A DNA stretch of 64,000 nucleotides from an uncultured delta proteobacterium (GTDB lineage: Bacteria > Desulfobacterota > Binatia > Binatales > Binataceae), in assembly GCA_963808235.1 (NCBI GenBank), contig CAWEEQ010000004.1, forward strand, positions 96,001 to 160,000, read 5' to 3'. Both the position numbers and the translations under genes were made by a program. Shown piece after piece: positions 1 to 64,000 of the stretch. Below the pieces are notes generated by a model. The model made no database searches, was not told the origin of the DNA, and saw only the letters and a program-made list of their open reading frames with translations. The first letter of the stretch is position 1. Every line of letters starts with the position of its first letter.

Positions 1-83
1 ATCCTTGAAGCAGGAAGAAAAGGACTCTCGGGGCGCCGAGGCTAGCGAATAGAAAGGAGTGTCAGGCCTTGCTGCGTTATGAG

Positions 84-114
84 GAATCCCCCGATTCGGG
101 GGATTCTCTCTTTT
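84..114 (+). terminator. Intrinsic terminator hairpin
   Basis: GAATCCCCCG-ATT-CGGGGGATTC perfect 10-bp stem followed by TCTCTTTT; abuts the stop of the convergent 113..589 gene. Confidence 0.75.
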
Positions 115-589
115 AGAGATCGGCAGAGATTGGTGCGGCGAGGCGGTCCACCTTGGTCATCCACCGCGTCAGTCCATCGCGGACGTATTCAGCGTCGAGG
201 TCGACGTAGGCGCATAGGGAATCAAAACCAAGCGCGGAGCTCGAGTCGGGCGCGCCCATCCATTCGCGCACCATCGCGCGGGATTCGGGTCTCTGCTGGT
301 ACAGTCTCAGCAGCATAGACAAAAATGGAATGAACAGATGATGTTCGGCGGATCGATCGAAGAGCACCAGGCCTTCGTCATCGTTGAACCGCACTTCGGG
401 GCTATCGTAACCGGCATACTGAAGGCCGGAATCGATCCAAGCATTCTCCGCGCTCAAACTGGGGTGACCGTTGGAAGCCGGAAATCGTAACGGCGCGCCG
501 TATAGTCCGGATTCCCGTTTCTTATAGATAGTTCGCGGGGCCGGGAAGGCGCTCCGCGATTCCGATAATTTCCGGGTTCTTATTTGCAT
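113..589 (-). CDS. Uncharacterised small protein, paralog of 8751..9101
   Basis: C-terminal half AEHHLFIPFLSMLLRLY...VREWMGAPDSSSALGFDSLCAYVDLDAEYVRDGL aligns by eye with the 8751 protein; AAGGA RBS and sigma54 promoter upstream. Confidence 0.7.
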   Translation of the reverse strand: MQIRTRKLSESRSAFPAPRTIYKKRESGLYGAPLRFPASNGHPSLSAENAWIDSGLQYAGYDSPEVRFNDDEGLVLFDRSAEHHLFIPFLSMLLRLYQQRPESRAMVREWMGAPDSSSALGFDSLCAYVDLDAEYVRDGLTRWMTKVDRLAAPISADL

Positions 590-644
590 CGATCAAGTCC
601 TTGTCCCAAGTATCTCTCTACGCAGGAGGACTGAGTGGGAGTAG

Positions 645-660
645 AGCAACAGCTATGCCA
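645..660 (-). promoter_or_regulatory. sigma54 (-24/-12) promoter
   Basis: Minus strand TGGCAT-AGCTG-TTGCT, matches TGGCAC-N5-TTGCW, about 55 nt upstream of ATG 589. Confidence 0.75.
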
Positions 661-872
661 CCCGGGTTTCCTCGTCGTTCGGCGGCCTCACGTATCAAAC
701 ACAAGGCTTTCGCGCCTTCTACGCCCTACGAATGTCTTTGAAGTGACTAAGTTGGAATGGACCGTGTAAGAAAGGGAGGGTGGTGATCGGTAGTCAGCGA
801 TGTTGGCATCTAACTTGGATCACTAGTTCAAAGAGTCGCGAATTTCTGGAGGATAGAAATAGCTTCGCGCGA

Positions 873-2207
873 ATGGCAAAAGAACCGGTCATCGGCGGCG
901 CGAAGCAAGTCACGACGCTGAGATCGGCGTCGCCCCATCTCCCCAGACTGACATCGAAACTGTTTCGCGTGCTTGGAAACTTCGGTCCCGGAATCGTGAC
1001 CGGCGCTTCCGACGACGACCCCAGCGGCATCGCGACGTACTCGCAGGTCGGCGCCCAGTTCGGCTTTTCGATGCTCTGGACGATGATTCTTACCTATCCG
1101 CTGATGGCGGCAATTCAGGAAATCAGCGCATGGATCGGGCGAGTGACCGGAGTCGGCATTGCAGGCAACATCCGCCGTCACTACGCGCCGATCGTGCTCT
1201 ACCCGCTAGTCGGGCTCTTGCTGTTGGCCAATGTGATCAATCTTGGCGCCGACATCGGCGCGATGGGTAGTGCGCTGCAATTGTTGGTCGGCGGATCGGC
1301 GCTATTCTATTCGGTCGAGTTCGGAATCATTTCGGTAATCGCGGCGATCTTTGTGCCGTACGGCCGATACGCACAATTGTTGAAGTGGTCGACGCTCGTG
1401 CTGTTTGTGTACGTAGCAACTGCATTAGTGGTCCACGTTCCATGGAAACCTGTGTTGATGGGAACGTTCATTCCTTCGATCTCATTTTCGAATAGCTACT
1501 TGACTGCGCTGACCGCGGTTTTCGGTACTACGATTAGTCCATATTTGTTTTTCTGGCAGGCGTCGCAGGAAGTCCAGGAACAAAAGGCTGCAATCGGCGA
1601 GATGCCACTGAAGCGCGCTCCAGAGCAGGCAGCGGCGCAACTCAATCCAATGCGGGCCGACACATACCTGGGCATGGCATTTTCCAACGTGATCGCTTTC
1701 TTCATCATCCTGGATACGGCGGCGGTGCTGCATACTCACGGAATCACCGACATTCAAACCGGCGCGCAGGCTGCGGAGGCATTGCGGCCGCTGGCCGGCG
1801 AGCTCACGTTTCTGCTTTTCAGTTTGGGCATCGTAGGAACCGGGTTGCTCGCTATTCCGGTTCTGGCCGGCTCCGCGGCGTACGCGATGGCCGAGGCCCT
1901 GAACTGGCCGATCGGGCTCGACCGCAAACTGCATAGGGCCAAAGGTTTCTATGGAATTTTAGGCGGAGCGACACTGCTCGGCGTGGCCATGAATTTCGGC
2001 TCAATCAATCCGATCAAGGCGCTCTTCTGGAGTGCCGTAATCAATGGAGTCGCCGCCGTTCCGATCATGGTGATCATGATGATGATGACCAGCAATCCGA
2101 AGGTGACTGGCGCGGTCAAGCTTCCCAAACCGCAAAAGATAGTTGGATGGATCGCGACCGGGATCATGCTGGTGGTGGCCGCCGGCATGATCGCAAGTCT
2201 GTGCTAG
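873..2207 (+). CDS. Nramp-family divalent metal cation transporter
   Basis: GPGIVTGASDDDPSGIATYSQVGAQFG and GTTISPYLFFWQ motifs, many TM helices; start at ATG 873 preferred over 780. Confidence 0.9.
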   Translation: MAKEPVIGGAKQVTTLRSASPHLPRLTSKLFRVLGNFGPGIVTGASDDDPSGIATYSQVGAQFGFSMLWTMILTYPLMAAIQEISAWIGRVTGVGIAGNIRRHYAPIVLYPLVGLLLLANVINLGADIGAMGSALQLLVGGSALFYSVEFGIISVIAAIFVPYGRYAQLLKWSTLVLFVYVATALVVHVPWKPVLMGTFIPSISFSNSYLTALTAVFGTTISPYLFFWQASQEVQEQKAAIGEMPLKRAPEQAAAQLNPMRADTYLGMAFSNVIAFFIILDTAAVLHTHGITDIQTGAQAAEALRPLAGELTFLLFSLGIVGTGLLAIPVLAGSAAYAMAEALNWPIGLDRKLHRAKGFYGILGGATLLGVAMNFGSINPIKALFWSAVINGVAAVPIMVIMMMMTSNPKVTGAVKLPKPQKIVGWIATGIMLVVAAGMIASLC

Positions 2208-2389
2208 ATGTCGGCCGACCTTGGCGCAAGCCCGGATTAGTCAGATCTCCTCGCACAGACCGAACCGCCTATGAACTCGGTAAGATCGTGGTCCAACAAT
2301 TGTGAGAAGCCCAAGCGCCACCACTTCAAAGATCTCGATTCTCGTAAGCACGATTGCACTCACGAGTCCGAACCGGAATTGATCGCCTC

Positions 2390-2405
2390 TGGCACTTCGC
2401 TTGCT
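2390..2405 (+). promoter_or_regulatory. sigma54 (-24/-12) promoter
   Basis: TGGCAC-TTCGC-TTGCT, exact consensus, about 50 nt upstream of AGGAG RBS and ATG 2457. Confidence 0.8.
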
Positions 2406-2456
2406 TTAGTAGTCGGGCACCGAGACGCATCTCGATATGCCCGAACAGGAGAAATC

Positions 2457-3056
2457 ATGATGATCAGGAAAATAGTGCCAGTCGGGCTTATTGCGGCCGC
2501 GTTCGCGATCCCCGTTTGGGCGCACTCCGCCGATGACGCCGCCTCGCTGCTGAACAAAGCGAACCAGATGAACTACGAGGAGCAGGAGACCGCTAAGGTC
2601 GCGCACTCGAAGGCAGGAGACAATCAAGCGCTGCTGACTTATGCCGACACGATCAGAGGCGACCACGAAGCCAACGAGGAAGCGGTGTCCGCACTCTCCC
2701 GGCAAAAGAGCATCAAGCTCGAAGGGACCAACGCCGACAAGGTGAACAACGATCCGATAAAGAACCTGAGCGGTGGCGCGTTCAACGACGCCTACCTGGA
2801 CGATCAGATCAAAGGTCACAAGGAGGCGCTCGCAATGTTCAAGAGCGCGGAGGGCAGCTATCGATCGGATCCGGACATGGAGCTCTACATTCAGCAGACG
2901 CTCCCGGTACTCCAGGCGCATCTGAAAATGGCGGAGAACCTGCGCCATCACGTCTCGCCGATGAGTGCCGAAGATCCATCCAACAACAAGAGCACGACCA
3001 GCGGGATGGGAGAGAGCTCTGAAAAGACGCCGAACAACGAGACCACATCGCGCTAG
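2457..3056 (+). CDS. Secreted DUF4142 (ferritin-like fold) protein
   Basis: Signal peptide; LSGGAFNDAYLDDQIKGHKEAL and QTLPVLQAHLKMAE motifs typical of DUF4142. Confidence 0.85.
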   Translation: MMIRKIVPVGLIAAAFAIPVWAHSADDAASLLNKANQMNYEEQETAKVAHSKAGDNQALLTYADTIRGDHEANEEAVSALSRQKSIKLEGTNADKVNNDPIKNLSGGAFNDAYLDDQIKGHKEALAMFKSAEGSYRSDPDMELYIQQTLPVLQAHLKMAENLRHHVSPMSAEDPSNNKSTTSGMGESSEKTPNNETTSR

Positions 3057-3078
3057 GGCGAGACTACAAAACGACGCG

Positions 3079-3672
3079 GTGCGAGACTCCCTCGCGACGT
3101 GGAGTCTCGGCGCCGCGATTGCCGCGGTATTCATTTTCGGCACGCTCTTGAATCAAAGCGTCGAGTCGGCGATCGAGCCCGCTCTTCAGATTGCGCCTCC
3201 CTTCGAGGGTCTGCGCCTTTCGGATCTTCACGACAGTTTCGACGAGATGCACTTTGGACATCGTCACGAGGCGATTGACATCATGGAGCCTCGCGGCACG
3301 CCGATTCATGCGGTCGACGACGGCACAATTCGGAAGTTGTTTCTGAGCCGCGCTGGCGGCATCACGGTATACGAATTCGATATGGCCGGTTCGTACTGTT
3401 TCTACTACGCGCACCTGGATCATTATGCGGACGATCTGCGTGAAGGAATGCCGGTGGCGCGCGGCCGGGTAATCGGGTTCGTCGGGACAACCGGCGACGC
3501 TCGGCCGGATGCGCCCCAGCTCCACTTCGCGATCTTTCGACTGGGTAACGACGCAGTCTGGTGGAAGGGAACGCCGATCAATCCGTATCCAATTCTCGTG
3601 GATGCGTTAAAGAGAGAATCATCCGCGGATACCGCGAATAGTCATGATAGTAGTAAGGTGAATAGTAACTGA
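3079..3672 (+). CDS. M23 family metallopeptidase
   Basis: HEAIDI (HxxxD), YYAHL, IGFVGTTG, PQLHF, PINPY; N-terminal TM segment; GTG start inferred. Confidence 0.85.
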   Translation: MRDSLATWSLGAAIAAVFIFGTLLNQSVESAIEPALQIAPPFEGLRLSDLHDSFDEMHFGHRHEAIDIMEPRGTPIHAVDDGTIRKLFLSRAGGITVYEFDMAGSYCFYYAHLDHYADDLREGMPVARGRVIGFVGTTGDARPDAPQLHFAIFRLGNDAVWWKGTPINPYPILVDALKRESSADTANSHDSSKVNSN

Positions 3673-3694
3673 CTAGTCGTTGCGATAGTCAGAA

Positions 3695-4066
3695 TCAGGC
3701 GCAGTGCTTCGCGATAGTAGCGAGGAGACGATCGATGTCCACGGGCTTGCGCAGAACGGTGTCGGCGTCGATTGGTTTTGCCACGCTCGAGGCCGACACG
3801 ACCACGACCGGGATATTGGCTATCCGCGGATCGCTCTTTTGACGACGGCGAAATTCCCACCCATCCATGGTGGGCATCAGAAGATCGAGCACGATCATCT
3901 GTGGAAGAGGCGATCGTCCGAGCATCTCCAGGGCTTCCGCCCCGTTTCGGGCGCTGGAAACCGCATAGCCGTGCAGTCCGAGCAGATCGCTGAGGGCTTC
4001 GAGGGCGTCGGGATCGTCTTCAACTACCAGGATGACAGGCCGCGTGCCCACGGATTCATTTACCAT
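3695..4066 (-). CDS. Single-domain response regulator (REC)
   Basis: ILVVEDD, LDLLMPTMDG, KPVD receiver motifs. Confidence 0.9.
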   Translation of the reverse strand: MVNESVGTRPVILVVEDDPDALEALSDLLGLHGYAVSSARNGAEALEMLGRSPLPQMIVLDLLMPTMDGWEFRRRQKSDPRIANIPVVVVSASSVAKPIDADTVLRKPVDIDRLLATIAKHCA

Positions 4067-4350
4067 TTCCGAGTCGCCTTCAATATCTCAAACAAAGCTG
4101 GAATCTTTGCCAAGTCTTCGAGGGATCGGTTGGGGTCGGCGCTGGCGGGACTCAACTTGTGGGACCGTTCTCGCAAGTAATGGTAGCTCCAAAAGCCCAG
4201 CCGCTCAACTTCGGGATTCCCGGCGATCGATTGGGCCGCGGCCGAAGTCGAGTCTTCCTCGATTCGATAATCATTCGCGTTCGAATTGTCGAAAACTTGT
4301 ACATCACGCAGAGACTGTTTCCAGGGATTTATACCACCTAAGTCTCGCAT
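4060..4350 (-). CDS. Hypothetical protein
   Basis: 96-aa ORF filling the gap between ligD and the REC gene on the same strand, overlapping the REC start; no recognisable motif. Confidence 0.3.
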   Translation of the reverse strand: MRDLGGINPWKQSLRDVQVFDNSNANDYRIEEDSTSAAAQSIAGNPEVERLGFWSYHYLRERSHKLSPASADPNRSLEDLAKIPALFEILKATRKW

Positions 4351-4366
4351 AGCGTACGCGCGGACG

Positions 4367-7072
4367 TCAGGCTGAACTGTTCATCCCCAGGCGCGGAGTG
4401 TTCAGGAGAGCTTCGAGCTGGCCCAGCGCGTTTTCGAGGTCGGCGTGTCTTTCGATCGCGTCGAGGAATGGATCGCGCTTGAGCCGGGTCATCCGGGGCG
4501 CGATGGTTTTAATGTTGTAAATCGACGGGTCCAGCGCCGGCTTGAGTTCGGTCCACTTCATCGGCGCGGAGACCGGCGCACCTTCGAGCGGACGCACGGA
4601 GAACGGCGCAGCGATGGTTTTGCCGTGGCCGAGTTGCAGGTAGTCGATATAGACGCGGCCCTGACGCGAGCGCGGGTTTCGATTGATGGTCGCAATTTTC
4701 GGAATTCGCCGCACCACGATTTCCGCGACCAGTTCGGAGAACATCTTCGCCTGCGCGTAGGTGTATTTTGGCGCCAATCCGACCACCACGTGGAGGCCCA
4801 TCTGGCCCGAGGTCTTGAGGCACGGCTCCAGACCCACCTCGCGCAGAACCGCGGCGGTCTCGCGCGCGACCTGCACCGCGAATCGCGTCGTTGATCCTTT
4901 CGGATCGATGTCGAACAAAAGCCAGTCCGGGCGCTCCAGATGTGTGATGCGCGACGACCAGATGTGAATGGTGATCGCGGCAAGATTTGCGATGTATGCC
5001 AGCGCCTCTTCGCTGTCGAGGATGAAGTAGCCGATCTCGCGCTTCGAATCTTCCGACCAAATTTTTTCAATACGAAGCCACGAGGGCGCAAATGCGGGCG
5101 CGTCCTTTTGATAGAACATCTTACCCGCGATACCGTCGGGATAACGGGTGAGCATCACCGGACGATCCTTGAGATAGGGGAGCATCCACTTCGAAATCGT
5201 GCGGTAGTACGTGACCAGGTCGCCTTTGGTATAGCTATCTTTGGGAAAAAAGATTTTGTCGGGATTTGTTACGGTCGCGATATCCGTGGCTGAGCGGTTA
5301 CTCTCAATCGAGTTGGTAGGTGAGTGAGTATTCGAATTGTTATTCGAGCCGGTATCATCGCCGGAGCCGGCGGCTTGCCTGATAGCTACTCCGCGATCGC
5401 CCGCATGTTCCTGCGCTGAGCGATCGGCTGTCGCGGGCGAGTCGAAATCGCGCGCGGGTCCCTCGTAGCTACATTCGCGCGGGTCGGTATCTTTGACGAG
5501 GCCCAGGAAACTGGGCTGCCTGATACCTCCGCCGTTCGTCCACTCCGTGAATCTGACTTCGCAGACCAGGTCGGGCCGCACGAAATGCACGTTTTTCCCC
5601 GGTGTGGGCTCGTCGCGGGCGGCCTTGCGAAATGGCGACGTCGATTGCACGCGCTCCTCGAGCATCGCGCCGATCTTGCGGAGCGTATCCTGATTGAAAC
5701 CGGTGCCGACCTTGTCGGTGTAGCGCAGTGCGCCGTCGGATTCATATTGGCCGAGCAGCAAGGCGCCGAAATGAGTGCGCGTTCCTTCCGGGTCAGTGTA
5801 GCCGCCAATCACGAATCGGCGAGTGAGCGGGCATTTGATCTTGAGCCAATCACCGCTGCGCGCGCCGCGATAAGGCGAGTCGCGCAGTTTGCCGACGATT
5901 CCCTCAAGAGCCTTTTCGGAGACCGCCGCGTAGAAATCTTTTCCTCGCTCGACGACGTGATCGCAATATCGGACCGGACCTTCGCCCAGGATTAGCGCGC
6001 TCAAGTTGCGCTTGCGCTCTTCGAGCGGCAGGGTTCGCGTGTCGAAACGATCGAAGGCGAGCAAGTCGAAAACAAAGTAGCGGACCGGAACGGCGAAACT
6101 TAAGCGCGCGATCTGACGCGGATCCTTCACGTGCATCCTGCGCTGGAGCAATTGAAAGCTCGGACGGCCATCGTCGTCCTGAGCTACGATTTCGCCGTCG
6201 AGGACGAATCGTTCGTAAGGAAGAGAATTCAAAGCGAGGATCACTTCCGGATAGCGCGCGGTAATGTCGGTGCCGCTGCGCGCGTAAAGATGCGCAGTTG
6301 CGCCGTCGCGAATAGCGACCGCGCGCACGCCGTCGTACTTGAGTTCGAACAGCCATCGCGGGCTGTCAAAGGAGTCGCCGCCAAGCTTGGCGAGCATCAG
6401 CTGAAAATCGGCGCGCTTCAGCGTTCCCGCGTGCTCCGGAAGTTTTGCACGCGCGAGCCGCTCGATAACTTTCTCGCCGACCGAGTGCGTATCGCGCATC
6501 TCCTCGATGGTCAGGCCCGACAGCACCGAGCGGGGATGCTCCTCGAGGACGTCGGAGCTGGTCGCGTATTGGTCGCGCTTCTTTATGAGCAACCAGTTCT
6601 GCTTGTCTTTCGGGGTGGTGCCGGGGCGTCCTCCAGTCCGCACCAGCGTGAAAGCGCCGTTAAGTTTGAAACCGTGGAGTTCGATATCCACTTTGCCTTT
6701 GCGTATCGCATTCGCGGCGTCACCCTCGCCCTCGAGGACTTTGTACACGCCGCGATCCCAGACGATAACCGCGCCGGCGCCGTAGTTGCCCTCTGGGATG
6801 AGGCCTTCGAAGTCGCCGTATTCGAGCGGATGATCTTCGACCGCAACCGCCAGGTGTTTATCGGCCGGATTGAGAGTGACGCCCTTGGGGACGGCCCACG
6901 AGCGGAGCACGCCCTCCATCTCGAGGCGGAAATCGTAGTGGAGTCGGCGCGCGGCGTGTTTCTGGATGACGAAGATTCCGCCGCTGGCAGGGTGCCCGGT
7001 CGCGACGGTCTGTCCGAACGGCTCGGGGGTGCGCTCAGCGTGTCGTTTTTCGCGATATTTGGTTAGGGGCAT
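4367..7072 (-). CDS. ligD: NHEJ DNA ligase D (phosphoesterase-ligase-polymerase order)
   Basis: QKHAARRLHYDFRLE (PE), ELKYDGVR and EGIVGK (ligase), TNPDKIFFP, RYPDGI, DIDP, KTSG (primase-polymerase). Confidence 0.97.
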   Translation of the reverse strand: MPLTKYREKRHAERTPEPFGQTVATGHPASGGIFVIQKHAARRLHYDFRLEMEGVLRSWAVPKGVTLNPADKHLAVAVEDHPLEYGDFEGLIPEGNYGAGAVIVWDRGVYKVLEGEGDAANAIRKGKVDIELHGFKLNGAFTLVRTGGRPGTTPKDKQNWLLIKKRDQYATSSDVLEEHPRSVLSGLTIEEMRDTHSVGEKVIERLARAKLPEHAGTLKRADFQLMLAKLGGDSFDSPRWLFELKYDGVRAVAIRDGATAHLYARSGTDITARYPEVILALNSLPYERFVLDGEIVAQDDDGRPSFQLLQRRMHVKDPRQIARLSFAVPVRYFVFDLLAFDRFDTRTLPLEERKRNLSALILGEGPVRYCDHVVERGKDFYAAVSEKALEGIVGKLRDSPYRGARSGDWLKIKCPLTRRFVIGGYTDPEGTRTHFGALLLGQYESDGALRYTDKVGTGFNQDTLRKIGAMLEERVQSTSPFRKAARDEPTPGKNVHFVRPDLVCEVRFTEWTNGGGIRQPSFLGLVKDTDPRECSYEGPARDFDSPATADRSAQEHAGDRGVAIRQAAGSGDDTGSNNNSNTHSPTNSIESNRSATDIATVTNPDKIFFPKDSYTKGDLVTYYRTISKWMLPYLKDRPVMLTRYPDGIAGKMFYQKDAPAFAPSWLRIEKIWSEDSKREIGYFILDSEEALAYIANLAAITIHIWSSRITHLERPDWLLFDIDPKGSTTRFAVQVARETAAVLREVGLEPCLKTSGQMGLHVVVGLAPKYTYAQAKMFSELVAEIVVRRIPKIATINRNPRSRQGRVYIDYLQLGHGKTIAAPFSVRPLEGAPVSAPMKWTELKPALDPSIYNIKTIAPRMTRLKRDPFLDAIERHADLENALGQLEALLNTPRLGMNSSA

Positions 7073-7243
7073 TGGAGGGGAAATGCGGATCGGTAGTGAT
7101 CTAATTTGGTTTGAAAGTCTAGTCTACCAGACCGTCATCGAGCGATCTGAGAGTCGAGGTGGTGTGCGTAGATCTTAGAGGCAGAGTTGGCATTGCCTGG
7201 TGCCGCAAATCTGCAAGGTGTGCTGCTGCCAAGCGCCGAGAAA

Positions 7244-7277
7244 GATCCGGGGTTCCTCGGCTTCGCTCGGAATGACA
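7244..7277 (-). repeat. REP-like intergenic element (GTCAT type)
   Basis: Minus strand TGTCATTCCGAGCGAAGCCGAGGAACCCCGGATC, resembles GTCAT-headed extragenic palindromic repeats; single copy in window. Confidence 0.45.
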
Positions 7278-7306
7278 CAAAAAAAGACGGCGGAGCAGAG
7301 GCGGGC

Positions 7307-7345
7307 GACCTAACCCTGGCCCCTTTCCCTTGAAGGACGGGGAAC
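7307..7345 (+). repeat. REP-like hairpin repeat, copy A
   Basis: GACCTAACCCTGGCCCCTTTCCCTTGAAGGACGGGGAAC, closely similar to the reverse complement of 39699..39737. Confidence 0.7.
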
Positions 7346-7399
7346 CGCGTCGCACTTGGTCGATTCGGCAATTCGGATCGTGCTTGCTTTGGGCGTGAA

Positions 7400-7436
7400 C
7401 CTCTCCCTAACCCTCTCCTTGGACAAGGAGAGGGGA
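7400..7436 (+). repeat. REP-like hairpin repeat, copy B (may double as ku terminator)
   Basis: CCCTAA followed by CCCTCTCCTTG-GA-CAAGGAGAGGG perfect stem. Confidence 0.65.
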
Positions 7437-7461
7437 AAGCGTTGGGCAACTCGGCGATCGG

Positions 7462-8352
7462 CTAGCGGGCGCTGCGGGAGCGCGCTCGTTTTGGCTGGGA
7501 CTTGCGTTCCTCAGTCGCCTGGCGTTCCGCTTTGGACGATTTTGCGGATTCCTCTTTGCCCTCGGCGTTGAAGGCGACGCCGCGCTTTTCCAGCGAGGCT
7601 TTCAGCGCGCTCATCAGGTCGATCACGTTGCCGCGGCGAGCTTCCGGGGTGGGCTCGGAGATCTCGTGCCCGGCGAGTTTCTGCTCAGCCGCCTCGATTA
7701 CGCGCTCGCGATAGTTGTCCTTGTATTTCGAAGGCTCGAATTTCTTCCTGGTGAGGTCGGCGAGCAGGCGCTCCGCCAGCGCGAGTTCCGAATCTTTGAC
7801 CGCGGCGTCGGCTCCATGATCGATCTCTTTGAATGTTCGAATCTCATCTTCGTAGTACATCGTATGCAGCATCAGGCCGTCATCATGCGGCCGGATGAGC
7901 ACCAAGCGTTCCTTGCCACGCATCGTGAATTTGGCGAGTCCGACCCGGCCCGCTTTGGCCATCGCTTCCTTCAGCAGATGGTAGGCTTTCGCCGAAATCG
8001 GTTCGCATCCGAGCAGATACGAATTCTCGAAATAGACTGGATCGACTTCGGTGACCGGAATGAACTCCTCTATTTCAATTGCGCGATCAGCCTGCGCCTC
8101 GAGCTTCTTCAATTCCTCGTCAGTGAAGGTTACGTAGCGGCCCTTCTCGATCTCGTAGCCGCGGACCAGCTCGCTGCGGTCAATAATCTTTTCTTCCACC
8201 GGGCAGAAAATCTTTTCCTGGATCCGGCTCTTGTCCTTATCGTGGAGCAGGTTGAAGCGGACCGATTTCGAGCTGGTCGCCGGAAACAAACGGACCGGGA
8301 TCGAAACCAGGCCGAAGGTGAGACTTGCAGTCGATATCGAACGAGCAGGCAT
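7462..8352 (-). CDS. ku: NHEJ DNA end-binding protein Ku
   Basis: LTFGLVSIPVRLF, FEPSKYKDNYRE, NVIDLMSALKASL, basic tail; GGAGG RBS before ATG 8352. Confidence 0.97.
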   Translation of the reverse strand: MPARSISTASLTFGLVSIPVRLFPATSSKSVRFNLLHDKDKSRIQEKIFCPVEEKIIDRSELVRGYEIEKGRYVTFTDEELKKLEAQADRAIEIEEFIPVTEVDPVYFENSYLLGCEPISAKAYHLLKEAMAKAGRVGLAKFTMRGKERLVLIRPHDDGLMLHTMYYEDEIRTFKEIDHGADAAVKDSELALAERLLADLTRKKFEPSKYKDNYRERVIEAAEQKLAGHEISEPTPEARRGNVIDLMSALKASLEKRGVAFNAEGKEESAKSSKAERQATEERKSQPKRARSRSAR

Positions 8353-8457
8353 CGCTGTAACCTCCAGGAATTCGGGGGGCCATATTACACCGGCGTTTTG
8401 CCGCGCAATAGTACCATCAACCGCCCATGGAGGGGTTATTGACGATATCAACCACGA

Positions 8458-8473
8458 GGCAATCGTCATGCCA
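8458..8473 (-). promoter_or_regulatory. sigma54 (-24/-12) promoter of ku
   Basis: Minus strand TGGCAT-GACGA-TTGCC about 105 nt upstream of the ku ATG. Confidence 0.7.
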
Positions 8474-8577
8474 TCGGCGAAGATTTGGCCTCCATATCGT
8501 GGCCTAGCGGGGTCGACGATAACGCACGTCGCGATAGATTGGTCGCTCGACAAGCCTGAATAATTTTCACTATGGGC

Positions 8578-8596
8578 AATCGCGATCGTCGCGATT
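8578..8596. promoter_or_regulatory. Inverted repeat, candidate activator (bEBP) binding site
   Basis: AATCGCGA-TCG-TCGCGATT between two divergent sigma54 promoters. Confidence 0.35.
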
Positions 8597-8653
8597 TGTA
8601 GCTCGCGGAACGAGATTCTCTAAACTTTTCCGACAGATTTTTGAGCAAATCGT

Positions 8654-8669
8654 TGGCAGCGGTCTTGCT
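8654..8669 (+). promoter_or_regulatory. sigma54 (-24/-12) promoter
   Basis: TTGGCAG-CGGTC-TTGCT about 80 nt upstream of GAGGG RBS and ATG 8751. Confidence 0.7.
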
Positions 8670-8750
8670 TCACACTAAGCCGAGCGACGCAGAGACGATC
8701 AGTCGCCACTCTTCCCGAGGGGAACCAGAAACGACCGTTGAGGGACTAAC

Positions 8751-9101
8751 ATGAACGTAGAAATAGCCAACGAACTGCCGAACATATTTCAGGGGTCCGA
8801 TATCCTGCCGGTCCAATACAATGACCTGTTCCGTCGGGGCACTCAGACGGCGGACGCCGAGCGGCGCCTTCTCTTCGCCCTTCTCGAGGACGGCATCCGC
8901 TGCTACTTGAGGTATCGCGATGCCGAGCGGAACTCGCCCCAGCGGCTCGAATTTCTCGAAGCTTCGAACTGGATCAATTCCAACGACGACGATGGACCGT
9001 TCGCCTTCGTAAACGTTTGCGAGGCGCTCGGTATCGACCCGAGCCATCTGCGCTACGGCGTGCATAAGCACGTTGGACAGCTCGAGGAGATCCGCATCTA
9101 A
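8751..9101 (+). CDS. Uncharacterised small helical protein, paralog of 113..589
   Basis: AERRLLFALLEDGIRCY...EASNWINSNDDDGPFAFVNVCEALGIDPSHLRYGV; clear RBS, promoter and downstream hairpin. Confidence 0.85.
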   Translation: MNVEIANELPNIFQGSDILPVQYNDLFRRGTQTADAERRLLFALLEDGIRCYLRYRDAERNSPQRLEFLEASNWINSNDDDGPFAFVNVCEALGIDPSHLRYGVHKHVGQLEEIRI

Positions 9102-9187
9102 GCCGATCGATCTCGGCACCACTTTGCATACATCTTACGCCGGGTAACCCTGCACCACCAATCCTGCACCCGGACACCTGGCGTGGG

Positions 9188-9226
9188 AAAAGAGAGGCGT
9201 TGGCTAAATCAGCCAGCGCCTTTCTC
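9188..9226. terminator. Probable bidirectional terminator
   Basis: AGGCGTTGGCT-AAATC-AGCCAGCGCCT stem flanked by A-rich and T-rich runs, between convergent genes. Confidence 0.65.
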
Positions 9227-17610: not shown

Positions 17611-20600
17611 ATGCAGGAGGACGGCCGACAAAATCACGATGGCGTGGAAGATGTTGAGCCAGTGGCTCAGGCTCCGCTGGTGCACCTTGCAGATAAATAT
17701 CGCGCCGGCCCCGAAGGCCAGCTTCGCGCGCAGGAGGCTTTCTACAGAAACATAATCGAAGGCGCCGCGGACATAACCACCCTCATTTCCCCCGATGGAA
17801 CTATCATCTACGCCAGCGCGACGTTGGCCGAACCCGGGTCGCTGGGCTATGCGCCCGGAGAAGTAGTCGGCCGCAATTCTCTCGAGATCATACATCCCGA
17901 CGACCGCCCGGGAGTCCTCCACGCGATCGCGAATGACCTGGCAGGAAAGCCTACCACCGTGGAGGCCAGGGTCCTCAAGAAAGACGGGACCTGGATGTGG
18001 GCGGAGATGCGCGGCAAGGCCATTGTCGGACTCGATGGCGAAACTATCGTCGCGGCGTACTCACGCGACATCACTGATCGCAAACGCCTTCAGCAACAGC
18101 TGGAGCAGAGCGAGCAGTACCACAAGGCCTTACTCCACGGGTCCTCGGATCTGATTACCGTGGTTGATCAAGACGGGACAGTCCGCTTTGCGAGCGATTC
18201 GATACAGAGAATCCTGGGTTACTCGCCCGACGAAGTGATCGGTCGGCAAATGTTCTCGTTCATTCACGAAGACGATACCGCCCGCGCCGCGGATTGGCTC
18301 CGCAAAGCCGCACAGTCGCACAGCCTGCTAGCCGAACTCCGCGTGCGCCGCAAGGACGGTACCTGGTGTCTATGCGAGGCTAGCGGCGGGGCAATCCTCG
18401 GGCCCAGCGGCCAATCGCTCCTGTTGGTCAATGTGCGCGATATCACCGAGCGAAAACAAATCGACCGAGAGCATGCGCTGCTCGCGGCGATCGTCGAGTC
18501 CTCCGAGGACGCCATCGTAAGCAATTCACTCGATCAGCGCATCACCACCTGGAACAAGGGCGCAGAGCGAACATTTGGCTTTACCGCCGAGGAAGCTATC
18601 GGGCAGCCCGCGAGTCTCTACATGCCGTCTGACATGAGAGCCTGGGGCGAGAATTTTCTCAATGATCTCAAGACCCGTCTCGATCACGTCCAGAGCTTTG
18701 AAGTCCGGTGCATGCGCAAAGATGGCAGCCGCGTTGATGTATGGACGGTCTGCGGCGGAATCCGCGACCGAAAAGGGAAACTGGTCGGCATCTCCGCGAT
18801 CCACCGCGATCTCACCGAGCTCAAACGCGCCGAACGCGAGCAGGCACTGCTTGCGGCTTTGGTCAAAACCTCGGAGGACGCGATCATCAGCTACTCCACC
18901 GACTTCCGGATCACGAGTTGGAACCGGGGCGCGCAGAGACTCCTCGGCTACACAGCGGAAGATGCACTGGGCAAGATGCCCTTCGAGCTTTACATCCCGG
19001 AGGGAGACCGCGAGACGGACCGGACAAGGCTGACCAACGACCTCGCAATGATAAGGGAAAATCGCGAGGCTAAGCGCCAATTCGAAGGGCCAGTGCTGAA
19101 AAAGGACGGCACCTCGTTCGACGGGGTGATTGTGGGTTGCGGAATCCATGACTCGAACGGAAAGCTGATCGGCTTGTCGACGATTATCCGCGACGTCACC
19201 GAGCGCAGATGCGCCGAGCGCAAACAGTTGCAGCTTGCGACCATCGTCAGCGCCTCCAGCGACGCCATTATCGGATTTTCCAAGGACCTCCGAATCACCA
19301 GCTGGAATCAGGCTGCGGAGAGCCTCTATGGCTATTCGGCCGAAGAGGCGATTGGACGCGGGTTTGATCTGTTCGTCTCCGGCGATCAACTTCCTCAGGC
19401 GCTTGCAGCGGACCGGCGTGTTTTAGAGACCGGCGTTCCGATAACATTCGAGCAGGTTTTCCAGCCCAAGGACGGTTCGACGTGCACCTCGCTGGTGAAC
19501 ATCTTTCCGATTCGCGACCCTGAGGGAAAGATAGTCAGCGGCGCCGGCATCGGACGTGACATCACCGAACGCAAACGCGCCGAGCGCGAGACTGCGGCAC
19601 TCGCCGCCATCGTCAATGCTTCGCAGGACGCGATAATAACCACGTCGCTGGACGCCAAGATCACCGCTTGGAATCCGGGTGCGGAAAAAGCGTATGGCCA
19701 CACCTCTCAGGAGGCTATTGGAAAAGGTATCGAGCTGTATGTTCCACCCGAGGAAATGGAGAAAAGCATTGCCGCCATGCGGCGCGTCGTCGAGACCGGC
19801 CAGCCCGTTTCGTGGGAACACACCCGCGTTCGTGACGGCAATAAGTTTTTTACCGCGGTCAACATTTTCCCCATCTTCGATGAGGCCGGAAGGACTGTCC
19901 GCATAGCCGGCATAGGCCGCGACATCACCGAACTCAAACGTGTCGAGCACGAGGCGTCTTTGCTTGCTGCGATCGTTAATTCTTCGCACGACGCGATCAT
20001 GAACGTCTCGTCGCAGGCCAGGATCACGTTCTGGAATCCGGCGGCGGAAAAGGCCTACGGCTACAAGGCCGAGGAAGCTGTTGGAAAAGGTATCGACATA
20101 TTTGTGCCCCCTGACGAACTTCCGGAAACCATCGCCAGAACCCTGCGCGTGGTTGAGACCGGCCAGCCGATCTCCTGGGAACAACACACCAGCAAAATGG
20201 ACGGCACTCGGCTCGTATACGCGGTCAATATTTTTCCCATCCGCGATGCGGACGGAAAAGTTACCAGCGTGGCCGGCATCGGCCGCGATATTACCGCGCT
20301 CAAGGAAACCGAGCGCCAGCTCGTCGAGGCGCGCGAAGTGGCGCTCGCCGCATCGCGAGCCAAGTCGGAATTCCTGTCCAGCATGTCGCACGAGATCCGC
20401 ACTCCTATGACCGCGATCCTCGGGATGGCCGAGTTGTTGGCCGAGGGCGAGCTCAACCTCGAGCAGCGCCGCTATATCGAAATCCTTTGCAACAATGGCC
20501 ATAGCCTGCTCGACCTTATTAACAGCATCCTGGATCTCGCCAAGGTCGAAAGCGGCCGCCTCGCCCTCGAGAACGTCGGATTCGACCTTTGCGAGGTAGT

Positions 20601-21936
20601 GGAAAAGTCCGCTCAGACCCTTGCTATCCGCGCGCACTCCAAGGGCCTCGAGCTGATCGTCAGCATCGCGGCCGACGTACCGGTCGCGTTGCTCGGCGAT
20701 CCGCTCCGGCTTAGACAGGTGCTTGTCAATCTGATCGGCAACGCCGTCAAGTTTACCGAACATGGCGAAGTGTTGGTTTCAGTGGAGCGCGATTGCTCGC
20801 CGGGCGATAAACGGCGCTTGAAATTCAGCGTTCGCGACACCGGCATCGGAATCGCCGAAGACAAGCTTCCCGCGTTGTTCGCCGCCTTCTCGCAGGCCGA
20901 TTCCTCGACCGCCCGCAAGTACGGTGGCAGCGGCCTCGGACTTGTGATCGTCAAGCGACTGGTCAAGCTCATGCAGGGCGAGGTCACGATACAGAGTGAG
21001 CCCGGCAAGGGTAGCACCTTCGGCTTCACCGCGCCTTTTGAATTGCAGCCGGACCCTCCCGCCGCCGAGCCGTGGCCCGATCTTGCCCGGGTCACGATCC
21101 TGATCGTCGATTCCAACCAGACCGGACGCGCAGTCTTGCGCCTGATGCTCAGCGAGCACGGCGCAAACATCGAGGAAGCCGGGTCGTACGCCGCCGGACT
21201 GGCCGTAATCAAGGAGGGCGTTAGCGCCGGCCGGCCTCCGCGAATCGTGCTGCTCGACGATCGAATCGCCGCGCAAGAGGCTGACGAGCCGGCACGTCTG
21301 ATCGCGGCGGCATCGGATTGCAAAGCATCGATCATCGCGATGCTTCGATGCGACAACTTGGCCGTCGATATTTCGCGGCTGCAATCTCTGAAGCTGGAAA
21401 CCTACTTGCTCAAGCCGGTCGATCTGCGCGAAATCGCGAAACTGGTGCGCCACGTCATCACAGGCGATAGCAGCGAGCCGCCGCAGGAACAGCGCCGATT
21501 GGCAAAAGACTCCGGCCCGCCGCCGCTAGTCAACCACTCGCTCAAAATTCTCTTCGCCGACGATTCGACCGACAATCGAACATTGATCCGCGCTTTCCTG
21601 AAAAAGACCCCCTATCAGCTCGACGAAGTCGAAGATGGCAGGCAAGCCATCGATAGCTTCATCGCCGGCCACTACGACCTGGTGCTGATGGACATCCAGA
21701 TGCCTGAAGTCGACGGCTACGCGGCGACCCGCGCGATCCGCGCTTGGGAGCACGACCACAATCGCGCGCGCACTCCGATAATCGCGCTGACCGCCTCAGT
21801 GTTCAGCGACGCGATCCGCCTCGCGCTGGATGCGGGATGCGACGCGCACGTCGGCAAGCCGATCAGCAAGGCGACCCTGCTTCACGCCATCCAGGATGCT
21901 CTCCAGGGCTCCGCCGAAATCAAGCCGGCGCCCTGA
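17611..21936 (+). CDS. Soluble hybrid sensor histidine kinase: 7 PAS, HisKA, HATPase, degenerate REC, REC
   Basis: Seven PAS/PAC units each ending in an RDITE-like motif; KSEFLSSMSHEIRTPM, NLIGNAVKFT, GGSGLGL, LMDIQMPEVDG. Confidence 0.95.
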   Translation: MQEDGRQNHDGVEDVEPVAQAPLVHLADKYRAGPEGQLRAQEAFYRNIIEGAADITTLISPDGTIIYASATLAEPGSLGYAPGEVVGRNSLEIIHPDDRPGVLHAIANDLAGKPTTVEARVLKKDGTWMWAEMRGKAIVGLDGETIVAAYSRDITDRKRLQQQLEQSEQYHKALLHGSSDLITVVDQDGTVRFASDSIQRILGYSPDEVIGRQMFSFIHEDDTARAADWLRKAAQSHSLLAELRVRRKDGTWCLCEASGGAILGPSGQSLLLVNVRDITERKQIDREHALLAAIVESSEDAIVSNSLDQRITTWNKGAERTFGFTAEEAIGQPASLYMPSDMRAWGENFLNDLKTRLDHVQSFEVRCMRKDGSRVDVWTVCGGIRDRKGKLVGISAIHRDLTELKRAEREQALLAALVKTSEDAIISYSTDFRITSWNRGAQRLLGYTAEDALGKMPFELYIPEGDRETDRTRLTNDLAMIRENREAKRQFEGPVLKKDGTSFDGVIVGCGIHDSNGKLIGLSTIIRDVTERRCAERKQLQLATIVSASSDAIIGFSKDLRITSWNQAAESLYGYSAEEAIGRGFDLFVSGDQLPQALAADRRVLETGVPITFEQVFQPKDGSTCTSLVNIFPIRDPEGKIVSGAGIGRDITERKRAERETAALAAIVNASQDAIITTSLDAKITAWNPGAEKAYGHTSQEAIGKGIELYVPPEEMEKSIAAMRRVVETGQPVSWEHTRVRDGNKFFTAVNIFPIFDEAGRTVRIAGIGRDITELKRVEHEASLLAAIVNSSHDAIMNVSSQARITFWNPAAEKAYGYKAEEAVGKGIDIFVPPDELPETIARTLRVVETGQPISWEQHTSKMDGTRLVYAVNIFPIRDADGKVTSVAGIGRDITALKETERQLVEAREVALAASRAKSEFLSSMSHEIRTPMTAILGMAELLAEGELNLEQRRYIEILCNNGHSLLDLINSILDLAKVESGRLALENVGFDLCEVVEKSAQTLAIRAHSKGLELIVSIAADVPVALLGDPLRLRQVLVNLIGNAVKFTEHGEVLVSVERDCSPGDKRRLKFSVRDTGIGIAEDKLPALFAAFSQADSSTARKYGGSGLGLVIVKRLVKLMQGEVTIQSEPGKGSTFGFTAPFELQPDPPAAEPWPDLARVTILIVDSNQTGRAVLRLMLSEHGANIEEAGSYAAGLAVIKEGVSAGRPPRIVLLDDRIAAQEADEPARLIAAASDCKASIIAMLRCDNLAVDISRLQSLKLETYLLKPVDLREIAKLVRHVITGDSSEPPQEQRRLAKDSGPPPLVNHSLKILFADDSTDNRTLIRAFLKKTPYQLDEVEDGRQAIDSFIAGHYDLVLMDIQMPEVDGYAATRAIRAWEHDHNRARTPIIALTASVFSDAIRLALDAGCDAHVGKPISKATLLHAIQDALQGSAEIKPAP

Positions 21937-21948
21937 CTTATCTGGAAT

Positions 21949-22098
21949 CATCGTCGCTACGCGATTGTCGGTGTTGGGATACTCAAGTAAGCAATCGTGA
22001 AGCTGGTCGCGTTCCACAAGACCGAACAGGAAACCGCTGCTGGAAGCGGCTCGAAAGTGGCCGCGCTCGACGACGCGCGCGCGGCCAAATCAAATTAG
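21949..22098 (+). pseudogene. Tyrosine integrase C-terminal remnant
   Basis: Manual translation HRRYAIVGVGILK*AIVKLVAFHKTEQETAAGSGSKVAALDDARAAKSN*; RRYAIV resembles the catalytic-Tyr helix of tRNA-targeting integrases. Confidence 0.65.
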
Positions 22099-22175
22099 CG
22101 TCAAAGTCAACATCAAAGACGTCCCGTCCGAGTGTCAACGATGAACCCTCGAAGCCAGAAAACCCTTGATCTTGT

Positions 22176-22261
22176 TGGTGCCGAGGGCGGGACTTGAACC
22201 CGCACGTGGTTGCCCACGGAGGATTTTGAGTCCTCTGCGTCTGCCATTCCGCCACCTCGGC
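22176..22261 (-). tRNA. tRNA-Leu (CAA)
   Basis: GCCGAGGTGGCGGAATGGCAGACGCAGAGGACTCAAAATCCTCCGTGGGCAACCACGTGCGGGTTCAAGTCCCGCCCTCGGCACCA: full cloverleaf, long variable arm, encoded CCA. Confidence 0.98.
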
Positions 22262-22478
22262 ATAGGGCGCGGACACCCGCGTCATCTTAGGCAAAGAGTG
22301 CGTCGCAGGAAAGTGGCAACCAGATCCGCGCGGCAAACATCAGATCTGACCAAACAGGAGTGACCGCTGGAATGTACGAATAGTCATAAGCAAGTGTGGA
22401 ACTGAATACTCAGTACACTCGTTGCCAATATACTGGGATTCTTTGCGTATATAATGTTCGCAAGCTCACTATGTATTC

Positions 22479-23144
22479 ATGGAAGCAATCGCCGATCGCC
22501 TGGCGCCTGCCAAGATCGACCATCGTTTGGTCACGGGCTCTGGGCTCAGGGTTGCGGCGGGGAATTGCCTGCTCGCCGCGTCCTTTTTCATCGCAATGAT
22601 TCCCGCCGCGCGCGCTCTCACCTGGAACGTGGCCGGTCTCGCCAACCTCGTATGGTTATGCGGCGCCGCGATCATGGCGATATTGTCCTTTGTGCGGACT
22701 GCGCCGCGGAGCACGATGGTCAACATGTGGACCGTCGCCGCGACTGGCGGGATGCTGGTCCTGCCATGCCTGATGCGTCCGATCGCTCCCTCGGCCGGCC
22801 TGCTCGCCCTTGGCGGCGTTGTGCTCGAGTTGCTCGGGATCGCGCTCACGCAGGTCGCGCGCGTTTACATGGGTCGCAGCTTCGGAATCCTGCCTGCCAA
22901 TCGCGGAGTCGTCTCGCAAGGTCCGTTTTCATGGGTTCGCCATCCGATTTATTTCGGCTGGATCGCGCTCTCGATCGGTTACGCGATGTCCTATCCGAGC
23001 GCGCGCAATGTACTGCTGATCGTGGTAACGCTGCCGTTCATGGTGTGGAGAATCGAGCAGGAGGAGCGTCATCTGCGCGATGATCCAGAGTACTGCAGTT
23101 ATGAGCGGCGCGTGCGCTACCGGCTGGTGCCGGGTCTGGTCTGA
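22479..23144 (+). CDS. Isoprenylcysteine carboxyl methyltransferase (ICMT/PEMT) family membrane methyltransferase
   Basis: GRSFGILPANRGVVSQGPFSWVRHPIYFG and RIEQEERHL...Y..Y..RVRYRLVPG motifs. Confidence 0.85.
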   Translation: MEAIADRLAPAKIDHRLVTGSGLRVAAGNCLLAASFFIAMIPAARALTWNVAGLANLVWLCGAAIMAILSFVRTAPRSTMVNMWTVAATGGMLVLPCLMRPIAPSAGLLALGGVVLELLGIALTQVARVYMGRSFGILPANRGVVSQGPFSWVRHPIYFGWIALSIGYAMSYPSARNVLLIVVTLPFMVWRIEQEERHLRDDPEYCSYERRVRYRLVPGLV

Positions 23145-26100
23145 TACTAAGCACCTTGCTGTTTTTTGATCCGTCAGTCTCGCCTGCGATTTTTTTGCGC
23201 GTGCCCATCAGGTAGATGCCGCCGGCCAGCGGCGTTGAAAGAAGCATCGCAAACGCGAGCCCGCCGATCACCGCGATAGCCAGCGGCTGCTGAACCTTTG
23301 CGCCGGCTCCGTATGCCAGCGCCAGTGGAAATAAACCCGCCGCGGTCGCGAGCGTCGTCATGATAATCGGGCGCAGGCGCACCTTGGCGGCGTCCGACAG
23401 CGCCGCGCGCGGCTCGGTGCCCGCTTCGACTTCGCGCTCGGCATGATCGAGCAGCAGGATGCCGTTCTTGGCGGTGATCCCGGCGACCATGATGATTCCC
23501 ATGAACGACGAAATGTTGAGCGTCATGCCGGTCAAGTAAAGTGCGATGAAACTCCCGGCGAGACCGGAGACCGCGGCGACGAGGCAAGCGATCGCCGGCG
23601 TCATCCGCGCAAACTCCCAGACCAGGATCAGGAACATGATGATCGTTCCCGCGACCAGCACCAGCGCCAGTTGCCGAAACGCCTGCTGCTGCTCTGCATA
23701 AAGTCCGCCGTACTCGAGCGACAAACCCGCCGGCAGCGGCATCTTTGCCAGGTTCGCCTTCACGGCTGCGACTCCGCTGCCGAGATCGACCCCTTCCAGG
23801 CGGCCGGTTACGTGCACCACGGCCCGTTGGCGCTCGCGGGCTATTTCGTTCCGCTCGCCCACGTAGTTGAGCTTCGCTACCGACAGGAGCGGCACGCGCG
23901 CGTTGGTGGACGATTTGAGCAGCACTTCGGAAAGCGTGGCATTGTCTTCGTGGAACGCGTCGGGGTATCGAACGCGCACGTCGACCAGACGATCTCCCGA
24001 GAGCACCTGGGTTGCGACGGTGCCCCCGATCACCGAGCTGAGCGCGACGCGGATGTCGTCGGCGCTCAGTCCGTAGTGCGCGGCCAGGATCTGATCGACG
24101 ACCAACTCCTGCTCCGGGATGCTGGTGACAATTCCGTCGGAGACGTCCACCAGACCGCGGATGCCGCGCATCCGCTCGGCCACCTGCCGCGCCGTCGCTT
24201 CGATAGTGGTCTGGTCGGAGCCGAACACTTTGACCTCAATAGGCTCCGGGCTGCCCGATAGATCGCCGATCATGTCCTGCAATATTTGCGAAAACTCGAT
24301 CTTCACTCCCGGCACCGACTCGAGGATTCGCGTGCGTACCGATTCGATCACTGTATCGATATCACGCGTGCGCTCCTGCTTGAGCCGCACAGACATATCG
24401 CCGCGATTCGACTCGGTCAGAAAAAATCCGAGCTGGGTGCCGGTGCGTCGCGAAAAAGAAGCCACCTCGGGCGTGGTCGTGAGCACTTTCTGGATTTTCT
24501 CGAGCAGCGCCGTCGTATCGTCAAGCGTGCTCTGCGGCGGCGTTATGTAGTCGAGGATGAACGCGCCTTCGTCGAGCGGGGGCAGGTAATCGGTGCCGAG
24601 GTTCCGATAAACTCCGTAGCCAACCGCGACCGAGATGACAGCCGCGACGATCGCGAGCGCAGGCAGTCGGATGAATGGGCGCACGATCATCAGATAGCTG
24701 CTCTCGATCGCGTGATAGATGCGCCCCGGCTCGCGCGCTTTGCGGCGAAGCCGTTCCATCGCGAGTTCGATCGCGGGCGTAAAATAAATTGCGAGCACCA
24801 GCGAGATCGCGAGTCCTCCGCCGAGCGTCGCGGCGAGCGATCGCGAAAAAACTCCGGTCACGCCCGACAGAAAAACCAGCGGCGCGAAGACCACGATCAC
24901 CGTCATCGTCGACGCGAACAGCGGCCGCCCGAGATGCGTCAGCGCGGCTCCGACCGCCGTTTCGGCCGACTCACCGGTCGCCAGTTCGCGATGAATCGCC
25001 TCGATCATCACAATCGCATCGTCGATGAAAAGTCCGATTCCCGCGGCCAATCCGCCGAGCGTCATCATGTTGAAGGTCAGGCCCGCAGCCTTCATCACCA
25101 CGCAAGTGATCGCGACCGTGCAGGGGACCACGATTGCCGCTACCAGGGCGCTTATCGGACTCATCGTGAATGCCAGCACGACCAGCACCGCGAGCACCAG
25201 TCCGAGCAGGATCGCGTCGCGGACACTGTTGAACGATTCGGTAACCAGGTCGGACTGGTCATAGGAAAATGTAAGCTTCACGTCGGGGTATCGCGCGCGG
25301 AAGTTTTCGACGATCGCGCGCGCGTCGGCGGCTATCTGCACCGTGTTTCCGCCCGGCCGCCGCGAGATTCCGACCAGCACCGCGGGGCCATTCTCCGATT
25401 CGGTGCGGATATAGTCTTCCTGGATTCCAAGTTCGACCGAGCCGATGTCACTCACCCTGACCGGTTGGGCGCCAGCAGTTGCAATTGGCAGCGCCGCGAG
25501 CTGATCGGCCTGGTGCAGATCGGTCGTGACGACGGTCAGCAGCATCCGGTGCGATTCATTCATCCGGCCCGCCGACGCAATGACATTATTCTTCGCCATC
25601 CCGCTCACGACGTCCCCGGGCGTCAGGTCATGCTGCAACATCCTCGCCGCATCCAGCCGCACCACGAACTCGCGATACTTCCCGCCGACCACTTCGACCC
25701 GGTAAGTGCCTTCGATCAGGTGCAAGCTCGGCACCAGCTCGTAATTTGCGATGTCGGTAAGTTCGGCGAGATTGCGGGTTTTCGAACTCAGACTCATGTC
25801 GATGATTGGAAAGGTGCCGGTCGTGAGCAGCACCGCATCAACCGAGGTGTCGGGGGGCAATTTGGATCGGACGTGCGCAATCGCGGCGCTCAGCATCTGG
25901 AAGGCGTTTTGCGGATCGGCGTCCTCGCCGAACGTCACGTCGATTTCAGAACTGCCGCGAGTAGTAGTCGATCGAACCAGGGTCACCCCTACGACGCTGT
26001 ACGCGGTTTCCTCCAGCGGCCGCGTCACCGAGGCAAGCATCTGCTCGGCCGGCAGGTCGCCGCTATCGGCGAGAATAGTCGCGCGTCGAAAAGTAATTTC

Positions 26101-26199
26101 AGGAAACACCGCGCTCGGGATCATGCGCGCCAGGATGTAACCGAAGATGCTCGCCGCGATCACCGCGATCAGCGCCAGCGTCGAGGTGCGCCGCGTCAC
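23038..26199 (-). CDS. RND efflux permease (AcrB/CzcA superfamily)
   Basis: 1053 aa; NMMTLGGLAAGIGLFIDDAIVMIE, KNGILLLD, RLRPIIMTTLAT, PLAIAVIGGL; the C-terminal overlap with the convergent gene may be an indel artefact. Confidence 0.95.
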   Translation of the reverse strand: MTRRTSTLALIAVIAASIFGYILARMIPSAVFPEITFRRATILADSGDLPAEQMLASVTRPLEETAYSVVGVTLVRSTTTRGSSEIDVTFGEDADPQNAFQMLSAAIAHVRSKLPPDTSVDAVLLTTGTFPIIDMSLSSKTRNLAELTDIANYELVPSLHLIEGTYRVEVVGGKYREFVVRLDAARMLQHDLTPGDVVSGMAKNNVIASAGRMNESHRMLLTVVTTDLHQADQLAALPIATAGAQPVRVSDIGSVELGIQEDYIRTESENGPAVLVGISRRPGGNTVQIAADARAIVENFRARYPDVKLTFSYDQSDLVTESFNSVRDAILLGLVLAVLVVLAFTMSPISALVAAIVVPCTVAITCVVMKAAGLTFNMMTLGGLAAGIGLFIDDAIVMIEAIHRELATGESAETAVGAALTHLGRPLFASTMTVIVVFAPLVFLSGVTGVFSRSLAATLGGGLAISLVLAIYFTPAIELAMERLRRKAREPGRIYHAIESSYLMIVRPFIRLPALAIVAAVISVAVGYGVYRNLGTDYLPPLDEGAFILDYITPPQSTLDDTTALLEKIQKVLTTTPEVASFSRRTGTQLGFFLTESNRGDMSVRLKQERTRDIDTVIESVRTRILESVPGVKIEFSQILQDMIGDLSGSPEPIEVKVFGSDQTTIEATARQVAERMRGIRGLVDVSDGIVTSIPEQELVVDQILAAHYGLSADDIRVALSSVIGGTVATQVLSGDRLVDVRVRYPDAFHEDNATLSEVLLKSSTNARVPLLSVAKLNYVGERNEIARERQRAVVHVTGRLEGVDLGSGVAAVKANLAKMPLPAGLSLEYGGLYAEQQQAFRQLALVLVAGTIIMFLILVWEFARMTPAIACLVAAVSGLAGSFIALYLTGMTLNISSFMGIIMVAGITAKNGILLLDHAEREVEAGTEPRAALSDAAKVRLRPIIMTTLATAAGLFPLALAYGAGAKVQQPLAIAVIGGLAFAMLLSTPLAGGIYLMGTRKKIAGETDGSKNSKVLSIRPDPAPAGSARAAHNCSTLDHRADDAPPARFSTP

Positions 26200-27240
26200 T
26201 TACGCACCCCCGCTCTCTGCTCGTCCGGTTTCTGCTCTCCCGCGACGCGCACGTCGAGCCCGTCGGACAAAGCGTATCCGCCCGACGTGACGACCTGGTC
26301 GTCCGCCTTCACTCCGGCAGTCACCTGAGCCCGCTCATGATCGCGAAGCCCGAGCGTGACGGCGGTGCGATGCGCACGGCCATCGGCGCCGACCACGTAA
26401 ACGTGGTACTTGTCCGCGCCGGGATCCTGGAACAACGCGGCAGCGGGAATTACCACCGCGTCGGGCGCGCTCGAAGTCTCGACTCTGATTTCGACGGGCG
26501 CGCCGGCCTCCGCGATTCGTTCCGCGCCTGCGAAGTCGATTCGCATTGCGGAACTCGAGTTGGTGGCGTCGAAGTTCGGCAGCGGGGGACCGACTCGCGC
26601 CGGAATTTCAACGCCGGGACGAATCGCAGTAGTCACCGTCGCGGACATCCCGGGCTTCATTAAAGACAACTCGCTGACCGGCACCGACGCTTCAATATAA
26701 AGGCTCGCCGGATCGATCAGGTCGATTAGCGTGTCGAGATCGGCGACCATCTGGCCGCTGCTCACGGGCGGTTGCGACACGACGCCGGCCTCGGGCGCAA
26801 CGGACCGGAATACCGGGGCTGTGATTGTAGCGGCTGACCGATTTGGCAAGCGCGTCGGCACTCGGCGGATCGATTTTGCGCGCCACCGCAAGGCCGGCCT
26901 CCGCGGCCTCGGTCTCGCGATTGATCACGTGCGCGACGACCTGACCTTTGCGCACGGAATCTCCGCTCACGAGCTTCAGTCCGATCACTCGTCCCGGCGT
27001 GGGCGCGCGAATGATCACGTGCCGGGCCGCGACCGTTTTTCCGAGCAGGCGAAGCTCGCTCTTCATCGGCTGAACTTCAGCTTTCGCGGCGGATACGAGC
27101 AGGACCGGCTTTTGTGCTGGCGCGCCTCGTCTTCGTCGCTATCGAGTTTTTCCGCCACCGCATCCGATCGACACAGTCATCGCAATTGCCAAACTAATGA
27201 TCGCGCAAAAGGTGTGATTTGAGCGTCTATGCGCCGTCAT
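26196..27240 (-). CDS. RND periplasmic adaptor (MFP) lipoprotein, frameshifted
   Basis: Pieces in successive frames: lipobox VSIGC, IRAPTPGRVIGLKLVSGDSVRKGQVV, VIPAAAL...GVKADDQVVTSGGYALSDG; shifts near 27150-27120 and 26800. Confidence 0.85.
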
Positions 27241-28496
27241 CGGATACGGCCGTACAAGCAGGTTGGTCTCCGCCACCGCTTCTCGCGCGGCGAATTCCTG
27301 GTCGGGACGTTGGAGCCGTAGCTGCTCGGCCTGCTGATACGAATCCAGAACCTCGAGCATCGTCGCGCTCCCACCGCCCAAAAAGCGCGTCCACGTTAGC
27401 GCAAACGCGTCATCGGCAGTCGGTTGCGCCCGCGACAGAATGTCCAATTGGCGCACGGCCTGATCGTAGCGCAACGACGCATCGGCGATTCTGCGCGTGA
27501 TCAGGTATTCCGCCTGATGCGCTTGCGCGATCGCGGAGTGTTCCTTCGCCTTGGCTTGATCGATATGCGATGCGATGAGGCCGCCGTCGAAGATCGGCAT
27601 CGAGACGACTCCGTCATATGAAGCGCCGCCGAAATGTTCGACGGTCGCGGGCGGATCGATTCCAACAAATCCAGTTGTGAACGCGACCTGGAAGGTGGGC
27701 AAGCGCTCGGCCTGGCCGCCTGGATTTGCGAGGTGGCCGACAGAATCGCGCGGCGCGCCGCCTGGATCACCGCGCTCTGTGCGATATCGCCCGACGGCTT
27801 CGGCATCACGCCCACTACCGGCGCGATATCGAGCTCCGCCTGGCCGGGCTGGCCGATGAGCGCCCCCAGCGTCGCCGACGCGCGCTCGACGTTTCCGCGC
27901 GCCACGTCGAGTGCGAGTTCCGTGGTGTCGCGCGCGGTGCGAGCTTTCAGCACGTCGCTCGGAGTCATGCGTCCGTTTTTTTTCAGCGCGTCGATCGTTA
28001 TGACGTAACGGTTCAGCCGCTCGAGGCTCGCCCGCAAATCATTTTGCGCATCGTGCGCGCGGAGAAGATCGAAGTATGCGATCGTCGTATCAAAAACTAT
28101 TTGCGCGCGTGCCGCCGCCACTCCGAGCCGCGAGGCTTCCACCACGTATTGCGCCGCGCGCAGCCGCGCCTCGCGCCGCCCCCAGTCCCACGCCGTGTAG
28201 TCGAGCGTGAGCAGGGCCGTCGAGAGTCCGCGGTTGCTGATGGTCGGATCGTAACCGGGCGCCTGGAAGTACTCGACGCCGGTTCCCACCGTCGGAAACA
28301 GCGGAGCGCGCTGCTCGCGCACATGCGCGGCGCTCATATCGCTCGCCGCGGCGGCGATGTCGACTGAGGGCGCGACGCGAAGCGCGCGATCGATCGCGTC
28401 GGAAAGAGTAATCGGAGCGGCCGCTGCCACCGAAGCCCAAACCGCAACCACGGCAGCAAGCGCGGCCGCAAATGAGCGGCGGCAGGTTGGTCCCAT
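27237..28496 (-). CDS. TolC-family outer-membrane protein, frameshifted
   Basis: Signal peptide, ITLSDAIDRAL, AYFDLL, VSMPIFDGG, GSATMLEVLDS; shifts near 27710 and 27255. Confidence 0.85.
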
Positions 28497-28532
28497 GGTA
28501 AAATGTTAACAGCCGATCGGCGAGTCGTCTAA

Positions 28533-28565
28533 TTAATAGACGTTCACAGAGTTAATGAACGTTCA
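28533..28565. promoter_or_regulatory. Direct repeat upstream of tolC, candidate response-regulator box
   Basis: TTAATAGACGTTCA (28533) and TTAATGAACGTTCA (28552), 12/14 identical, 19-nt period. Confidence 0.5.
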
Positions 28566-28590
28566 GCGGAGCACTCGAAGCCGGCGATGC

Positions 28591-29964
28591 TCAGAGCGGC
28601 ACAGTCGCGCGCTTCGCGTCGCTGCGAGCCAGCGGCAACGTGACCACGAACTCGCATCCGCCGGACGGACGATTCGCAACCGCGATATCGCCGCCGTGCA
28701 GTCGCGCGATTTCCTTGCACAGGCTCAGCCCCAGGCCGCTGCCTTCACCAGTCGACGATGCGCCCCGAAAGAATCGATCGAAGACGAACGGCATCTCGGC
28801 AGGATCGATTCCCGGACCGCTGTCCGCGACGCGAATAACCGCGCGATCCGCGCCCATCGTGAGCCTGACTTCGATCGATCCGTCGGCGGGCGTGAACTTG
28901 AGCGCGTTGTCGAGCAAATTGACGAAGAGCCGCCGCAGGTGTCCCGCGTTGCCGTCGACGAACGCATCGCGACCGGCGCTTACCCGCAGCCGGATTCCGC
29001 GCGCCTGCGCGAGCGGCTGGACCGTTGACGCGATCTCGACGATCAACGCGCGAACGTTCAACCGCGCTTGCTCGACCGATACCTCGCCGTTGAGCCGCGC
29101 CAGCATCAGCAGCTCATCGGAAATTCTGCATAGCGAAAGAACCTCGCGAAGTGCGGAGGTGAGCGCGGCGCGATTGTCGTCGGCACTGCGCTCCCGCGCC
29201 AGCGTCACTTCAAGGCCGGTGCGGAGCACGGCGAGCGGGGTGCGAAGTTCATGCGCCGCATCGGAAGCGAAGCGCCGCTCCGTCACCGACGCGCGCTCGA
29301 GCCGCTCGAGTAGCGCGTTGATCACCCCGGAGAGCCGCGCAACTTCGTCATTCACCGGCGGAATCGGCAGCCGCGAGCCAAGATTCGTCGGTTGAATCGC
29401 GTCAAGTTCCGCGGTCACCGATTCGATTGGCCGCAAGGCTCGCGCCGCCAGCCAGTAGCCGCCCGCGACGCACAGCAGCAGCACGACCGGCACCATCAGC
29501 AGCAGGCTATTGCGCAGACTGTCGATCGATTCCTGCACCAGGTTCCCACTGATGCCACTTTGCAGGTACGCGGGCACACCGTCGAAGAGCAGCGGAACGA
29601 CTGCGAATCGCGATTCGCGGCTGGTCACGAGAATTGCGCGCGGCGGTAACTGCGCTTGCGGCGCGGGTGGAATCGTGTGCACATCGCCGAAGTTGTCGAC
29701 GATGCCATGGTCGGTGACGATTTGCACCCGCCGGCCTGGTCCGATGTCGGTCTCGCGGCTGAGCGCTTCCAGAATTGCACGCGTGCCGGCGAGATCGGTG
29801 CGCTCGATTTCCTTGGCCGTGGTGTCGGCCTCTTCGAGCAGCGCCGCATCGACCGCGCTCCACTGCTGGCGCTCAAAGAGTTTCAGGCCGGCGAATGCCG
29901 CGACCAGCAGGATCATGGCCAGCACCGCGGCCCAGTATATGGTGAGCCTGAGTCTGATCGTCAT
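28591..29964 (-). CDS. Membrane sensor histidine kinase (HAMP, CusS/QseC-like)
   Basis: Two TM helices, HAMP, RFASDAAHELRTPL, NLLDNALKFT, GSGLGL. Confidence 0.93.
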   Translation of the reverse strand: MTIRLRLTIYWAAVLAMILLVAAFAGLKLFERQQWSAVDAALLEEADTTAKEIERTDLAGTRAILEALSRETDIGPGRRVQIVTDHGIVDNFGDVHTIPPAPQAQLPPRAILVTSRESRFAVVPLLFDGVPAYLQSGISGNLVQESIDSLRNSLLLMVPVVLLLCVAGGYWLAARALRPIESVTAELDAIQPTNLGSRLPIPPVNDEVARLSGVINALLERLERASVTERRFASDAAHELRTPLAVLRTGLEVTLARERSADDNRAALTSALREVLSLCRISDELLMLARLNGEVSVEQARLNVRALIVEIASTVQPLAQARGIRLRVSAGRDAFVDGNAGHLRRLFVNLLDNALKFTPADGSIEVRLTMGADRAVIRVADSGPGIDPAEMPFVFDRFFRGASSTGEGSGLGLSLCKEIARLHGGDIAVANRPSGGCEFVVTLPLARSDAKRATVPL

Positions 29965-29990
29965 TCGTGACAGTCACGACCGGCGCAGCG

Positions 29991-30671
29991 TCATTCCGCG
30001 CGCATCGTGTAACCTACTCCGCGCACTGTGACAATCAACGAGCGATCCGCGCGCGGATCGATCTTCTGGCGCAGGCGATTGACGAAAACCTCGATCAGGT
30101 TGGTCAGCGAGTTGTAGTTCGAATCCCAAACCGTCTCCGCGATCATGTCCCGCGTCACCACCTCTCCTGCATGCCGCATCAGCAACTCGAGCAGCATCTT
30201 TTCCTTGGGCGACAGGTTCAAGTTGTGCTCGCCAATCTTTGCGCGGCGTTTGATCGTGTCGAATTCGAGGTCGCCGACCTTCAGGATCGGCGAAGATTTA
30301 GATCGCGGACGCCGCGCCAGCGCTTTGACCCGTGCCACCAGCTCGGCAAATGCGAACGGCTTGGCCAGGTAGTCGTCGCCGCCGGCGTCCAGCCCGGCGA
30401 CGCGTTCCTCGAGCGCGCCACGAGCGGTGAGAATCAAGACCGGAGTTTGATTGCCGCCAGCGCGCTGCTCGCGCAAAAGATCGAGTCCACTTTTTCCGGG
30501 CAGTCCGAGATCGAGAACGATCAAGTCGAGCTCGCCGCGCGCGATTACTACTTCTGCCGCCTCCGCACTACCCGCGGTTTCGACGCTGAAGCCCTCTTCA
30601 CCGAGTCCCTGCTTGACGGCATCGGCCAGTCGGGTCTCGTCCTCGACCACCAGGATGCGAAGTGCGCCCAT
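29991..30671 (-). CDS. OmpR-family response regulator
   Basis: RILVVEDE, LDLGLPGKSG, GGDDYLAKPF, TVRGVGY. Confidence 0.95.
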   Translation of the reverse strand: MGALRILVVEDETRLADAVKQGLGEEGFSVETAGSAEAAEVVIARGELDLIVLDLGLPGKSGLDLLREQRAGGNQTPVLILTARGALEERVAGLDAGGDDYLAKPFAFAELVARVKALARRPRSKSSPILKVGDLEFDTIKRRAKIGEHNLNLSPKEKMLLELLMRHAGEVVTRDMIAETVWDSNYNSLTNLIEVFVNRLRQKIDPRADRSLIVTVRGVGYTMRAE

Positions 30672-30717
30672 GCCCTCGATGCTGCCATTTAAGCGCATCC
30701 AAAAAAAGACGGACCAA

Positions 30718-31359
30718 TCAGACCAGCAGGGTGACCACGCCGGCCGCCACCAACGCACCTGCCCAGATTGTATCGAGATTGATCCAGGCGCTGCGGAGGA
30801 TCGCGAGTCCGACGAAGTCGTAAATCAGGATCGCGATCGCGCCCATCACCACGACCATCGCGCCGGTATGCAAAATGACTACGCCGACCGCCTGCCAGAC
30901 TGTGTGCGCAGCATGAGCGGCGGCCATCTGATGCGCGCTATGAGCGGAGTGGGGCGTCATCCCGATCAAAATTGGAAAGAGCATCAATCCCGCGCCGTGC
31001 GCCGTGGCCATTATGAATGACCACAGCGCGAGTTCGGCGGAATTCACCCGCATCGCAACCCAGCGCGGATGCGCGCGCGGCCAGATGAAACGAAACAGCC
31101 CGAATCCGACGAGCGCAGCCGCGCCGAGCGGGCGAAGGAAATCAATCGCGACGAAAAATCGCAATCCGCCGATGATCGCCACCACCGCCGCAATCGAAGC
31201 GAGATGACCTATCGCAATCGGTCCGAGCGACGCGATCACCTTCGAGCGCCGCCGCTCCTGGAGCCCGAGCGCGACTGCGAACAGCCAGCCCATCGACGGA
31301 TCGATCCCGTGATATGCGCCGAGCGCAGCGACCGCAATCCACGGCCAAGCGCCGCTCAC
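30718..31359 (-). CDS. Conserved His-containing membrane protein coupled to SBP56
   Basis: About 6 TM helices; LGAYHGIDPSMGWLFAV, IGH, TAHGAG, loop PHSAHSAHQMAAAHAAH; GTGA overlap with upstream gene. Confidence 0.85.
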   Translation of the reverse strand: MSGAWPWIAVAALGAYHGIDPSMGWLFAVALGLQERRRSKVIASLGPIAIGHLASIAAVVAIIGGLRFFVAIDFLRPLGAAALVGFGLFRFIWPRAHPRWVAMRVNSAELALWSFIMATAHGAGLMLFPILIGMTPHSAHSAHQMAAAHAAHTVWQAVGVVILHTGAMVVVMGAIAILIYDFVGLAILRSAWINLDTIWAGALVAAGVVTLLV

Positions 31360-32747
31360 GGATAGCAGAACGAGTCGGACGACGAGTCGCCACCTTCGAG
31401 ACGGATTTGATGGGGCCGTTCGCCGTCGAAGGTCGTGAAGAACTTCGGATCGACCGCCATTCCGCCGGCCGGGTTGCAGTCAACTTTCGCCACCCATCCG
31501 CGGATTCCCTCAGGATAAAACTGAGCGTCCCAGGCGCCGTACAGCGAGTTCGAAATGTAAACGCGGCGCCCGTCGCGGCTGAGCTCGATCATTTGCGACG
31601 CGCCGTTGAGCGGCCCGCTCTTCGGGTGCGCGCCCTTCGAGACGATACCGCCGAGCCGCACCGTGCCCGTAAGCCGCGGCTTGAACGGATCGCTCACATC
31701 GTACTGCTTCAAGTCGCCGGTGCCGAAGCATGCGACGTACAGGAATTTGTCGTCGAGGCTGAGATTGATATCCGTGATGAGCGGCGGCACCGCCTTGAAA
31801 GGCTTCAGCGCGGGCGGCAACACGCTTTCGTCGGCCGGCTCCGCGGGAATTTCGATCACCTTGCGGATCTTCCAATCCTCACCATCGCGATGCCACAACC
31901 AAACCGCCGCCGACAAATCTTTGGTCGAGATGACCACGCCGACAAATCCATAGGTCTTGGTCGGGTCGTGCGAGGGGCGCAGCTCGAGCGGCATTTGCTG
32001 ATCGGCGCCGAGGTCGAGCGACTTCAGATGGCGCCGGTTGCGCAGATTCCAGATATGAATCGCGTGTCCGTACTTGTTGCCGAGCAGCAGTTCGGGAACG
32101 ATGCCGTTCTCGATCATATTCGGCGTGCCCCATTCGCTGGTGACCGCGACGTCGTAACCGAGATGCCACCAGAAATCGTACGCGAAGTTCTGCGGACCGC
32201 GATCGACTTCCCATCGCCCGAGCACGTCGAAGCTCTCGTGATCGAGCAGGAATATTCCGCCCGGTCCGCCGCCGCCCGGCGCGCCCAGCGCGCTGACGTA
32301 TATCGCGTCAGGCCCGCAATGGATCGTATGCACGCGGCTGTAACCGGTGCGCGACGCGATTTCCTCCGGCTCGATCGTTTTCACCAGCTTCGGATTTCGC
32401 GGGTCGGGTTTGGTGTCGAAGATGTACATCCGCGACGAGCGCAGGCCCGGTACCAGCAGGTAGCGCCGCTCGATATGCGGATGCGGCGCGTATGGACATA
32501 GCGCGGCACTGCACGCGTTCCATCCGAAGTGATGAAGCTCGTCGCCGACGCCAGGCACCTCGACACGCCCAACCACCTGCGAATAGGTGCTCGATTCCGG
32601 ATTGAGGTCGAGCACGCAGAGCGCGTCATGACGCCCATTTTTCGGCGTCGGATTGAAAGTCACCACGTAGCCAAGATGCTCGCGCGGCGCCTGCATCGCC
32701 ATCCGCGCCGAAGGATAAAACGTCTGATCGGGTTTCCACAGCGCCAT
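31356..32747 (-). CDS. Selenium-binding protein SBP56 / methanethiol oxidase family
   Basis: GDELHHFGWNACS, HTIHCGP, YDFWWH, LITDINLSLDDKFLY, SNSLYGAWDAQFYP, GGDSSSD; no signal peptide (SELENBP1-like). Confidence 0.93.
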   Translation of the reverse strand: MALWKPDQTFYPSARMAMQAPREHLGYVVTFNPTPKNGRHDALCVLDLNPESSTYSQVVGRVEVPGVGDELHHFGWNACSAALCPYAPHPHIERRYLLVPGLRSSRMYIFDTKPDPRNPKLVKTIEPEEIASRTGYSRVHTIHCGPDAIYVSALGAPGGGGPGGIFLLDHESFDVLGRWEVDRGPQNFAYDFWWHLGYDVAVTSEWGTPNMIENGIVPELLLGNKYGHAIHIWNLRNRRHLKSLDLGADQQMPLELRPSHDPTKTYGFVGVVISTKDLSAAVWLWHRDGEDWKIRKVIEIPAEPADESVLPPALKPFKAVPPLITDINLSLDDKFLYVACFGTGDLKQYDVSDPFKPRLTGTVRLGGIVSKGAHPKSGPLNGASQMIELSRDGRRVYISNSLYGAWDAQFYPEGIRGWVAKVDCNPAGGMAVDPKFFTTFDGERPHQIRLEGGDSSSDSFCYP

Positions 32748-32842
32748 CAGTGTTGACCGCCTTGATGAGGTGACTCCGACCGTATCCAACCGACCGAATC
32801 TCAATCAACCCCCGCTGCGGCGCCTACGACGCTTTTACTTTT

Positions 32843-32873
32843 GTTCCCCTTCCCACTATGGGAAGGGGTTAGG
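32843..32873 (-). repeat. REP-like hairpin repeat, copy C
   Basis: GTTCCCCTTCCCA-CTA-TGGGAAGGGGTTAGG, same family as 39699 and 7307. Confidence 0.7.
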
Positions 32874-32918
32874 TTAGCGCGATCCATCTCAAAAGCGCTC
32901 TTTTCGGGACCAATAGCC

Positions 32919-33728
32919 ATGGACTACAAGACCATCGTTTTCGAGAAGCACGACCGCATCGCCAAAGTCATCCTCAATCGTCCGCGCTACAAGAACGCTC
33001 AATCGCGCGTGATGCTCGAGGAGATGGACACTGCGTTTGCCGACGCCAATTCCGACGACAACATTCGCGTCATTATCCTGTCCGGCGCCGGCGATAATTT
33101 CTGCTCGGGTCACGACTTGGGCACCGCCGAGGAAAAAGAGGATCAGGAGCGCCGGCCTTTTCCCAAGGGGATGCGCGGCGAGTACATGCGCTCCCGCCAG
33201 ATGTTTCTCGACAACACGCTTCGATGGCGCGATCTCGACAAACCGACCATCGCGCAAGTGCACGGGCTCTGCATCTTCGGCGGATGGATGTTCGCCGCCG
33301 CGATGGATCTGGTCGTCGCGTCCGACGACGCGAAGTTCCTCCCCGCGCTGCTCCAGTACTTCTCGATTCCGTGGGACATGCCACCGCGCAAGGCCAAGGA
33401 AATCCTCTTCCAGAGCCGCTTCGTCAGCGCCGAGGAGGCGCAGGAGCTTGGCTTCGTGAACATGGTAGTGCCGCGCGCGCGGCTCGCGGAAGAAACTCTC
33501 GCGCTCGCGACGCGCATCGCGGAGAGCGATCGCTTCACGCTCAGGATGGTCAAGTGGGCGGTGAATTCCGCGCAGGATGCGATGGGATACAGCACCGCGA
33601 TTCGCAACGCTCACTCGCATCACATGGTGCTCGGCATCAGCGGCTACATGCAGGCCAAGATGGAAGGAAAGGGGCTCCCAAAGCGGATGGCCGGCGTCGA
33701 GCAGGCACTCAAGAAAATGAAAAAGTGA
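32919..33728 (+). CDS. Enoyl-CoA hydratase/isomerase family protein
   Basis: LNRPRYKNA, FCSGHDL, KPTIAQVHGLCIFGG, AEEAQELGFVN. Confidence 0.92.
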   Translation: MDYKTIVFEKHDRIAKVILNRPRYKNAQSRVMLEEMDTAFADANSDDNIRVIILSGAGDNFCSGHDLGTAEEKEDQERRPFPKGMRGEYMRSRQMFLDNTLRWRDLDKPTIAQVHGLCIFGGWMFAAAMDLVVASDDAKFLPALLQYFSIPWDMPPRKAKEILFQSRFVSAEEAQELGFVNMVVPRARLAEETLALATRIAESDRFTLRMVKWAVNSAQDAMGYSTAIRNAHSHHMVLGISGYMQAKMEGKGLPKRMAGVEQALKKMKK

Positions 33729-33741
33729 AAAAGTGAAAAAG
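33718..33741 (+). repeat. Short tandem repeat (TGAAAAAG)x3
   Basis: Three exact 8-mers spanning the stop codon. Confidence 0.7.
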
Positions 33742-33819
33742 TAGCTGCGGAGTTCCGCAAAGACCTCTTGCGTACGAACGCTTTTCGCATCAATTTTCAG
33801 AATTCGTCATAATGAAATT

Positions 33820-34954
33820 GTGACGATTTCTACGCGAAGCTTGAGCTATGCAATCGTCGCCACATTCTTTCTAATCGCGTTCACCGCGAGCGCCTCCGGC
33901 GCATTCTCATGGTTCGGTTCGAGTCCGACAGCCACACCGACGCCGTCATCGTCGGCAAACCCCCTTCCTGCGCCCGCCGCACCGAGAGCCGCGCTACCTC
34001 GCGCGACGCCTGCGCCGATTGCGCATCGGATCGCCGGCGGCCAGTTCGATTTCATCGTCGCCGACGCCAACTCTTTCAGGAGGATCGGCTCGCGATTCGG
34101 CGTCAGCCCAAGGGTGCTCGCCCGCGACAACGGTATGCAGGTCACGGATCTAATCCCTGCCGGCGCGATCATCCATGTCGACAATCGACACATCGTTCCC
34201 GATCGAAGGATACGATCTCATCGAGATCAATCTGCCGCAGCGGATGCTCTTCCACTTCGAAGACGGCCGGCTGAGCGGTGCGTATCCCGTCGCAATCGGA
34301 CAGCCGAGCAAGCAGTGGCAAACGCCGATCGGCGCGTTCAAGGTGATCCAGATGCGCGAGGATCCGACCTGGCGCGTGCCAGCTTCGATTCAGCGCGAAG
34401 AGGAAGAGGCGGGCAAGGACGTCGAGGACGAGATCGATCCCGGACCCGACAACCCGCTCGGCAAATACTGGATCGGGCTCAGCATGCCGGTGATCGGAAT
34501 TCACGGCACCAATCATCCGATAACCGTGTACAGCTACCGGACTCACGGATGCGTCCGGTTGCATCCCGACGATATCGAGGCGCTGTTCGAGTCCGTCGAT
34601 CTTAATGACCGCGGCGAAATCGTCTACTTGCCCCTGATGCTGGCGCGGCTCGACGGCGGGCACATCTTCCTCGAGAGCCAGAAGGACATCTACCGAAAAG
34701 GCACCGGCGGAATCGACGCGGTCAGGGCTCTTGCGCGGGCCGGTAGGATTGATAGCCTGATTGACTGGTCTCGTGCTGGGGAAGTAATAGACGACGAAGA
34801 TGGAATCGCGCGCGACGTGACCCTCATGTCCGATCGCGCAGGGGGAACGCGAGCAGATCCGATCGCCGCAACGACAAGTGAGCCAGGAGCCAAACTCAAA
34901 ATCGCAGACCGGCCTCCGCGCGGATTTGTCGCGTCGGCGCTTCCTGCGCGTTAG
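33820..34954 (+). CDS. L,D-transpeptidase (LysM-like + YkuD), frameshifted
   Basis: Signal peptide, LysM-like segment, then INLPQRMLF, YPVAIG, PGPDNPLG, IHGTN, THGCVRL; shift near 34200. Confidence 0.88.
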
Positions 34955-35463
34955 CGCGTTGGCAGCGGCGCAGCTGATGATCCCGGCGGTCGCGATGGCG
35001 CGTACGCAGCTCCGGACTCGGCAGCCGCTCGCTCAAGTTCTACAATCTTCACACCGGCGAGAGTCTCAAGACCACTTACTGGGAGAATGGCAGCTACGTT
35101 CCGGGCGAACTCGCCCGCGTCAATTACATCCTGCGCGACTTCCGCGCCAACGAAGTCAAGCCGATCGATCCCGCGCTGCTCGATTTGCTGGTGAGAGCCC
35201 AGCGCCGGCTCGGCACCTCGGAGCCGTACCAGGTGATTTCCGGATACCGCTCGCCGCTGACCAATGCGATGCTCCACGCGAACAGCGAAGGCGTCGCGGT
35301 CCACAGCCTGCACATCGACGGCAAGGCGATCGATATCTGCGTGCCCGGCCGCAGCCTCGGGCAAGTTCGCGGCGCCGCGCTCGCGCTTCAGGGCGGCGGC
35401 GTCGGCTACTATCCGAAGAGCGGCTTCGTCCACATGGACACCGGCCGCGTCCGCTTCTGGTAA
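34878..35463 (+). CDS. YcbK/DUF882 (MepK-like M15) peptidase, Tat-exported, frameshifted
   Basis: SRRRFLR twin-arginine signal; alternate frame NLHTGESL, ISGYRSP, HSLHIDGKAID, GGVGYYP..FVHMDTG; shift near 35000-35030. Confidence 0.88.
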
Positions 35464-35473
35464 TCTCCGAGCG

Positions 35474-36218
35474 TTACTTCGTCGCGACTGCGATCAGCCG
35501 CTGCGCATTTTGATCGTAAGGCCGTCGCGTCGAGGCTTCCGTACAAGCTGACTTCGCGAAATCCCGCCGAGCGCAGCAGGCTTTCCAGTTCTGCGCCCGA
35601 ATACAATCGTAAAGTCAGCGTCGATGCGCGCCGCTCGTTGCCGCGAATCCGGGTCCATCGAGTCTCGATCCGCTTCCATCCGTCGAGCAGTCGGCGCTCC
35701 TCGAGCATATCGTTCCGTCATCTCGCGTGTTCCAGTCGCGCTCGCGAAATCTGCCCGCGAGGATTTCCTTCCCCACGACGTCGACGATCAGCCGTCCGCC
35801 CGGTTTCGATAGAATCGCAGAGATTGCGCGCGACTCTGGCATCGTCGGCGGGATCGTCGAAATATCCGAACGCGGTGAAGAAGTTGATCGCGCCGTCAAA
35901 GGCCGCCGGCCGCGAGAATTCGCGCATGTCGGACTGCACGAACTCAATTTCGAGATTCTCTTTCGCGGCGCTCGCGCGCGCCTGGTCAAGGTAGGGAACC
36001 GTGCGATCGACGCCGGTCACTTTGAACCCGCGCCGTGCGAATTCCATCGAATGCCGCCCGATACCGCAACACAAATCGAGCACCGCGGCGCCGCTCTGGA
36101 GGCCGAGCAGCGCAATCATCCGGTCGACTTCCGCGCCGGTCAGCTCGAGCCGGCGCGAGTCGAACATGTAGCCTTGAAAAGTTTCCCAGAAGGAATCGTC
36201 GTCGTACCACTCGGTCAT
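35474..36218 (-). CDS. Class I SAM-dependent methyltransferase, frameshifted
   Basis: VLDLCCGIGRH, FTAFGYF, KPGGRLIVD, LRLYSGAEL; shifts near 35810, 35710 and 35520. Confidence 0.85.
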
Positions 36219-36252
36219 CCGGATCGCTCGTGAGTTCCGGGGTCGACCAGCG

Positions 36253-37146
36253 CTACACTGTGCGGCGCAGGAAATCGCACATCTTGCCGAGCGCCTCTCC
36301 GCATCCCCGGAGCACGTCCATCTGCACGAAGCCGTGCGGCATGTCCTCGAAAATGTGCAGTTCGTGGCTGATGTCGGCGCGCTTGAGCGCGTCGGCCATC
36401 GCGTGCGACTCGGGCAGCAACGGATCCGCGGTGCCGCAAATGATACAGCTCGGCGGCATCGCGCCCGGCTTCACACTCTTGAGCGGGCTGACGCGCGGAT
36501 CTTCGAGAATCGCCGGGTATCCTGAGCCCGCATAAGCTTTCGCCATTCCCTCCATCGCTTCGTTGCCCTCGCCCTAGCGTTTGATCGTCGCGGGGAAATC
36601 GAACACGCCGTAAATCAAAAGCGCGGCCTTCGGTTTCGCGCCGCGATAATTCTCCGCCGCGAGCGATGCCACCGTTGCAGCGGCAAGATTGCCGCCGGCG
36701 GAATCGCCGCCGACTGCGATACGCGCGCCGTCGCCGTTCCATCGCTTCGCGTTCTCGCCCGCCCATTTCACCGCATGGATGCAATCGTCGAGGCCGGCTG
36801 GAAACGGATGCTCGGGCGCGAGCCGGTAATCGACGTTGATCGTCAGGAATCCTTCCGCCGCGAATTGCATCACGAGTTTGCGATGCGTCTTCGCGCTGCC
36901 CGCGACCCATCCTCCGCCGTGAATATAGACGAGCACGCGATGCGGCCCGTTGCCCTTCGGCACCGCGATGTCGGCGCTAAGTCCCGGCCTGATCTCAACC
37001 GCCTCATGCAGCGCGCCGATCTCTGGCGGGTTCTGATTCATCATCGGCGCGAACGTATCCAGCGCCGCGCGCAGCCCCTTCACGTCGGTCGGAATGGGTG
37101 CCTTGGCGATCGCGTCGAGAAAAGCGCGTTCCTGTTCATTGAGCAT
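36253..37146 (-). CDS. HSL-family alpha/beta hydrolase (esterase) with one in-frame TAG
   Basis: HGGGW, DYRLAPEHPFPA, GDSAGG, DPL, HGF; the two ORF halves share a frame, split by TAG at 36574. Confidence 0.85.
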
Positions 37147-37200
37147 GACTGCCTCCGAAGCGGAAAAGATTGTGTCGCGCCGCGTGGCGCGCGATTGCGA

Positions 37201-37533
37201 TTACTGGAGTGCGGATGCGCCCAGCGCGGCCTTCACTAGCGGCTCGAGCTCGCCGGTCTCATGCAGCTCGCGGATGATGTCGCATCCGCCGACGAACTTG
37301 CCGTCGATATAGACCTGCGGGATCGTCGGCCAGTTGCTGTAGCGCTTGATACCGTCGCGCAACTCGGGATCGCTCAGCACGTCGGCAGTCTCGTACGGCA
37401 CGCCCAACTGGTCGAATATCGCGACCGTCGCCGCCGAGAATCCGCACTGCGGAAAACTGCGGTTGCCCTTCATGAAGATCATGACCTTGTTGCCTTTTAC
37501 CGCTGACTCGATTCGCTCGATTATGTCCGCCAT
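37201..37533 (-). CDS. grxD: Monothiol glutaredoxin Grx4
   Basis: FMKG...PQCGFS, WPTIPQVY, GGCD. Confidence 0.97.
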   Translation of the reverse strand: MADIIERIESAVKGNKVMIFMKGNRSFPQCGFSAATVAIFDQLGVPYETADVLSDPELRDGIKRYSNWPTIPQVYIDGKFVGGCDIIRELHETGELEPLVKAALGASALQ

Positions 37534-37542
37534 GTGAAAATT

Positions 37543-37791
37543 CTACCTCCGGTTCTGATACTGTGCCGGCGTCAATGTCTTCAGCGTCAGCGCATGCACC
37601 TGCACGCGCATCGCGTCGCCGAGCGCCTGGTAAACCAGTTGATGCCGTTCGACAAGACCCTTGCCCTCGAAACTTTGACTCACCACCAGCGCCTCGAAAT
37701 GATCTCCGCCGCCGGTGTAGTCATGCACTTCAACCTGCGCATCGGGAATCCCGCGCGCAATCATCGTCTCGATTTCCTTGGGGTCCATCAT
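37543..37791 (-). CDS. bolA: BolA/IbaG family protein
   Basis: GDHFEALVVSQSFEGKGLVERHQLVY, HALTL; adjacent to grxD. Confidence 0.93.
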   Translation of the reverse strand: MMDPKEIETMIARGIPDAQVEVHDYTGGGDHFEALVVSQSFEGKGLVERHQLVYQALGDAMRVQVHALTLKTLTPAQYQNRR

Positions 37792-37854
37792 TGATCCAAC
37801 ATCTTAACCCGCAAAGACCCGGCGAATCCACACTATTCGACTGATTCCAACTAT

Positions 37855-38487
37855 CTAATTGACCGCCGAAATGTCCACGACGTGGCCGTTGATATCATCA
37901 GGCTTGCTCGGCACGCCCTTGCCTTTGACGCCGTCGATCAACAGCCGCGCGCCCTCGCTGATTTCGCCGGGACGTCCCGCACCCACGATTCGCGAAATGA
38001 TCTTGCCGTCCGGTCCGACGAACAGCGTCGTCGGTATCGCCTCCACTCCGAGGCTGTCGATCAGTTCCTGGTCGGCCAGCGCGACTGGATAATTAATTTT
38101 GAATTCTGCGACGAACGGGCCGACTGCGTCGACTCCGTCACCCTGTACCAGGTCGCACGAAACGCCGATAATGACGAGTCCGCGCGTCTTGTTGTATCGC
38201 TTGTAAAGTGCGACCAGCTCCGGAATCTGGCGGCGGCATGGACTGCACCAGGTCGCCCAAAAATCCACGATCACCGGATGACCGCGATAGTTGCTGAAGT
38301 CGATCGTGCGGCCGTTCAGACCACGCGCCGTGAAATTCAAGCCCTGGTCGCTGCGCGTCTCGCGCGCTTTCGGCGGTTCGAATCGCAACAGCTCTTTCGG
38401 CTTTTCTTTGAACCGAAAGTTCAAGATCGCGGCCGCGATCAGCACTACGGCGCCGATGATCAGGACGGTGCGGATTATCGGACCCAC
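37855..38487 (-). CDS. TlpA-family disulfide reductase
   Basis: N-terminal TM, DFWATWCSPC, AIPTT. Confidence 0.9.
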   Translation of the reverse strand: MGPIIRTVLIIGAVVLIAAAILNFRFKEKPKELLRFEPPKARETRSDQGLNFTARGLNGRTIDFSNYRGHPVIVDFWATWCSPCRRQIPELVALYKRYNKTRGLVIIGVSCDLVQGDGVDAVGPFVAEFKINYPVALADQELIDSLGVEAIPTTLFVGPDGKIISRIVGAGRPGEISEGARLLIDGVKGKGVPSKPDDINGHVVDISAVN

Positions 38488-38506
38488 AGCTTCCTCGATT
38501 CCGCGC

Positions 38507-39646
38507 TCATACCTGCTCGATCACCGTCGCGATACCCTGTCCAATCCCGATACACATCGTCGCCACGCCCAGCGCCACGCCGCGCCGGCGCATCTCATGC
38601 GTCAGCGTCACGACCAGCCGCGCGCCGGAACAACCCAGCGGATGGCCGAGAGCGATTGCGCCGCCGTTCACGTTCAGGATTTCTTCATTGATCTTGAGAT
38701 CGGTATTGCAGGCGAGCACCTGGGCGCCAAAGGCCTCGTTGATTTCGAACAGGTTGATATCGCCGATCTTGAGGCCCGCGCGGCCGAGCGCCTTGTGCGT
38801 CGATGGCACCGGCCCCCATCCCATTATTTCCGGCCGCACGCCCGCAACCGCCGTGGCCCGAATCTTCGCCATCGGCTTTATCCCCAGCGCTCGCGCACGG
38901 TCGGCGCTCATCAACAGAACCGCCGCCGCGCCGTCGCTCAACTGCGAGGAGTTCCCCGCCGTCACCTGCCCGTCGGGCTTGAAGGAGGGCTTCAGGCCGG
39001 CGAGCTTCTCCATGCTGGTTTCCGCGCGAGGCCCCTGGTCGACATCGACGGTCGTCCCGTCGGGCAGCTTGACCGGCACGATCTCTTCCTTGAAACGATC
39101 GCGCGCCGCGACCGCGCGCATGTTCGAGCGCATCGAGAATGCGTCCGATTGCTCGCGCGTGATTTTGTACATGTCGGCCAGCCGCTCGGCCGTCATCCCC
39201 ATGAAAAACATGTCGCGTGGAAACATCTCGAGCAATTTCGGATTGGGCAGAATCCCCGAGCCCATCGCCACGTGCGTCATGTGCTCGACGCCGCCGGCAA
39301 TCGCGACTTCGCCCGCTCCGGTCATTATTTCCTGCGCCGCAAAATTCACCGCCTGCAGACTCGAGCCGCATTGGCGATCGATCGTCGTGCCCGCGACTTC
39401 CACCGGCAGCCCCGAGAGCAGCCCGATCATCCTGCCGACGTTGAGGCCCTGCTCACCGGTCTGATTGGCGCATCCCCACACCACGTCTTCGATCTCTTTG
39501 GGATCGAGCTTCGGATTTTTTTCCAGCAGCCGCCGGATACAGAGCGCGCCGAGATCGTCGCCGCGGATATCCTTGTAATAGCCCTTGTCCTTGCCGGCCT
39601 TCCCGATCGGCACCCTTATTCCATCAACGATAACAACGTCGCGCAC
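38507..39646 (-). CDS. Thiolase (acetyl-CoA C-acyltransferase)
   Basis: RQCGSS, NEAF, GGAIALGHPLG, CIGIGQG; GAGGAG RBS before GTG 39646. Confidence 0.95.
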   Translation of the reverse strand: MRDVVIVDGIRVPIGKAGKDKGYYKDIRGDDLGALCIRRLLEKNPKLDPKEIEDVVWGCANQTGEQGLNVGRMIGLLSGLPVEVAGTTIDRQCGSSLQAVNFAAQEIMTGAGEVAIAGGVEHMTHVAMGSGILPNPKLLEMFPRDMFFMGMTAERLADMYKITREQSDAFSMRSNMRAVAARDRFKEEIVPVKLPDGTTVDVDQGPRAETSMEKLAGLKPSFKPDGQVTAGNSSQLSDGAAAVLLMSADRARALGIKPMAKIRATAVAGVRPEIMGWGPVPSTHKALGRAGLKIGDINLFEINEAFGAQVLACNTDLKINEEILNVNGGAIALGHPLGCSGARLVVTLTHEMRRRGVALGVATMCIGIGQGIATVIEQV

Positions 39647-39698
39647 TCTTTTTTCTCCTCTTGAACTCCGTGAGTCATACCCCAATCTACGCGCGATT

Positions 39699-39737
39699 GT
39701 TCCCCTTCCCTCAAGGGAAGGGGTTAGGGGTTAGGTC
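39699..39737 (-). repeat. REP-like hairpin repeat, copy D
   Basis: GTTCCCCTTCCCT-CA-AGGGAAGGGGTTAGGGGTTAGGTC. Confidence 0.7.
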
Positions 39738-39742
39738 GAACT

Positions 39743-40939
39743 CTATATGATACTCCGCCGCCGCAATTCCGACAGACGTAAAGAATCATATCCAAGAATC
39801 CGCGTCAGCACCTCGTCAGTCGCCTCGCCAAGCCCCGGCGCGCGAGTCGTGGGAATTCCGGCGTCGTCCGCGGCCTTGAGCGGAGAGCCGGGCACGATCA
39901 AGCCGGCGAAGCTCGGATGCTCCGCGTGCAGAATCATGTTGCGCTCCGCCAGATGAGGGTCGCGGGTGACCTCTTCCACATTCGCGATCGGTGCGCACGG
40001 GACCGAAGCCTCGGTAAGCTGGCGGAGCCAATGCGCTCGCGGCCGCGATGCGAAATGGCGCGCCAGAATTTCCTCCAGCTCGCGATGGTTCGCGGTCCGG
40101 TCTGCGTTGGTCTTGAAACGCGAATCGCTTTTCAGCGCCGGCATCGCAATCGCGTCGCAAAATCGCAACCATATCGCCTGGTTGCCCGCGCCCATCACAA
40201 AGTAATCGTCAGATGCGTGGAACTGCTGAAAGGGCGTGATCGACGGATGCCGCGTGCCGAGCCGCCCGGGAATTTTTCCGGACACCGAGTAGCGCGCGAG
40301 CGCGTCCTCCAGCATCGCGACCTGGCAATCGAGCATCGCGATATCCACGTGATTGCCAACTCCGTCGCGATCGCGAATCCGCAGTGCCGCGATAATCGCA
40401 ATCACTCCGTAGAGCGCCGCCGAGAGATCGCCCACCGACACCCCGCATCGCACCGGCTCTCCACCCGCGTTGCCGGTGATACTCATGGTGCCGCCGAGCG
40501 CCTGCGCCACGATGTCGTAAGCGGGCGCCGTCGTCATCGGCCCCGTCTGTCCGAATCCTGAAATCGAGCAAAGAATGATTTTTGGATTTACGGCCTTCAA
40601 TTGATCGTAACCAATCTTGAAACGATCCATCGTACCCGGCGAAAAATTCTCGACCACCACATCGGACTTCACCGCGAGCTCCAGAAAAATCGCGGCGCCA
40701 TCTTCGCCGCGCAGATCCAGCGTGATGCTGCGCTTGCCGCGATTGACGCTGTAAAAATATCCCGAGTCGCCTGACGGCATCATCGGCGCGAAGCTGCGCG
40801 AATCGTCGCCGCGCCCGGGCATCTCGATCTTGATCACCTCGGCCCCGAGATCGGCGAGATTCATCGTGCAGAACGGACCCGCGAGCACTCGGGTCAAATC
40901 GAGCACCCGCACGCCGTCGAGCGGCTTCTGATCGATCAT
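39743..40939 (-). CDS. CaiB/BaiF family III CoA transferase
   Basis: PLDGVRVLDLTRVLAGP, NRGKRS, ISGFGQTGP, APGLGE. Confidence 0.95.
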   Translation of the reverse strand: MIDQKPLDGVRVLDLTRVLAGPFCTMNLADLGAEVIKIEMPGRGDDSRSFAPMMPSGDSGYFYSVNRGKRSITLDLRGEDGAAIFLELAVKSDVVVENFSPGTMDRFKIGYDQLKAVNPKIILCSISGFGQTGPMTTAPAYDIVAQALGGTMSITGNAGGEPVRCGVSVGDLSAALYGVIAIIAALRIRDRDGVGNHVDIAMLDCQVAMLEDALARYSVSGKIPGRLGTRHPSITPFQQFHASDDYFVMGAGNQAIWLRFCDAIAMPALKSDSRFKTNADRTANHRELEEILARHFASRPRAHWLRQLTEASVPCAPIANVEEVTRDPHLAERNMILHAEHPSFAGLIVPGSPLKAADDAGIPTTRAPGLGEATDEVLTRILGYDSLRLSELRRRSII

Positions 40940-41069
40940 CGATGCCTCTTACAGAACATTAAAGTGATTCTTTAAGTTATCGGAAATCTCTCGCCCACGC
41001 ATCGTAACTAATCGGTTGTGGCGAGCAAACAATTCGTTTTCCTTTCTCTGGACTGACCGATCCTTGCGA

Positions 41070-41085
41070 TGTTTCACGTGAAACA
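41070..41085. promoter_or_regulatory. parS: parS centromere-like site
   Basis: TGTTTCACGTGAAACA, exact canonical 16-bp parS palindrome, in an AT-richer intergenic gap. Confidence 0.9.
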
Positions 41086-41175
41086 TCTTACCCGAAAACT
41101 CCAACAGCTATCGGCACTTTGGCTGAAGTTGACAGCGATTTGATCACAATTTGGTAGGCTGAAGAAATGCCGCCG

Positions 41176-42354
41176 CTAACGCCGGCGCGTCCGCGCTTCG
41201 CGAGCTTCTCGCGCGCGCATCGCCTCTGCCGGTGTCATGATCAGACGCGGCTCTTCGGCGGCTTTCTGCTGCTCGGCCGCTGCGAGCGTTCCGAGCTGGG
41301 TGCGGATCAGCGCCTGGAAGAAAAGAACCTTGGTCACGTCGATTCCGTCGCGAAGGCGCGCCGCCGCGCTCGCCGCCCATCCTGCCTGGACGCGGCGCTT
41401 GTCGCGCGCCATGTAGTACGCGAGATCCTCGAGCCGTCGGCGAATCCGCGTGCCGTTATCGCCCGCCAGGATTTCGGCGGTCGCGCGATCGATCACCGCG
41501 TTGACCCGCTCCTGCTTGTGAAGCGGATTCAAAACGATCACGCTTTCGCCGGCGCGTTCGATCTCTTCGACGTACGGTTTGATCAACGCGGCGTGCAGCC
41601 GCCATTCCAGCAGTTCAGGTTCCTTCAGCAGCTCGACAGACGGCTCAGAAGCGATCTCGTTTGCGAGCTCCGCGTATACCGGATGAACCAGCTCGGTCGG
41701 CGGCGGCGCCGCGATCATCTCGGCGCGCAGCATCAGGAAATTTCCGACCTGCGCGCGCCGCGCGTCGGGCGTGACGCGATAAGCCTCGCACACGATAAAG
41801 TCCGCGAGGCGCCAGTCGGCATCGACCAGCTTCATCTGTGCGCGGCGCTCCAACTCTTCGCGCTCCGACTTGAGCTCGCGCCGAGTCAGTCCCGTATTCT
41901 GCGCGCCGACCAGGCCCTCGGCGTCCGAGATCAGCGCCCACATTCGCAGGACGCCACCCTGCATCCGCGGCTTCACGATCCAGACGATACGCGCGCCTTC
42001 GGCGTCGATCGGCGAGAGCATCGCGGCAAGCTCCGAGCTTTGCGGCGGCGCGATCTTCGCCGGCGCAATCGGTCCGGCGACGGGCTCGATCCCATGCTGT
42101 TTGAGGCGGAACAGCGCGCGCCGGATTTCACGGCGCAGCGCCCCAGCCGCGCCGGCTTCCATTTCGGCGAGCATCGAGGCCGCCTGCTGGTCGATGACGC
42201 CGCCGAGTGCGCGCGCGATCGTCGTTTGCGAAACGTCCGGCCGCGCCGAAAGCTCGCGAAGTTTCGCAACCGCCTCGGGCGCTGCGATCGCGGAGTCGAA
42301 GCCGGCCTCGAGCAGCTTCGCGTCGTCAGGATCGATTTGCCGTGAGTGACTCAA
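41176..42354 (-). CDS. Hypothetical helical protein
   Basis: 392-aa ORF with core-like codon use; ALRREIRRALFRLKQHG, SPIDAEGAR, EPRLIMTP; no function recognised. Confidence 0.75.
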   Translation of the reverse strand: MSHSRQIDPDDAKLLEAGFDSAIAAPEAVAKLRELSARPDVSQTTIARALGGVIDQQAASMLAEMEAGAAGALRREIRRALFRLKQHGIEPVAGPIAPAKIAPPQSSELAAMLSPIDAEGARIVWIVKPRMQGGVLRMWALISDAEGLVGAQNTGLTRRELKSEREELERRAQMKLVDADWRLADFIVCEAYRVTPDARRAQVGNFLMLRAEMIAAPPPTELVHPVYAELANEIASEPSVELLKEPELLEWRLHAALIKPYVEEIERAGESVIVLNPLHKQERVNAVIDRATAEILAGDNGTRIRRRLEDLAYYMARDKRRVQAGWAASAAARLRDGIDVTKVLFFQALIRTQLGTLAAAEQQKAAEEPRLIMTPAEAMRAREAREARTRRR

Positions 42355-42389
42355 TTAGCTGATGCTACTTTACGGGGGTCGTATTTGAA

Positions 42390-42896
42390 ATGAAAAACCT
42401 CGAAGCCAAATTTCGTCTCGGCGGTCTCGCCCGTGCCGAGTCGCGCGCGATCGCGATAGGATACTCGCGGCGCGCGATACTCAATCAGCGCGACACTTTC
42501 TTCCACGTCGCCAATGGCAAACTAAAGCTGCGCGAGGAAGACGGCGGAGCCGCGCTGATCTTCTATCGGCGCAATGACAGCGGTCCGTTGATGCTGAGCG
42601 AGTATGAGATTGCGCCGGTCGCCAATTCCGCGACGACGCGTCATATCCTCGACAGTGCGCTCAGCACGCTCGCCGTGGTTGAGAAGGTCCGAATTCTGCT
42701 GATGCGCGACAACTTGCGCCTGCATCTCGATCGGGTCGCATCGCTCGGAGAATTCGGCGAAATCGAGGCGGTGATCCCGGGCGGCGACGATGCCGAGCGC
42801 AGCCGCGCCGCCGTTGATGAAACGCTCGCGGCGCTCGGAATCATTCCCGCCGACCTGATCGATACCTCCTACTTCGAGATGCTCGCTGGCCGCTAG
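42390..42896 (+). CDS. CYTH-domain protein (class IV adenylate cyclase-like)
   Basis: NLEAK (ExK), QRDTFF, LKLRE, VEKVR, HLDRV..LGEFGEIE, SYFEML. Confidence 0.88.
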   Translation: MKNLEAKFRLGGLARAESRAIAIGYSRRAILNQRDTFFHVANGKLKLREEDGGAALIFYRRNDSGPLMLSEYEIAPVANSATTRHILDSALSTLAVVEKVRILLMRDNLRLHLDRVASLGEFGEIEAVIPGGDDAERSRAAVDETLAALGIIPADLIDTSYFEMLAGR

Positions 42897-42909
42897 TCCG
42901 CCGCTACTG

Positions 42910-44487
42910 TCACGCCGGCGCTTCCACCAGGAGCTTCGGTTTTCGCTCGGGCGGCAGATTGTCGTACAGGTCGGCGCGCAGATCTGACTTGAGCTTCGCG
43001 TAGCCCGGATCGTCCCATAGGTTGCGCCATTGCATCGGGTCTTCGCGCAGATTGTACAGCTCACCCTCGGTTCCGTCGTAGCGGAGATCGGGAAGCTTCT
43101 GCCGCGGCGCGAGCATCGGCGGCAGATTCGCGAAATCGAAGCCGACGTCGCGCGTCGATTTTTCGTAAACGGTCAGCGTGTATCCGTCGCGATAGATACT
43201 GCGCAGATGCATCCCGATTGCGGCGAACTGGCTGTCCCACTCGGTGATCACGCGCTCGCGGCCGGAGCCCGGCGCCGTCGGCAGCGGCTTGCCCTGCATC
43301 CATTCGGGAACCGGCACGCCCGCGATCTGGCAAAACGTCGGCGCGAGATCGAGCTGGCCGACGGGCTCCGCAACTTCGGCAGGCGCGACATTCGCCGATG
43401 GCGCCGGGCGCCAGATCATCGGCAGGCGCATCAAAGCGTCGACGTGATACGGTCCCTTGTAGAGCAATCCGAAGTCGCCCTGCAGCTCGCCGTGATCGGT
43501 GGTGAAGATCACGTCGGTGCGCGATTCCCATCCGCGCGCCGCGACGCGGGCGAGCACGCGTCCGCATGCTTCGTCGATCAGTTCATTTTCGACGTGCGTC
43601 ATCGCATTCACTTCGCGAATTTGATTTTCAGTGAGCGTGCTTGGAATGAAGGTTCCCGGGCCGCCTTCGAAATTCCAGAATCGGCCCTCGTACCAGTCGA
43701 GCCAATGACGTGGTTTCTGCGCCAGTATCTTTTCGATCTTCTCGCGGGAACCGGGATAACCAGGAGGCAGATCGAGATCGCGCCAGCTGATCCGGCGCGC
43801 CTCTTTTTCGGGTGGATCCCACGGATGATGTGGATCGGGAAAGCTCATCCACACGAACCAGTTGTCGTTCGGGTCGAGCGAATTCAGAAACGCGATCGTG
43901 CGATCGGCAACCCAGTCAGTGTGGTAGTGCTCGCGTGGAATCGGATTGTACTTGACCTCGGGCGCGCCGGTGTCGCCGCCCGCGAGCGCGCTGAGTATAG
44001 GCGCGAAGCCAGTCATCTCGTCGGGATGATTTTTCTGCAGCCACTGCGAATAATGCCATCCGCCGATCGGCACGTGCATCGCGAGTTCCATCCGATCGAA
44101 GCCGCGGTACGGACCCGTAGAATCCTCGCGGCCCATGCGATTCTCAAACCATCGTCCCTGCAAGTCGAACGCGGGCTCGAAATGCGCCTTGCCGAGCAGC
44201 GCGGTGCGATAGCCGGCCTTCTCATGGAGATACGCGGCGACGCTCGGCGAGTCGGGCGGCAGCGCGACGCCGTTGGCGAACACGCCGTGGGTGCGCACGT
44301 ACTGTCCGGTGATCATCGTGGAGCGCGCCGGCATGCAGACGACATTTTGATTGTGCGCGCGGCGATAATTTATTCCGCTGCCGGCGAGCCGGTCCGCGAC
44401 CGGAGTCTTTGCGATCGCGCCACCGTTGCATCCGAGCGCGTCGTAGCGCTGTTGATCGGTGGTGATGAAAAGGATGTTGCGTCCCAT
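42910..44487 (-). CDS. Cys-type sulfatase
   Basis: NILFITTDQQR, CMPARSTMITG (CxPxR), GKAH, TTDHG, ELYNLREDP. Confidence 0.93.
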   Translation of the reverse strand: MGRNILFITTDQQRYDALGCNGGAIAKTPVADRLAGSGINYRRAHNQNVVCMPARSTMITGQYVRTHGVFANGVALPPDSPSVAAYLHEKAGYRTALLGKAHFEPAFDLQGRWFENRMGREDSTGPYRGFDRMELAMHVPIGGWHYSQWLQKNHPDEMTGFAPILSALAGGDTGAPEVKYNPIPREHYHTDWVADRTIAFLNSLDPNDNWFVWMSFPDPHHPWDPPEKEARRISWRDLDLPPGYPGSREKIEKILAQKPRHWLDWYEGRFWNFEGGPGTFIPSTLTENQIREVNAMTHVENELIDEACGRVLARVAARGWESRTDVIFTTDHGELQGDFGLLYKGPYHVDALMRLPMIWRPAPSANVAPAEVAEPVGQLDLAPTFCQIAGVPVPEWMQGKPLPTAPGSGRERVITEWDSQFAAIGMHLRSIYRDGYTLTVYEKSTRDVGFDFANLPPMLAPRQKLPDLRYDGTEGELYNLREDPMQWRNLWDDPGYAKLKSDLRADLYDNLPPERKPKLLVEAPA

Positions 44488-44511
44488 CGTGGTCTCCTTC
44501 GAACGCGGTGT

Positions 44512-45135
44512 TCAGCTCGCCTTGCCGTCGAGGATCTCGAGCAGGTTGATCGTGATCCTTAGCGTGAGTCCCCAGATTACCTGCCCGCCGTACAAAATCG
44601 CGGGGAATTTCGATCCGCGGGGACGGCCGTCAGGTTTGAATTCGTAGTCGCCGCGAAAACGCGGGTCGCGGAGCGCGCTCAGCGGCACGTCGAAGATTTC
44701 CGCCACTTCGGAAGGATCGGGCCGCAGCGGCGCGTCGGACGGAATCACCCCGACAAACGGCGCCACGATTATTCCGCTGGCGCTGGTATGCATCGTGGGC
44801 AGGCCGCCGAGCACGTCGACGGTCGCGGGATCGAGTCCGACTTCCTCGCGCGCCTCGCGCAAAGCGGAGTCGAGCAGCGTCGCGTCGATCTCTTCGACGC
44901 GACCCCCGGGGAAAGCGACCTGGCCGCGATGACTCGCGACGTGGTCGGAGCGGCGTATATAGATGACGTGGAGTTCGCCGTCGCGCGCGAAGAGCGGCAT
45001 CAGCACCGCGGCGGCATTCGATTTGTTCGCCAACTCCTCGCGCGGCGCGGGCGCGACTGTCTTAAGGGTCTTTCGGATCTGTTCGACCTGGCGGGCGAAC
45101 GCCGCCCGGTCGTTCATCGCTACAGTTGATGGCAT
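44512..45135 (-). CDS. Nudix CoA pyrophosphatase
   Basis: AAVLMPL, HRGQVAFPGG, ALREAREEVGL, IWGLT. Confidence 0.9.
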   Translation of the reverse strand: MPSTVAMNDRAAFARQVEQIRKTLKTVAPAPREELANKSNAAAVLMPLFARDGELHVIYIRRSDHVASHRGQVAFPGGRVEEIDATLLDSALREAREEVGLDPATVDVLGGLPTMHTSASGIIVAPFVGVIPSDAPLRPDPSEVAEIFDVPLSALRDPRFRGDYEFKPDGRPRGSKFPAILYGGQVIWGLTLRITINLLEILDGKAS

Positions 45136-45250
45136 CGCTACAGATAATCGCGCCGGGCCTGCCGCATGCAAGCGCATGGACTTAAGTTTCGGCCAACTCT
45201 GTGCCTAAGCTAACCTGAATTGAAAGACGGCGTGCGAGTGATTTCATAAG

Positions 45251-46459
45251 ATGCGATACCTGATCGGCAGATACCACGAGATCGCGCTCAAAGGGCGCAA
45301 CCAGTGGCGATTCGTCGATCAGCTGAAGCAGAATCTCCGCGCGATCTTTGCCGACTACAGACTCGGCAACATGCGCGGCGTCGGGCCGCGGCTGTTGGTG
45401 CAACTGCCGGAAGCACTCAGCGACAAAGTCGCGGCGGAGCGCGCGGCTCTCGTTTTCGGACTGCAGAACTTCTCGCTGAGTCATGCGACGGAGCGCGATG
45501 TCGCATCGATGTCGCGCGAGGCAATCAAGCGCGCGACCGGGAGCAGCGCAAAAACCTTTGCGGTCCGCACCCGCCGCGAAGACAAGCGCTTTGCGATGAA
45601 CTCGGTGGAAATCGATCGCGCAGTCGGCGGCGAAGTGCAGGAGGCGCTCGGCTTCAAAGTCGACCTCAGCGATCCGGAACTCACCATCTCGATCGAAATC
45701 ATGAACGACGCCGCGTACGTGTCCGCCGGCAAAATGCCGGGTGCGGGTGGTCTTCCGGTCGGCGTCTCTGGACGCGGGATGGCGCTGCTGTCGGGTGGAA
45801 TCGATTCGCCGGTCGCGGCGTATCGGATGATGAAACGCGGACTCGCGCTCGACTTCGTTCACTTCCATGCGCATCCGATTGTCTCCGCGGCGAGCCGCGA
45901 GAAGGCGGCTGAACTTGCGGCGCATCTCACGCGATGGCAGGCGCGATCGACGCTGATGCTGGTGCCGTTTGGAAATTTGCAGCGCGAGATCGTCGCCAAC
46001 ACGCTGCGGCCGTTGCGCGTGGTGCTGTATCGGCGCTTCATGCTGAGAATCGCGAGCGCACTTGCCGAGCGCTCACACGCCACGGTGCTGGTCACGGGCG
46101 AGAGCCTGGGCCAGGTCGCGTCGCAAACGCTCGAGAACATGGCGGTGATCGAGAAGGCGGCCGGGTTTCCGATCCTGCGCCCGCTGGTCGGGATGGACAA
46201 AAACGAAATTATCGATCAGGCGCGGAGGCTCGGCACCTTCGAGACTTCAATATTGCCAGACCAGGACTGCTGCACGCTGTTCGTACCGGCGCATCCCGAA
46301 ACGCGCGCGCGAATCGAGGAGGTCGAGGCGGCGGAAGCGCGCTTCGATATCGCGAGGATGATCGACGACGCGGTCCGCAACACCGAAGTGGAGCGTTTTT
46401 CGTTTCCGCCGCGCGCGGCCGAGCCGGTCAGCGCCAAATCGTCAGAATCGCAGTATTGA
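45251..46459 (+). CDS. thiI: tRNA 4-thiouridine synthase ThiI (no rhodanese domain)
   Basis: YHEIALKGRN, THUMP, GGLPVG, LLSGGIDSPVA, GESLGQVASQT, DCC. Confidence 0.96.
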   Translation: MRYLIGRYHEIALKGRNQWRFVDQLKQNLRAIFADYRLGNMRGVGPRLLVQLPEALSDKVAAERAALVFGLQNFSLSHATERDVASMSREAIKRATGSSAKTFAVRTRREDKRFAMNSVEIDRAVGGEVQEALGFKVDLSDPELTISIEIMNDAAYVSAGKMPGAGGLPVGVSGRGMALLSGGIDSPVAAYRMMKRGLALDFVHFHAHPIVSAASREKAAELAAHLTRWQARSTLMLVPFGNLQREIVANTLRPLRVVLYRRFMLRIASALAERSHATVLVTGESLGQVASQTLENMAVIEKAAGFPILRPLVGMDKNEIIDQARRLGTFETSILPDQDCCTLFVPAHPETRARIEEVEAAEARFDIARMIDDAVRNTEVERFSFPPRAAEPVSAKSSESQY

Positions 46460-47660
46460 TCGTGAGCGTGATGAGCGTGATTGGCACGCCGACGCGAAGA
46501 TAGTCGGCAAACGTCACATTGATTTTTCTAAGGCGCGCCTGCTCGATCACGATCAGGTTGGCGATCGATCCCAATACGGTTAGATTTCCTGCGTAGGTGC
46601 TCGCGCTTGCGATCAGCAGTGCGACTTCGCGATGCGATCCGAGCGCTGGATAGAGCGGACGAAACAGCAGCACGGCCGGCACGTTGCTCATCAGGTTGGA
46701 AAGGATCGCGACCACGACGGTCAAAGTCACCGGATGCGCCAACTGTCGCGCGCCGACGATGCTCAGCACTTCGGCCGGCATCCCGGTGGTCTCGAAACCA
46801 GCGACGACGATGAACAGTCCGGTGAACATCGCGAGCATCGTCCAATCGATCAGCCGATAGACGCGCTGCGGTTTGATTCGCCGCGTGAACAGCAGGATCA
46901 CGCCGGCGCCCATCGCGACCAGATCGGTGCGAAACCCGGCGACGAACATCGCCAACGCGCCGACCGTCACGATCGACGATTTGACGATCAGCGGGCGGAT
47001 CACGTGAATGGTGCGCTGAGTGGCGGCGACGTGAGACCGACGCGTTCCACCAAGCGACTTTCGGTAGAGCACCGCAATCACGGCGAAGTCCGCGGCGAGG
47101 CCTATGATGGCGGCGGGCGCGAGATGAAGTGCGAAGCTCGCGTAATCGAGATGCGCGAAGCCGACGACGATCATGTTCTGCGGATTGCCGGTAATCGTCG
47201 CGGCGCTGCCGATATTGCTCGCGGTCGCGAGCGCGAGCAGCAGCGGGACGGGATCGACGTTCGCGATTTCGGCTGCGTCGATCAGCAGAGGCGTCAGCGC
47301 GAGACATACCACATCATTGATGAAGAACGCGGCGAGGATGCCGGCCGCCGCGACGGTCATCGCGAGCATCCCGAATCCCGAGCGTGCCTGACCCAGCATC
47401 GCACGCGCGAAGGTCGCAAGCGCTCCAGACAGGCGAAGGTTCGCGACGACGATCATCATCCCGAGCAGCAGCGCCAGTGTGTGGAAATCTACGGCACGCT
47501 CGGCGGCACTTTCACTGAGCGACCCCGAGGCGACCATCGCGACCGCTCCCGCAAGTGCAGCGCCAGTGCGATCGATCCGCAGCCATGGGATCTTGCCAAG
47601 CGCGATCACGGCGTAGGTGACGGCGAAGATGAGGAGGGTCAGGGCGTGGCCGTGAAGCAT
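46428..47660 (-). CDS. ArsB/NhaD/SLC13-type anion permease
   Basis: IDRTGAAL, AFFIND, ASNIGSAATITGNPQN, SNVPA, GNLTVLGSIANLIV. Confidence 0.9.
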   Translation of the reverse strand: MLHGHALTLLIFAVTYAVIALGKIPWLRIDRTGAALAGAVAMVASGSLSESAAERAVDFHTLALLLGMMIVVANLRLSGALATFARAMLGQARSGFGMLAMTVAAAGILAAFFINDVVCLALTPLLIDAAEIANVDPVPLLLALATASNIGSAATITGNPQNMIVVGFAHLDYASFALHLAPAAIIGLAADFAVIAVLYRKSLGGTRRSHVAATQRTIHVIRPLIVKSSIVTVGALAMFVAGFRTDLVAMGAGVILLFTRRIKPQRVYRLIDWTMLAMFTGLFIVVAGFETTGMPAEVLSIVGARQLAHPVTLTVVVAILSNLMSNVPAVLLFRPLYPALGSHREVALLIASASTYAGNLTVLGSIANLIVIEQARLRKINVTFADYLRVGVPITLITLTINTAILTIWR

Positions 47661-47743
47661 CGTGGTTCAGCAAAATATACCGATCGCCACGCTCGTTCAC
47701 ATTGCGGCGGCATCGGCGATATAGTTCGCGTCGAGGGCGCTAC

Positions 47744-48781
47744 ATGCTTTTCCAGGAACTGAATCATATCAAGTGCAAAACTTATCTCGGTGTGTCGGAG
47801 AGCACCGGCAAGGCGGTTTTGATCGATCCGCTCCGCGAGAAGATCGAGCGCTACCTTGGCGTCCTCGCGTACCGGGGCTGGAAGCTCGATTTGATTATCG
47901 ACACTCACACCCATGTTGACCATCGCAGTGGAGCATTCGAGCTAGGCGAGCTGACCGGAGCGCCGGTCGCGATGCATCGGTTGTCGCCCGCCCCTCACGT
48001 CAAGATTCATGTCGAAGATGGCCAGGTACTCCGGGTCGGCGACCTCGAGATGCGGGTGATATTCACACCCGGCCACTCGCCCGATTCGATCAGCATACTG
48101 GCGGCCGATCGCGTGTTCACCGGCGACGTGCTGATGATCCACGGCACCGGCCGGTCGGACATCGCCGGCGGCGATCCTGGCCAATCCTTCGACTCGATTA
48201 CGCAGAAGCTCTTCACTCTCACCGACGATATCCTGGTGTTCCCAGCGCACGACTACCGCGGACACAGCAGATCCACAATCGGCGACGAGAAGCGCTCGAA
48301 TCCGCGCCTTGCAAACAAGAGCCGCGCTCAATACGTGGAGCTGATGAACAATCTTGGCCTTCCGCTGCCCGACGGAATCCAGGAGGCGCTACAACCCAAC
48401 GAATCCAACGTCGATCCATCGCTGCTCGCTTTCCCGAAACTCGCGCAACTGAACCAGGTCCGGCAAATTGACGCGCGCGAGTTGAGCGATCTCCTCATCG
48501 CAGCCGAGCCGCCCCTGCTCATCGACGTGCGCAGCGCCGAAGAGTACCGCGGCGAGCTCGGGCACATCACGGGTAGCCGACTCGTTCCGCTGGGCGAGTT
48601 TTCGGAGCGCGCGGGCGAACTCACCGGCTTGAAGGATCATCAAATCGTCACGGTCTGCAGAGTCGGAGTGCGTAGCGCAACTGCTGCCGCGATTCTGACC
48701 GGGCTTGGATGCGAACATGTGTCGAACCTGAAAGGCGGCATGCTGGCATGGAATGAAGCGCGGCAGCCGGTCGAACATTGA
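47744..48781 (+). CDS. Persulfide dioxygenase (ETHE1-like MBL)-rhodanese fusion
   Basis: THTHVDH, TPGH, FTGD, GTGRSD, PAHDY; C-terminal IDVR...VCRVGVRS...LKGGMLAW. Confidence 0.88.
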   Translation: MLFQELNHIKCKTYLGVSESTGKAVLIDPLREKIERYLGVLAYRGWKLDLIIDTHTHVDHRSGAFELGELTGAPVAMHRLSPAPHVKIHVEDGQVLRVGDLEMRVIFTPGHSPDSISILAADRVFTGDVLMIHGTGRSDIAGGDPGQSFDSITQKLFTLTDDILVFPAHDYRGHSRSTIGDEKRSNPRLANKSRAQYVELMNNLGLPLPDGIQEALQPNESNVDPSLLAFPKLAQLNQVRQIDARELSDLLIAAEPPLLIDVRSAEEYRGELGHITGSRLVPLGEFSERAGELTGLKDHQIVTVCRVGVRSATAAAILTGLGCEHVSNLKGGMLAWNEARQPVEH

Positions 48782-48801
48782 CCGGGCTCGGGAGAATCGC
48801 C

Positions 48802-49200
48802 ATGGAAATACCGCTCCGAGTCGCGGAACTCGATCACGTTGTGCTCCGATGCCGCGATCAGAATCGCGCCTACGATTTTTACACACGCGTCCTGGGGCTC
48901 AGCGAAGAGCGGCGGATCGAGCAGATCGGACTCATCCAGCTTCGCGCCGGCCGGAGCATGATCGATCTGGTTCCCGCGACCCATCCGCGCGTCGAGGACG
49001 GTCTCAACGTCGATCATGTGTGCATCGGTATCGAGGCGCGCGATTTGCACGAGGTCGCGCGCTACCTGCGCGAGCACTCGGTCGAAGTGATCGGTGAGCC
49101 TGCGATGCGGTACGGCGCACGCGGCGCGGGGCTGTCGATCTACGCGCGCGATCCTGAGGGCAACGTCATCGAGCTGAAGCAGATGCCGCCGGCGTCGTAA
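48802..49200 (+). CDS. VOC/glyoxalase family protein
   Basis: LDHVVLR, DHVC, RYGARG, YARDPEGNVIELK. Confidence 0.88.
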   Translation: MEIPLRVAELDHVVLRCRDQNRAYDFYTRVLGLSEERRIEQIGLIQLRAGRSMIDLVPATHPRVEDGLNVDHVCIGIEARDLHEVARYLREHSVEVIGEPAMRYGARGAGLSIYARDPEGNVIELKQMPPAS

Positions 49201-49362
49201 AATTGCACGCGCGGCTCGGGTCGCGCAGCACGCCTTTTTTCTGATAAGCAGAACTGTCGCCCGTCCACTCTTGAGGGCGCAGTAGCCAACCGCCGAACTT
49301 GTTTTTGGCGAGCGCGCAATTAGAATCGAGCCGTTTGAGGCCCGCGGAGGGGAATTCCGACG

Positions 49363-50520
49363 ATGACCATAACCAGTATTCAAGCCAGGCGCGCAATGCT
49401 CATGGCTGCCATGATTTGCGGATTTTTTGCCGCGGGATGCCAGGGCAAGACGCCCCAGCGTGCGGCCGAAAATTATCTTGGCAATCTGAAACTGTACAAC
49501 TATCCATTCTGCTACCAGGCGCTCTCGCATCAGGATCAGGTCGATCGCACGATCGATCAGTTTCTTGGCGAAGTTCCCATGGCACCCGACGTGAGTAAGG
49601 ACTGGTTCAAAGGGATACTCCGCGCCTACGATTATAAAGTTGGCGATGCGAAGACTGAAGCCGACAAGGCGATCGTCACCGTCAGCGTGACCCGGCCCGA
49701 TCTAGCGCTCTGGGAGCGGACGGTAGACGCTGGCATCAGCGGCGATACCGCGCCGGAGTCGGTCGCGCAAAAGAACCTGACCGACAACAGTTATCCGAAG
49801 GTCACTTACGACGACAACATGGTGATGGTAAACCAGGGCGGCGACTGGCACTTGTTCGTCGATTTTCCGTTCAAGGAAAACATCCGCAAGGAACATACCG
49901 ATGCTGTCGACCTCTATCATAAGCATGACTATGACAAGGCGATCGCGGCCTATCAGAAAATCATCGACGAACTCGACAAGGAGCAAGCCACCGGCAACGC
50001 GGGACTCAAGTGGCAGTACAGCCGCGAGCTGGCCGACATTCAGAACGCACAGAAGCAGCTCCCTGACGCGCAGGCCTACATTCCGAAAATTGTGCTTAGC
50101 AACGTCGATATGAGGATGTCAGCCTCGCGGGTGCCGGGCATCTTCGGCAAGATGACCAATAGCGGCGACAAGGCGCTCGACGAAGTTCAATTCACGGTCA
50201 CCTACTACGAGGGCAAGGGAAAGAACAAAAAGGCGGTGCTGACCGAAGTGCATACTCCGGTCGCGACGGCGCTCGAGTTCACGAATTTTGGGCATCCGGT
50301 GCTGCCCTTCGTTCCCGGTGAAACGCGAACCTTCGGGTTCCGTCTCACCGCGCCGACCGACGTGCAGATGAAGGCGTCGCCGGACCTGACCGTGACGTCG
50401 ATCGTATTCACGCAATCCAGCGCGCCGCTGCCGAAGCCCGCCGCGCCATCGCCGTCGCCGGCCGCATCGCCCGGCGCTAGCGCGGCAGCCGCGGCGCCGT
50501 CTCCGGCAGCTCCGCACTGA
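49363..50520 (+). CDS. Lipoprotein with TPR-like middle and C-terminal beta domain
   Basis: Lipobox AAGC, DYDKAIAAYQK, GKMTNSGDK...PGETRTF, Pro/Ala tail. Confidence 0.75.
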   Translation: MTITSIQARRAMLMAAMICGFFAAGCQGKTPQRAAENYLGNLKLYNYPFCYQALSHQDQVDRTIDQFLGEVPMAPDVSKDWFKGILRAYDYKVGDAKTEADKAIVTVSVTRPDLALWERTVDAGISGDTAPESVAQKNLTDNSYPKVTYDDNMVMVNQGGDWHLFVDFPFKENIRKEHTDAVDLYHKHDYDKAIAAYQKIIDELDKEQATGNAGLKWQYSRELADIQNAQKQLPDAQAYIPKIVLSNVDMRMSASRVPGIFGKMTNSGDKALDEVQFTVTYYEGKGKNKKAVLTEVHTPVATALEFTNFGHPVLPFVPGETRTFGFRLTAPTDVQMKASPDLTVTSIVFTQSSAPLPKPAAPSPSPAASPGASAAAAAPSPAAPH

Positions 50521-50585
50521 TCGAGTTCGGCCATGGCGTTCGGCTATTATGATGCAGGCGCGGCTCCAGGCGCGCACTCAACGCA

Positions 50586-51488
50586 TTGGCGACGACACTC
50601 ACCATCTCGATTCCCACGCACAATCGCGCTGCCACGCTGCGCGAAACGCTCGCCAGTGTCGCGGCGCTCGCGATTCCCGCGGATGTCGATGCCGATTGCA
50701 TAGTCGTCGACAACGGCTCGACCGATGACACTGCCGGAACTATCGAGGCCTTCGCGCGCGCCGCATCGATGCGCGTGCGCCGCGTCTTCGAAGCGCGCCT
50801 CGGTTCGAGCTTCGCGCGGAATCGCGCCGTCGCAGAAACCACGTCGGACTTCATCTTCTTTATCGATGACGACGTGATCGTCGAGCACGATTGGGCCGCC
50901 GAACTTCTTGCCAGCATCCGCAGTCGCGAGCTTGACGCCGCGTGCGGGATGGTTCTGCCGCGATGGTCCTCGCCGCCGCCGGATTGGCTAGGCCCGAGCT
51001 TGTGGGTCAAGCTTGCCGTTCACAACCAGCACGCAATCGCCGCGTCGGCTCCTGAAGCCGTCGAGCAGCTGGTCAACTATTTCAGCGCCAACGTCGGATT
51101 CAGACGCACCACGTTCGAGCGTTACGGAAATTTCCGCGAGGATCTTGGCGTGGTCGGTGGCAACCCTATTTCCGGCGAGGACACTGAGCTGTTCGCGCGC
51201 ATCATCGGGCGTGGCGGCGCGATCGGATTCGCCTCACGCGCGATCGTGCATCATCTGATTCCGCCGGAGCGGATGACCCGCGCGTACCTGCGCCGCAAGA
51301 GTTTTGCTTACGGCGTCGGCAGCGCGTTTGCCGGCGGCAGGACTCACAATCGTCTCGATAAACTGTTCCGCAACGCGATCAGGATGGCTGCGGCCACCGT
51401 GCGCGGAGACCCGGAGCGCGCCATCTATCACGAGCTCGAATGCGCAAATTTTTTTGGCTACTGGCGTGGCCGCATGCTTGCGCGATAA
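50586..51488 (+). CDS. GT2 glycosyltransferase
   Basis: SIPTHNR, VVDNGSTD, ARN, FIDDD, GED. Confidence 0.92.
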   Translation: MATTLTISIPTHNRAATLRETLASVAALAIPADVDADCIVVDNGSTDDTAGTIEAFARAASMRVRRVFEARLGSSFARNRAVAETTSDFIFFIDDDVIVEHDWAAELLASIRSRELDAACGMVLPRWSSPPPDWLGPSLWVKLAVHNQHAIAASAPEAVEQLVNYFSANVGFRRTTFERYGNFREDLGVVGGNPISGEDTELFARIIGRGGAIGFASRAIVHHLIPPERMTRAYLRRKSFAYGVGSAFAGGRTHNRLDKLFRNAIRMAAATVRGDPERAIYHELECANFFGYWRGRMLAR

Positions 51489-51491
51489 CGC

Positions 51492-51905
51492 TCACGCTTT
51501 CACATAGTCGAGCATTCCGCGCTTCAGAATCGCGGCGAGATACGGAATCAGCTCGAGATCCTTCATCTCCGCGAGAGTCACCCATCGATGCTCGACGTGC
51601 TCCTCGGGCCGCAGCCGCACAGCCTGGAACACCGTGAGCCGGCACGCGTAGAACGCCTGCATGTAAGGCTCCGAGACCATACTGTGCAGGCCAAGCATCC
51701 GCTCGATCGAAACGTCGAGCGCGGTTTCCTCCTTGACCTCGCGAATCAGGCATTCCTCGAAGTTCTCGCCGAGCGCGAGATGCCCGCCCGGCAGATCCCA
51801 ACTCCCGGGACGATAATTCATTCCCGGCGCGCGCATCAGCACCAGCACCCGGCCGCGATTTGCGATCACCCCGTGGATGCCCACATAAAATTGCTGCTCC
51901 GCCAT
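51492..51905 (-). CDS. Nudix hydrolase
   Basis: WDLPGGHLALGENFEECLIREVKEETAL Nudix box. Confidence 0.9.
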   Translation of the reverse strand: MAEQQFYVGIHGVIANRGRVLVLMRAPGMNYRPGSWDLPGGHLALGENFEECLIREVKEETALDVSIERMLGLHSMVSEPYMQAFYACRLTVFQAVRLRPEEHVEHRWVTLAEMKDLELIPYLAAILKRGMLDYVKA

Positions 51906-52004
51906 CCGCGATCAAACTAACTGTACGCGCCTCGTCTCGCCACCCGGAGATTGTCGGCGATGATCCTCCCGCAGTAGGATTTGCTCGACTTCAGAGGTGA
52001 GCGC

Positions 52005-53234
52005 ATGAAGAAATCCGATTTCTACCGCGACGCGCGCAAGGATCTCACCGGTCCGCTCGACGGCATCCGCGTGATCGATGCGACCACGAGCTGGGCGGGT
52101 CCGATGTGCGCGTGCATCCTCGCCGATCTCGGCGCTGACGTGGTCAAGATCGAGGCGCGCGAAGGCGAAGTCGCGCGGCGCATTCCGCCTGCTCTTCCCG
52201 GTCACGACGCGCAGATCGGATTCGCGCATGCAACCGTCAATCGCAACAAGCGCAGCCTGACGCTCGATCTGCGCAAGCCCGAGGGCGTCGAGATTTTTCT
52301 GAAACTCGCGGCGCGCTCCGACATTGTGGTGCAGAACTTTCGTCCCGGCACGTTTGAAAAGTGGGGCATCGGTTACGACCACGTGCGCGCGGTCAAGCCC
52401 AATATCATCTACGTTTCGATCAGCGGCTACGGCCAATTCGGACCGATTCATGACCGCGTCGCTTACGATCCGCTCGCGCAAGCGATGAGTGGGTTCGTTT
52501 CGCTGAGCGGCAGTCCCGACGCGCCGCCGACCAAGGCGCCGACCTGGCTATGCGACGATCTCGGCGGATTGCACGGTGCGATCGGCGCGCTGGCCGCGCT
52601 GCGTCATCGCGATCGCACCGGCGAAGGTCAGCACATCGACGTCGCGATGCTCGACGCGATGCTCTTTCAGTCCAACGGCAATCTGACCCTGGCCGCGATG
52701 GGTCTCGAACTGAAGCGCTGGGGCAATGAGATTCCGTTCTCGGTTCCGACCAATACTTATCAATGTCGCGACGGCCTGGTGATGGCGGGGGTGCTGCTCG
52801 ACACGCACTGGAAGGTGATGGCGCGGATGGCGGGGCGCGACGATCTCGCCGACGATCCCGGCTACGCGACGATTCTCGGCCGCATGAACCATCGCGACGA
52901 GTGCAACGCGATGGTTGCGCGATGGTGTGCGGCGCGGACTGTCGATGAAGCCGTGGAGGCGTGCGCGAAAGAGGGCATCCCGTGCGCGAAGGTCCGAACC
53001 TACGCCGAAGCCGCGCGCTGTCCGCACACGATTGAGCGCGACATGGTGCAGCAGGTCGTGCAGGAAGATGGCAAGCTCGCGCCGATCACCGGTCCGGCGG
53101 CAAAGTTCTCGCGCACGCCGACGCGTGTTCGAAGCGGCGCTGCGGCTCTGGGAGCGCACACGGAGGAAATCCTGGCGGAACTGGGAGTCGATTCCGTTGC
53201 ACGCCGGCGCCTGCGCACAAATGGAATAATCTAA
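52005..53234 (+). CDS. CaiB/BaiF family III CoA transferase
   Basis: GPLDGIRVID, AGP, NRNKRSLTLDL, ISGYGQFGP, LGAHT. Confidence 0.93.
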   Translation: MKKSDFYRDARKDLTGPLDGIRVIDATTSWAGPMCACILADLGADVVKIEAREGEVARRIPPALPGHDAQIGFAHATVNRNKRSLTLDLRKPEGVEIFLKLAARSDIVVQNFRPGTFEKWGIGYDHVRAVKPNIIYVSISGYGQFGPIHDRVAYDPLAQAMSGFVSLSGSPDAPPTKAPTWLCDDLGGLHGAIGALAALRHRDRTGEGQHIDVAMLDAMLFQSNGNLTLAAMGLELKRWGNEIPFSVPTNTYQCRDGLVMAGVLLDTHWKVMARMAGRDDLADDPGYATILGRMNHRDECNAMVARWCAARTVDEAVEACAKEGIPCAKVRTYAEAARCPHTIERDMVQQVVQEDGKLAPITGPAAKFSRTPTRVRSGAAALGAHTEEILAELGVDSVARRRLRTNGII

Positions 53235-53258
53235 TCGCGCGGCATGGCGCGGATTTTC

Positions 53259-54820
53259 TTATCGGCCGAATCCGCCGCCGCCGGGAGTCTCGATTCGAAT
53301 CCGCTCGCCGGCTTTGAGATCTATATTGGTCTTGCCCGGCAACTTGGTTCGCCGTTTTCCGCGCGCGACAAAATTCCTGCCGGTCGCGCCCGGACCTCCG
53401 CCCGCCAGTCCGTAAGGCGCGAGCGTGCGCCGTTCGGTGAGCACGCTCACGTTCGAATCCACGATGCACTCGAGCTCGCGAATCAACCCGTCGCCGCCGC
53501 GCGATCGTCCTCGTCCGCCTGAGCCGCGCCGGATTCGATACTCGGTGACCCGCATCGGATAGTACGCCTCGAGCGCTTCGATCGGCGTATTCAGCGTGTT
53601 GGTCATGTGAGTGTGAATCCCCGACGCACCGGGACGATCCTTCGCCGCGCCCGCGCCGCCGGCAATAGTTTCGTAATATGAAAAGTGGCGATCGCGAAAT
53701 CGATCGAAACCGCCGACCGTGAGATTCGACATCGAGCCCGAACTGGCCGCCGGAATCCGATCCGGCGCGGCGTGTGCGAGCGCACGAAAGAGCACATCGA
53801 CAATCCGCTGCGAGGTCTCCACGTTTCCGCCCGCGACCGCTGCAGGAGCCAACGCGTTGACGATCGAACCGGGCGGTGCAACGAGACGGATCGGTCGCAT
53901 CAAGCCTTCGTTGGCAGGCACCGCTTCCGACGCAAGACACTTCATCACGTAGAAAGTCGCGGACAGCGTGATCGCGTAGTTCGCGTTTACACTGCCGCGC
54001 ACCTGCGGCGCGGAGCCGGTGAAATCGACAAGCGCTTTGCCGCGCCCGATACGAACCGCGGCGCGAATCGGAATCGGGCCGGTGCCGAATCCGTCGTCGT
54101 CCAGAAAATCCTCGGCCCGGTAGGTTCCGGGTTTAAGCTCGCGTAGCGCCGCACTCATCAGCCGCGCCGCATAATCCTTGAGCGCGTCCATCGCGAGTGC
54201 GACCTTCGCGCGCCCCGACGTTTTCACCAGCGCGAGCAGCCGCTCAGCTCCCACTGACAGCGCGGCGATTTGCGCGCGCAGGTCGCCCTCGCGCTCCTCG
54301 CGCACCCTGGTGTTGGCCAGAAACAGCGTCATCACGTCGCGCGCGATCTCGCCTGCCGTCACGATCTTCACCGGCGGCAATCGAAATCCTTCCTGGTAGA
54401 TCTCGGTCGCAAGCGCCATCGAGCCCGGTGCGATACCGCCGATGTCCGCATGATGAGCCCGATTCGCCGCGTATCCGAACGGCCGGCGCTCGTTGCCGAT
54501 AAAATCGGCGCGACCAGCGTCAAGTCCGGAAGATGGGTTCCGCCCGCGAACGGATCGTTCAGCGCCGCGATATCGCCGCGGCCGAGATCGAGACTCGCGA
54601 TCGCCGCGCGCACCGAGAGCGGCGTCGAGCCGAGATGCACCGGGATATGCGCGGCCTGCGCGACCAGCTCTCCGCGCGCGTCGAAAATCGCGCACGAGAA
54701 ATCGTGGCGCTCTTTTATATTCGGCGAGAACGCGGTCTGGCCGAGCACCACGCCCATTTCCTCGGCGATCGCGGCGAGCCGATTGTTCATCACCGCAAGC
54801 GTGATCGGATCGAGCTTCAT
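53259..54820 (-). CDS. Hydantoinase B/5-oxoprolinase subunit, frameshifted
   Basis: DPITL, FSPNIKERHDFSC, NDPFAGGTHLPD, then HHADIGG, EIYQEG, NTPIE, TPGGGGFG; shift near 54495. Confidence 0.9.
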
Positions 54821-56793
54821 CGCGTCATCTCCAGGTGAAGATTTCCGAAGTCGTCGGCGCGCAAGGTAAATTCGGGCGCGACGTAGGCGGTCGAGCTCAG
54901 CTCGACTACAACCAGCGGACCTCTGATTCGCGCGCCTGCTCCGATCGCCTCGCGATCGTAAATCGGGACCATCCGCTCGCGCTCGCCGACGATCGTTTTT
55001 CCGCGTGAAATCGGCCGGGGCGCTCCGGGCCGGCGCCCAATTCGTTTCGACCTGGCGCGCGATTGCGCGGCGGTCGCACGAATCCGGATATTAACGACCT
55101 CGACAGCGGCGCCGGGCGAAGAGTGTCCAAACGTTCGCCGATGCGCGGAATGAAAATCCGCTGCGAAGTGGGGCGATAGCGCGATTTCGAGCTCGTACGA
55201 CTGTCCTCGATAACGCGCATCGACCCGCAGCTCGTGACGAATCGCGCTCCCGCCGTCGGCTTTCAGCTCGGCGCGTGCGCGGCGGACGAGTCCCGATGCG
55301 CGCGCGAGCAAGCGTCGATATTCTGGATTGGTCTCGCGCACCGTCAGCGAATATTCGCGCCCGAGCGGAGCGCCGGCGGCGCCCCACGCACAAAGCAAGC
55401 CGGGATTTCGCGGCATCACGATATGCCGGATGCCCAAATCGAGCGCCAGCTCGCAGGCATGCATCGGACCCGCTCCTCCGAATGCCAGCAGCGCGAAGTC
55501 GCGTGGATCGTAACCGCGCTCGACCGAGATTACGCGAATCGCGCGCTCCATGTTCGCGTTGACGACGCGGATTACTCCGCGCGCTGCGGCAGACGCGCTC
55601 GTTTTCATCCGATGCGCGAGTTCGCCAAGCGCGCGTGCCGCACGTTCCGGATGAAGTTTCATCCGCCCGCCCAGAAAATTTTCCGCAACCAGCCGTCCCG
55701 CGACCAGGTCCGCGTCGGTTACCGTGCACGAGTCACCGCGGCCGTAGCAAGCCGGCCCAGGATCCGCGCCCGCGCTCTCAGGGCCAACGTGAAGCGATCC
55801 TCCCGTATCGATCCGCGCGATCGATCCACCTCCGGCGCCGACGGTATGAATGTCGATCACCGGCGTGCGCACCGCGTATCCGTCAGGATGACTCAGCGTG
55901 CGGATCCGCGCGCGTCGATCGAACAGCGAGACATCGGTCGAGGTTCCGCCCATGTCGAAAGTGATGAACCGATCCGTGCCGAACTCGCGCGCGAGGCTTG
56001 CCGCTCCAATCACGCCCGCCGCCGGACCCGACAGGATCGTTCGCACCGGCTCATCACGCGCGATCGAGGTCCCAATCGCGGTGCCGTCGGATTGCATGAC
56101 TCTGAGCCGCGCGCGTTCGAGCCGCGTTTCCAGGTTCTTCAGATGCGACGACATCCGCGGCGCAACGTACGCGTTGACAACCGCGGTCGAGAACCGTTCG
56201 TATTCGCGATACTCGGCGAGAATACGATGCGACACGGAAACCGGCTTGCCAATCGGCGCGAGCGCACGGGCCAGGGACTCCTCGCTCTTCGGGTTGGCGT
56301 ATGAATGAAGCAGGCAGATTGCGAACGCCTGGGCGCCGCTTCGCGCAGCGAGCTGTCGCACTCGCGCGAGTTCGGCGCGAGTGAGCGCGCGAATTATGGT
56401 GCCATCGAACAGCGTGCGCTCCGCCACTCCAAAACGCATCGCGCGAGCCACCAGCGGCGCCGGCCGCGAAGGCGCCAGCGCGTACAGATCGTCGCGATTC
56501 TGACGTCCAATCTCGATCAGATCCTCAAAGCCTGCGTTGGTGATCAACGCGATGCGCGCGCCCTTTTTCTCCAGCAACGAATTGGTCGCGACGGTGGAAC
56601 TGTAGGTTACGGAATCCGGCGACGATCCGGCCAGCATCTCATGCAGACCGCGGATTACCGCGTCGGCGGGATCGAGCGGCGTCGAGAGCACTTTGTGTAC
56701 GCGAATCTCGTCGCCGATTATTGCGACCATGTCGGTGAACGTGCCGCCGGTGTCCACCCCGACGACGATCGTGCCAGCCGCGCGTCGCTTCAC
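54817..56793 (-). CDS. Hydantoinase A/5-oxoprolinase ATP-binding subunit
   Basis: VDTGGTFTD, SGPAAG, DMGGTSTD, GAGGGS, SAGADPGPACY, FGGAGPMH. Confidence 0.95.
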   Translation of the reverse strand: MKRRAAGTIVVGVDTGGTFTDMVAIIGDEIRVHKVLSTPLDPADAVIRGLHEMLAGSSPDSVTYSSTVATNSLLEKKGARIALITNAGFEDLIEIGRQNRDDLYALAPSRPAPLVARAMRFGVAERTLFDGTIIRALTRAELARVRQLAARSGAQAFAICLLHSYANPKSEESLARALAPIGKPVSVSHRILAEYREYERFSTAVVNAYVAPRMSSHLKNLETRLERARLRVMQSDGTAIGTSIARDEPVRTILSGPAAGVIGAASLAREFGTDRFITFDMGGTSTDVSLFDRRARIRTLSHPDGYAVRTPVIDIHTVGAGGGSIARIDTGGSLHVGPESAGADPGPACYGRGDSCTVTDADLVAGRLVAENFLGGRMKLHPERAARALGELAHRMKTSASAAARGVIRVVNANMERAIRVISVERGYDPRDFALLAFGGAGPMHACELALDLGIRHIVMPRNPGLLCAWGAAGAPLGREYSLTVRETNPEYRRLLARASGLVRRARAELKADGGSAIRHELRVDARYRGQSYELEIALSPHFAADFHSAHRRTFGHSSPGAAVEVVNIRIRATAAQSRARSKRIGRRPGAPRPISRGKTIVGERERMVPIYDREAIGAGARIRGPLVVVELSSTAYVAPEFTLRADDFGNLHLEMTR

Positions 56794-57740
56794 GACGCGC
56801 TCAGCAGAATTTTGAAATTGAGAGGTTTCGCGGCGGCCGCAAATGCCTCGACGCCGTCGTCGAGTGCGAAGGTCCCATCGATTAGCGGACGCGGGTCAAG
56901 TCTGTTCGATGCGAGTGCGTCGAGTGCGGGCGCAAAGCGGCCGCATCGCGAGCCGATCACCGTGATTTCATTTACCACCACCGGCGCCAGGTTGATTTCG
57001 GCGCCGGCCGCCGCGGTGCTCTTCAATATGATCGTGCCGCGCGGCTTGACCAGCTCGAGTGCGCGCGAAAAACCGGTTGCGCTTCCGCTGCATTCGATCA
57101 CGATATCGAAACGATCGCGCAGCGCCGGCTCTTGCGCAGTGTCGAGGCCAAGCGATTTTAGCCGCGCGAGTTTTTCAGGATGATGCCCCGCGACCAGCGG
57201 AAGATATTTCTCGCTCTTCAGAACGAGCGCGACGAGGCTACCGAGACGGCCGTCACCCGTCACAACTATCGTCCGGTTCCGACCGAGATGAATCTGCGCC
57301 AGGATTTCGTACGCAGCCGCGATCGGTTCGACGAAGACCGCAACTTCGTCGGGAATCGAATCCGGCACCGGAATCAGATTCGCATCCGGCAGCGCGAGAA
57401 ACTCCGCAAAAGCACCGTCGCGCCCGAGGATTCCGAGCACGGTCCGATCTGGACAATGACGCCCGAGGCCGGCGGCGCAACTGGCGCATCGACCGCATCC
57501 GGCGTTGATCTCGCCGACCACTCGCCGTCCGCGCAGCGCTGGATTTGAGGTGGACGCGACCCGGCCTACGAACTCGTGTCCCGGCACGCCGCGATACTTC
57601 ATGTAGCCGCGCGCGATCTCGAGGTCGGTGCCGCAGATTCCCGCGAGCGTAACGCGCACGACGCTCTCTCCCACTGCCTCGACGGGGTCGGGATAGTCGG
57701 CGCGAAACTCCAGTTTGCGATCGAATACGATTGCGCGCAT
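56790..57740 (-). CDS. Zn-dependent MDR alcohol dehydrogenase
   Basis: GICGTD, GHEFVG, CGRCASC...C, GDGRLG; start MRAIVFD at 57740. Confidence 0.92.
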   Translation of the reverse strand: MRAIVFDRKLEFRADYPDPVEAVGESVVRVTLAGICGTDLEIARGYMKYRGVPGHEFVGRVASTSNPALRGRRVVGEINAGCGRCASCAAGLGRHCPDRTVLGILGRDGAFAEFLALPDANLIPVPDSIPDEVAVFVEPIAAAYEILAQIHLGRNRTIVVTGDGRLGSLVALVLKSEKYLPLVAGHHPEKLARLKSLGLDTAQEPALRDRFDIVIECSGSATGFSRALELVKPRGTIILKSTAAAGAEINLAPVVVNEITVIGSRCGRFAPALDALASNRLDPRPLIDGTFALDDGVEAFAAAAKPLNFKILLSAS

Positions 57741-57759
57741 GTGAGCGCACAATTGAAAC

Positions 57760-57791
57760 AAAAAAGCCGCGGGCTCGGCTACCCCACGGCT
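57760..57791 (-). terminator. Intrinsic terminator
   Basis: Minus strand AGCCGTGGG...CCCGCGGCT followed by a T run, after the FmdB-family gene. Confidence 0.7.
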
Positions 57792-57825
57792 GAACTGATC
57801 GGCAGAATTATCTAGAGCGGATGAA

Positions 57826-58227
57826 TCAGTCGGCTGCCTTTGCGGATGCCGCCTTGTCTGAAGATGACTTGGACCTCGACGCGGTTTTCGAATCAGCTGA
57901 ATTGTTGGAAGTCTTGGCTTCCGACGACTTGGTATCCGACGCGGGCTTCGAATCGCCCGACGGTTTCGCCGGCGTATCGCTCGACGATGCGTTACCGTTT
58001 GTCGCGCTCGCGCCTGACGACTCCGACGTGTCGCTGCCGCCCGTGGCCGCTTTCTTTGCGTAGTCGGTCGCGTACCATCCACTGCCTTTGAGGACGAACG
58101 ATCCGAGCGACATTTGCCGCTCGACCTTGCTCTTGCAGGTGGGACACTTCTTGAGCGACGGCTCGGTGATGCGCTGCATCGCTTCGAACACGCCGCATTT
58201 GGGACACTTGTACTCGTAGATTGGCAT
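57826..58227 (-). CDS. FmdB-family zinc-ribbon protein
   Basis: [12 protein letters not shown]...[17 protein letters not shown], Ser/Lys-rich tail. Confidence 0.92.
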
Positions 58228-58352
58228 CGTAAAGTCGCGTCTGCTAATCGAAAAATCGCACGCCCTAGTCTCTAGGTAACCACCGGCGGGCTCGCAGTCA
58301 ACTCAAAGCGGTGATATTCGCCGTCGATTCGCCTTGCCGAGACTGGCAGAAC

Positions 58353-58703
58353 CTACTTCCGTTTGCCAATTTTTTCGGAGTTCGCGAGCTTGCGGAGTTG
58401 CGCCGCCGCTTTGCTCGGCTGATGGGTCACGATTCGAATGGTCTTGCGGCGCGAAGTTTCCCCGCGAACGATCATCAGCGCCGATCGCGGGAGACGCAGC
58501 TCGTCGGCCAGATACTCGATCAGTTCGGAATTCGCATTGCCTTTTTCGGGTGCGGAATTCAGCGCGATCACCAATCCGCCCGAACTCGCGCGAACGATTC
58601 CGCGCCGTGCCGCGCGCGGCTTGGCCGAAACTTCGATCGTCACCTCGTCGTCACTGACTCGCATCCAGGGTGTGTCGTCATCTGGAGCATTGCCCGACTT
58701 CAT
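58353..58703 (-). CDS. DUF167 (YggU) protein
   Basis: APEKGNANSELIEYLA, IVRGETSRRKTI. Confidence 0.88.
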   Translation of the reverse strand: MKSGNAPDDDTPWMRVSDDEVTIEVSAKPRAARRGIVRASSGGLVIALNSAPEKGNANSELIEYLADELRLPRSALMIVRGETSRRKTIRIVTHQPSKAAAQLRKLANSEKIGKRK

Positions 58704-58707
58704 CGGA

Positions 58708-59010
58708 TCACGTGATGGTGCCGGTCAGGGCCTGCACCGCGGTAGGAATCGCGTATCGCTGCAGGAACGAGATTCCGATGATTACAACTATCGGCGAGAA
58801 ATCGATTCCGCCGAAGTTTACCGGCAGGTGCTCGCGGATCCACTCGAAGAGCGGCTCTGTGACTGCGTAAATAAAGCGGACGATCGGGTTATATGGGTTC
58901 GGCTCGATCCACGTCATCAGCGCCGAAATGATCACCACCCAGAAGTAGAGCTGCAGCAAACCCTCTAGCGTTTGTGCGACGAAGATGATCAGGTTGGTCC
59001 AGGCGTACAT
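58708..59010 (-). CDS. yggT: YggT family membrane protein
   Basis: WIEPNPYNPIVRFIYAVTEPL, GIDFSPIV. Confidence 0.93.
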   Translation of the reverse strand: MYAWTNLIIFVAQTLEGLLQLYFWVVIISALMTWIEPNPYNPIVRFIYAVTEPLFEWIREHLPVNFGGIDFSPIVVIIGISFLQRYAIPTAVQALTGTIT

Positions 59011-59055
59011 GGAACAAGAGTCTTGCTAGCAGAAGCCTCGCAAGCAAGAGCCCAT

Positions 59056-59882
59056 CTAGTCAGTTCCGCGGCCAAGTTCGCGCGAGCGATCGCTGGCGGC
59101 GTGAATGGCGGCGGCGACGAGATCGGAAAATCCATGCTCGGCGAACCGGCGCAGCGCCGCCTCGGTGGTGCCGCCCGGCGAGGCGACGGCGCGGATCAAA
59201 TCGGCGGCGTCGCGTTTGGACTCGCGCATCAGATGCTCGGCGCCGCGAATTGTCTTCAGCGCCATCCGGATTGCGAGCTCGCGCGGAATCCCTTCGCTGA
59301 CCGCCGCATCGGCCATCGCCTTGGCGAACAGATACACGTAGGCAGGGCCGCTGCCGGAAAGCGCGGTGACAACATCGAGCAGCTTCTCATCCTTTAGCGA
59401 GACCGCGTCTCCGACCGCGCGAAAAATGCGCAGCGCGAGCGCCTCGTCGGCGGCCGACGCACCTCGCGCACGGACCATCGCAGCCATCCCGTGCCCGACC
59501 ATCGCGGGCGCATTGGGCATCACGCGAATCACGCGCGCGCGCTTGCCCAGCCCCGAAGTGAGCCGCGCGATCGTGACGCCGGCGGCAATGGAGATGAAGA
59601 GTTTGGACTTGCGCGGCGGTTTGGCAAGCTCGGCCGAGATTTCGGCCATCACCGCGTCGATAGTCTGCGGCTTGACCGCGAGAATGATGGCGTGCGAGTT
59701 CGCGGACGACTTCAGCATTTCGTCGGTGGTCGCAACTTTGAGCGTTCGCGCGAGCTTGCGCCGGCGTCGGGTGCGACATCGGACACGATGATGTCGCTCG
59801 CCTTAAACAGCTTGTGCGCGAGCAGGCCGTGAGAGAGCGCCTCGGCCATGTTGCCACCGCCGATGAATCCGAGCTTCTTCAT
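59056..59882 (-). CDS. proC: Pyrroline-5-carboxylate reductase, frameshifted
   Basis: [46 protein letters not shown]; shift(s) near 59720-59770. Confidence 0.92.
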
Positions 59883-60573
59883 AATGTACGTTCGCCGAAG
59901 ACCGCGCGTCCGACCCGCACGATCGTCGCGCCTTCCTCGATAGCGATTTCGAAGTCGTCGCTCATTCCCATCGAAAGCTCGCTTAGCGCAAGCCCGGTTT
60001 GTATCGCAAACCGATCGCGCATCTCGCGCAGCCGCGCAAAGTACGGGCGCGCGAGTTCCGGAGTCGCGGCGGGCGGTGGAATCGTCATCAAGCCGACGAT
60101 TTCGATCTTGCCGCGCGAACTTTCGAGCAGCTGCGCGACGGCCTCTGGCGCGACGCCGGTTTTGGAGGATTCCGCGCCGAGATTTACTTCGACGAGACCG
60201 CGGACCGGGTGACGAACCCGCGCGCGCGAGCGCGTCGAGCCAGGCGCACCGAATCGATACTGTGGATGAGTGTGAATGCCGACGCGGCGAGCTTCGCCTT
60301 GTTGCTCTGCAGATGGCCGATCAGATGCCATCGGATGTCGGCGAGGTCGGTTAGCTCGGCGCGCTTCGAGAGCGCCTCCTGCACGTAGTTCTCGCCGAAG
60401 TCGCGAGCGCCCGCCTCGTATGCGGCGCGGATCGCGGCGGGCGGCTTGCGTCTTGCTGGCGAGCACGAGGCGAATCGAGGACGGGTCGCGATGAGCGCGG
60501 CGCGCGGCCGTTCGATGCGCTCACGGACGACTTGCAGACGAGTCGCGATTTCGTTTTCGCCGTTTGATCGCAT
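59879..60573 (-). CDS. yggS: PLP homeostasis protein YggS, frameshifted
   Basis: [59 protein letters not shown] across frames. Confidence 0.92.
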
Positions 60574-61166
60574 CGTCGTGAAAATTCGGCCTGCCGGCAG
60601 TTGCCGCGTTAGCGCGGCGACGACTTGTGTCGGTCGGCAGGCCCATCACGTTGTCGCGCGATCCTTCGAGATGAGAAATGAATCCTGCGCCGAGGCCCTG
60701 GATTCCGTATGCGCCGGCCTTGTCGAAGGGTTCGCCGGTTGCGATGTACGCGTCGATTTCGGCCTCTGCGAGAGTGCGAAACGTGACGCGGCTTTCGATC
60801 GCGGCGCTTTCGAGGATGTCGCCATCGCGGGACAGTGCGAATGCGGTGATCACGATGTGGGTGCGGCCGGAAAGCGTCGAGAGCATCCGGCGCGCTTCGT
60901 CGGGCGACGCGGGTTTTTCGAGAATCGCGCCATCGCATACGACGATCGTATCGGCGCCGATGACGATTGCGCCGGGGGACTCTGATGGAGACGGCGCGGG
61001 ATTTTTCTTGGGCCATTCGGAGTGCGTAGTCGCGCGCGGGTTCGCCGTCGGCGTGCAACTCGGGGATGCCGCTTTCGATCACTTCGAAGGTGAGTCCGGC
61101 TGCGGTGAGCAATTGGCGGCGGCGCGGGGAGCCGGAAGCGAGAATGATTTTGGGTGACGAGGGCAT
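60570..61166 (-). CDS. maf: Maf family nucleotide pyrophosphatase, frameshifted
   Basis: IILASGSPRRRQLL, IGADTIV, LSGRTH, DKAGAYGIQG, NVMGLP; 3' end approximate. Confidence 0.9.
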
Positions 61167-61585
61167 GGTCGATTCAGAGTAGTTGTCAGACCGCGGGTGC
61201 GCTCGCAAGACGGGCGGGATGTAGGTGCTGGGTTCGAGTTTGAAAATGGGAAATGTCTCAGGGCAATTATCGCGCGATCGCTGGAATCGGGTAAGGCTGA
61301 ACAGTTCATCCCTGAAGTTTCGTGGCTATCCGGAGAAGTAGATTGGCTAATGGGATTCGGACCAGACCGCTACGCGCGGGGCGGCAGGGGTGACCCCTGC
61401 ACCCATCGTCCATTCAATCGCAAAGCAGCCCACAGAGCGCGGACGGTATTTTGCTCTCGGTCTGGGGGAAAGGGTGATTCGCTCGGGACCGGTTCATTTT
61501 TGCGGAGCGGGGGCGAAAGGAGGAGTGCTGCGGTCCGGGCGGACGCGAGTTCGGCTTCCCGCACTCCTTCCCGAGAAGCATTGAG

Positions 61586-61831
61586 TTAGTTTGCGCGGCT
61601 CGGTTTTCGGAATTGCTTTGCGCAATAACGGCATTCGTAAACCGGCTTTGCTTCGGGGACCGATTTGTCCATGGCTCCGTATGGCATATCTGATTACCAA
61701 TCGACTTCGGCTTCTCGGTAGTCTTCCGCGACGCCATCATCCGTCCAGCGCGCAACCGGATAGAGCACAACGCACCATGACAATTCGGCGATTTCGGAAT
61801 CTCCACAATACGGGCAGACAAATTCGTTCAA
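61586..61831 (-). pseudogene. Small double-CxxC zinc-finger protein with internal TAA
   Basis: AGAGGG RBS, TTG start; FVCPYCG...EVDW*SDMPYG...YECRYCAKQF all in one frame, stop at 61694. Confidence 0.6.
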
Positions 61832-61984
61832 TGTTTTCCCTCTTTGCGTTGACCCACAGAAAAGAAGGGTTCCACATATGATAACCGCTGGAGGTCGGTC
61901 TCTTCGAGACCATGAACATTTGCACCCTGCGGTCGCGGCGAGCATAAATGAGGTTGGCCTAGGCGGTGCTAGCCGGGAGGGTGG

Positions 61985-63406
61985 GTGAAGGGTTTTGTTC
62001 CAACGCCAAGTGAGACGGTAGACCTGATGGTTGACCGTCTCTTTTTGAACCGCCGCCCTGCGTCAAATGCGTTGGTTCTGGATCCCGGTTGCGGCCATGG
62101 CGAGTTCATCGACGGTATTATTCGTTGGTGCGCAAAACACCGCGCGGGTGTCCCTCGAATTGTAGGAATAGAGTCAAATCCAAAGCACGCAGATATTGCA
62201 CGGGCGCGATTCGGGAAGTGTTCCTCGGTTGAAATCCGGGACTCGGATTTCTTGGCGGACGCGCAGCCGGAAACATACGACTTCATACTGGGCAATCCGC
62301 CGTATGTACCGATCACGGAGCTCTCCGAGCGCGAAAAGCACTATTACCGGGAACGATTCGAAACGGCGACTGGAAGATTCGATCTCTATCTGTTGTTCTT
62401 CGAGCAAGCGCTGAAGCTTTTGAGTCCTACCGGTAGGTTGGTATTCATCACTCCCGAGAAATTCCTATACGTAGAGACTGCGCAGGCCCTTAGAAAGATT
62501 CTCGCGCGCAAGAATGTTGAAGAAATCCGGTTGATAAACGAATCGACTTTCGCGGAACTCGTCACCTATCCAACAATCACGACGATCTCGAACCAAGTGA
62601 GTCGGCCAAGTTCGACGCTAGCGATCCTGCGAAACGGCGTTGAAGTTAAAATAGTTCCGCCTGTGGACGGTTCCTCGTGGCTGCCCACCATGATGGGTCA
62701 CAACGGCAATTCCTCGGGTCTCACGCTGGAAGAGGTCTGTCTACGGATCAGCTGCGGAGTTGCCACGGGAGCAGATGACGTTTTTGTCAGGGTGGCGGAT
62801 ACTCTTCCCGCGAACCTGCGACGATTTGCGTATCCGACAATCGCGGGGCGCGAGATGGGCGATTTCAACGATGCCTTGGATTCTCGCAAGCTAATCTTGG
62901 TTCCATACGATCTCGATGGAACCCTGATTTCTGAAGATAAACTCGGGAAACTCAAAGATTATCTTTCGCAACCCGATATTCATTCCCAACTGATTCAACG
63001 AACGTGCGTTCGACGAAAGCTGTGGTACGCGTTCCACGAGACCCCGCCGCTCAACGACATTCTGCGGCCAAAGATCCTTTGCAAAGATATCACCGAACGG
63101 CCCAAGTTTTGGGTCGATCAGAAAGGCAAACTCGTCCCTCGCCATTCGGTCTATTACATTGTGCCGCGAGACCCGGCGGTCATCGAAGGCCTGTGTGACT
63201 ATTTGAATTCCAAATTCGTCGAGGAATGGCTGCGATCCCATTGCCAGCGAGTCGCCAACGGGTTTCTTAGACTACAGAGTCATGTCCTCAAGAGGCTTCC
63301 TGTGCCTCCCAAATTCGCTTCTCGGCGGAGAGCGACTCGAAGCCATCCTTCGGTCGGACGGCGGAGCGAGGATACGCGAACGGGAGAACTCGAATTCGGA
63401 CGATGA
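61985..63406 (+). CDS. N6-adenine DNA methyltransferase, gamma class (TaqI/Eco57I-like)
   Basis: FVPTP, VLDPGCGHGEF (motif I), ILGNPPY (motif IV), DLYLLFFE, C-terminal target-recognition region ending GFLRLQSHVLKRLPVP. Confidence 0.92.
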   Translation: MKGFVPTPSETVDLMVDRLFLNRRPASNALVLDPGCGHGEFIDGIIRWCAKHRAGVPRIVGIESNPKHADIARARFGKCSSVEIRDSDFLADAQPETYDFILGNPPYVPITELSEREKHYYRERFETATGRFDLYLLFFEQALKLLSPTGRLVFITPEKFLYVETAQALRKILARKNVEEIRLINESTFAELVTYPTITTISNQVSRPSSTLAILRNGVEVKIVPPVDGSSWLPTMMGHNGNSSGLTLEEVCLRISCGVATGADDVFVRVADTLPANLRRFAYPTIAGREMGDFNDALDSRKLILVPYDLDGTLISEDKLGKLKDYLSQPDIHSQLIQRTCVRRKLWYAFHETPPLNDILRPKILCKDITERPKFWVDQKGKLVPRHSVYYIVPRDPAVIEGLCDYLNSKFVEEWLRSHCQRVANGFLRLQSHVLKRLPVPPKFASRRRATRSHPSVGRRSEDTRTGELEFGR

Positions 63407-64000
63407 CAACGCCTTTCGATCTGGTCATAGACGAAATAAAAGCACGAGGATTTCACAACCACCGCAAGGAGGGACACTCCGACGCGCTTAGTCTTGGCAT
63501 CCTCAAGGATCTCGTTCGCACTTGCGAGCCTCTTCGCACTGATATTGAGAACCGCGCTGTCAGGTCTTGGCTTAATGTATCGGTACCGGGAAGGACAAGA
63601 GAGAACTGGACCTTCTCATAGGAGGAGCGCGAGAAGGTGACGAGAACTCGCCCGACCTGGAAAAAGTCAGAGTCTGCGTCGAGAATAAGTCAGTGGTCAC
63701 CGCTCACCGCAATCGCACCACCCGCTATACAGATCTGAGCGAAGTAATGAAGGCCGTTCACGCTGCCAGAGAAGAGGCGGTATTAGTAGCTACGGTGCTG
63801 ATCGGGATCGCGCAAAAGGTACTGAATGTTCCGGACCGAATAAAGCCAGCGTTTCGGAACAACCTCAAGAAATTCGAAAGGAAAGTTGTTCCAAGGCTTT
63901 CGTCGGGCGACGCCAGGCTTTGGAAGGAATTCCCGCTTGCGGTCAGTAAAAATCGACCGAACGATCCAAGAATTACAATGGAAAAATTTCGCGGACTCTC
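63403..64000 (+). CDS. Probable type II restriction endonuclease (PD-(D/E)xK), frameshifted, runs off window
   Basis: ATGA overlap with the MTase; after a shift near 63600 the frame reads ELDLLIGG...PDLEKVRVCVENKSVVTAHRNRTTRYTDL and stays open to the end. Confidence 0.7.

Follow-up and report, generated by a model that had tools for sequence, protein, structure and literature searches.

Two genes of a large unannotated family of small helical proteins lie at sigma-54-type promoters near ku-ligD in a Binatia genome

The window, by which we mean the whole 64-kb stretch of uncultured Binatia DNA that was analysed, carries near its beginning two small genes that face outward at the two ends of a block encoding Nramp, DUF4142, M23, REC, LigD and Ku proteins. 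Both reading frames and their arrangement around the block (the latter checked with Pfam) are present as an original prediction, made from the letters of this DNA, had described them. Both genes are monocistronic, and inspection of the two proteins showed no signal peptide or membrane segment. The genes and associated features are the following:

83..107 (76-110 folded): palindromic hairpin of 11 pairs, in the gap between the 113-589 gene and a hemerythrin-domain gene that converges on it from upstream of the window
113..589, minus strand: CDS of 158 aa, a divergent member of the family (ORF)
646..660, minus strand: sigma-54 -24/-12 element TGGCATAGCTGTTGC, with the ATG at 589 about 57 nt downstream (motif scan)
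2390..2404, plus strand: sigma-54 element TGGCACTTCGCTTGC upstream of the DUF4142 gene, score 12 of 13
2457..3056, plus strand: DUF4142 CDS (PF13628, E 6e-23), start inferred by inspection as an internal Met of ORF 2271-3056
4367..7072, minus strand: LigD CDS with phosphoesterase, ligase and primase-polymerase domains (Pfam)
7462..8355, minus strand: Ku CDS (PF02735), start inferred at Met67 of ORF 7462-8553
8459..8473, minus strand: sigma-54 element TGGCATGACGATTGC ahead of ku-ligD, arranged divergently with the 8751 promoter
8555..8641: conserved blocks, CCTGAAnAATTTTC and a stretch rich in A/T, in the space that separates the divergent sigma-54 promoters (13 orthologous upstream regions aligned)
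8654..8668, plus strand: sigma-54 element TGGCAGCGGTCTTGC, with the ATG at 8751 about 83 nt downstream (motif scan)
8684..8706, plus strand: conserved 5'-UTR stem (GCGAC...GTCGC) before the ribosome-binding site (alignment of orthologous upstream regions)
8751..9101, plus strand: CDS of 116 aa, a tail-less acidic member of the family, pI 4.8 (ORF and homologs)
9102..9225, plus strand: two hairpins downstream of the 8751 gene, at 9102-9117 and 9191-9225
16555..16569, plus strand: another element of the sigma-54 cluster, ahead of genes for a Phenol_MetA_deg-family protein and a 1441-aa PAS hybrid kinase

The hairpin that had been predicted downstream of each gene is there: the one at 76-110 folds on the minus strand at -22.5 kcal/mol (z -5.4), with a T tail at 83-107 only in the plus-strand reading, while those beyond the 8751 gene fold at -7.9 kcal/mol (9102-9117, z -2.9) and, between convergent genes, at -26.7 kcal/mol (9191-9225, z -5.1). 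The start assigned to the DUF4142 protein is the Met of a signal-peptide-like segment about 53 nt beyond TGGCACTTCGCTTGC, and tblastn alignments of Ku to its relatives begin at residues 48-68. Compared with one ortholog, the 8751 gene shows 9/10/41 differences at the three codon positions; 36 codons changed synonymously and 16 non-synonymously. A palindrome upstream of this gene, AATCGCGATCGTCGCGATT, was considered as a site and dropped, as it is not conserved in orthologs.

The two proteins had been proposed as paralogs on the strength of shared residues, and they do align: by BLASTP the pair reaches E 9e-5, with 21% identity across 107 columns, the 113-589 protein scores 20 bits (E 1.9e-8, one target) against a profile built without it, and hhalign of the 113 subfamily (18 sequences) with the main family (30 sequences) reaches a probability of 97.9%, E 6.3e-13, over 66 columns. 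Judged by these sequence comparisons they are real, distantly related members of one large unannotated family, whose proteins are small (about 110-200 aa) and all-helical. It counts 11,976 representatives of 50% identity clusters at E <= 1e-3 (6,506 at <= 1e-10). Copies per genome and in phages, the first check attached to the original prediction, come to exactly nine paralogs in the Candidatus Binatia genome studied here (next best match E 0.58) and a median of eight, range 0-23, in Binatia, where 100 of 101 genomes and 55 of 55 genera have the family; family ORFs were also found on eight IMG/VR contigs (74-115 bits), six of which match structural or replication PHROGs (tail, terminase, RecT, DnaD-like), one having no match and one lying outside the scan. 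By tblastn, GenBank phages gave no match. The nine copies of the genome studied have no integrase or phage genes around them, which led us to reject a phage or a mobile island as the source of the window copies. As a side observation, the atlas hints at the family in Acidobacteriota and Uroviricota, outside Binatia. The 113 subfamily comprises 42 database clusters (59-100% identity, mostly full length) and was found in one of 201 Binatia genomes, the one studied.

The original prediction recognised no assigned function for the family, and the databases offer none: the two window proteins have no Pfam family at E <= 10, 30 members no NCBIfam or PADLOC family, PHROGs hold nothing below E 0.039, and of two profile searches of PDB sequences one gave nothing below E 0.45 and the other no match. 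An identity with DUF6280 (PF19796), for which the atlas gave a score of 0.84-0.87 on 24% of one cluster's members, was discarded when hmmscan returned no match. No conserved partner gene could be retained either, the neighbours differing by paralog lineage.

Sigma-54 promoters have GG and GC dinucleotides 10 nt apart, initiate about 12 nt downstream of the GC, and need rpoN together with an activator. The genome encodes rpoN (one Sigma54_DBD match, 211 bits) and 19 strong Sigma54_activat matches, i.e. activator genes. Each of the two genes has, as predicted, a putative promoter of its own with a TGGCA-N6-TTGC element in the orientation of the gene, at 646-660(-) and 8654-8668(+). Among 52 relatives in the lineage of the 8751 gene (47-91% protein identity), 51 have such an element, whose spacer varies, and two other paralog lineages keep it at 62/67 and 17/21 loci. 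Enrichment of the motif upstream of family members, which the original prediction had proposed to look for, is likewise present and accompanied by this conservation across orthologs: at a score of at least 10 of 13 it precedes four of the nine copies in the genome, vs. 104 of 4,057 genes (2.6%; binomial 4.9e-5) in a baseline of crude longest-ORF calls, and eight of 30 family loci in a sample of the phylum, vs. about 1.1 expected from their flanks. Five of the nine copies are without the motif, one of them at the end of the isc operon, and the 113 gene and ku have motifs that reach no more than 10 of 13, a level at which intergenic density barely exceeds the genome-wide value.

The surroundings are dense in such elements. 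Exact TGGCA-N6-TTGC occurs five times in the window vs. 0.42 expected (none of 100 shuffles reached five), and ten of the 49 exact matches in the genome fall within 40 kb, at C4:72,883-112,555 (Poisson 3.5e-11). This cluster adjoins genes for an NtrC-type activator (REC-AAA+-HTH_8 by Pfam) and a histidine kinase, the activator gene lying 16-24 kb from the two family genes, and its elements precede ku-ligD, DUF4142, BON, DUF1328 and similar genes (Pfam); those at ku-ligD and the DUF4142 gene are new over the original prediction. Most of the orthologous intergenic regions in an alignment of 13 retain the TGGCATGACGATTGC block, about 11 of them its core by eye, and the conserved blocks at 8555-8641 are candidate activator or IHF sites. 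Counting k-mers revealed no common activator site in the ten promoters of the cluster (the top 7-mers are shared by four regions, two of them overlapping). The sigma-54 stress or dormancy programme originally envisaged draws support from this dense promoter cluster, with its stress-type genes beside an NtrC-type activator, and the two proteins may take part in it.

As had been expected of a small helical family, the AlphaFold2 models are all-helical, with pLDDT > 90 in the core. The core, of about 87 aa, ends in a helix-turn-helix-like pair, with predicted helices of 8 and 16 residues and a 3-residue turn. Here lies the most conserved segment, FSFxxVCExLGIxPxxLRxxL, which has the pattern of helix, small residue, Gly turn and hydrophobic recognition helix. 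In hhalign it aligns in the same register with three HTH families of the genome, sigma-70 region 4 (P 0.0012), HTH_8 (P 0.029) and GerE (P 0.46); no profile match is significant, the hhalign probability being 19% at best, for sigma-70 region 4. No Pfam hit on the family segment exceeds the cut-off in the two window proteins or 90 relatives; three of the 90 show sub-threshold HTH_20 or HTH_29 matches there, and one (P0096) carries a separate, extra HTH_23 domain above the cut-off. The likeness to small HTH domains such as sigma-70 region 4, the Fis-type HTH_8 and HTH_20/HTH_29 is thus one of register, whereas the scores remain sub-threshold, no structural match stands out, and the long extra helix LxLAVLEDAIxC and the conserved N-terminal peptide of the family have no counterpart in those domains. 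Structure comparison, which the original prediction had also suggested, gave the helical models but no fold match that stands out: Foldseek on the PDB returned nothing at E <= 0.001, all matches being generic helical bundles at E > 1, with XRE-type, homeodomain and DnaA-DBD chains at E 2-6, and no HTH chain rose above noise in VIA. A match to an AlpA antiterminator complex (Foldseek E 1.3, TM 0.19) was dropped as noise. Prediction of a homodimer from two copies of core residues 10-116 of one paralog scored 0.00 (mark 0.42), which is evidence neither way.

Outside the core, most paralogs have an Arg-rich, disordered tail, and the C-terminal tails of seven of the nine carry charges of +7 to +16. 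The 113 protein has no basic C-tail; it has a conserved basic N-terminal segment, with a net charge of +6 before the core (and the same in the first 30 aa). A helical core with an HTH-like motif and an Arg-rich tail suggests nucleic-acid binding by the family proteins.

The explanation that we consider probable, if by no great measure, is that sigma-54-driven paralogs lie here in a sigma-54 stress cluster and encode small nucleic-acid-binding regulators or nucleoid-associated proteins. The two proteins would then be outputs of a stress or resting-state regulon controlled by sigma-54 and an activator, the 8751 gene and ku-ligD being co-activated from one divergent control region. In most paralogs the disordered tail may add non-specific affinity to the helical core with its HTH-like end; the acidic, tail-less 8751 protein would represent one variant of this scheme of core and basic tail, and the 113 protein, whose basic segment is N-terminal instead, another.

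Among the alternatives, the one that survives best, unlikely as we judge it, is that the proteins have RNA polymerase or a sigma factor, and not DNA, as their binding target and act as modulators resembling WhiB-like, anti-sigma or phage polymerase-binding proteins. Small helical proteins with many paralogs per genome that also occur in phages would fit such a role, as would the failure to detect a DNA-binding family and the conserved short motif LLPxQYF, which sits in a low-confidence N-terminal segment as a docking peptide would; however, Pfam, PDB and fold searches revealed no similarity to any known polymerase-binding family, and strongly basic tails are in better agreement with nucleic-acid binding. 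A close known parallel is with the WhiB-like (Wbl) proteins, which are small, helical, mostly of one lineage (Actinobacteria) and rich in paralogs, with a basic tail in most members and four invariant cysteines holding a [4Fe-4S] cluster; a paper on Wbl proteins in actinophages reportedly describes their genes in phages of that lineage. The present family resembles them in size, helical content, concentration largely in one lineage (Binatia), number of paralogs per genome and occurrence in phages, in the basic tail of most members, in conserved cysteine, and in its stand-alone genes at scattered, paralog-specific loci. It differs in lacking any sequence or profile similarity (no Whib Pfam match in the two window proteins or 90 relatives), in the number of its cysteines (one invariant and another nearly so, against four), and in the sigma-54 promoters before many of its members, which to our knowledge are no feature of Wbl genes.

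That the proteins are RNA- or ribosome-associated stress proteins, with a bS20-like three-helix bundle and basic tail and made at growth arrest, appears improbable. The best VIA matches (Z 5.7 and 6.5) are mostly bS20 and generic helical chains, one bS20 superposition covering nearly the whole target (84 of 87 residues aligned, Z 6.3, rmsd 3.3 A; Z 5.7 in another run), and the basic tails and the stress genes at the same location would be in keeping with this; but the Z values are inside the stated noise for helical models, the identity is 8% with no sequence signal, and the 8751 protein is acidic and tail-less.

We would give no more credence to the idea that the family senses redox state or iron-sulfur status via conserved cysteines, the sigma-54 link being secondary. 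An invariant cysteine is accompanied by another that at least 90% of 30 sequences share (below 90% in an alignment of 143), and one paralog lineage directly follows iscU-iscA-hscB-hscA-iscX in nine of 13 genomes examined, with iscA nearby in three more. Against this, the first cysteine is absent from the 113 protein and two other paralogs, no metal-binding family matches, and the invariant cysteine stands at the usual small-residue position of an HTH and may therefore be structural.

The notion of one undescribed system, made up of the Nramp-to-Ku block and the two paralogs that bracket it, which the original prediction held to be the best candidate in the window, is very improbable and its bracketing largely refuted: four sigma-54 elements lie within 8.1 kb vs. 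0.087 expected, and the divergent 8751 gene/ku pair, the only part that recurs, is kept in 11 of 15 metagenome contigs with 72-91% identical orthologs (the other four have < 400 nt upstream), but more distant 8751-type genes have other neighbours, searches of ten genomes from the genus or family found neither window gene at the DNA level, the surroundings of ku-ligD in five genomes of the genus hold no family member out to 12 kb, Nramp and DUF4142 are located apart from ligD-ku in most related genomes compared, the 113 subfamily is confined as described above, and random placement of nine copies brings two of them as close as 8.7 kb in 13% of simulations (P about 0.13). The position of the two genes at the block ends is a trait of this genome and no functional unit. 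Of the original interpretation, the family and the sigma-54 enrichment stand, the stress programme is strengthened, a regulator function stays putative, and the conserved bracketed system is not supported.

For the preferred reading, that of small nucleic-acid-binding proteins within a sigma-54 stress cluster, the phage-shock (Psp) response, a stress regulon of sigma-54 and an enhancer-binding protein, offers a known parallel in control, with sigma-54 promoters before small stress-type genes and an AAA+ activator encoded nearby. Unlike Psp, the genes are ku-ligD, DUF4142, BON, DUF1328 and the new family, and the candidate activator of these promoters belongs to the NtrC-type response regulators and comes with a kinase. 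One could go further and imagine, as a doubtful speculation, a general stress or dormancy switch of Binatia in which sigma-54 and the NtrC-type activator would turn on end joining (ku-ligD), envelope and osmotic-stress proteins, and phage-shared small transcription modulators that reprogram transcription as a counterpart of WhiB-like proteins; through the isc-end paralog the family would be coupled to iron-sulfur or redox status, and phages would hijack the switch.

The regulation of Binatia, which are uncultured and abundant in soil, is unstudied. A literature search found no paper linking Binatia or Binatota to sigma-54, no title on regulation appeared among the matches listed for Binatota, Binatia or Binatus, and the parts consulted of the main genomic survey of Binatia mention neither sigma factors nor dormancy, as those of a 2025 sigma-54 regulon survey do not mention LigD, non-homologous joining, Binatota, general stress or hypothetical proteins. 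A family of about 12,000 clusters, present in nearly all Binatia genomes searched and in phages, yet without a Pfam, NCBIfam or PHROGs entry, has in the conserved sigma-54 promoter of many members a concrete handle for its study. Placement of ku-ligD behind a sigma-54 promoter would be an unusual control of bacterial end-joining repair, and suggests that such repair may be tied to the resting state in these organisms. Among sequencing runs, where no RNA run was listed, part of the stretch is present in 14 of soil DNA.

The two small proteins encoded by the ORFs at 113-589 and 8751-9101 (hereafter the 113 and 8751 proteins) belong to a family that is real, large and unannotated. The original prediction took them for paralogs, and the relationship holds: aligned pairwise by BLASTP they share 21% identity (E 9e-5), the 113 protein scores 20 bits against a family profile built without it, and hhalign of 18 sequences of the 113 subfamily against 30 main-family members aligns 66 columns with a probability of 97.9% (E 6.3e-13). 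The 113 subfamily itself comprises 42 clusters at 59-100% identity, most of them spanning 94-100% of the length of the 113 protein. That no assigned function could be recognised is likewise borne out. Neither protein finds anything in Pfam or NCBIfam even at E <= 10, PHROGs, NCBIfam and PADLOC gave nothing for 19 or 30 family members, and a profile search of PDB sequences found no match. Three of 90 further relatives show sub-threshold Pfam matches to HTH_20 or HTH_29 on the most conserved segment. One database relative, P0096, carries a separate C-terminal HTH_23 domain fused after the family domain (E 2.8e-6, passing the Pfam cut-off).

A six-frame profile scan finds exactly nine copies in this 4.59-Mb genome (60% G+C), with E from 3e-49 to 2e-19 and the next match at E 0.58. 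When 1.84 billion cluster representatives were searched exhaustively with the profile, 11,976 matched at E <= 1e-3 and 6,506 at E <= 1e-10, and the proteins are 117-230 aa long among the 150 matches listed. At least one copy (E <= 1e-8) is present in 100 of 101 genomes sampled from the class Binatia, with a median of 8 copies and a range of 0-23; the sample includes one genome flagged as unpublished, G282, without which the count is 99 of 100. By subset, the family occurs in 88 of 89 high-quality genomes and in all 55 genera, and in a whole-phylum sample it is found in 16 of 201 genomes. Relatives of the 8751 protein, only 42-44% identical, occur in 4 of 60 other genomes of the class, and a 113-lineage profile finds no further genome among 201 Binatia.

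The family also extends to viruses. Among 101 pattern matches screened, eight IMG/VR contigs carry a member, with ORFs that score 74-115 bits and contain all family motifs. A PHROG scan of the neighbours on seven of these contigs gave structural or replication matches in six, where the neighbouring genes include methyltransferase, HNH, RecT-like and resolvase-like genes and one copy lies among tail genes; on several, the family gene stands at the end of a replication/methyltransferase module, ahead of the terminase genes. No GenBank phage gave a tblastn match.

The features of the locus and of the adjoining stretch of contig CAWEEQ010000004.1 (C4), of which the window is C4:96,001-160,000, are as follows.

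Features of the locus (positions prefixed C4 are contig positions; all others are window positions)
113-589, minus strand: family member, 158 aa (ORF)
646-660, minus strand: TGGCA-N6-TTGC, upstream of the 113 gene
780-2207: Nramp, between the two paralogs (Pfam)
within 2271-3056: DUF4142, between the two paralogs (Pfam)
2390-2404, plus strand: sigma-54 element ahead of the DUF4142 gene's signal-peptide Met
between the two paralogs: M23 peptidase (Pfam)
3695-4066, minus strand: single-domain response regulator (Pfam)
4367-7072, minus strand: LigD (Pfam)
within 7462-8553, minus strand: Ku (Pfam)
8459-8473, minus strand: sigma-54 element about 105 nt before the Met matching the usual Ku N-terminus
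8654-8668, plus strand: TGGCA-N6-TTGC, upstream of the 8751 gene
8751-9101, plus strand: family member, 116 aa (ORF)
16555-16569, plus strand: sigma-54 element preceding a gene of the Phenol_MetA_deg family and one for a 1441-aa PAS hybrid kinase
C4:75,393-77,207, minus strand: histidine kinase
C4:79,498-80,859, minus strand: REC-AAA+-HTH_8 (NtrC-type) activator

Each paralog does lie behind a near-consensus -24/-12 element, as had been claimed, and the genome encodes RpoN together with 19 strong enhancer-binding proteins. The sigma-54 promoter consensus is YTGGCACG-N4-TTGCW; scored against this sequence, with its GG and GC required and a maximum of 13, an upstream site of at least 10 is present in four of the nine family copies versus 104 of the 4,057 crude genes when sites up to 200 nt away are counted (binomial 4.9e-5), and one of at least 11 in two of nine versus 22 of 4,057, the gene baseline being rough because longest-ORF gene calls were used. 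No such site lies upstream of the genome's remaining five copies. Among 30 family loci of the phylum sample, four of them from this genome, eight have a site, versus about 1.1 expected from 17 sites in the 182,868 nt of their flanks.

Conservation among orthologs is a stronger test than the enrichment count. In metagenome contigs encoding 8751-type proteins at 47-91% identity, (T/A/G)TGGCA-N6-TTGC(T/A) stands some 65-98 nt ahead of the start in 51 of 52 loci (55, less three with under 180 nt upstream), and its spacer takes many different sequences. For a second paralog (C4:2,334,508-2,335,032), the orthologs have CGGCA/TGGCA-N6-TTGC at -98 to -121 in 62 of 67 loci (80, less 13 whose flanks were short or whose match lacked a start codon), and a third lineage has TGGCAC-N5-(A/G)TGCT near -63 in 17 of 21 (24, less three), many of these sequences being near-identical; related genomes are non-independent samples in all such counts. 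Predicted sigma-54 promoters are conserved for several lineages of the family, including that of the 8751 gene.

The two window genes share such putative promoters with their surroundings. The exact pattern TGGCA-N6-TTGC occurs five times in the window versus 0.42 expected, a number reached in none of 100 shuffles, and of 49 exact matches genome-wide ten fall in the 39.7 kb of C4:72,883-112,555, again versus 0.42 expected (Poisson 3.5e-11). The longest ORFs overstate both the Ku gene (7462-8553) and the DUF4142 gene (2271-3056); the proteins most likely start at Met67 (8355) and Met63 (2457), respectively, so that the sigma-54 elements fall in the upstream regions of both genes. In C4:72,883-96,000, upstream of the window, sites stand ahead of genes for a DUF1328 protein and a BON-domain protein and of an operon that encodes small proteins with hydrophobic C-terminal helices and no Pfam match. 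The NtrC-type activator, the histidine kinase and a Crp-like regulator lie beside these sites. The element before ku is retained in most of 13 aligned orthologous intergenic regions, with its core judged by eye to persist in about 11; two further blocks between the divergent 8751 and ku promoters are likewise retained. In other genomes of the genus, any site ahead of ku is weaker. There is, then, a local concentration of predicted sigma-54 promoters ahead of stress-type genes, ku-ligD included.

The suggestion that the paralogs bracket the intervening genes as a system fares less well. When positions 1-12,000 were compared at the DNA level with ten genomes belonging to the same genus or family, ligD and ku were found, with Nramp or DUF4142 elsewhere, and neither 113-589 nor 8751-9101 had a match; in five genomes of the genus, the 12-kb surroundings of ku-ligD contain no family member (best E 0.48). 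Two of nine randomly placed positions fall within 8.7 kb of each other in 13% of simulations. Among metagenome contigs with 72-91% identical 8751 orthologs, ku lies divergently upstream in 11 of 15, with ligD too where the contig extends that far; the remaining four contigs reach less than 400 nt upstream. That the 8751 gene is paired with ku is therefore a real feature, limited to one lineage, and the bracket as a whole is not a meaningful one. More distant 8751-type genes adjoin PLP enzyme, HAD hydrolase, response-regulator or hybrid-kinase genes, and the other seven copies in this genome have unrelated housekeeping or regulatory neighbours, with no phage or integrase genes around them. Of 80 metagenome loci, 12 (L168-L173, L180, L181, L184, L199, L201 and L202) have a REC-domain gene downstream of the 8751-type gene, at a distance of up to about 1.6 kb; in three of them the two genes share a strand and the REC-domain gene is 53-55% identical to the response regulator at 3695-4066. 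The loci are related, and we regard this as a lead only.

AlphaFold2 models from 19 and from 143 aligned sequences are all-helical (mean pLDDT 76 and 80; core above 90, N-terminus and tails 50-65), with helices at 19-30, 32-52, 60-73, 83-90 and 94-109 in the latter. The predicted helical character stands. Structure searches gave no convincing match; Foldseek against predicted viral structures returned uncharacterised Caudovirales proteins (best E 1.6e-3, probability 1.00, TM 0.47/0.55). Invariant or nearly so are the Gln of an N-terminal LLPxQYF, the Leu, Ala, Leu and Asp of LxLAVLED, a Trp, Phe-x-Phe, a Cys, a Leu and an Arg. In the segment FSFxxVCExLGIxPxxLRxxL, the classical helix-turn-helix positions are presumably occupied, in turn, by a hydrophobic residue, a small one (Cys), a hydrophobic one, Gly and another hydrophobic one, and local hhalign puts the segment, weakly, in the same register each time against this genome's sigma-70 region 4 (P 0.0012, probability 19%), HTH_8 (P 0.029) and GerE (P 0.46). 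The core is near neutral in charge; seven of the nine paralogs have a C-tail of 30-84 residues with a net charge of +7 to +16, in the 113 protein a conserved basic segment at the N-terminus takes its place, and the 8751 protein is tail-less (pI 4.8).

We infer that the 113 and 8751 proteins would be outputs of a stress or resting programme controlled by sigma-54 and its activator, and that a helix-turn-helix-like core and a basic tail may allow them to bind nucleic acid. Binding to polymerase or a sigma factor instead seems unlikely, and association with RNA or the ribosome decidedly more so. Sensing of redox or iron-sulfur status, an equally improbable role, comes into consideration because, among 13 Binatia genomes examined (L038, L247-L258), nine have one paralog lineage (C4:579,341-579,910) directly 3' of iscU-iscA-hscB-hscA-iscX and in the same orientation; three of the others have only iscA, 1.7-3.5 kb upstream, and one has none. 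The family's conserved cysteines may thus be connected with iron-sulfur metabolism.

The 8751 gene is under purifying selection: compared with a single ortholog, it shows 9/10/41 differences at the three codon positions, and 36 of its codon changes are synonymous and 16 non-synonymous. The gap between ligD and ku contains, at 7233-7290 and 7391-7434, a sequence of about 35-55 nt with dozens of matches at 83-97% identity in same-genus genomes, which looks like a dispersed intergenic repeat of the REP or MITE type. The 8751 gene's 5' UTR has a short stem (GCGAC...GTCGC, 8684-8706) that is kept in the 13 aligned orthologous regions and may be a regulatory RNA element.
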